From: an uncultured Polyangiaceae bacterium
GTDB lineage: Bacteria > Myxococcota_A > Polyangia > Polyangiales > Polyangiaceae
Direction: 5' to 3'
NCBI GenBank assembly: GCA_964437785.1
Contig: CAYTJL010000078.1
Coordinates: 1-36,312, forward strand
DNA length: 36,312 bases
Shown one piece after another: positions 1 through 36,312 of the stretch. The notes under the pieces were generated by a model. The model searched no databases. It saw only the letters and a program-made list of their open reading frames with translations, and was not told where the DNA came from. Within the stretch, counting starts at the first letter, position 1. Each line of letters opens with the position of its first letter. A program made the translations under genes and the position numbers.

Positions 1-25
1 CCACTTGGTGTAAAACGATCGCCTC

Positions 26-2212
26 ATGCGCTCTCGGCTCCTCGCCGCGTCCCTCGTGCTCCTCGCCGGCCTCACCGCGGCGCCGGCCCGCGCACAGGTT
101 CGCATGGGCCGCATGCCGGAGCCGCGCTCGGCGCCCCGGCGATCGAGCGTCACGCTGCGATCGCTGTTCGGCGTCCCGGTCGCGCAACGCCTCCTCCAAT
201 CCGACGATCCCGACGACCGCCTCCGCGGCGTGGAGCGCCTCGGCGCCATCGGCACCGACGAGGCGATCGACGCGCTCACCGAAGCGCTCACGCAGACCTC
301 GATCCTCGAAAATGATCTCCGCGTGCGCCTCTTGGCCGTCCGCGCCCTCGCCCCCCACGCCAAGCGCGACGGCGTCCGGCAGCTCTTGACCCGCGAGGTC
401 GTCGAAGGAACAGGCGCCGACGCGCGCCGATCGTACCAGCCGCTCTCCACCGTCGTTCGCGGGACCGCCGCGCTCGCCCTCGCCAAGAGCGGCGATCGCA
501 AGGCCGTCGCCGCGCTGGTGCCCGCGCTCTTGCAAGGCGGACCCGCCGCCGAAGCCGCGTCACGCGCGCTGCGCGTGTACCCGCCGGTCTCGATCGACGC
601 GTTCGTCGAAGGCAAACGCAAGCTCACCCCCGCGCTCGCCGCATTCTTGGGCGAGGCCGGCGATCTGCGCGCGCTCGACCGCCTCCGCGCCATGGTCAAC
701 GAACCCGACCTCGCGACCAAGGTCGCGGCCGAGCTCGCGCTCGCGAAGCTCGGCGACGAATCCGCCATCCTCCTCGCGCGCGAATGGCTCAAACGCAGCG
801 AGCCGCGCCTCCGCAGGGCCGCGGCCGAGGTGCTCGTCCACCTGAGCGCGCCCGAGGCCGGACCCGCCGTCGCCGCGCTGCTCGAGAACGACGCGACCCG
901 CGAAGACGGCCTCCGCCTCGCCCTGCTCGCGCCCATCACCGGGCTCGCGCCCAAGCTCGCCGAGGCGATGCCCTCGTTCCCAGCCACCTCGCGCGCGCGC
1001 GTCGTGATCGCGATCGGCCGCGCACGAGGCGTCCCCGAGCTGGAAAAGGTGCTCGCCGAAGCCAAAGACGACATCGCGATCACCGCCGCGTTCGCGCTCG
1101 CCAACACGCCCGGCGACGCCGCGCGCGCCGCGATCGAACGAGGCTTCGCCGCAGGCGCAAAGCCCGATCGCGCGCGCCTCATGATCCGCGCCGCCATCGT
1201 CCGCGCGCTCGCGCTCGGCGACACGCCCGCCGGCCTGCGCCGCCGGCTCGACGCCATGATCACCGAGAAATCCGCGGCCGATCGCGCGATCGCGGCGTTC
1301 GGGCTCGCCGCGCTCGGCTGGGAGGACACGAGCGACCTCATCGATCGCGCGTGCAAAAAGCCCAACGACTGCGACGCCGCCGTGATCGGCGGCGCGGCGC
1401 GCGGCGCCCTCGCGAACCCGCGCGGAGGCAGCGCGCTCCGCGCGTTCATGCCGATCCTCGCCGCCGCCGCGCGCGCCGAGAGCGCCGCCGATCCCGCGAA
1501 CGTGCCCTCCCGCGATCGCGACGAAATCCAAAAGCGCGAGCGCATGATCGCGGCCGCAGGCGTCGCCCTCCTCGCGAGCCCCGACGGCGGCGACCTCTCG
1601 ACCTCCGCCCTCTCGGCGTGGGCCGAACGAGGCGGCCCCATCGCCCCGCTCGCCGCGCGCGCCCTCGCGAGCCGCGACACCGACGCGCTGCGGGGCCGCA
1701 TCAAACGCCTGCTCCAAGGGAGCGATCCGGTCGTGCGCGCGCACACCGCGATCGGCCTCGGCAAAGACCCCGAGCCCTCCAGCGTGTCGATGCTGACGAG
1801 CGCCTACCGCTTCGAAGAAGACGCGTCGGTCCGCCGCGCGATCATCCGCGGCCTCTCGCTCCGCACCGAAGCGCAGCGGATCGCGACGCTCACGCTCGCG
1901 CGCGATCTCGACCCCGACGACGAGGTCCGCGCGCTCGCGCGCTCCGCGCTCGAAGGCCGCGCGCTCGACCTCGGCACGAACGCGCCCAAAGGCGTCGAGG
2001 CCAAACGAAGCCTCGCGTGGGTCCACGTGCTCACCGCGGGCGATCACCCGAGCGACGACGCGGCCGACGTCACCCGATCGGTCCCCGCGCGCGTGGTGCG
2101 CGCCGACGGCGCCGCGGTCCCGCTCCTCGCCGACGCCGACGGCGCGCTGCTCGTGCCCGGCCTGCCGCCTGGATTTTCGGCGTTGCGAATCGACCACGCC
2201 GAAGGCAAGTAG
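26..2212 (+). CDS. Secreted HEAT/PBS-lyase-like repeat protein (728 aa)
   Basis: N-terminal signal peptide (MRSRLLAASLVLLAGLTAAPARA-Q). Repeated helical units of the type 'VRxxAxxALGxIGxxxAxxALxxxLxD' run through the ORF (e.g. DRLRGVERLGAIGTDEAIDALTEAL; VRAHTAIGLG; VRRAIIRGL). GC3-rich codon usage. Ends at TAG 2210-2212 immediately before aroA. Confidence 0.65.
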   Translation: MRSRLLAASLVLLAGLTAAPARAQVRMGRMPEPRSAPRRSSVTLRSLFGVPVAQRLLQSDDPDDRLRGVERLGAIGTDEAIDALTEALTQTSILENDLRVRLLAVRALAPHAKRDGVRQLLTREVVEGTGADARRSYQPLSTVVRGTAALALAKSGDRKAVAALVPALLQGGPAAEAASRALRVYPPVSIDAFVEGKRKLTPALAAFLGEAGDLRALDRLRAMVNEPDLATKVAAELALAKLGDESAILLAREWLKRSEPRLRRAAAEVLVHLSAPEAGPAVAALLENDATREDGLRLALLAPITGLAPKLAEAMPSFPATSRARVVIAIGRARGVPELEKVLAEAKDDIAITAAFALANTPGDAARAAIERGFAAGAKPDRARLMIRAAIVRALALGDTPAGLRRRLDAMITEKSAADRAIAAFGLAALGWEDTSDLIDRACKKPNDCDAAVIGGAARGALANPRGGSALRAFMPILAAAARAESAADPANVPSRDRDEIQKRERMIAAAGVALLASPDGGDLSTSALSAWAERGGPIAPLAARALASRDTDALRGRIKRLLQGSDPVVRAHTAIGLGKDPEPSSVSMLTSAYRFEEDASVRRAIIRGLSLRTEAQRIATLTLARDLDPDDEVRALARSALEGRALDLGTNAPKGVEAKRSLAWVHVLTAGDHPSDDAADVTRSVPARVVRADGAAVPLLADADGALLVPGLPPGFSALRIDHAEGK

Positions 2213-2217
2213 AGCGC

Positions 2218-3588
2218 GTGGCCGATCTGGTCGTCTCGCCCGCACAAACGCCGCTCCTCGGGAGCGTGCCCGTCCCCGGCGACAAAAGCATCGCGCACCG
2301 CGCGCTCATGCTCGCCGCCATCACCTCGGGCGTGACCCACGTCGAAGGCGGCGCGCTCGGCGGCGACAACCGATCCACCCTCGCGGCGCTGCACGCGCTC
2401 GGCGTTCGATCCGAGGCCCGCGGCGAGGCCTCGTTCGCGATCCACGGCGTCGGGCTCGACGGGCTCTCCGCGCCCACGGAGCCCATCGACTGCGGCAACT
2501 CCGGCACGACCATGCGCCTCCTCGCCGGGCTCCTCGCCGCGCAGCGCTTCGCGACCACGCTCACCGGTGACGCGTCGCTCTCCAAGCGCCCCATGGAGCG
2601 CATCGCGAAGCCGCTCCGCCTCCGCGGCGCGCGCATCGAGGGCAAGCTCGATCTCGCGCGGCCCGGCGACTGCACCGCGCCGCTCCACGTGGGCCCGCTG
2701 CCCGCGCCGCACATGCTCGGCCCGATCGAATACGAGATGCCGATCGCGAGCGCGCAGGTGAAGAGCGCCATCCTCCTCTCGGGCCTCTGGGCCGACGGGA
2801 GCACGTGGGTGCACGAGCCCATCGTCTCGCGCGATCACACCGAGCGCATGCTCCACGCGCTCGGCGTGCCCGTGCGATCGATGGGTCCGATCGTCGAGCT
2901 GTCCCCCGAAGGTTGGTCGCGAAAGCTCCCCGGATTTTCGATCCGCGTGCCCGGCGATCTCTCGTCCGCCGCGTTCCTCGTGGCCGCCGCGCAGATCGTC
3001 CCCGGGAGCCGCGTGGACGTGCGCCGCGTCGGCGTGAACCCGACGCGCGTAGGCCTCCTCGAGATCCTCCGCGACATGGGCGCCGCGTGCGAGATCGAGG
3101 CGCAGGGCGACGAGCTGGGCGAGCCCGTGGGCCATCTCCACGCGGCCTACGCCGAGCTCCGCGCGTTCCGCGCAGGCGGCGAGCGCGTAACGCGCGCCAT
3201 CGACGAGATCCCCATCGCCTGCGCCCTCGCGGCGCGCGCGCGCGGCACGACCGAGATCAGCGACGCGGCCGAGCTCCGCGTCAAAGAGAGCGATCGGATC
3301 GCGTCCATGGCGCGCACGCTCCGCGCGTTCGGCGTCGCGTGCGAGGAGAGGCCCGACGGGCTCACCATCGAGGGCGTGCCGGACAGGCCGCTCCGCGCGG
3401 CCGTCGTCGAGAGCGGCGGCGATCACCGCGTGGCCATGACCGCGGTCGTGATGGGCCTCGTCGCCGACGGCCCGACGCGCGTCATCGACGCGGACAACAT
3501 CACCACGAGCTTCCCCAAATTCGTCGGGACGCTGCGCGCGCTCGGCGCCTCCATCGAGGTCGTAGAGAGCCGGGAGAGATCGTCATGA
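2218..3588 (+). CDS. aroA: 3-phosphoshikimate 1-carboxyvinyltransferase (EPSP synthase)
   Basis: Translation from the in-frame GTG at 2218 gives VADLVVSPAQTPLLGSVPVPGDKSIAHRALMLAAITSGVTHVEGGALGGDNRSTLAALHALG...CGNSGTTMRLLAGLLAAQ...LRVKESDRIASMA, the diagnostic EPSP synthase motifs. The six-frame ORF 784..3588 is an artefactual 5' extension. The stop overlaps the cmk start (ATGA). Confidence 0.85.
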   Translation: MADLVVSPAQTPLLGSVPVPGDKSIAHRALMLAAITSGVTHVEGGALGGDNRSTLAALHALGVRSEARGEASFAIHGVGLDGLSAPTEPIDCGNSGTTMRLLAGLLAAQRFATTLTGDASLSKRPMERIAKPLRLRGARIEGKLDLARPGDCTAPLHVGPLPAPHMLGPIEYEMPIASAQVKSAILLSGLWADGSTWVHEPIVSRDHTERMLHALGVPVRSMGPIVELSPEGWSRKLPGFSIRVPGDLSSAAFLVAAAQIVPGSRVDVRRVGVNPTRVGLLEILRDMGAACEIEAQGDELGEPVGHLHAAYAELRAFRAGGERVTRAIDEIPIACALAARARGTTEISDAAELRVKESDRIASMARTLRAFGVACEERPDGLTIEGVPDRPLRAAVVESGGDHRVAMTAVVMGLVADGPTRVIDADNITTSFPKFVGTLRALGASIEVVESRERSS

Positions 3589-4337
3589 GCCAAGCACGAA
3601 GGCGCGTCCGCGTCGCGATCGACGGCCCCGCGGGCGCCGGCAAGAGCACCGTCGCGCGCGGCCTCGCGCGGAGGCTCGGCTACCTCCTGCTCGACACGGG
3701 CGCGCTCTACCGCACGGTCGCGCTCGCCGCGCAGCGCGAGGGCATCGCGTGGGAGGACGACGATCGCGTGGGCGCGCTCGCCGCGTCGCTCGCGCGCGAG
3801 GACGCGATCCGCGCGGAGCCCAGCGAGTCCGCGCCCACCAGCATCGGGCCCGGCTTGCCCGCGCACGCCGCGGGCGGCAGCGGGATGCGCGTGCTGCTCC
3901 GCGGCGAGGACGTGTCGATGCTCATCCGCGCGCCCGAGATGAGCCTCGGCGCGAGCCGCGTCTCGGCCATCCCCGCGGTGCGCGCGGCCCTGCTCGCGAT
4001 GCAGCGCCGCGCGGGCGAAGAGGGCGGCGTGGTGCTCGAAGGTCGCGACATCGGCACCGTGGTGATGCCCGACGCCGAGGCTAAGTTCTTCCTCACCGCA
4101 TCGGTCGAGGTGCGCGCCAAGCGCCGCTACGACGAGCTCGTCGCGCGCGGCAAAGAGGTGAGCCTCGCGCAGACCGAGCGCGAGGTGAAAGAGCGCGATC
4201 GCGCGGACACGGAGCGCCCCGTCGCGCCGCTCAAACGCGCGGACGACGCGCTGCTCGTCGATTCGAGCGGCCGCGCGATCGACGAGATCATCGAGGAGAT
4301 GGCCCGTGTCGTCGAAGATCGCGCGGAGCGCTCGTAG
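3585..4337 (+). CDS. cmk: Cytidylate kinase
   Basis: MSQARRRVRVAIDGPAGAGKSTVARGLARRLGYLLLDTGALYRTVALAA contains the P-loop GPAGAGKST and the Cmk signature. The downstream GRDIGTVVMPDA...FLTASVEVRAKRR and ERDRADTERPVAPL match the Cmk family. An insertion of about 50 aa sits in the middle. The ATG at 3585 overlaps the aroA stop. Confidence 0.88.
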   Translation: MSQARRRVRVAIDGPAGAGKSTVARGLARRLGYLLLDTGALYRTVALAAQREGIAWEDDDRVGALAASLAREDAIRAEPSESAPTSIGPGLPAHAAGGSGMRVLLRGEDVSMLIRAPEMSLGASRVSAIPAVRAALLAMQRRAGEEGGVVLEGRDIGTVVMPDAEAKFFLTASVEVRAKRRYDELVARGKEVSLAQTEREVKERDRADTERPVAPLKRADDALLVDSSGRAIDEIIEEMARVVEDRAERS

Positions 4338-5226
4338 CATCGCGCTCGCCGCGGCGTGCATCGCTGCGGCGGGGTGCGGCGGGAAAGGCGACAAACCGCC
4401 GGCCGCCTCCGGCGCGCGCGTCGTGCGCGATCTCTCGCCCGACGAGCTGCTGCCCGTCGATCTCGATCTCGTGATCCGCATCGACGTCGGCCGTATGCGC
4501 GCGGGGCTCGGCCAAGACGCGGTCGGGGCGCTGCGCGATCGCGCGATGAAGGGCGAGGCCGACGCGGAGCTGTCGCGCGCGCTCGAGCACGCGGACGTGG
4601 TCTGGATCGCCGCGCGCGTCGGCGAGATGGACCTCGGCGATCGCGTCGTCGTGGTCGAGGGCAAGGGCGCCGCGAGCCCGCCCTCACGCAGCTTGTATTC
4701 GAGCGCGCCGTCGCCGAACGGCAAGGTGACGATCTTCGATCGCCGCGGGGACGTGCCGCGCGCGGGCTTCTCGCGCCTCGTGCTGCTCGGCGATCGCGCG
4801 GTCGCGTTCGTCTCGCCCGTCGAGCGCGACGCGGTCGCGCGCGTGCTCGACGGCGGGGCCGATCAAAAGCGTGGCGTGCCTTCGCAGCGCGGGATCGTGA
4901 GCGCGGATCTGCGCGTCAAGAACCTCTCCCCCAAGCTCGCGCGCGAGTTCCCGTCGCTCGCGCGCATCGTGGCCGGCGTCGATCGGGTCCGCGCGAGCGC
5001 CGTGCTCGAAGGCGACGGTCTCCGCATCGACGGCGAGATCCTCGCGCGGTCCCCCGCGGAGGGCAAGCGCACCGCCGCGTACGTCGCCGCCCTCCTCGAC
5101 AGCCTCAAAGAGAGCAAATACGCGGGCGTTGTAGGGGAGCACGCGGTCGAGGACGTCGAGGGCACCGTGCGCCTCAAGTGGATCGTGCCGGCCAAGGCCC
5201 TGCTCAAGCTCCTCGGCGACACCTGA
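4306..5226 (+). CDS. Hypothetical lipoprotein
   Basis: N-terminus MSSKIARSARSIALAAACIAAAGCGG has an n-region, an h-region and a lipobox (AAG-C). The start lies 32 bp inside the cmk 3' end. No recognisable catalytic motif. Confidence 0.55.
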   Translation: MSSKIARSARSIALAAACIAAAGCGGKGDKPPAASGARVVRDLSPDELLPVDLDLVIRIDVGRMRAGLGQDAVGALRDRAMKGEADAELSRALEHADVVWIAARVGEMDLGDRVVVVEGKGAASPPSRSLYSSAPSPNGKVTIFDRRGDVPRAGFSRLVLLGDRAVAFVSPVERDAVARVLDGGADQKRGVPSQRGIVSADLRVKNLSPKLAREFPSLARIVAGVDRVRASAVLEGDGLRIDGEILARSPAEGKRTAAYVAALLDSLKESKYAGVVGEHAVEDVEGTVRLKWIVPAKALLKLLGDT

Positions 5227-5278
5227 AGAGCGGGCCGAAACTTGTCCTCGGACCCCGAGCGGTGCTTAGCTCGCACCG

Positions 5279-5842
5279 ATGCGCCCGTCCGTGCTCCTGC
5301 CGCTCGCTCTGCTCCTCGCCTCCTGCGGCGGGAGCGAATGGAAGGCCGAAGACCCGGACTGGTCGCCGGAGCCCGAAGAGAACGTCGGCCGCGGCAGGCG
5401 CGTCGCGTCGATGGGCAAGCCCACGCTCGCGCCCTCGTCGTTCTACGGCGTCCGGCACGATCTGATGCTCTCGAGCTCGCCGCACCCCGCGCGTTGCTCG
5501 TGCCTCGCGGTCGAGGTCGGATCCCCGCGCGATCCGCAGTTCTTTTGGACGGGCAGCCCTCCCTCGCCGAGCTCGGACGCGCTGGCGATCGCCATCGGCG
5601 CCCGCGGCGTCCCGTGCCCTGGTGGGCCGCCTGACGATCGGCGCAGGCCCAGCATCTCCGCGGTCGATCAGCACAACGACGACGTCATCGTCGAGGTTGA
5701 GGATCTGCCTGAGACCCGTCCGCTCGCGTCGGGCGCGATCATCCCCAAGCCGTCGGGGGCGGGCTCGATCTACATCCGGCCGCGCGAGGGTCGCTCTCCG
5801 TACGGGCGCGGCCCGGGCAACGCGCTCTGCAAGGTGCGCTGA
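5279..5842 (+). CDS. Hypothetical lipoprotein (187 aa)
   Basis: MRPSVLLPLALLLASCGG has a lipobox LAS-C. GC3-rich. No known domain recognised. Confidence 0.45.
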   Translation: MRPSVLLPLALLLASCGGSEWKAEDPDWSPEPEENVGRGRRVASMGKPTLAPSSFYGVRHDLMLSSSPHPARCSCLAVEVGSPRDPQFFWTGSPPSPSSDALAIAIGARGVPCPGGPPDDRRRPSISAVDQHNDDVIVEVEDLPETRPLASGAIIPKPSGAGSIYIRPREGRSPYGRGPGNALCKVR

Positions 5843-5898
5843 TCGCGCGCAGCGCTTTAGGGCGCGCTTCGCAAGATCGTGTACGCTTTGCCGAACGG

Positions 5899-6888
5899 AT
5901 GGCGGACGACACCTGGTCCAAAGATCTCCTGGAGAACCCAGGGACGGTGCTCGGCTACATCCCGGAGGCGCCGCGATCGGCGATCAGCGCGAAGGACGCG
6001 TTCATCGTGGCCTACGATCGGCTCGCGGGCCTCGGCCGCATCGCCAAGCAAAGGGCGATGATCGCGGTCGCCGTCGACGCGCGCTCGCGCGTGGTCGAGG
6101 GCGTCGTGATCGAAGATCGCACGACCCTCGTGATGGGCCGCCATTCGCGATGCGGGCTGCGCTTGCCCGCGGAGTCCATCTCGCTCCGGCATCTCCTCGC
6201 GCTCGTCCGCTTCGAAGGGCAGAGCCCCGTCACGCGGCTCTGGGATCTCAACACCGAGCAGCCGTTCCTCACCGAGGACATGAGCACCAACGCCGCCGTC
6301 GTCGCCGAGGGCCCCATCTTCGTGATGGTCGGCGAGTACAGCGTGTGGTTCATCCCGAGCACGGGCGTCGGCAAGAGCGGCTGGCCCGATCGCGCGGAGG
6401 ACGCGTGGGGCGCGCTCCCCGATCGGTGCTTCATCGATCGCCGCGCGCCGGGCGTGCGCCGCCCCGAGCGGCTCATCGAGAGCCGCGCCGCGGGGATCCA
6501 CGACGAGATCACCATGATCACGTCGGTGCGGTCGCCGCTCCTCCTCGGCGACGACGAGCCCGAGATCGCGTGGGGCGAGGTCCGCGTCGCGTCCGGCACG
6601 TCGCGGTGGCGCCGCAGGATCTCGGCCGAGCGGCTGGAGCGCGGCGTGCTCGTGGGCCGCTACGATCGCTGCGGGCTGCTCGTCGCGAACGACACGCACG
6701 TCTCGCGCGTGCACCTCTTGCTCGTGCGGATCGACCGCGAGGTGTGGGCGATCGACACCGGGAGCACCAACGGGATCTTCAAGGAGAACCAAGTCTTCGA
6801 GGCCGCGGTGCTCGACGACTCGGCCACGTTGTACCTCGGCGAGGTCACGTCGCTCGCGTGGGAGCGCATCGTCCACGCCGAGGCGTGA
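5899..6888 (+). CDS. Tandem FHA-domain protein
   Basis: Two FHA-like cores are present: LVMGRHSRCGLRLPAESISLRHLLALV...TRLWDLNTEQP and VLVGRYDRCGLLVANDTHVSRVHLLLVRIDREVWAIDTGSTNGIFKEN. The second has the canonical GR...S(R)xH...D.GSTNG..N pattern. Confidence 0.7.
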   Translation: MADDTWSKDLLENPGTVLGYIPEAPRSAISAKDAFIVAYDRLAGLGRIAKQRAMIAVAVDARSRVVEGVVIEDRTTLVMGRHSRCGLRLPAESISLRHLLALVRFEGQSPVTRLWDLNTEQPFLTEDMSTNAAVVAEGPIFVMVGEYSVWFIPSTGVGKSGWPDRAEDAWGALPDRCFIDRRAPGVRRPERLIESRAAGIHDEITMITSVRSPLLLGDDEPEIAWGEVRVASGTSRWRRRISAERLERGVLVGRYDRCGLLVANDTHVSRVHLLLVRIDREVWAIDTGSTNGIFKENQVFEAAVLDDSATLYLGEVTSLAWERIVHAEA

Positions 6889-6903
6889 GCGGAGGCCGCG
6901 GGG

Positions 6904-7956
6904 ATGGAGCGCGCCTCGAAGCTCTTCGCCGCGCTGCCCGCGCCGCCGATCGAAGGGTTGCTCGCTCCGTTCGATCGACTGCGATCGCGCCTGCTCCTCG
7001 CGATCGCGCCGCGCGCACGATCGCTCGTCGTGGATCGCGAGCGTCGCGTCGCGCTCGTCGGATCGATGATGCTCGTCGCCGCGCTCGCGGTCGCGGTGAC
7101 CGCGCCGCTCTGGCTCGTCGCGATCGGCCCCATCGTCTGGGGGATCCCGCACGTGATCGCGGACGTGCGCTACCTCGTCGCGCGGCCGGGGCACCACAAA
7201 CGTCCTTTGATTCTGGGCGCGATCGCGATCGGCTGCGCGCTCGCGGTGGGCGGCTTGGGCCTGCGCGGCGGGCTCATCGGCGCGGCGCTCGCGGCGCTCG
7301 TCGCGCGCGGGAGCCTCGCGCGCAAGGCGATCGCGCTCGCGACGATCGGCGCGCTCTCGGCCGCGGCGTGGCGCGCGGGGTGGGTCTCCGACGTGATCTT
7401 CGCGCACGCGCACAACGCGGTCGCGTTCGCTCTTTGGTGGGCGTGGCGGCGCCGTGAGACGAAGCTCCACCTCATCCCCATCGCGATCGCGGTCCTCGGG
7501 TGCTCGCTCGTGATGAGCGGCGGGGCGGACGCGATCGTCGCGTGGAGCCGCGGGCTCGTGTCGCCGTGGGCGAGCGTGGTCCCGGGCGAGCTCGCGCGAT
7601 CGCTGTCGCCCTTGCCCGAGGCTCCTTGGCCCGCGCGCTTCCTGGTTTTGTACGCGTTCGCGCAGAGCGCGCACTACGTGGTGTGGGTTCGCCTCATGCC
7701 CGAGGACGATCGGCCTCGCCCTTCGCCGCGCTCATACCAGCAGACGTACCGCGCGCTCGCCGCCGACGTGAGCGCGCCCGTGCTCTGGATCGCGGTGCTC
7801 TCCGCGGTGGGGCTCGCGGCGTGGGCGATCATGAGCCTCGGCGAAGCGCGCGACGGCTACATCCGCGCAGCCTTCTTCCATGGGTATTTGGAGCTCACCG
7901 CGGCGGTCGTGCTCTTTTGCGAGGGCAAGCTCGGCCGGGGTGCGGAAGGGTGTTAG
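6904..7956 (+). CDS. Polytopic integral membrane protein, unknown function
   Basis: Multiple 20-25-residue hydrophobic helices (MMLVAALAVAVTAPLWLVAIGPIVWGI; LILGAIAIGCALAVGGLGL; IPIAIAVLGCSLVMSGG; VLWIAVLSAVGLAAWAIMSL). Starts 16 bp after the FHA gene. Confidence 0.5.
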   Translation: MERASKLFAALPAPPIEGLLAPFDRLRSRLLLAIAPRARSLVVDRERRVALVGSMMLVAALAVAVTAPLWLVAIGPIVWGIPHVIADVRYLVARPGHHKRPLILGAIAIGCALAVGGLGLRGGLIGAALAALVARGSLARKAIALATIGALSAAAWRAGWVSDVIFAHAHNAVAFALWWAWRRRETKLHLIPIAIAVLGCSLVMSGGADAIVAWSRGLVSPWASVVPGELARSLSPLPEAPWPARFLVLYAFAQSAHYVVWVRLMPEDDRPRPSPRSYQQTYRALAADVSAPVLWIAVLSAVGLAAWAIMSLGEARDGYIRAAFFHGYLELTAAVVLFCEGKLGRGAEGC

Positions 7957-8230
7957 CCTCGGAGGCGTGGCGAACCCCTACCGCACGCCTCACCGCGATC
8001 CCAAAGGGCCACCTCCGCCGCTCCTCAAGCTCGACGCGGCGACCATGGTGTTCGGGCTCGCCTGCGCGCTCGGAGCCGTGATCGTGAGCGGCGCCAAGCG
8101 CCCGGTCACGGCGCTGCTCGCCACGTCGGGCGGCGTGCTCATGCTCGCGACGCGCCGGCGGGGTTAGTCGGGCGCTTGATTTTAGGCCCCATGAGCGCCT
8201 AGCTTCGGTTCTCCGCAGGGTAGGGTGGCG

Positions 8231-8554
8231 ATGACAAAGAGCGAGCTCATCGACGCGATCGCTGGCCGGGGAGAGCTCACCAAGGCTCGCGCCGAGCTCG
8301 TCGTCAACTGCGTGTTCGACGCCATGACCGAGGCGCTCGAGCACGGGGACGGCATCGAGATCCGCGGCTTCGGGAGCTTCACGGTGAGGCCCTACAAGCC
8401 CTACAACGGCCGCAATCCGCGCACCGGCGTGCCGGTGCCGGTGCCCGCCAAACGGCTGCCGTTCTTCAAGGTCGGCAAGGACCTCAAGGATCTGGTGAAC
8501 AACAGCCGCGGCTACGCGATCTCGGGCGGGGACGACGACGAGGACAACGACTAG
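8231..8554 (+). CDS. ihfB: Integration host factor / HU-family DNA-binding protein (IHF-beta-like) with acidic C-terminal tail
   Basis: MTKSELIDAIAG...GDGIEIRGFGSFTVRPYKPYNGRNPRTGVPVPVPAKRLPFFKVGKDLKDLVN shows the IHF/HU beta-arm signature (RGFGSF, GRNPRTG, F.KPGK.L). It resembles E. coli IHF-beta MTKSELIE...IEIRGFGSF. An alternative GTG start lies at 8225. The C-terminus is GGDDDEDND. Confidence 0.82.
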   Translation: MTKSELIDAIAGRGELTKARAELVVNCVFDAMTEALEHGDGIEIRGFGSFTVRPYKPYNGRNPRTGVPVPVPAKRLPFFKVGKDLKDLVNNSRGYAISGGDDDEDND

Positions 8555-8557
8555 CGC

Positions 8558-9556
8558 ATGCTCCGGCGCGAATTCCTCGGCGCGCTCGGCACGTTCACCG
8601 CGTTCGCCGCGAGCGCGTGCGGCGGCGCTCCCGTGGCTCCGCCCGCGGGCGAGGAGCGGCCGCCGCTGCGCCTCGCCTCGCTCACGGATCTCGTCCCGCG
8701 CGCCGAGCTCGGCCACCTGATCGTCACGCGCCCGCGCGAGATCGCCGCCATCCCGTGGCTCATCCCGGCCATCGCCAAGATCGCGCCCGAGAAGAACCTC
8801 GATCGCTTCGCCGCGTCCACCGGCCTCGATCTGCGCGGCCTCCACGACGCGGTCATCGCGACGCACGGGCCCAGCACGGTGTACATCGTTCGGTACAACG
8901 GCGATCCGCGCGTCGTCGAGCGCTGGTTCCGCTCGCGCATCGTCGCGCGCGAGAAGCGCGTGATCGAGCGGCCCGACGTGATCTTCATCGCGGGCGTGAT
9001 CGGCACGCAGGAGAGCGCGATCGCGCTGCTCGGCACGAGCGTCGCCGTGATCCAGCACGGCGGCAGCGGGTCGCGCGGGCCCGCGCGCATCGCGGCGCTG
9101 TACGCCGAGGGCAGGCTCAAGCGCTCGCCGGTCGCGCTCGCCGAGGAGCCGCTCAAGGGGCTCGCGGAGCGCCTCGGCAACGCCCCTGCGCTCGCCTTCT
9201 CGCTCGGCCCGTTCGAAGGCGAGCTCGCGCGCGGCGCGCGCGGCTTGCTCGCGGGCGCGACCGCGATCGGCGCGTCGGCGCGGCCGAGCGTGCGCGAGGG
9301 GATCCTCGTGTCGATCGCGGTGGCTGGAGATTTCTCGACGAGCGGCGAGGCGGCGCGCGCGGAGCTCCTCCACGCGTGGGACGACCTCGCGAAGAGCTCG
9401 CTCGGCAAGCTGCTCGCGCTCGATCAGCTCAAGGAGAAGCCGCTCGCGACGCACCACAAAGACGCGGTCGCGATCACGGTCGAGCTCGACCCCAACAAGC
9501 TCGCGACCGGGCTCGCCTCGGCGACGAGCGCGCGCGTGAACGAGATCATGCGCTGA
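8558..9556 (+). CDS. Hypothetical lipoprotein with Tat-like signal
   Basis: MLRREFLGALGTFTAFAASACGG has an RR-x-FLG twin-arginine-like motif, an h-region and a lipobox AS-C. No catalytic motif recognised. Confidence 0.5.
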   Translation: MLRREFLGALGTFTAFAASACGGAPVAPPAGEERPPLRLASLTDLVPRAELGHLIVTRPREIAAIPWLIPAIAKIAPEKNLDRFAASTGLDLRGLHDAVIATHGPSTVYIVRYNGDPRVVERWFRSRIVAREKRVIERPDVIFIAGVIGTQESAIALLGTSVAVIQHGGSGSRGPARIAALYAEGRLKRSPVALAEEPLKGLAERLGNAPALAFSLGPFEGELARGARGLLAGATAIGASARPSVREGILVSIAVAGDFSTSGEAARAELLHAWDDLAKSSLGKLLALDQLKEKPLATHHKDAVAITVELDPNKLATGLASATSARVNEIMR

Positions 9557-9563
9557 TCGAGCG

Positions 9564-10463
9564 TCAACGCAGCGCGGGCGCCGCCCGGCCCTTGAGCTTG
9601 CCGAGCCGCTCCACGAGGACCTCGATCGGCGTGCCGAATTCGAGCTTGCCTCCCACGGCCGCGAGCGTGCCGCCCGCCACGCACCCGAGCGCGATCACGT
9701 CGCCCGCGCAGAGGGGGACGCGGTGGCTCACGTGCGCGATGGACGCCGCGATCGAGAAGCGCGCGCCGCTCGTCGCTCCGCGCAGCGCCGTTTGACCGCC
9801 CGCGCGGACCTCGACGCGCAACGCCGACGGGTCGGCGATCTCGTCGCGCGAGACGAGCACAGGCCCGAGCTGCGCCGCGAAGTCCCGCGCGCCCGCGTCG
9901 AGCGACGAGGCTCGATCCGTAGGATCCCACGGCGCCTCTGCGCGCGAGACCCAACCGCAGGCGATCGTGTACCCGAAGATGGCGCGCTCCGCCTCGCCGG
10001 GCGTCGCGCGCTCGATGTCCTCGCCCATCACCGCGGCGATCCCGACCTCGACGTCGGGCAGCTCGACGCCGCTCGGAAACATGGCGATCTCGTCGTGGCC
10101 GAGGAGACCCCGCGCGCTTCCGAGGCCGTACACCGGCGCGATCGAAGGGTGATCGTGCGGCGCCATGCGGACGAAGAGGGCGCGTGACGTGTCGCAGGGG
10201 GGGAGCCACGTGAACGAGCCGGGCAGGATCCTGGCCTCGGTGGGCCGATCGCCCGCTTTGAGCCGTTCGTCGTGGTGAAAGAGCCCCGCCCCTCCGAGCG
10301 AAAAGAGCCTTACGTGGAGGTCCTCCGACGTGTGGAGAGGATCTCCCGAGACGTGACGATCGAGCTCGGGGACCGAATACAAAGCGCCGTTGCGCTCCAA
10401 CGCGAGCACCTCGTGACTCACGTCCTCTTCGGGATCTCGTACGAGGATTCGTGCGATTCGCAT
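9564..10463 (-). CDS. Fumarylacetoacetate hydrolase (FAH)-family protein
   Basis: Minus-strand translation contains FAH-family features: GYTIACGWVSRA...; PLCAGDVIALGCVAGGTLAAVGGKLEFGTPIEVLVERLGKL (the GDVI..GTP C-terminal motif). Confidence 0.7.
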   Translation of the reverse strand: MRIARILVRDPEEDVSHEVLALERNGALYSVPELDRHVSGDPLHTSEDLHVRLFSLGGAGLFHHDERLKAGDRPTEARILPGSFTWLPPCDTSRALFVRMAPHDHPSIAPVYGLGSARGLLGHDEIAMFPSGVELPDVEVGIAAVMGEDIERATPGEAERAIFGYTIACGWVSRAEAPWDPTDRASSLDAGARDFAAQLGPVLVSRDEIADPSALRVEVRAGGQTALRGATSGARFSIAASIAHVSHRVPLCAGDVIALGCVAGGTLAAVGGKLEFGTPIEVLVERLGKLKGRAAPALR

Positions 10464-10592
10464 GCGTCAAATGGAGATCTCGGGCGGGTCGCGGGCGGCC
10501 GCCGTCGAGGGATCGCCGCCCGCTCGAAGCGCGATCAAAAGCACGCCAAACGAGCGCGACAAAGTGTTAAGTTTTGCCTTCCCTGAACGTCG

Positions 10593-13466
10593 ATGACGGC
10601 ACTCCGCGGCGAGATCCAAGAACCTCCTTCGCAGCAGTCGCCTCTTAAAACGGCCGGCGACGAGAAGGCGCGCGCACGCGAGCGCATCGGCTCGGTGATC
10701 AGCGACAAATACAAGCTGGACTCGCTCCTCGGCGTCGGCGGCATGGCCTCGGTTTATTCGGCCGTCCACACGCGAACGGGATCCCGCAAAGCGCTCAAGA
10801 TCCTGCACACGGAGCTCGCGCACGATCGCGCCATCACGGACCGCTTCCTGCGCGAAGGCCGCGTCCCGAACCGCATCAACCACCGCGGTCGCGTGGCGAT
10901 CGACGACGACGGCTTCACCGATCACGGCGAGCCCTACCTCGTCATGGAGCTACTCGAAGGCGAGACCGCGCAGGCGCTCTGGAAGCGCAGGAGCAGGCGC
11001 CTCCCCATCGGCGAGGCGCTGTGGATCGCGAGCGAGGTGCTCGACGTGCTCGAGGCCTTCCACAAAGAGAAGATCGTCCACCGCGACATCAAGCCCGCGA
11101 ACATCTTCATCACGGGCGACGGCGTCGTGAAGATCTTGGACTTCGGCGTAGCCCGCATGCACGAGGCGCACAGCGACAAGACGCACGCGGGCACCGCGCT
11201 CGGGACGCCTTCGTTCATGGCGCCCGAGCAGGCCATGGGGCTCATCGACGGCATCGACGGGCGCGCCGACGTCTTCTCCGTGGGCGCGACGCTCTACGCG
11301 CTCCTCTCGGGCCAGCGGCTCCACCAAGGGCGCAGCGACAACGAGGCGTTCATCCTCGCGGCGACGCAGCCCGCGCCTTCGCTCGCGCGCGTCGCGCCCG
11401 AGCTGCCCATCGAGGTCGTGGGCTTGGTCGACAAGGCCCTCGCGTGGGATCAACGCAGCCGCTTCCAGACCGCGGCGCTCATGCGCGACGAGTGCGTGCG
11501 GCTCATGGAGCAGCACAGCGAGGGCGCGCCGCAGGCGGGCGCGCGCGTCGCGAAGCGCGAGGAGCGCGTTCGAAAGGCCGAGGCCGCGGCGCTCCCCATC
11601 GTCGAAGAGATGCAGGAGACCGAGGAGCAGGACGCCGAGGCGACCGATCCGCAGGTCGTCGCGCTCGTCGATCTGTTCCGCCGGTGGGAGCGCCTCCTGC
11701 CCACCGTGCGCCACTACGGGTGGGCGCACCCCGAGACGGACAACAAGCTACGCGCCACGTACCAAGGCGTGATGGAGGCGCTGCGCGCCGATCCGACCGC
11801 CGTCCACTGGATGCTCAAGCCCTACGCGTTCCTCCATCGCGGCCAGACCGTGTGGGAGCCCGAGCCGCCGCTCGATGCGGTCCCGTATCACCTGTTCGCC
11901 GCGGGCATCCGCCGCATCGAGCTCACGCCCGGCTTCTCCGAAGAGGAGATGCAGAACCTCTGCGAGGTGATGCTGCTCGATCCCGCGGTCGATCTCGCGC
12001 CGGAGGACGACGTCGCCGCGGCGCTCTGGGAGCGCAGGCTCGAGCACGTGCGCTACGACGCCATCAACGTGTTCGCCGAGGGCGACGCCGCCGACCGCGA
12101 GGAGTTCTGGGCCGAGGCCGACGACCTCGAAGAGCTCGCGCGCAAGGCCGCGAGCGAGGAGCGCGCCAACCGCGTCGAGGCGGCGGCCATGGCGATCGAG
12201 ACCGATCAGGCGGCGCTCCGCGCGGCGAGGCAGGCCGCGTCCGCGCTCGCGCTCGATCCGGTCGCGCGCAAGGCGCTCGGCGCGCAGCTCGGCATGACGC
12301 CCGAGCGGTGGACCGAGCGCTTCGTCGACGTGATGGCCGAGGCGATCCTCGACGCCAAGCGGAGGAACGATCTCTCGCTGGTGCTGGAGCCGCTCGACGC
12401 ATCCACGCGCGACCTCGTCCTCCAGCGTCGCTTCGATCTCGCGTTCTCGATGTTCGACGCGCTCGCGAAGGCGATCGAGGCGAGCGCCCCTCGAACGGCG
12501 CCGGGCAGCGGTCGACGCACGCAGCCGGTGGCGATGAACGACAGCGCGCAGGCGCTCAAGGCCGAGCTCGCGTGCGGGATGTTCTCGCCCGAGACGCTGC
12601 GGCTCCTGCTCCGTGAGGCCACGCGCGCGGCGCCGCGGAGCGCGCTCGGCGAGCCGCTCCCCGAGGTCGATCTCGACGCGCTCGCGCGCGACATGATGCC
12701 CGTCATCGCGGCCTTCGGACCTTCGCACCTGGAGGTGATCCTCGACATCGTCGCGGCCGTCCCGCACGAGGGGCTGCGCCGCGTGCTCTTCGGCTATTTG
12801 GAGCGCGTCTTGCCGGGCCGCGAGGCCGAGGTCGTCGACAAGCTGATGACGGTCGACGTCGACGTCGCGCGGCCGATCCTCAAGATCTTCGCCGCGATCC
12901 GCACGGCGAGCGCGACCGAGGCGCTGCGGAGGCTCGCCGGGTGCGCGAACGCGCTCCTGCGGTGCGAGGCGACGGCGCAGCTCGCGATGACCGCCGATCA
13001 GCTCAAGGACGATCTGCTCGCGCTCTCCGAGGCGCAGCAGCCCGAGGTGCGCGTCGCGGCGCTCCGCACGCTCGCGCACCATCAGGTGAAGGCGGCGGGG
13101 CCGCTGCTCGTCCGCAAGGCGCAGGAGGCGTCGTTCGTGAAGCTCACGCTCGACGAGCGGCGCGAGATCCTCTCCGCGCTCTTCGTGCTCCACCCCGTGC
13201 GCGGCGAGCAGGTGTCCATCGAGCTGCTCCAAAAGAAGAGCCGCCTCGGGACGGACGACGCGCTCGAACAAACACGCTTGCTCGCGGCCGATCTCTTGAG
13301 CCGCGAGGGCCGATCGCCGGAGGCGCTCAACGCCGCGATCGCCGCGAGCAAAGGCGGGTTCTTGAGCGGCAACAGCCCGGCGCTGCGCGAGCGCGCGCTC
13401 GCCGCCGCGCACGCGATCGCGGCGCGCCTCGGCAAGACGCTCACCGAGAGCGGGGAGCTCACGTGA
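10593..13466 (+). CDS. Ser/Thr protein kinase (Hanks-type) with long C-terminal helical/HEAT-like region
   Basis: YKLDSLLGVGGMASVYSAVHTRTGSRKALKIL (Gly-loop and VAIK-like K), HRDIKPANIFI (catalytic loop), ILDFGVAR (DFG) and GTPSFMAPEQ (APE). The C-terminal ~600 aa is helical with HEAT-like units (EVRVAALRTLA). The stop overlaps the next gene's GTG (GTGA). Confidence 0.88.
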   Translation: MTALRGEIQEPPSQQSPLKTAGDEKARARERIGSVISDKYKLDSLLGVGGMASVYSAVHTRTGSRKALKILHTELAHDRAITDRFLREGRVPNRINHRGRVAIDDDGFTDHGEPYLVMELLEGETAQALWKRRSRRLPIGEALWIASEVLDVLEAFHKEKIVHRDIKPANIFITGDGVVKILDFGVARMHEAHSDKTHAGTALGTPSFMAPEQAMGLIDGIDGRADVFSVGATLYALLSGQRLHQGRSDNEAFILAATQPAPSLARVAPELPIEVVGLVDKALAWDQRSRFQTAALMRDECVRLMEQHSEGAPQAGARVAKREERVRKAEAAALPIVEEMQETEEQDAEATDPQVVALVDLFRRWERLLPTVRHYGWAHPETDNKLRATYQGVMEALRADPTAVHWMLKPYAFLHRGQTVWEPEPPLDAVPYHLFAAGIRRIELTPGFSEEEMQNLCEVMLLDPAVDLAPEDDVAAALWERRLEHVRYDAINVFAEGDAADREEFWAEADDLEELARKAASEERANRVEAAAMAIETDQAALRAARQAASALALDPVARKALGAQLGMTPERWTERFVDVMAEAILDAKRRNDLSLVLEPLDASTRDLVLQRRFDLAFSMFDALAKAIEASAPRTAPGSGRRTQPVAMNDSAQALKAELACGMFSPETLRLLLREATRAAPRSALGEPLPEVDLDALARDMMPVIAAFGPSHLEVILDIVAAVPHEGLRRVLFGYLERVLPGREAEVVDKLMTVDVDVARPILKIFAAIRTASATEALRRLAGCANALLRCEATAQLAMTADQLKDDLLALSEAQQPEVRVAALRTLAHHQVKAAGPLLVRKAQEASFVKLTLDERREILSALFVLHPVRGEQVSIELLQKKSRLGTDDALEQTRLLAADLLSREGRSPEALNAAIAASKGGFLSGNSPALRERALAAAHAIAARLGKTLTESGELT

Positions 13467-16400
13467 GCGGCGGCAAGCGATCGATCCCGCCTCCTTCGTT
13501 GGGCCGCCGCGCGCCGCCCACGCCGGCGCTCGGCGAGCCGTTCCCCACGAGCGTCCCCGGGCGCGCGCTGCGCACGCCTTCGTCTAAGCCTCCCGCGCCG
13601 GGATCCATCGCTCCGCAGGACGCGGGCTCGCTCGACGTGATGAGCCAGAACGCGGGCCAGAACGTGCGCAAGGTGCACGCGCGCGAGCTCGCGTCGGCCG
13701 TCGTCACCGGCCTCTTCCGCTTGGTCAAGCTCGCCACGCTGCACTCGCTCGACAACCAGGCCATGGTCCGGCAAGTCGACGAGATGGTGCAGCTCGTGAG
13801 CGAATACGGGCAGCGCACCGAGCACAACGTCTCGATCTTGTTCGCGCACGGATCGGTCTTCGTCGGCGGGCAGCTCCTCCGCGCGAACCGCGGCATCTAC
13901 GAGGGCGCGCTCGAGCTCGGCGATCTCTTGCACAAGATCGACGCCGCCGAGATCGGCATCATGCGCGACGCGACCGCGGGCGATTTCTACGCGTTCGCGT
14001 CGTCGATGGCCGAGGCGCTCCGGCAGGCCAAGCCCGCGCCGATCCGCAGGCCATCGCCGCGCATTTTGCTCCGCAGCATGAGCGCCGCCGCGCTCCTCCG
14101 CGAGGGGATGGTCACGTCGGAGCGCACCGATCCCAACGTGCAGGTCTCGCGCATCTACGCGTCGGCGGTCGTCATCATGCGGCGCTTCCTCGAAGATCTT
14201 CGCCGCGGAAAATACGATCTCCCGCAGCGGGTCAAGCGCGTGGCGCAGCGGCTCGTCGATCTCTCCACGGGCGAGACGCCGGCGTTCCTCGGCGTGACGT
14301 CGGCGCGCAACGCCAACCACGACGACGCGGGGCGCGCGGTCAACACGGCGATCCTCGCGCTCGCGATGACGCGCCAAGTGTCGACCGACATGGTCCAGCT
14401 CTCGCGCGTCGCGATGGCCGCGCTGCTCTACGACTGCGCGCGCGCGCGCAACGCGGGCGTCGTCGGCTTGACGGGGCCCGCCGCGTCGGCGGTGATCCCG
14501 CAGCTCAGCGAGCAGCAAGAGGCCGCCGCGCCCGCGGGCACGGCGGTGGTCCTCACCGCGCTCGGCCGCGTGAACGAGCCCAGCGTGATGCGCACCGTGA
14601 TCGCGTTCGAGGCGCAGTGGGAGCGGCGCAAGGTGAGGCTCGGTCCGCTCTACCGCGGCCTGCGCCAGCCGAGCCTTCAAGCGCGCGTCATCGCCGTCGC
14701 GCGCGCGTACAACGATCTCTTGACGCCTTCGCCCGGGCAGCAGGCGCTGAGCGCGGACGAGGCGATCGCCAAGCTCCAGGCCGAGGCCACCGAGCCCACC
14801 GATCGCACCGTGCTCCGCCTCCTCGTCGGCGCGCTCGGCATCTTCCCCACCGGCACGGTGGTGCAGCTCTCGACCGGCGAGGTCGCGCTCATCCTTCGCG
14901 CGCCGGCGAACCCGGCGCTCTACGGGCAGCCCAAGGTCCAGATCGTCATGGACGCGTCGGGCGGGCATCTCGCGCGTCCGATCGAGCTCGATCTGTCCGC
15001 CAAGCGACGCTCCGGCGAGCCCCTCCGCCAGATCACCAAGGTGCTCGCGACCTCGGACGATCCGCAGTCGGCGCAGCTCCGCGCGTGGGCATCCGGCGCA
15101 TCCGGCGCGTCGAACGCATCGAGCGCGCCGAACGCATCGAGCGCGCCCGCCGCGCGCGAGGCGGTGTTCGCGACGCCGTTGCCTCCTCCGCCCGCACAGG
15201 AGGCTCCGCGCCAACGCGACACCAAGACACCGCACCGTCAGGTCGAGGTGCGCGCGGTCGAGGCGCCGCCCGACTCGCGCCGCGCGCATGGGCTCGAGCT
15301 CCCGAGCTCGCCGCCCACCGCCGAGGGCGATCTCAAGAAGACGCCGTTCGCGCACCTGCTTGTTTACATGCTCGATCGCAAGCTCACGGGCACCACGCTC
15401 CTGCGCGGCGAAGAGGGCGCGATCCACGCGGTGTATTTCTTCGAGGGCGCGCCCGCCAAGGTCCGCACCGGCACGCCCATCGCGCCGCTCGATCGGGTGC
15501 TGCTCGATCAAGGTCTGCTCGACGAGACCACGCTCCGCGGCACGCTGCTCGAGATCAAGAAGCGCAACATCTTGCACGGGCGCTTCCTCGTGATGAAGGG
15601 CCTCCTCGATCGCGACACGATCATCGCCGCGCTCCGCGTGCAGCTCCTCCGCAAGGTGACGCATCTCTTCGAGCTCCCTGCGTCGACGCGGTACGCGTAC
15701 TACGAGGGCAAGAACCTCATCGCGTCGTGGGGCGGCCCCGAGCTGATGCCGTGCGAGCCGCTCGCGGTGATCATGGCCGGCATCCGGCAGCGCGCGACCG
15801 ATCCGATCGTCGACGGCACCATCGCGCGCTTCGGCAGCCGCACGCTCTCGATCCACCCGGACGCGGAGGTGAAGCGCTTCGTGCTCCAGCGCGACGAGCG
15901 CGCGGTGGTCGACATGCTCCGCGCGCGACCGTCGACGTTGAGCGCGCTGCTCGAGTCGGGCGCCGCGCAGGATCGCGTGGTCCGCTACATGATCTATGCG
16001 CTCGCGGTGACGCGGCACCTCGACTTCGGCAAGCCGCCGATCGGCATCCAGCGCGATTGGCCTGCGGTGATCGATCAAACCACGGGCCAAGCGATCCCTT
16101 CATCGGCGCTCGCGGGGCCCGCCATCAGCGAGCCCGAGCCGGCGTCGTCGAGGATCCCGCGGACCACCACCAAGATGCAGCGCGTGAACCCCACGCCCGC
16201 GGAGCCCGCGAAGCCGATCGCGCCCACGATGCCCAAGCACGCTTCGTCGCCCGCGACGCCCCCCGTGACGCCGAAGCCATCGTCCGCCGACGAAGCGCCG
16301 CACTCCAAGCCAACGACCAAGCTCCCGCGCGTCACCGCGCCGGACGCTGAACCTCCTTCGTCTCGCGCGCCTGTTGACGTGGGTCGCTCAGTCGCCGACG

Positions 16401-17359
16401 CGAGGTCCGCGGCCGCGCCCAAGACACCTGAGCCGCCGCCCGCCAGGCCCAAGACACCTGAGCCGCCGCCCGCCAAGCCCAAGGCGCCCGCGCAGCAGGC
16501 TGCTTCGCCCGAGCCGCCGTCGGCCGCGAGCCCCACGCCGCCGGCCGCGAGCCCCGCGCCGCCGGCCAAGCCCAAGCCCGATTTGGCCGCGCGACGCGTG
16601 GAGATCCAGCGCCGCGCGGCGAGCATCGACAGCGAAGACTTCTTCCAGATGCTCGGCGTGCCCCGCGACGCGACGAACGAAGAGGTGAAGGCCGCGTTCG
16701 TGAGCCTCGTCAAGGTGTGGCACCCGGATCGCCTGCCCGCCGATCTCGCGGAGCTGAAGCCGGACACGTCGCGCGTCTTCGCTCGCATCTCCGAGGCGAA
16801 CCAGACGCTCTCCGATCCGAGCAAGCGCGCGAGCTACGCGCGCATGTTGGAGCAGGGCGCGATCCGCAACGAAGATCCTTCGGAGGTCGCGCGCGCGGTG
16901 GACGCGGCGCTCGAATTCCAAAAGGCGGAGATCCTCCTCAAGAAGAACGATCTCGCGGGCGCGGAGGCGCTCGCCAAGCGCGCGTCGGACGCCGATCCCG
17001 AGCAGCCCGAATACAAGACGTTGCTCGCGTGGATCCAAGCGCTTCGGAGGCCGGATCCGCCCGGCGCCGCCGAGGGCGTGCCGTCGCGCCACTTCGACGA
17101 TCTCATCAAGGTGCTCGACGACGTCATCTCGAACGAGCCTCGCTACGAGCGCGCGCTCTATTACCGCGGGATGCTCCACAAGCGCTCGGGCAGGCTCGAT
17201 CGCGCCATCCGTGATTTTCGCCTCGTGGCCGAGGTGAACCCCAGGAACATCGACGCGGTCCGCGAGGTGAGGCTCTTCGAGATGCGCCGCCGCACCGGCC
17301 CGTCGCCCAAAGATCCGCCGGACGGCGGCGGGCTCTTCGGCAAGTTCTTCAAGCGCTGA
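13463..17359 (+). CDS. Multidomain protein: N-terminal module / degenerate HD-GYP-like region / DUF4388-like region / Pro-rich linker / DnaJ J-domain / TPR-like C-terminus (~1298 aa)
   Basis: In-frame GTG at 13463 overlaps the kinase stop; the six-frame ORF 12941.. is a 5' extension into the kinase. Motifs: VIAVARAYNDLLTPSPGQQALSADEAIAKL and GIFPTGTVVQLSTGEVALIL (HD-GYP C-terminal-like). DLKKTPFAHLLVYMLDRKLTGTTLLRGEEGAIHAVYFFEG (DUF4388-like). EDFFQMLGVPRDATNEEVKAAFVSLVKVWHPDR...RISEANQTLSDPSKRASY (J-domain with HPD). The C-terminal helical repeats are TPR-like. Confidence 0.7.
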   Translation: MSGGKRSIPPPSLGRRAPPTPALGEPFPTSVPGRALRTPSSKPPAPGSIAPQDAGSLDVMSQNAGQNVRKVHARELASAVVTGLFRLVKLATLHSLDNQAMVRQVDEMVQLVSEYGQRTEHNVSILFAHGSVFVGGQLLRANRGIYEGALELGDLLHKIDAAEIGIMRDATAGDFYAFASSMAEALRQAKPAPIRRPSPRILLRSMSAAALLREGMVTSERTDPNVQVSRIYASAVVIMRRFLEDLRRGKYDLPQRVKRVAQRLVDLSTGETPAFLGVTSARNANHDDAGRAVNTAILALAMTRQVSTDMVQLSRVAMAALLYDCARARNAGVVGLTGPAASAVIPQLSEQQEAAAPAGTAVVLTALGRVNEPSVMRTVIAFEAQWERRKVRLGPLYRGLRQPSLQARVIAVARAYNDLLTPSPGQQALSADEAIAKLQAEATEPTDRTVLRLLVGALGIFPTGTVVQLSTGEVALILRAPANPALYGQPKVQIVMDASGGHLARPIELDLSAKRRSGEPLRQITKVLATSDDPQSAQLRAWASGASGASNASSAPNASSAPAAREAVFATPLPPPPAQEAPRQRDTKTPHRQVEVRAVEAPPDSRRAHGLELPSSPPTAEGDLKKTPFAHLLVYMLDRKLTGTTLLRGEEGAIHAVYFFEGAPAKVRTGTPIAPLDRVLLDQGLLDETTLRGTLLEIKKRNILHGRFLVMKGLLDRDTIIAALRVQLLRKVTHLFELPASTRYAYYEGKNLIASWGGPELMPCEPLAVIMAGIRQRATDPIVDGTIARFGSRTLSIHPDAEVKRFVLQRDERAVVDMLRARPSTLSALLESGAAQDRVVRYMIYALAVTRHLDFGKPPIGIQRDWPAVIDQTTGQAIPSSALAGPAISEPEPASSRIPRTTTKMQRVNPTPAEPAKPIAPTMPKHASSPATPPVTPKPSSADEAPHSKPTTKLPRVTAPDAEPPSSRAPVDVGRSVADARSAAAPKTPEPPPARPKTPEPPPAKPKAPAQQAASPEPPSAASPTPPAASPAPPAKPKPDLAARRVEIQRRAASIDSEDFFQMLGVPRDATNEEVKAAFVSLVKVWHPDRLPADLAELKPDTSRVFARISEANQTLSDPSKRASYARMLEQGAIRNEDPSEVARAVDAALEFQKAEILLKKNDLAGAEALAKRASDADPEQPEYKTLLAWIQALRRPDPPGAAEGVPSRHFDDLIKVLDDVISNEPRYERALYYRGMLHKRSGRLDRAIRDFRLVAEVNPRNIDAVREVRLFEMRRRTGPSPKDPPDGGGLFGKFFKR
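15090..15147 (+). repeat. In-frame tandem short repeats (9-bp x2 and 18-bp x2) encoding ASGASGASNASSAPNASSAP linker
   Basis: catccggcg catccggcg followed by gaacgcatcgagcgcgcc x2, seen directly in the sequence inside the 13463..17359 CDS. Confidence 0.7.
16418..16558 (+). repeat. In-frame tandem repeats encoding Pro-rich linker (30-bp unit x2 plus partial; 21-bp unit x2)
   Basis: cccaagacacctgagccgccgcccgccagg / cccaagacacctgagccgccgcccgccaag (16418-16477, 1 mismatch) encodes PKTPEPPPA(R/K). ccg(t/c)cggccgcgagcccc(a/g)cg x2 (about 16517-16558) encodes PSAASPTPPAASPAPPA. Confidence 0.75.
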
Positions 17360-17378
17360 TCGCGCTCAACCGTAGAGC

Positions 17379-18041
17379 TCAGTTGACGTCGCGCGGATCG
17401 GACGACAGCGCGAGGTGCTGCAGCGCGAGCACCTCGGCGACGCGGCGGACACGATCGCGCGCGTCGAGCATCTCGAGGACCGCTTGTCGCTCGCGCACGT
17501 CGAGCACGAGCTGGTGCGCGCACAGATCCGCGAGCGCGTGGGCCGGCGCGTCTTTGGGCAGCGAGAGCTCGAGCTCGGGATCGCGCTCGCGCACGCGCGC
17601 GGCGAACGCGCCCGCGGCGGAGAGCATGGTCGAGATGTCGGCCGGCGAGACGTCCTTCTTGCCTTCGAGCACGGTCGCGCGCGCCCTGCGATAAGGCGTC
17701 TTTGGCTTGCCCGTGGCCTCGTCCACGAAGGGCAGCTCGTGGAGCCGCACGCGCGCGACGCCCTTCACCAAGACGTTGTAGCGACCGCTCGGCAGCTCCA
17801 CGTGATCGACGATGATCCCTGCGCCCGCGACCTCGGCGATGGGCGGGTGACCGTGCTCGTCGGCGCCGGCGGGATCGGTGATGAGCACGATCGCGAGCGC
17901 GCGGTGCGTGTCGAGCGCGTGGCGGATCATCACGCGATAACGAGGCTCGAAGATGTGCAGCGGCATGAGCGCGCCGGGGAGCAGGACGGCGGGCAGCGGG
18001 AAGAGCGGCAGCTCCGGGAGCGCGGTGGCGAGATCAACCAT
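17379..18041 (-). CDS. Stand-alone Lon N-terminal (LON substrate-binding) domain protein
   Basis: LPLFPLPAVLLPGALMPLHIFEPRYRVMI and ...RYNVLVKGVARVRL...ERQAVLEMLDARDRVRRVAEVL match the Lon N-domain (E. coli Lon [27 protein letters not shown]...KQSVLEMSDVNERLEYL). There is no AAA+ or protease part. Confidence 0.72.
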   Translation of the reverse strand: MVDLATALPELPLFPLPAVLLPGALMPLHIFEPRYRVMIRHALDTHRALAIVLITDPAGADEHGHPPIAEVAGAGIIVDHVELPSGRYNVLVKGVARVRLHELPFVDEATGKPKTPYRRARATVLEGKKDVSPADISTMLSAAGAFAARVRERDPELELSLPKDAPAHALADLCAHQLVLDVRERQAVLEMLDARDRVRRVAEVLALQHLALSSDPRDVN

Positions 18042-18609
18042 GGGTGCCCGCGTTGGACGCGACGAACGACGCGAAGAGCACGTCGCGCGCCCAGAGCGGG
18101 CCGCTCCAATGAAAGGTCTCGACGACCGCGCCGGTCTTGCGCTCGCCGCGCGCGACCAAGCACGTGTGCGTGAGCGCGAGCTTGCACGCCGCGGCCTCGG
18201 CGCCGAGCTCTTTGACGATCAGCTCGACCAACGTGTCGCCGATGCGCTCTTGCAGCGTGAGGCGGCGCGACAACGCGTCGAGCACGTGCGCGATGGTCCC
18301 GAGCCCCGCCATGCGCTTCCCCGGCAAGTACGCGACGGTCCCTTTGCCCACCGCGGGCAACAGGTGATGCGGGCACATGGTCGAGACCGCGAGATCGCGC
18401 ACCACCACGAGACCGCGCGCGTGATGCTCGGCGTTGAGCGCGCCTTCGCGCAGGAGCGCGGCCGCGTCGATGGACTCGCCTTCGAGCAAATCGTCCGCCC
18501 ACGCATCCGCGACGCGCTCGGGGGTGCCCGCGAGATCACCCGTGGGCTCGCGCCCGATCGCGCGCAAGAAGTCCTCGATCGCCCGCGCTGCGGCCCTTCG
18601 ATCCACCAT
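18034..18609 (-). CDS. folE: GTP cyclohydrolase I
   Basis: STMCPHHLLPAVGKGTVAYLPGKRMAGLGTIAHVLDALSRRLTLQERIGDTL matches FolE (E. coli [20 protein letters not shown]...GLSKINRIV...QERL). It overlaps the Lon-N gene by 8 bp. Confidence 0.85.
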   Translation of the reverse strand: MVDRRAAARAIEDFLRAIGREPTGDLAGTPERVADAWADDLLEGESIDAAALLREGALNAEHHARGLVVVRDLAVSTMCPHHLLPAVGKGTVAYLPGKRMAGLGTIAHVLDALSRRLTLQERIGDTLVELIVKELGAEAAACKLALTHTCLVARGERKTGAVVETFHWSGPLWARDVLFASFVASNAGTHG

Positions 18610-18627
18610 CGTGAGCCGTACTCTAAA

Positions 18628-19110
18628 CTATTTTTGCTCGGCCTCTGCCGCCGGACGCGCTTCGTTCGTGGTGGCCCACAGGACCTTCATGCTGCGCGGC
18701 AAGCTGGGGCGCGACGAGAGCGTCTGGCACGTGCCGCACGAAGAGGGGAAGAGCCCGTCCGTACACGTGATGCACGTCGACATGATGTCTGCCGTCTCGG
18801 TGAGATCGGCGCGGAGGCGCGCGAGCACCTCGAGCTTCTCTTTGAGCTCGTCGATGCGCTGCGTGAGCGCGCGGACGGCCTCCTGCGCGGCCTCTCCTGC
18901 GTTCTTGCCGCTCTCTTTGAGCGCCAGGATGTGCTTGATCTCGTCGAGCGAGAGGCCCGCGAGCCGCAGATCCGTAACCAACATCAACCGATCGAGCTCC
19001 TCGCGACCGAAGAGGCGGTGACCCCCTTCGGTGCGTTTTGCAGGCCGCAAAATACCCTCCTCTTCGTAGAAGCGGACCGTGCGCAGCGTGTTGCTGGAAC
19101 ACCGCGCCAT
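18628..19110 (-). CDS. MerR-family transcriptional regulator with C-terminal CxxC-x10-CxxC motif
   Basis: From the internal ATG at 19110: MARCSSNTLRTVRFYEEEGILRPAKRTEGGHRLFGREELDRLMLVTDLRLAGLSLDEIKHIL is a MerR HTH plus dimerisation helix. The tail is CITCTDGLFPSSCGTCQ. The upstream 41 codons of the six-frame ORF are probably not translated. Confidence 0.72.
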   Translation of the reverse strand: MARCSSNTLRTVRFYEEEGILRPAKRTEGGHRLFGREELDRLMLVTDLRLAGLSLDEIKHILALKESGKNAGEAAQEAVRALTQRIDELKEKLEVLARLRADLTETADIMSTCITCTDGLFPSSCGTCQTLSSRPSLPRSMKVLWATTNEARPAAEAEQK

Positions 19111-19341
19111 GTCGCCTGTGGTCAGGAGTGAAGAGGTTTCGCCGTGGGATCCACGGCGCTCGGTTTCAGGTTGAGCTCTCACGACAATACGAAAGGGTAG
19201 GTTTTCACCACCTTGGGTGTCAAGCTCGCTCACCCCTTTTTCCCTTTTTAAATCCCTTGAAAATAAGAGTCAGGAAGGACAAAGGGCCGAGTGGAGCCCA
19301 ACGAAAAATTCTAACGTACCGTAAGAGCCGGCCGAAGAGCG
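19111..19341. promoter_or_regulatory. AT-richer intergenic region: likely terminator zone of the hydrolase gene plus promoter/operator of the MerR-folE-LonN unit
   Basis: There is a local GC drop (cccctttttccctttttaaatcccttgaaaataagag). A minus-strand TTGACA lies near 19219-19224, embedded in partially symmetric sequence (caccaccttgggtg). Confidence 0.3.
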
Positions 19342-21336
19342 CTAATCCGCTGGATAAGCAGGCTGAACGGTCGCGTGAGCGTTCGGGGAGGCGAGCCCAG
19401 ATGCGAAGAAGAACACATATTGGGCTTGGCCTTCAGACGAGAAGATGAGCCCACCGTGCTCAGCGGTCATTCCATCCATCGTATCGAACTGGCTGATCGC
19501 GCCGGTCGCGCCGCCGGGGAGGTTATTTTCGAGCGGTGATACGGCCGATGCGAGGCCCGAGATGGGCCGAATCGGGTCGATCAGCGTGAGCCCGGCCGCG
19601 CGGGCGAGCGCTTCGCTCGTGGAGTTCGGGACGATTCCATCGTCGATGACCATCTGAATCAACATGTCGCGTGGGGCCCAATTGGGGACGAACGGGGGCC
19701 TCTCCAGCGCCCCATAACGCGCATAGTTGATGGGATCGCCGGGGTCGACGAGCGCTTGTGTCGCCGCGAAAAAGCGGCCAAGCGCGCCGTCTGTCGTCCC
19801 GGGGGGCTTGAGCCCATTGACCATCAGGCTAAAGAGCCCCGAGTCGCGGATGAGCATCATCAAGCTGTCTCCGCCTACGTTCCACACGGCCCTTTTGATC
19901 TCGGGCGCGAGCGCGAACACCGCCGGGCCCTGCACGGATCCAAACGAATGACCGATGTACATGAGCTGTGAAGGATCGAGATCGGGGACGCCGTCCGGCG
20001 CGCCGATGGGCAGCAAATCGAGCGACCCGAGCGCGCCCACGAGGCGCACCAGCTCCAGCTGATCCGCGGTCATTTGCCGGAAATTGTCGCGCGCGCGCGT
20101 GATGTCGAAGGCCCCAGTCGCGAAGTCGACGCCGAAGAAGCGGCTGATCTGCGCGATGGACGTGGCCCCTTCGGGCGCCCGCGAGCCGTGCTCGGGTGAG
20201 TCGATGGCGATCACCGCGACGCCGAGCGAGGCGAGCCGCTCGGCCGTCCCCCAACAACCATCTTTGTCGCCGCCGAGGCCGTGTTGAAAGATGACGACGG
20301 GCCGCGGCCCGCTCGCGGTCGCGTCCGAGAAGGCCAAAAACACCTCCAAGTCGACGGCCTCTTGCGCGACGGGCGCCCCGTCCGGCCCCTCATCCCACGT
20401 GCCGGTCGGGAGCGGTCTGCGGTAGTCGGGCGAGGTGAACCGCGCCTTGAACCGCGCGCGCCCATCCGCTTGCAGCGGCGTCTCGATCGTCCACCCGGAC
20501 GTGATCGCGGGCGGGGGCCGCTCCCTCGCGCGCTTCGCCATCGCGAACGATCCCCGCGTGACGCTCGCGGTGGTGAACACGGTCGCGAGCGCGAGGTGAT
20601 CGCGCGCCGGGCCGCCGGTCCCTTCGAGCACGTCGAGCCCTGCACGGACGTCGCTCGCGTACGCGCTCGACGCGGTCCCGTCGAGGATCGCTTTCATATC
20701 GGGCGAAGGCCCCACGCGCCCGCCGTCGGCCGCGGGGAGCGCGTCGGTCACGACCGCCAGGTAGCGCGTCGCGGGCTGGAGCGGCTCCGCGGGCATGAGC
20801 ACCAACGTGTAGTCCGCCTCGGCAAAATCGACGTCCGCGGGCTGCGCCCAAAAGCGCGGGACGATGCCGTGGAGCTTGCCCCTCTCGGGCGAGCTCGGGT
20901 CCACGTTGACGAGATAAAAGGGCGATCCCGGCTCTTTGTACGCCGACGCGTCGCGCGGCGGATCGAGGATGGGAGGGTCGGCGCGCTCGTCGATGACGAT
21001 GCCGCGCACGTCGATCGCGCCCGACAAAACGACCGCGACGCCGCCCGCGGTCGAGAAGCCGTCCATCGCGTTGAGCTGCGCGATCGTGCTCGGATACGCG
21101 AGCGCCAGGGGATCGTGGGTGACGTCCGGGCCGAGCGCGAGGCGAAGCCCGGTGGGGGTGCTCTCATCCGGCGCCGTGAAGCGATCCGAAGGGTAAGGCG
21201 CGAGGACGGTGTCGGGCGCGTCGGTGTAGCGCGCGGTCACCGTAATCGGGATCTCCTTCGGCGGAGGAGGGATCTCATCGGCGCAGCCCGCGAGCGCGAG
21301 CGCGACGAGCGGTAGAGAGATGGCTCGGCGAAGCAT
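19342..21336 (-). CDS. Secreted lipoprotein, alpha/beta-hydrolase fold (esterase/lipase-like), 664 aa
   Basis: MLRRAISLPLVALALAGCADE (lipobox LAG-C). VIFQHGLGGDKDGCWGTAERLASLGVAVIAIDSPEHG and the nucleophile elbow YIGHSFGSVQG (GHSxG). Confidence 0.7.
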   Translation of the reverse strand: MLRRAISLPLVALALAGCADEIPPPPKEIPITVTARYTDAPDTVLAPYPSDRFTAPDESTPTGLRLALGPDVTHDPLALAYPSTIAQLNAMDGFSTAGGVAVVLSGAIDVRGIVIDERADPPILDPPRDASAYKEPGSPFYLVNVDPSSPERGKLHGIVPRFWAQPADVDFAEADYTLVLMPAEPLQPATRYLAVVTDALPAADGGRVGPSPDMKAILDGTASSAYASDVRAGLDVLEGTGGPARDHLALATVFTTASVTRGSFAMAKRARERPPPAITSGWTIETPLQADGRARFKARFTSPDYRRPLPTGTWDEGPDGAPVAQEAVDLEVFLAFSDATASGPRPVVIFQHGLGGDKDGCWGTAERLASLGVAVIAIDSPEHGSRAPEGATSIAQISRFFGVDFATGAFDITRARDNFRQMTADQLELVRLVGALGSLDLLPIGAPDGVPDLDPSQLMYIGHSFGSVQGPAVFALAPEIKRAVWNVGGDSLMMLIRDSGLFSLMVNGLKPPGTTDGALGRFFAATQALVDPGDPINYARYGALERPPFVPNWAPRDMLIQMVIDDGIVPNSTSEALARAAGLTLIDPIRPISGLASAVSPLENNLPGGATGAISQFDTMDGMTAEHGGLIFSSEGQAQYVFFFASGLASPNAHATVQPAYPAD

Positions 21337-21365
21337 GGGCCGATGGTATAAGGGGCCGGCACTTC

Positions 21366-22073
21366 ATGGCGACGTGGTCCCGGTCCATCGCTCTGTCCTT
21401 CGTGTGCGCGACCGCGCTTACGGGCGTCGCGCGCGCGGAAGACAAGGCGAAGCCCGCCAACGCCGCCAAGGTCGCGGCCCCCGAGGAGCCCAAGCCTCAA
21501 ACGCCCGATCGATCGTGGGAGAAGGCGAAGGCCACGCGGCGCAGCGGCTTCCTCGTGGGCCTCACGATCGGCGCGGGCGTCACGAGCATCGCGGGCTACC
21601 CGAACGACGCCAAGCTCATCGGCAAAGCGAGCGCGTACACCGAGACAGGCGCGCGCCCCGGGGGAATGGGCTTGCTCTGGCTCGGCGGCGCGATCACCGA
21701 CTACCTCAACTTCGGCGTCGGCTTCGGCGGCGGTCAGCTCTTCTTCTCAGGAGCAGGCGACAAAGCGCAGAGCTTCTCGCTGTCGTTCCGGGCCGAGGTC
21801 TTTCCGCTCTTCCCGTTGGGCGGCAAGCTGCGCGACCTCGGCATCTTCTTCGAGGGCGGCACGGGCCCGGTGTCAGTCGCCGACAAGGACGACAAAAAGC
21901 TCGTCGATGGGGCGCTCTGCTCGTACTTCGGCGGAGGCGCTTTTTACGAGGCGTTTCGCTTGTGGCGCTTCGCGATGGGGCCGGTGCTCGCGGGCAATTA
22001 CATGTGGAGCAGCACCGCGCGGAGGCCGGGGTTGTTCATCGGCCTCCGAACGGTGCTCTACACAGGGCCGTGA
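21366..22073 (+). CDS. Secreted/outer-membrane hypothetical protein (Gly/aromatic-rich, beta-barrel-like)
   Basis: Signal peptide MATWSRSIALSFVCATALTGVARA-ED. Alternating Gly/aromatic stretches (LNFGVGFGGGQLFFSGAG; FGGGAFYEAF). Confidence 0.45.
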   Translation: MATWSRSIALSFVCATALTGVARAEDKAKPANAAKVAAPEEPKPQTPDRSWEKAKATRRSGFLVGLTIGAGVTSIAGYPNDAKLIGKASAYTETGARPGGMGLLWLGGAITDYLNFGVGFGGGQLFFSGAGDKAQSFSLSFRAEVFPLFPLGGKLRDLGIFFEGGTGPVSVADKDDKKLVDGALCSYFGGGAFYEAFRLWRFAMGPVLAGNYMWSSTARRPGLFIGLRTVLYTGP

Positions 22074-22097
22074 CGATCGCCGCGCTGTGTTGATACG

Positions 22098-22943
22098 TTG
22101 GCGCGCATGACGACCAAGGCCCATCGCATCGCTGCTCTCGTCGCGTTCTCTGCGCTCTCCGCCGCCGCGGGCGGGTGCGGCATCACCGGCTCGCTCGGCA
22201 AAGCGGCGTGCCCCGAGATCGGCGCGGGTCGCGACGTCCTCGCCGGCAACTTCGCCGCCGACGCGCGGGTCAACGCCAAGGTCCGCACCTTCGTGCAAGC
22301 GGCCAACGATCTGGCCGGCGTCGCAGGGCAAATCGAGACCGAGGTCGCGCACGCGTGCCTGCGGATGGGCGCGGACCTCGGCGTGTCGCAGACCGCGATG
22401 GCCGCCAAGAAGGAGCCCGGCGGTCGCGCGAGCGGCGCGTGTGAGCCGGTCCTTCAAGCGATCGATCAGATCCTGCGCGCGGGCGTCGTGGTCCAGGTCT
22501 CGGTCACGCCGCCCGTCTGCCAAGCGAGCGCGCAGGCGAGCGCGCAGTGCCAAGGCGCGTGCTCCGCGAGCCCGGGCGACGCGGAGTGCGGCGCGAGCTG
22601 TCAAGCGCACGCCAACGTGCACGCGTCATGTACGCCCGCGGTGGTGACGGTCAACGCGCAGACGGGCGACCCGCGCGCGCAGCGGCTCGTGACGACGCTC
22701 CAGCAAAATCTTCCCGTGCTCATCCACGCCGAGATCGCCCTTGGAAAGCGCTTGATCCACGACGGTCAGGTCATCGCCAAGGTCGGCGCGAACCTCCCGA
22801 AGATCGTCGGGCAAGCGGGCGTGCACGCGCTCGGCTGCATCGGCGCGGCGGTCGAGGCCTCTGCGTCCGCGAGCATTCAGATCAACGTGAGCGTGCAAGC
22901 GAGCTTCAAGGTCACGAGCCGCGTGGGCGCCTCCCACGGATAA
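22098..22943 (+). CDS. Cys-rich hypothetical lipoprotein
   Basis: AALVAFSALSAAAGGCG (lipobox AGG-C). Cys-rich middle (CQASAQASAQCQGACSASPGDAECGASCQAHANVHASC). Confidence 0.45.
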   Translation: MARMTTKAHRIAALVAFSALSAAAGGCGITGSLGKAACPEIGAGRDVLAGNFAADARVNAKVRTFVQAANDLAGVAGQIETEVAHACLRMGADLGVSQTAMAAKKEPGGRASGACEPVLQAIDQILRAGVVVQVSVTPPVCQASAQASAQCQGACSASPGDAECGASCQAHANVHASCTPAVVTVNAQTGDPRAQRLVTTLQQNLPVLIHAEIALGKRLIHDGQVIAKVGANLPKIVGQAGVHALGCIGAAVEASASASIQINVSVQASFKVTSRVGASHG

Positions 22944-22951
22944 CAACGACG

Positions 22952-24886
22952 TTATCGGCGGACGCGCTCGCGATCGCGCTGCGCGACCGACGCAGGCCCG
23001 CCGATCGCGCGGAGCGCCTTGCACACGACGCTGTCGGCGCACGGCCCGACCCTGTTGCTAGGGCTGGGCCAAGGCACCTCGCGCACGAGCGCGGGATCGC
23101 GCACGTCGGGCCCGCGCCAAGGTTCGAGCGCGCGGATCAGGTGCGCCTCGCGCTCGCCTGTGGATGGCAACGAGAGACGCACGCTCGGCGTGATGCCGAC
23201 CTTCTGCACCGGAGCTCCGTCGGGCAAGCTGAAGATCAGCGTGGTCAAGCGCAGCACGCCCATGTGCGTGTCGTCGTCCAGGTACTCCTGCGCGCAGCCT
23301 TTGCCATAGGTCTTGTCGCCCACCACCACGGCGCGGCGATAGGCGCCGAGCGCGCCCGCGATCATCTCGGCGGCGCTCGCGGTGTCGCCGTCGACGAGCA
23401 CCGCGAGCGGGCCGGCGTAACGACGATCGGCGGCGCCTTCGGGCGCGCGCTCCATCTCGATGACGCCGTCCCTGCGGCGCATGGGGAAGAGCGCGGCGCC
23501 GGGGATCAAGAGGCCGAGCGCGTCGGCAGCGCCGTCGGTGGAGCCGCCGCCGTTGGCGCGCAGATCGAGCATCACGCCGCGAAGATCCTGGTGCTGCTTG
23601 GCGAGCGCGAGCGCGTCGCCGAGCCTCGCGCCGAGATCGTCCGGCACGTCCGCGGCCGTGATGAGCGCGACCGTCCCTTCGCCGTAGCGCACGAAATCGA
23701 TCGGCAAATCGGCCGTACCCGTGCTCACCGCCGCGACCTTGGCGGCCGGCGCGACGACGAGCTCCTTCGGTCCGGCGGCGCCTTTGCGCAGGACGGTCAC
23801 GCGCACGGGGGAGCCCGAGCGCGCCTCCGCGATGACCGCGAGCTGCTCGGACTGCTCCACGCTGATGCCTGCGAGCGGCACATCGCGGACTCGAAGCACC
23901 AGGTCGCCGTCTTCGAGCGGAGGGAGCGCGCCGCGCTCGATCCTCGCCCCGAGGACCGCGCGGCTCATCTCCGACCAGATCCGCTCGGGGGGCGAAGACT
24001 CGAGCGCGAGGTCGTAAATCGACAGCTCCTCTTCGAGCGGCGCCCACGCGCCGTGCGCGTCGATCTGCGGGACGTACGCGCGCACCGCCGCGGCGAGCAC
24101 CACGCGCGACCACGTCGCGGCGTCGAAGCTCGGCGCGGTCCGCTCGCGCGCCGCCTCGATGTAAGGGCCCATCGATTTGCCGAAGACGCCCCGCGCGACG
24201 CCTGCGTCGCGGCCGATCCTCCGCGCCAGCTCGCGCGCCGTGTGCGTGAGCGGGCCCTCTTGGAACGGGATCGACGACGCCGCTCCGAACGCGTCGCTGA
24301 GCCGGAGCGCGCTCGCCTCACCGGCGCCCTCCTGCGCCCCTTCGTCGAAGATCAACGCCAGCTCCCCGGACCACGCTTGGAGGTCCTTGCCCAGCGCTTC
24401 GGCCGTCGAGCACGGGCCCGATCCGGCCGGCGCTTCGAGCTCGGTGAGGAGGCGTTCACGGGCTTTGCGCACCGTGGCCGCGACCGGAGCGTCGGGGGCC
24501 GCGGACCAAAGCCCGTTGGGATCGAGCCAGTCGATCAAGCCCTCGGCAAACTTTGCGGCGTCGATCGGCGGAGGATCGGACGCGAGGGTGCTGCGCGCCT
24601 GACGGACGATGCCGCGTGCGTCCTCGCAGGTGATGGATGCAGGTTTGCCGGACGGCAACGCGAGGCCGTGATCCGCGTTGAGCTGATCGGCCTGCGGCGG
24701 CTCGGCCTCGGCCACGACGCCGAGCCGCGCCTTGGCGACGCTCTCCGCGACGCCCTTCCGCGCCGCCTCGAAGGCGGGCTCGCAGGTCTCGGCCAGCGAT
24801 TGACGCTCGATCGAGCGGATCGAGAGCCCGATCAGAGCGGACCCCGTGAGGACCGAGGCGAGCGAAATGGCGATGCGCCGCCGCAC
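22952..24886 (-). CDS. S41-family C-terminal processing peptidase (tail-specific protease)
   Basis: GVMLDLRANGGGS, LAVLVDGDTASAAEMIAGAL and VVVGDKTYGKGCAQ are S41 signature blocks containing the catalytic Ser and Lys. N-terminal TM/signal MRRRIAISLASVLTGSALIGL. Confidence 0.8.
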   Translation of the reverse strand: MRRRIAISLASVLTGSALIGLSIRSIERQSLAETCEPAFEAARKGVAESVAKARLGVVAEAEPPQADQLNADHGLALPSGKPASITCEDARGIVRQARSTLASDPPPIDAAKFAEGLIDWLDPNGLWSAAPDAPVAATVRKARERLLTELEAPAGSGPCSTAEALGKDLQAWSGELALIFDEGAQEGAGEASALRLSDAFGAASSIPFQEGPLTHTARELARRIGRDAGVARGVFGKSMGPYIEAARERTAPSFDAATWSRVVLAAAVRAYVPQIDAHGAWAPLEEELSIYDLALESSPPERIWSEMSRAVLGARIERGALPPLEDGDLVLRVRDVPLAGISVEQSEQLAVIAEARSGSPVRVTVLRKGAAGPKELVVAPAAKVAAVSTGTADLPIDFVRYGEGTVALITAADVPDDLGARLGDALALAKQHQDLRGVMLDLRANGGGSTDGAADALGLLIPGAALFPMRRRDGVIEMERAPEGAADRRYAGPLAVLVDGDTASAAEMIAGALGAYRRAVVVGDKTYGKGCAQEYLDDDTHMGVLRLTTLIFSLPDGAPVQKVGITPSVRLSLPSTGEREAHLIRALEPWRGPDVRDPALVREVPWPSPSNRVGPCADSVVCKALRAIGGPASVAQRDRERVRR

Positions 24887-25197
24887 GCTCTCTTCATATC
24901 ACGCACGCTCGCCGAGAGAGAAAGGTGGGGCCGAAACAGACATTGTGTTGACACGAACACCACGCTCGGGGGTGCTTCGAGAGGCCGCTCGTTAGGGCGC
25001 TTCGAGATGCCCGCAAAGGTTGCGTTCTTGCTCGGGACCTCCCTCCGAGCTTGCGCGCTTTTTTGAGCCCTCGCGCAAAAGCCCACGCAACACGGTGCAA
25101 ATCGCGCGCGGCATCGACCCTGCATTACGCGCGTGTGCGCACGCCTTCGGCACGAAACGCGGGGAGCGACGGGACCTCGGGCGCGCGCGGAGGGCAC

Positions 25198-26025
25198 ATG
25201 CGTACGGCCACGGAGCGCGCGTCATTGTCGGTTTATCGGTCTGAGCTCGGAGGGAGGCTCACCCTCACGCCGGAGGTCGAGCGCGATCTTGCCGCTCGCT
25301 GGCGCGCCGGCGATCGCGACGCCGGCCGGAGGCTCGTCGAGGCGTGCCTCTCGTTCGTCATGACCATCGCGCTCGAATATCGCCGCTGGGGCCTGCCCAT
25401 CGAGGACATCGTTCAAGAGGGCAACATCGGTCTCCTCAAGGCCGCCGAGCGGTTCGACCCCGAAAAAGGCTGCCGGCTCGCCACCTACGCCGCGTACTGG
25501 ATCCGCGCCGAGATCCGCGAGTTCGTGGCGCGCGGCTACCGCATCGTGCGGCTCGGCTCGTCGAAGAGCGAGCGCCGCGCGCTGCGCATCTATCGCCGCA
25601 CGCACGAGAAGAGCCCCGAGGCGCTCGCGGAGCTGAGCGGCCTCTCGGCCGAGCGCGCGACCGAGCTGTTGCCGCTGCTCATGTCGCGCGACGTGAGCCT
25701 CGATCGCGTCCCCGAGGACGGCAAGGCCCCCATCGACAAGCTCACCGACGGCGCGCGATCGCCCGAGGAAGAGGCCTGCCTCTCGGACGAGCGATCGGCC
25801 ATCATCGAAGCGCTCCGGCAGGTCGTCAAGGAGCTCTCGCCGCGCGAGCGCGCCATCGTCGAGAGCCGATGGCTCACCGATCACCCGAAGACGCTCGAGC
25901 AGCTCGGCGAGACGTTCGGCGTGAGCAAGGAGCGCGTCCGCCAGCTCGAAGAGCGCGCCAAGAAGCTCATGCGCGAGCGCCTCACCGAGATCGTTGGCGA
26001 CGAGCCGCTCGCGCTCAGCGCGTGA
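25198..26025 (+). CDS. RNA polymerase sigma factor, RpoH (sigma-32)-like group 3
   Basis: It aligns along its length with E. coli RpoH: EDIVQEGNIGLLKAAERFDPEKG..ATYAAYWIRAEIREF (region 2), RIVRLGSSKSERRALRIYRR (RpoH box-like) and TLEQLGETFGVSKERVRQLEERAKKKL (region 4 HTH). I prefer the ATG at 25198 over the TTG at 25051 of the six-frame ORF. Confidence 0.8.
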   Translation: MRTATERASLSVYRSELGGRLTLTPEVERDLAARWRAGDRDAGRRLVEACLSFVMTIALEYRRWGLPIEDIVQEGNIGLLKAAERFDPEKGCRLATYAAYWIRAEIREFVARGYRIVRLGSSKSERRALRIYRRTHEKSPEALAELSGLSAERATELLPLLMSRDVSLDRVPEDGKAPIDKLTDGARSPEEEACLSDERSAIIEALRQVVKELSPRERAIVESRWLTDHPKTLEQLGETFGVSKERVRQLEERAKKLMRERLTEIVGDEPLALSA

Positions 26026-26079
26026 CGCGCGGGCCCTGATACGCTCAGCGGCCCCGCACACCACCGGAGGTCGCTTTCC

Positions 26080-36312: not shown

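Follow-up and report, generated by a model that had tools for sequence, protein, structure and literature searches.

In eukaryotes, the TPR and J-domain co-chaperone P58IPK (DNAJC3) is a dedicated partner of PKR and PERK that links kinase to Hsp70; it acts as a kinase inhibitor, and its gene is not genetically coupled to the kinase. Eukaryotic GAK (auxilin-2) joins a Ser/Thr kinase and a J-domain, together with PTEN-like and clathrin-binding regions, in one polypeptide and functional unit; it brings in Hsc70 to take apart a membrane-associated assembly. In E. coli, the specialised, membrane-anchored type III J-protein DjlA localises DnaK activity at the membrane. Myxobacterial kinomes are very large, and their DnaK and J-protein paralogues are many. 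M. xanthus, for one, encodes 15 J-domain proteins (PMC11019930), and its PilZ-DnaK/CdbS system wires c-di-GMP-type modules to Hsp70 (PMC10313047). The MshEN c-di-GMP receptor domain has been described in MshE of V. cholerae and PilF of T. thermophilus (PMC5013675), Bd1817 of Bdellovibrio is an 'unconventional' HD-GYP protein that keeps its metal-binding residues (PDB 3tm8; PMC3188283), and in PixE, PixG, and LsiR, which are cyanobacterial PatA-type regulators, the PATAN domain is a membrane-localised protein-interaction output that binds PilB1 and PilC (bioRxiv 10.1101/2021.06.11.447907).

We analyzed a myxobacterial gene pair to which these are the closest known systems. It lies in the window, by which we mean the whole 36,312-nt stretch of DNA analyzed, and consists of the following:

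10593..13466, + strand: ORF1, a Ser/Thr kinase of 957 aa with a long stretch C-terminal of the kinase domain; database protein P0121 has the same sequence
13452..13466, + strand: coupling junction, an SD-like GGGGAG, a 5-nt spacer, and GTGA, in which the ORF2 start lies over the ORF1 stop
13463..17359, + strand: ORF2, a 1298-aa multidomain scaffold and type III J-domain protein

The architecture of the pair is undescribed, though each domain is of a known type and we can only infer the function of the whole. Database labels for the cassette are restricted to 'protein kinase' with 'DnaJ domain-containing protein' or 'hypothetical protein', and we found no study of it in the literature on DUF4388, PATAN/MshEN, HD-GYP with J-domain or myxobacteria, and Bd1817. 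Like P58IPK, ORF2 is a TPR and J-domain partner of a Ser/Thr kinase, but P58IPK has the reverse order (TPRs, then J) and lacks the HD-GYP and PATAN modules that ORF2 has. The pair shows no sequence relation to GAK beyond the kinase and J-domain folds, and where DjlA is anchored by an N-terminal transmembrane helix, ORF2 has a C-terminal amphipathic tail. The PilZ-DnaK proteins of the CdbS system are Hsp70s fused to a functional receptor, whereas ORF2 is a J-protein with apparently dead modules. Bd1817 begins with a DUF3391 domain of four strands followed by two helices and keeps its metal-binding residues; the corresponding sub-domain of ORF2 places two long helices first, and ORF2 has lost both the HHE triad and the HD histidine. 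PatA-type regulators and SgnC of M. xanthus share with ORF2 a PATAN/DUF4388 domain carrying a two-repeat, MshEN_N-like 'alpha-clip' insertion. Those proteins, however, are PATAN-REC response regulators of ~380 aa, whereas the PATAN domain of ORF2 is internal to 1298 aa and has no receiver domain beside it. ORF2 shows significant profile homology to MshEN receptors, but c-di-GMP binding by its insertion is doubtful because the tandem 24-residue motif is not conserved.

The gene junction and the kinase

The letters at the junction read cacGTGAgc, with the GTG of ORF2 at 13463-13465 and the TGA of ORF1 at 13464-13466; the length of 1298 aa is counted from this GTG, and the SD-like GGGGAG (13452-13457) lies 5 nt 5' of it. 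Judged on the window sequence alone, GTG 13637 or ATG 13640 could serve as alternative ORF2 starts. GC3 in the ORF2 frame climbs to 0.86 from 13463 on, so the first 59 low-complexity residues look coding, and the overlap start is favored by comparison: among 77 related loci, the stop of the kinase is overlapped by an in-frame start in 74 (38 ATGA, 30 GTGA, and 6 TGATG). The junction thus has both a stop/start overlap and an upstream SD-like element, kept in relatives, as expected for translational coupling. Between and inside the two genes we found no promoter-like site and no + strand terminator-like site, and Rfam at gathering thresholds gave no match anywhere in the window. We also considered a programmed -1 frameshift yielding a kinase-ORF2 fusion and rejected it, as the ORF2 frame 5' of 13463 is non-coding-like (GC3 0.3-0.67) and has no slippery heptamer.

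It could be argued that the genes are merely adjacent, with ORF2 starting at ATG 13640, the GTGA a by-product of high G+C, and the two proteins independent of each other. The 59 residues in question are poorly conserved, reading frames often stay open over long distances at 70% G+C, and some orthologues start just a few residues ahead of the conserved domain, all of which would fit such an arrangement. Against it, the in-frame overlap start recurs in distant relatives as well as in the 74 loci, relatives have uninterrupted in-frame extensions of 0-60 aa after the overlap start, GC3 in the extensions is 0.85-0.92, and a natural fusion of the two genes exists. In most loci there is also no room for another initiation site because the conserved domain starts 17-26 nt past the kinase stop. 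We therefore regard mere adjacency as very improbable and retain the coupled arrangement.

ORF1 contains three regions:

10710..11489, + strand: Hanks-type kinase domain, residues 40-299 (Pfam Pkinase, E 2.2e-40, and motifs)
11649..12062, + strand: alpha/beta middle domain, residues ~353-490 (AF2 model m3329d5ad2395)
12087..13430, + strand: HEAT/ARM-type alpha-solenoid, residues ~499-946

The PF00069 match over residues 40-299 scored 139.2 bits against a cut-off of 31.7, and all catalytic motifs were found (Gly loop LGVGGMASVY, the ALKIL Lys, HRDIKPANI, DFG, and MAPE), with the motif columns at least 90% conserved among 30 homologues; judged from these intact motifs, ORF1 is apparently an active Hanks-type Ser/Thr kinase. 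Its C-terminus is formed by ~450 aa with the helical-repeat fold of a HEAT/ARM alpha-solenoid. The middle domain, with pLDDT mostly >90 in its model, has an order of secondary-structure elements in common with the N-terminal sub-domain of ORF2, and hhalign between the two gave P 0.0017, the top of 20 control comparisons, at a probability of 15.7%; this weak similarity is only suggestive of homology, and we note it as a lead.

Domains of the downstream protein

From its N-terminus to its C-terminus, ORF2 contains the following features:

13463..13639, + strand: Pro/Ser/Gly-rich disordered N-terminal extension, residues 1-59 (GC3 0.86)
13640..14083, + strand: N-terminal alpha/beta sub-domain of the HD-GYP-like module, residues 60-207 (AF2 model m2ee0d170e95b)
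14084..14839, + strand: degenerate HD-GYP domain, residues ~208-459
14846..14995, + strand: small beta domain 3' of the HD-GYP fold, residues ~462-511 (AF2 strands E407-451; conserved in the family)
15323..16042, + strand: PATAN/DUF4388 module with helical insertion and conserved C-terminal extension, residues 621-860 (Pfam DUF4388, alignment A4)
15485..15643, + strand: MshEN_N-type 'alpha-clip' insertion, residues 675-727 (profile search)
16043..16636, + strand: Pro/Ala/Ser/Thr-rich repetitive linker, 24% Pro, with PKTPEPPPA[RK] twice and ASPxPPA repeats
16637..16837, + strand: J-domain, residues 1059-1125 (Pfam DnaJ; HPD at 16721-16729)
16904..17260, + strand: TPR region, residues 1148-1266 (TPR models; matches to consensus TPR proteins)
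17327..17356, + strand: C-terminal amphipathic basic tail GGLFGKFFKR (family consensus G-h-h-G-K-h-[FW]-K-[RK]-COOH)

The N-terminal extension varies in length and sequence among orthologues. We considered whether the sub-domain that follows it is a DUF3391 domain as in Bd1817 and rejected this assignment on the reversed order of its elements. The next domain has the HD-GYP fold, with a Pfam HD_5 score of 23.0 bits that lies under the cut-off of 27.2, and its signature residues have decayed: the HD dyad, positioned from the 5z7c alignment, reads YD (LLYDCARA), and HHE and GYP read FEA and LYR, in a register set by inspection, Pfam HD_5, and a partial 5z7c alignment rather than a full structural one. 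In place of the HD-GYP motif HHExh[D/N]GxGYP (bioRxiv 10.1101/2021.11.05.467447), ORF2 has FEAQWERRKVRLGPLYRG, and (Y/F)EA replaces HHE in all family members. The metal-binding dyad is FD, YD, or QD in the J-bearing clade, and HD is confined to the J-less clade.

DUF4388 (PF14332) scored 16.8 bits on whole ORF2 and 22.3 bits on the isolated segment, against a cut-off of 25, and was matched by 22 of 25 orthologous segments at E <= 0.01 (best 2.8e-8); a homologue search with the PATAN segment returned 8 fragments only. The match in ORF2 spreads 156 residues over 117 profile positions, and the extra stretch matches MshEN_N repeats, forming the two-repeat, alpha-helical insertion that many PATAN domains typically carry. 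The homology of this insertion to MshEN_N is significant: the profile of alignment A4 matches PilF of T. thermophilus at E 3.6e-17 and 5htl, the MshE-N structure from V. cholerae, at E 1.7e-6. Both of its 24-residue c-di-GMP motifs are degenerate: where RLG is expected, the first has PLD and the second LHG. We searched for RLGxxhhxxGhhxxxxhxxxLxxQ and for the relaxed form [RKPN]hGxxhhxx[GAS]hhxxxxhxxxhxx[QNKRYWST] (PMC5013675); the relaxed motif had zero matches in ORF2 and in 72 of 75 orthologues, and none of the orthologues has two.

These two modules raise the possibility that ORF2 is a cyclic-dinucleotide effector in which the HD-GYP domain, the MshEN-like insertion, or both bind c-di-GMP or cGAMP and gate the kinase or the J-domain. 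Such a role would accord with the HD-GYP fold and the MshEN_N homology, with the nearly invariant Tyr at the GYP-equivalent position in the family, with the known receptor function of inactivated HD-GYP, EAL, and GGDEF domains (PMC12448109; bioRxiv 10.1101/2021.11.05.467447), and with known fusions of MshEN to HD-GYP domains and Ser/Thr kinases (PMC5013675). We nonetheless consider it unlikely, given that no member retains the HHE triad or, in the J clade, the HD histidine, that the relaxed MshEN pattern failed in nearly all orthologues as described above, and that comparable substitutions are reported to abolish binding in XpsE (PMC5013675). The degenerate modules might still bind nucleotide in a non-canonical way.

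Apart from these modules, ORF2 is built from linkers, a J-domain, TPRs, and the tail. Three tandem repeats were located in the linkers (18-nt x2.8 at 15097-15147, 30-nt x2.2 at 16417-16483, and 21-nt x2.5 at 16515-16567), and the linker at 16043..16636 may act as a phospho-acceptor region. The J-domain is canonical, with DnaJ (PF00226) at E 4.3e-14 and 52.8 bits against a cut-off of 27.8, HPD at residues 1087-1089 (WHPDR 1086-1090), KRASY at 1121-1125, and phmmer matches to PDB J-domains at E 6e-10 and weaker, 2y4t among them. The class A/B features (G/F region, zinc finger, and DnaJ C-terminal domains) are missing, and TIGR02349 matches ORF2 at positions 1-75 of 354 only (56 bits against a cut-off of 377); since only the J-domain part of DnaJ models matches, ORF2 is a class C/type III J-protein rather than a DnaJ or CbpA. 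TPR_19 (28.9 bits against 25) and TPR_2 (27.6 against 27) both pass their cut-offs. Of 42 J-bearing orthologues, 41 have the tail, and 19 of 20 J-less ones lack it; its hydrophobic moment of 0.66 is reached by 16% of shuffles, so that its amphipathicity is statistically unexceptional. An S41 peptidase encoded beside the J gene is an unlikely processor of this tail, which ends in basic residues; the peptidase is probably exported because it has an N-terminal signal- or membrane-anchor-like segment.

An earlier note, made from these letters without database searches, had described a Ser/Thr kinase whose stop overlaps, as GTGA, the GTG of a ~1298-aa ORF with a DUF4388-like region, a canonical J-domain (HPD, KRASY), TPR-like repeats, and repeat-rich linkers. 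Its ORF coordinates were exact, and the Pfam search and repeat locations bear out the kinase, J-domain, TPRs, and linkers. The DUF4388 assignment stands at the level of the family, with ORF2 itself below the Pfam cut-off. What that description overlooked was the ~450-aa HEAT solenoid of the kinase and, in ORF2, the 450-aa degenerate HD-GYP module, the MshEN-type insertion, and the conserved tail.

Conservation of the pair

All 77 Polyangiales loci for which upstream DNA is available have the kinase orthologue as the next gene upstream, in the same orientation, and this synteny spans Sorangium, Chondromyces, Byssovorax, Minicystis, Labilithrix, and many metagenome-assembled genomes (MAGs). The two genes are thus a real unit that one order of soil myxobacteria has kept throughout. 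The comparison with related genomes that the earlier note had proposed turned out in its favor, and neither outcome it had named as speaking against its reading, a failure to find a J-domain or DUF4388 and a pair never occurring together in related genomes, came about. The tight coupling it had read from the overlap is likewise upheld by the 74 overlapping loci, their spread throughout the order, and the one natural fusion.

The earlier note had further suggested phosphorylation-controlled chaperone targeting by a kinase hard-wired to an Hsp70-recruiting scaffold. In the strongest form of this reading, the pair would exist to put Hsp70 recruitment under phosphorylation control, with the J-domain as the essential output and the rest as a targeting scaffold. 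Several observations are in keeping with this: HPD is kept in 42 of 42 J-bearing orthologues, the gene is tightly coupled to that of an apparently active kinase, the J-domain is directly preceded by the S/T/P-rich linker, and a gene for an RpoH-like sigma factor lies close downstream in ~30 J-clade loci. However, the J-domain is missing from 20 of 62 complete orthologues, all of which retain the kinase, overlap, pseudo-HD-GYP module, PATAN, and TPR, and in a midpoint-rooted NJ tree these form a single J-less clade nested among J-bearing clades. The wider family is also mostly J-less, as most partners have neither J-domain nor PATAN and one consists of the 494-aa module alone. The J-domain is as canonical as claimed, but the pair persists without it, and we find this reading rather doubtful.

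We sampled distant relatives as six pairs at 31-38% identity, five of which have a stop/start overlap. In four of the six, a kinase gene lies upstream with an overlap of 4 nt or 1 nt; in the fifth, the upstream HEAT_2 gene is cut off by the contig start and overlaps by 4 nt; and in the sixth, the upstream gene encodes a 590-aa HEAT homologue without a kinase domain (34% identity, E 3e-19) across a 30-nt gap. Because all that the most distant relatives retain is a HEAT gene ahead of a pseudo-HD-GYP module gene, the HEAT/pseudo-HD-GYP pair is the deepest conserved core, and the kinase domain, PATAN, J-domain, and TPR appear to be add-ons to it.

Proposed working of the pair

We suggest, as somewhat the better bet, that the genes form a conserved two-gene operon whose products work as one complex. 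The HEAT region of ORF1 may bind the pseudo-HD-GYP module of ORF2, as this is the sole pairing kept in the most distant relatives, and translational coupling would supply both proteins in a fixed ratio. The kinase would then phosphorylate ORF2, probably in its S/T/P-rich linkers, or else clients held by ORF2. In the J-bearing lineage, the J-domain may activate a DnaK paralogue locally, which would then remodel whatever is bound by the PATAN and TPR modules, and the tail could tether the assembly to the membrane or serve as an in-cis Hsp70-binding peptide. Both 'c-di-GMP' modules would act as protein-interaction pseudo-enzymes or pseudo-receptors rather than as a phosphodiesterase or a classical receptor. 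Phosphorylation-controlled recruitment of Hsp70 would be plausible in this lineage. Hsp70 recruitment cannot be the universal output, since 20 of the 62 complete orthologues do without a J-domain. No Hsp70 gene was found in the window.

A more specific and quite unlikely version of this arrangement would make the cassette a bacterial counterpart of GAK/auxilin or P58IPK-PKR, in which a HEAT-armed kinase would form a stoichiometric complex with a membrane-tethered J-protein, the two being built on 'fossil' c-di-GMP modules, with the dead HD-GYP domain as a kinase-docking pseudo-enzyme. DnaK would then assemble or dismantle an envelope-associated machine, such as a PilB/GspE-type ATPase docked by the PATAN/alpha-clip, or control the nearby RpoH-like sigma factor.

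If the proposed mechanism is true, the pair would be a prokaryotic case in which a Ser/Thr kinase is reserved for one specialised J-domain co-chaperone, and in which HD-GYP and MshEN c-di-GMP modules have been recycled together as pseudo-enzyme scaffolds. A hard-wired, conserved kinase/J-protein pair also offers a concrete entry to how the redundancy of DnaK, J-proteins, and kinases is partitioned in myxobacteria, with ready-made comparative controls in the J-less sister clade and the natural fusion. Seen once, on a 6.4-kb MAG contig, this fusion is a single 1573-aa polypeptide of kinase, pseudo-HD-GYP, and PATAN in which the coding signature is continuous across the joint.

Junction and domain composition of the kinase/ORF2 pair

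The earlier note had placed a Ser/Thr kinase gene immediately before a long downstream frame, and the coordinates it gave held on re-examination:

10593-13466, forward strand: ORF1, Hanks-type Ser/Thr kinase of 957 aa with a middle alpha/beta domain and a C-terminal HEAT solenoid
13463-17359, forward strand: ORF2, the J gene

The proposed GTGA overlap was also present (cacGTGAgc, with GTG at 13463-13465 on TGA at 13464-13466), and the length of ~1298 aa and the peptides quoted for ORF2 were correct. A GGGGAG lies 5' of the GTG with a spacer of 5 nt. The window has a G+C content of ~70%, and third-position G+C in the ORF2 frame was 0.3-0.67 5' of the junction, 0.86 at 13463-13639, and 0.94 in the conserved domain; because of the value of 0.86, the Pro/Ser/Gly-rich residues 1-59 look translated from the overlap GTG. 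Judged from the window sequence alone, ATG 13640 is a possible alternative start.

ORF2 carries the J-domain that had been predicted (52.8 bits, cut-off 27.8; HPD occupies 1087-1089, and KRASY is present), and this domain is also similar to solved J-domains. Since the match to DnaJ models was confined to the J part, ORF2 is a type III J-protein. TPR models likewise scored above their cut-offs, and the linkers are Pro/Ala/Ser/Thr-rich with short tandem repeats, in line with the repeat-rich linkers described before. The DUF4388 claim fared less evenly: 22 of 25 orthologous segments matched (best E 2.8e-8), but the window protein itself fell below the cut-off, so the PATAN assignment is accepted at the family level. 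Three features of ORF2 had been overlooked, namely an HD-GYP-type module without its catalytic signature, an MshEN_N-type insertion, and a C-terminal tail, GGLFGKFFKR, with a hydrophobic moment of 0.66.

Both of the potential c-di-GMP modules have lost their signatures. HD-GYP domains are defined by the motif HHExh[D/N]GxGYP (bioRxiv 10.1101/2021.11.05.467447); at the dyad position the window protein has YD instead of HD, the HHE was replaced by (Y/F)EA in all family members examined, and P(V/L)Y(R/W)G stands at the GYP position. The insertion in PATAN is an MshEN_N-type repeat pair whose profile matches Thermus thermophilus PilF (E 3.6e-17) and Vibrio cholerae MshE-N (1.7e-6), but neither copy fits the relaxed pattern for the 24-residue c-di-GMP motif given by Wang et al. 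(PMC5013675), whether in the window protein or in 72 of 75 orthologues. The main alternative, that ORF2 senses c-di-GMP, is disfavoured, as these motif losses count against it.

Conservation in Polyangiales and beyond

ORF2 homologues were found in Sorangium, Chondromyces, Minicystis, Labilithrix, and Polyangiaceae MAGs, the best at 56-57% identity to the window protein, and a scan of species-representative genomes yielded 80 loci. In each of the 77 loci whose upstream DNA was available, the gene immediately 5' of ORF2, in the same orientation, encodes the orthologous kinase together with its C-terminal region. An in-frame start overlapped the kinase stop in 74 of the 77 (38 ATGA, 30 GTGA, and 6 TGATG), and in most of these 74 the conserved ORF2 domain begins just 17-26 nt past that stop. 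The J-domain was present in 42 of 62 complete orthologues, every one of them with HPD, and in 41 of the 42 the C-terminus is the tail G-h-h-G-K-h-[FW]-K-[RK]. The other 20 have no J-domain, and 19 of these also lack the tail; a neighbour-joining tree built on the N-terminal module placed the J-less proteins in a single clade, with one exception (L073).

The exception, JAWKRE010000053.1, is the sole orthologue with the C-terminal tail (GGLFGKWFKR) in which blastp found no J-domain; its sister in the tree is the J-bearing L069, and its J-domain may be in decay. Some J-less orthologues (P0067, alignment columns ~1400-1800) have a second PATAN/MshEN-like copy (GGTPLIHVLTYMLDHQATGTVVFQEPDGVQHVAYFENGAAAKVRTG...) at the J-domain position. 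Stops break the ORF2 orthologue after 758 aa in Minicystis rosea DSM 24000 (L009, CP016211.1) and after 201 aa in L004, and the C-terminus is aberrant in L025; tblastn still detected J/TPR-coding sequence further downstream, and these interruptions are frameshifts, sequencing errors, or pseudogenisation.

When 1.84 billion representative proteins were searched by phmmer with the N-terminal module, 278 proteins matched at E <= 1e-30, nearly always with the module at the N-terminus of a protein of 470-1800 aa. Among the 142 listed representatives that were new to the analysis, 16 combined PATAN, J, and TPR, 23 had PATAN and TPR, 18 had PATAN, and 85 had the module alone or with an unrelated C-terminus. 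We inspected the upstream gene of six members at 31-38% identity: four follow a kinase of 910-992 aa with an overlap of 4 or 1 nt; in one of these four loci the partner is a bare 494-aa module. Another follows a HEAT_2 gene that the contig end truncates (overlap 4 nt), and the sixth follows a gene for a 590-aa homologue (E 3e-19) of the window kinase's HEAT end; this protein has no kinase domain. The deepest invariant is thus a HEAT-solenoid gene followed, usually with overlap, by a pseudo-HD-GYP-module gene; individual lineages have added a kinase domain to the first of these genes, and PATAN, TPR, and J plus tail to the second.

In one MAG (GCA_050291955.1, JBNKKS010000090.1, 1092-5813; L081) a single 1573-aa ORF joins the kinase, the pseudo-HD-GYP module, and PATAN, the sole fusion among 150 representatives listed. 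Its kinase, middle domain, and first helical part are 37% identical to those of the window (E 1e-103), its module and PATAN match at E 6e-24, and the coding signature runs unbroken over the joint.

A probable functional unit and its possible output

The conserved overlap, the strict adjacency across the order and beyond, and this Rosetta-stone fusion argue that the kinase gene and ORF2 are one functional unit. In its simplest form, the HEAT region of the kinase would be in complex with the dead HD-GYP module of ORF2. The AF2 models of the kinase middle domain (11649-12062) and the ORF2 N-terminal sub-domain (13640-14083) share an identical order of helices and strands, and hhalign scored the two at 26.2 (P 0.0017), best of 20 controls, with the next unrelated comparison at 17.1. 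This weak similarity hints at a paired interface, and the two may be paralogous interaction modules.

The kinase/J-protein cassette is real and conserved, and we found no description of it in the literature searched; it is assembled from known parts. The observation in the earlier note was confirmed and extended, though its interpretation, phosphorylation-controlled chaperone targeting, was supported in part only. Because the kinase is intact, a linker is S/T/P-rich, and the J-domain has its HPD, kinase-modulated Hsp70 recruitment would be a reasonable output in the window's lineage. The tail may act either as a helix that targets the membrane in MinD-like fashion or as a peptide that binds Hsp70. 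PATAN domains elsewhere are output modules that localise to the membrane and bind PilB1 and PilC (bioRxiv 10.1101/2021.06.11.447907); by analogy, a PilB1/PilC-type target for the ORF2 PATAN would be speculative.

Gene neighbourhood

The genes flanking the pair are housekeeping genes (aroA, cmk, HU, GTP cyclohydrolase I, and YebC), and only two neighbours recur:

22955-24886, reverse strand: convergent S41 peptidase of the C-terminal-processing type, its N-terminus resembling a signal or anchor
25051-26022, forward strand: RpoH-like sigma factor (sigma-32 model, E 7e-62)

Both genes lie directly 3' of the J gene in ~30 J-clade loci (L003, L006-L008, L010-L021, L023-L029, L035, L040, L041, L043, L049, and L059); in the window the distance is 5.6 kb, and the J-less clade lacks both. 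This neighbourhood may be functional or merely inherited gene order; it would make biological sense for a J-protein to be linked to a sigma-32-like factor.

Convergent with the end of ORF2 is a gene (17382-18041, reverse strand; PF02190, E 1e-31) for a 220-aa protein with a LON substrate-binding N-domain that stands alone, without the ATPase or protease part. An FHA-domain protein (5899-6885, forward strand; E 7e-11) is encoded 3.7 kb 5' of the kinase gene; such domains recognise phospho-Thr. At other loci the pair has neither gene as a conserved neighbour. The window starts with a separate 728-aa HEAT_2 repeat protein (26-2209, forward strand; E 2.7e-24), and a Na+/H+ exchanger with a fused PTS EIIA-2 domain (32098-33807, reverse strand) is a regulatory-domain fusion with no relation to the pair. 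Next after the RpoH-like sigma gene, an 822-aa protein (26080-28545, forward strand), to which no NCBIfam model matched, carries Major Vault Protein domains (MVP_shoulder E 8e-25, Vault_3 E 2e-7); bacterial MVP homologues have been described previously (bioRxiv 10.1101/872010).
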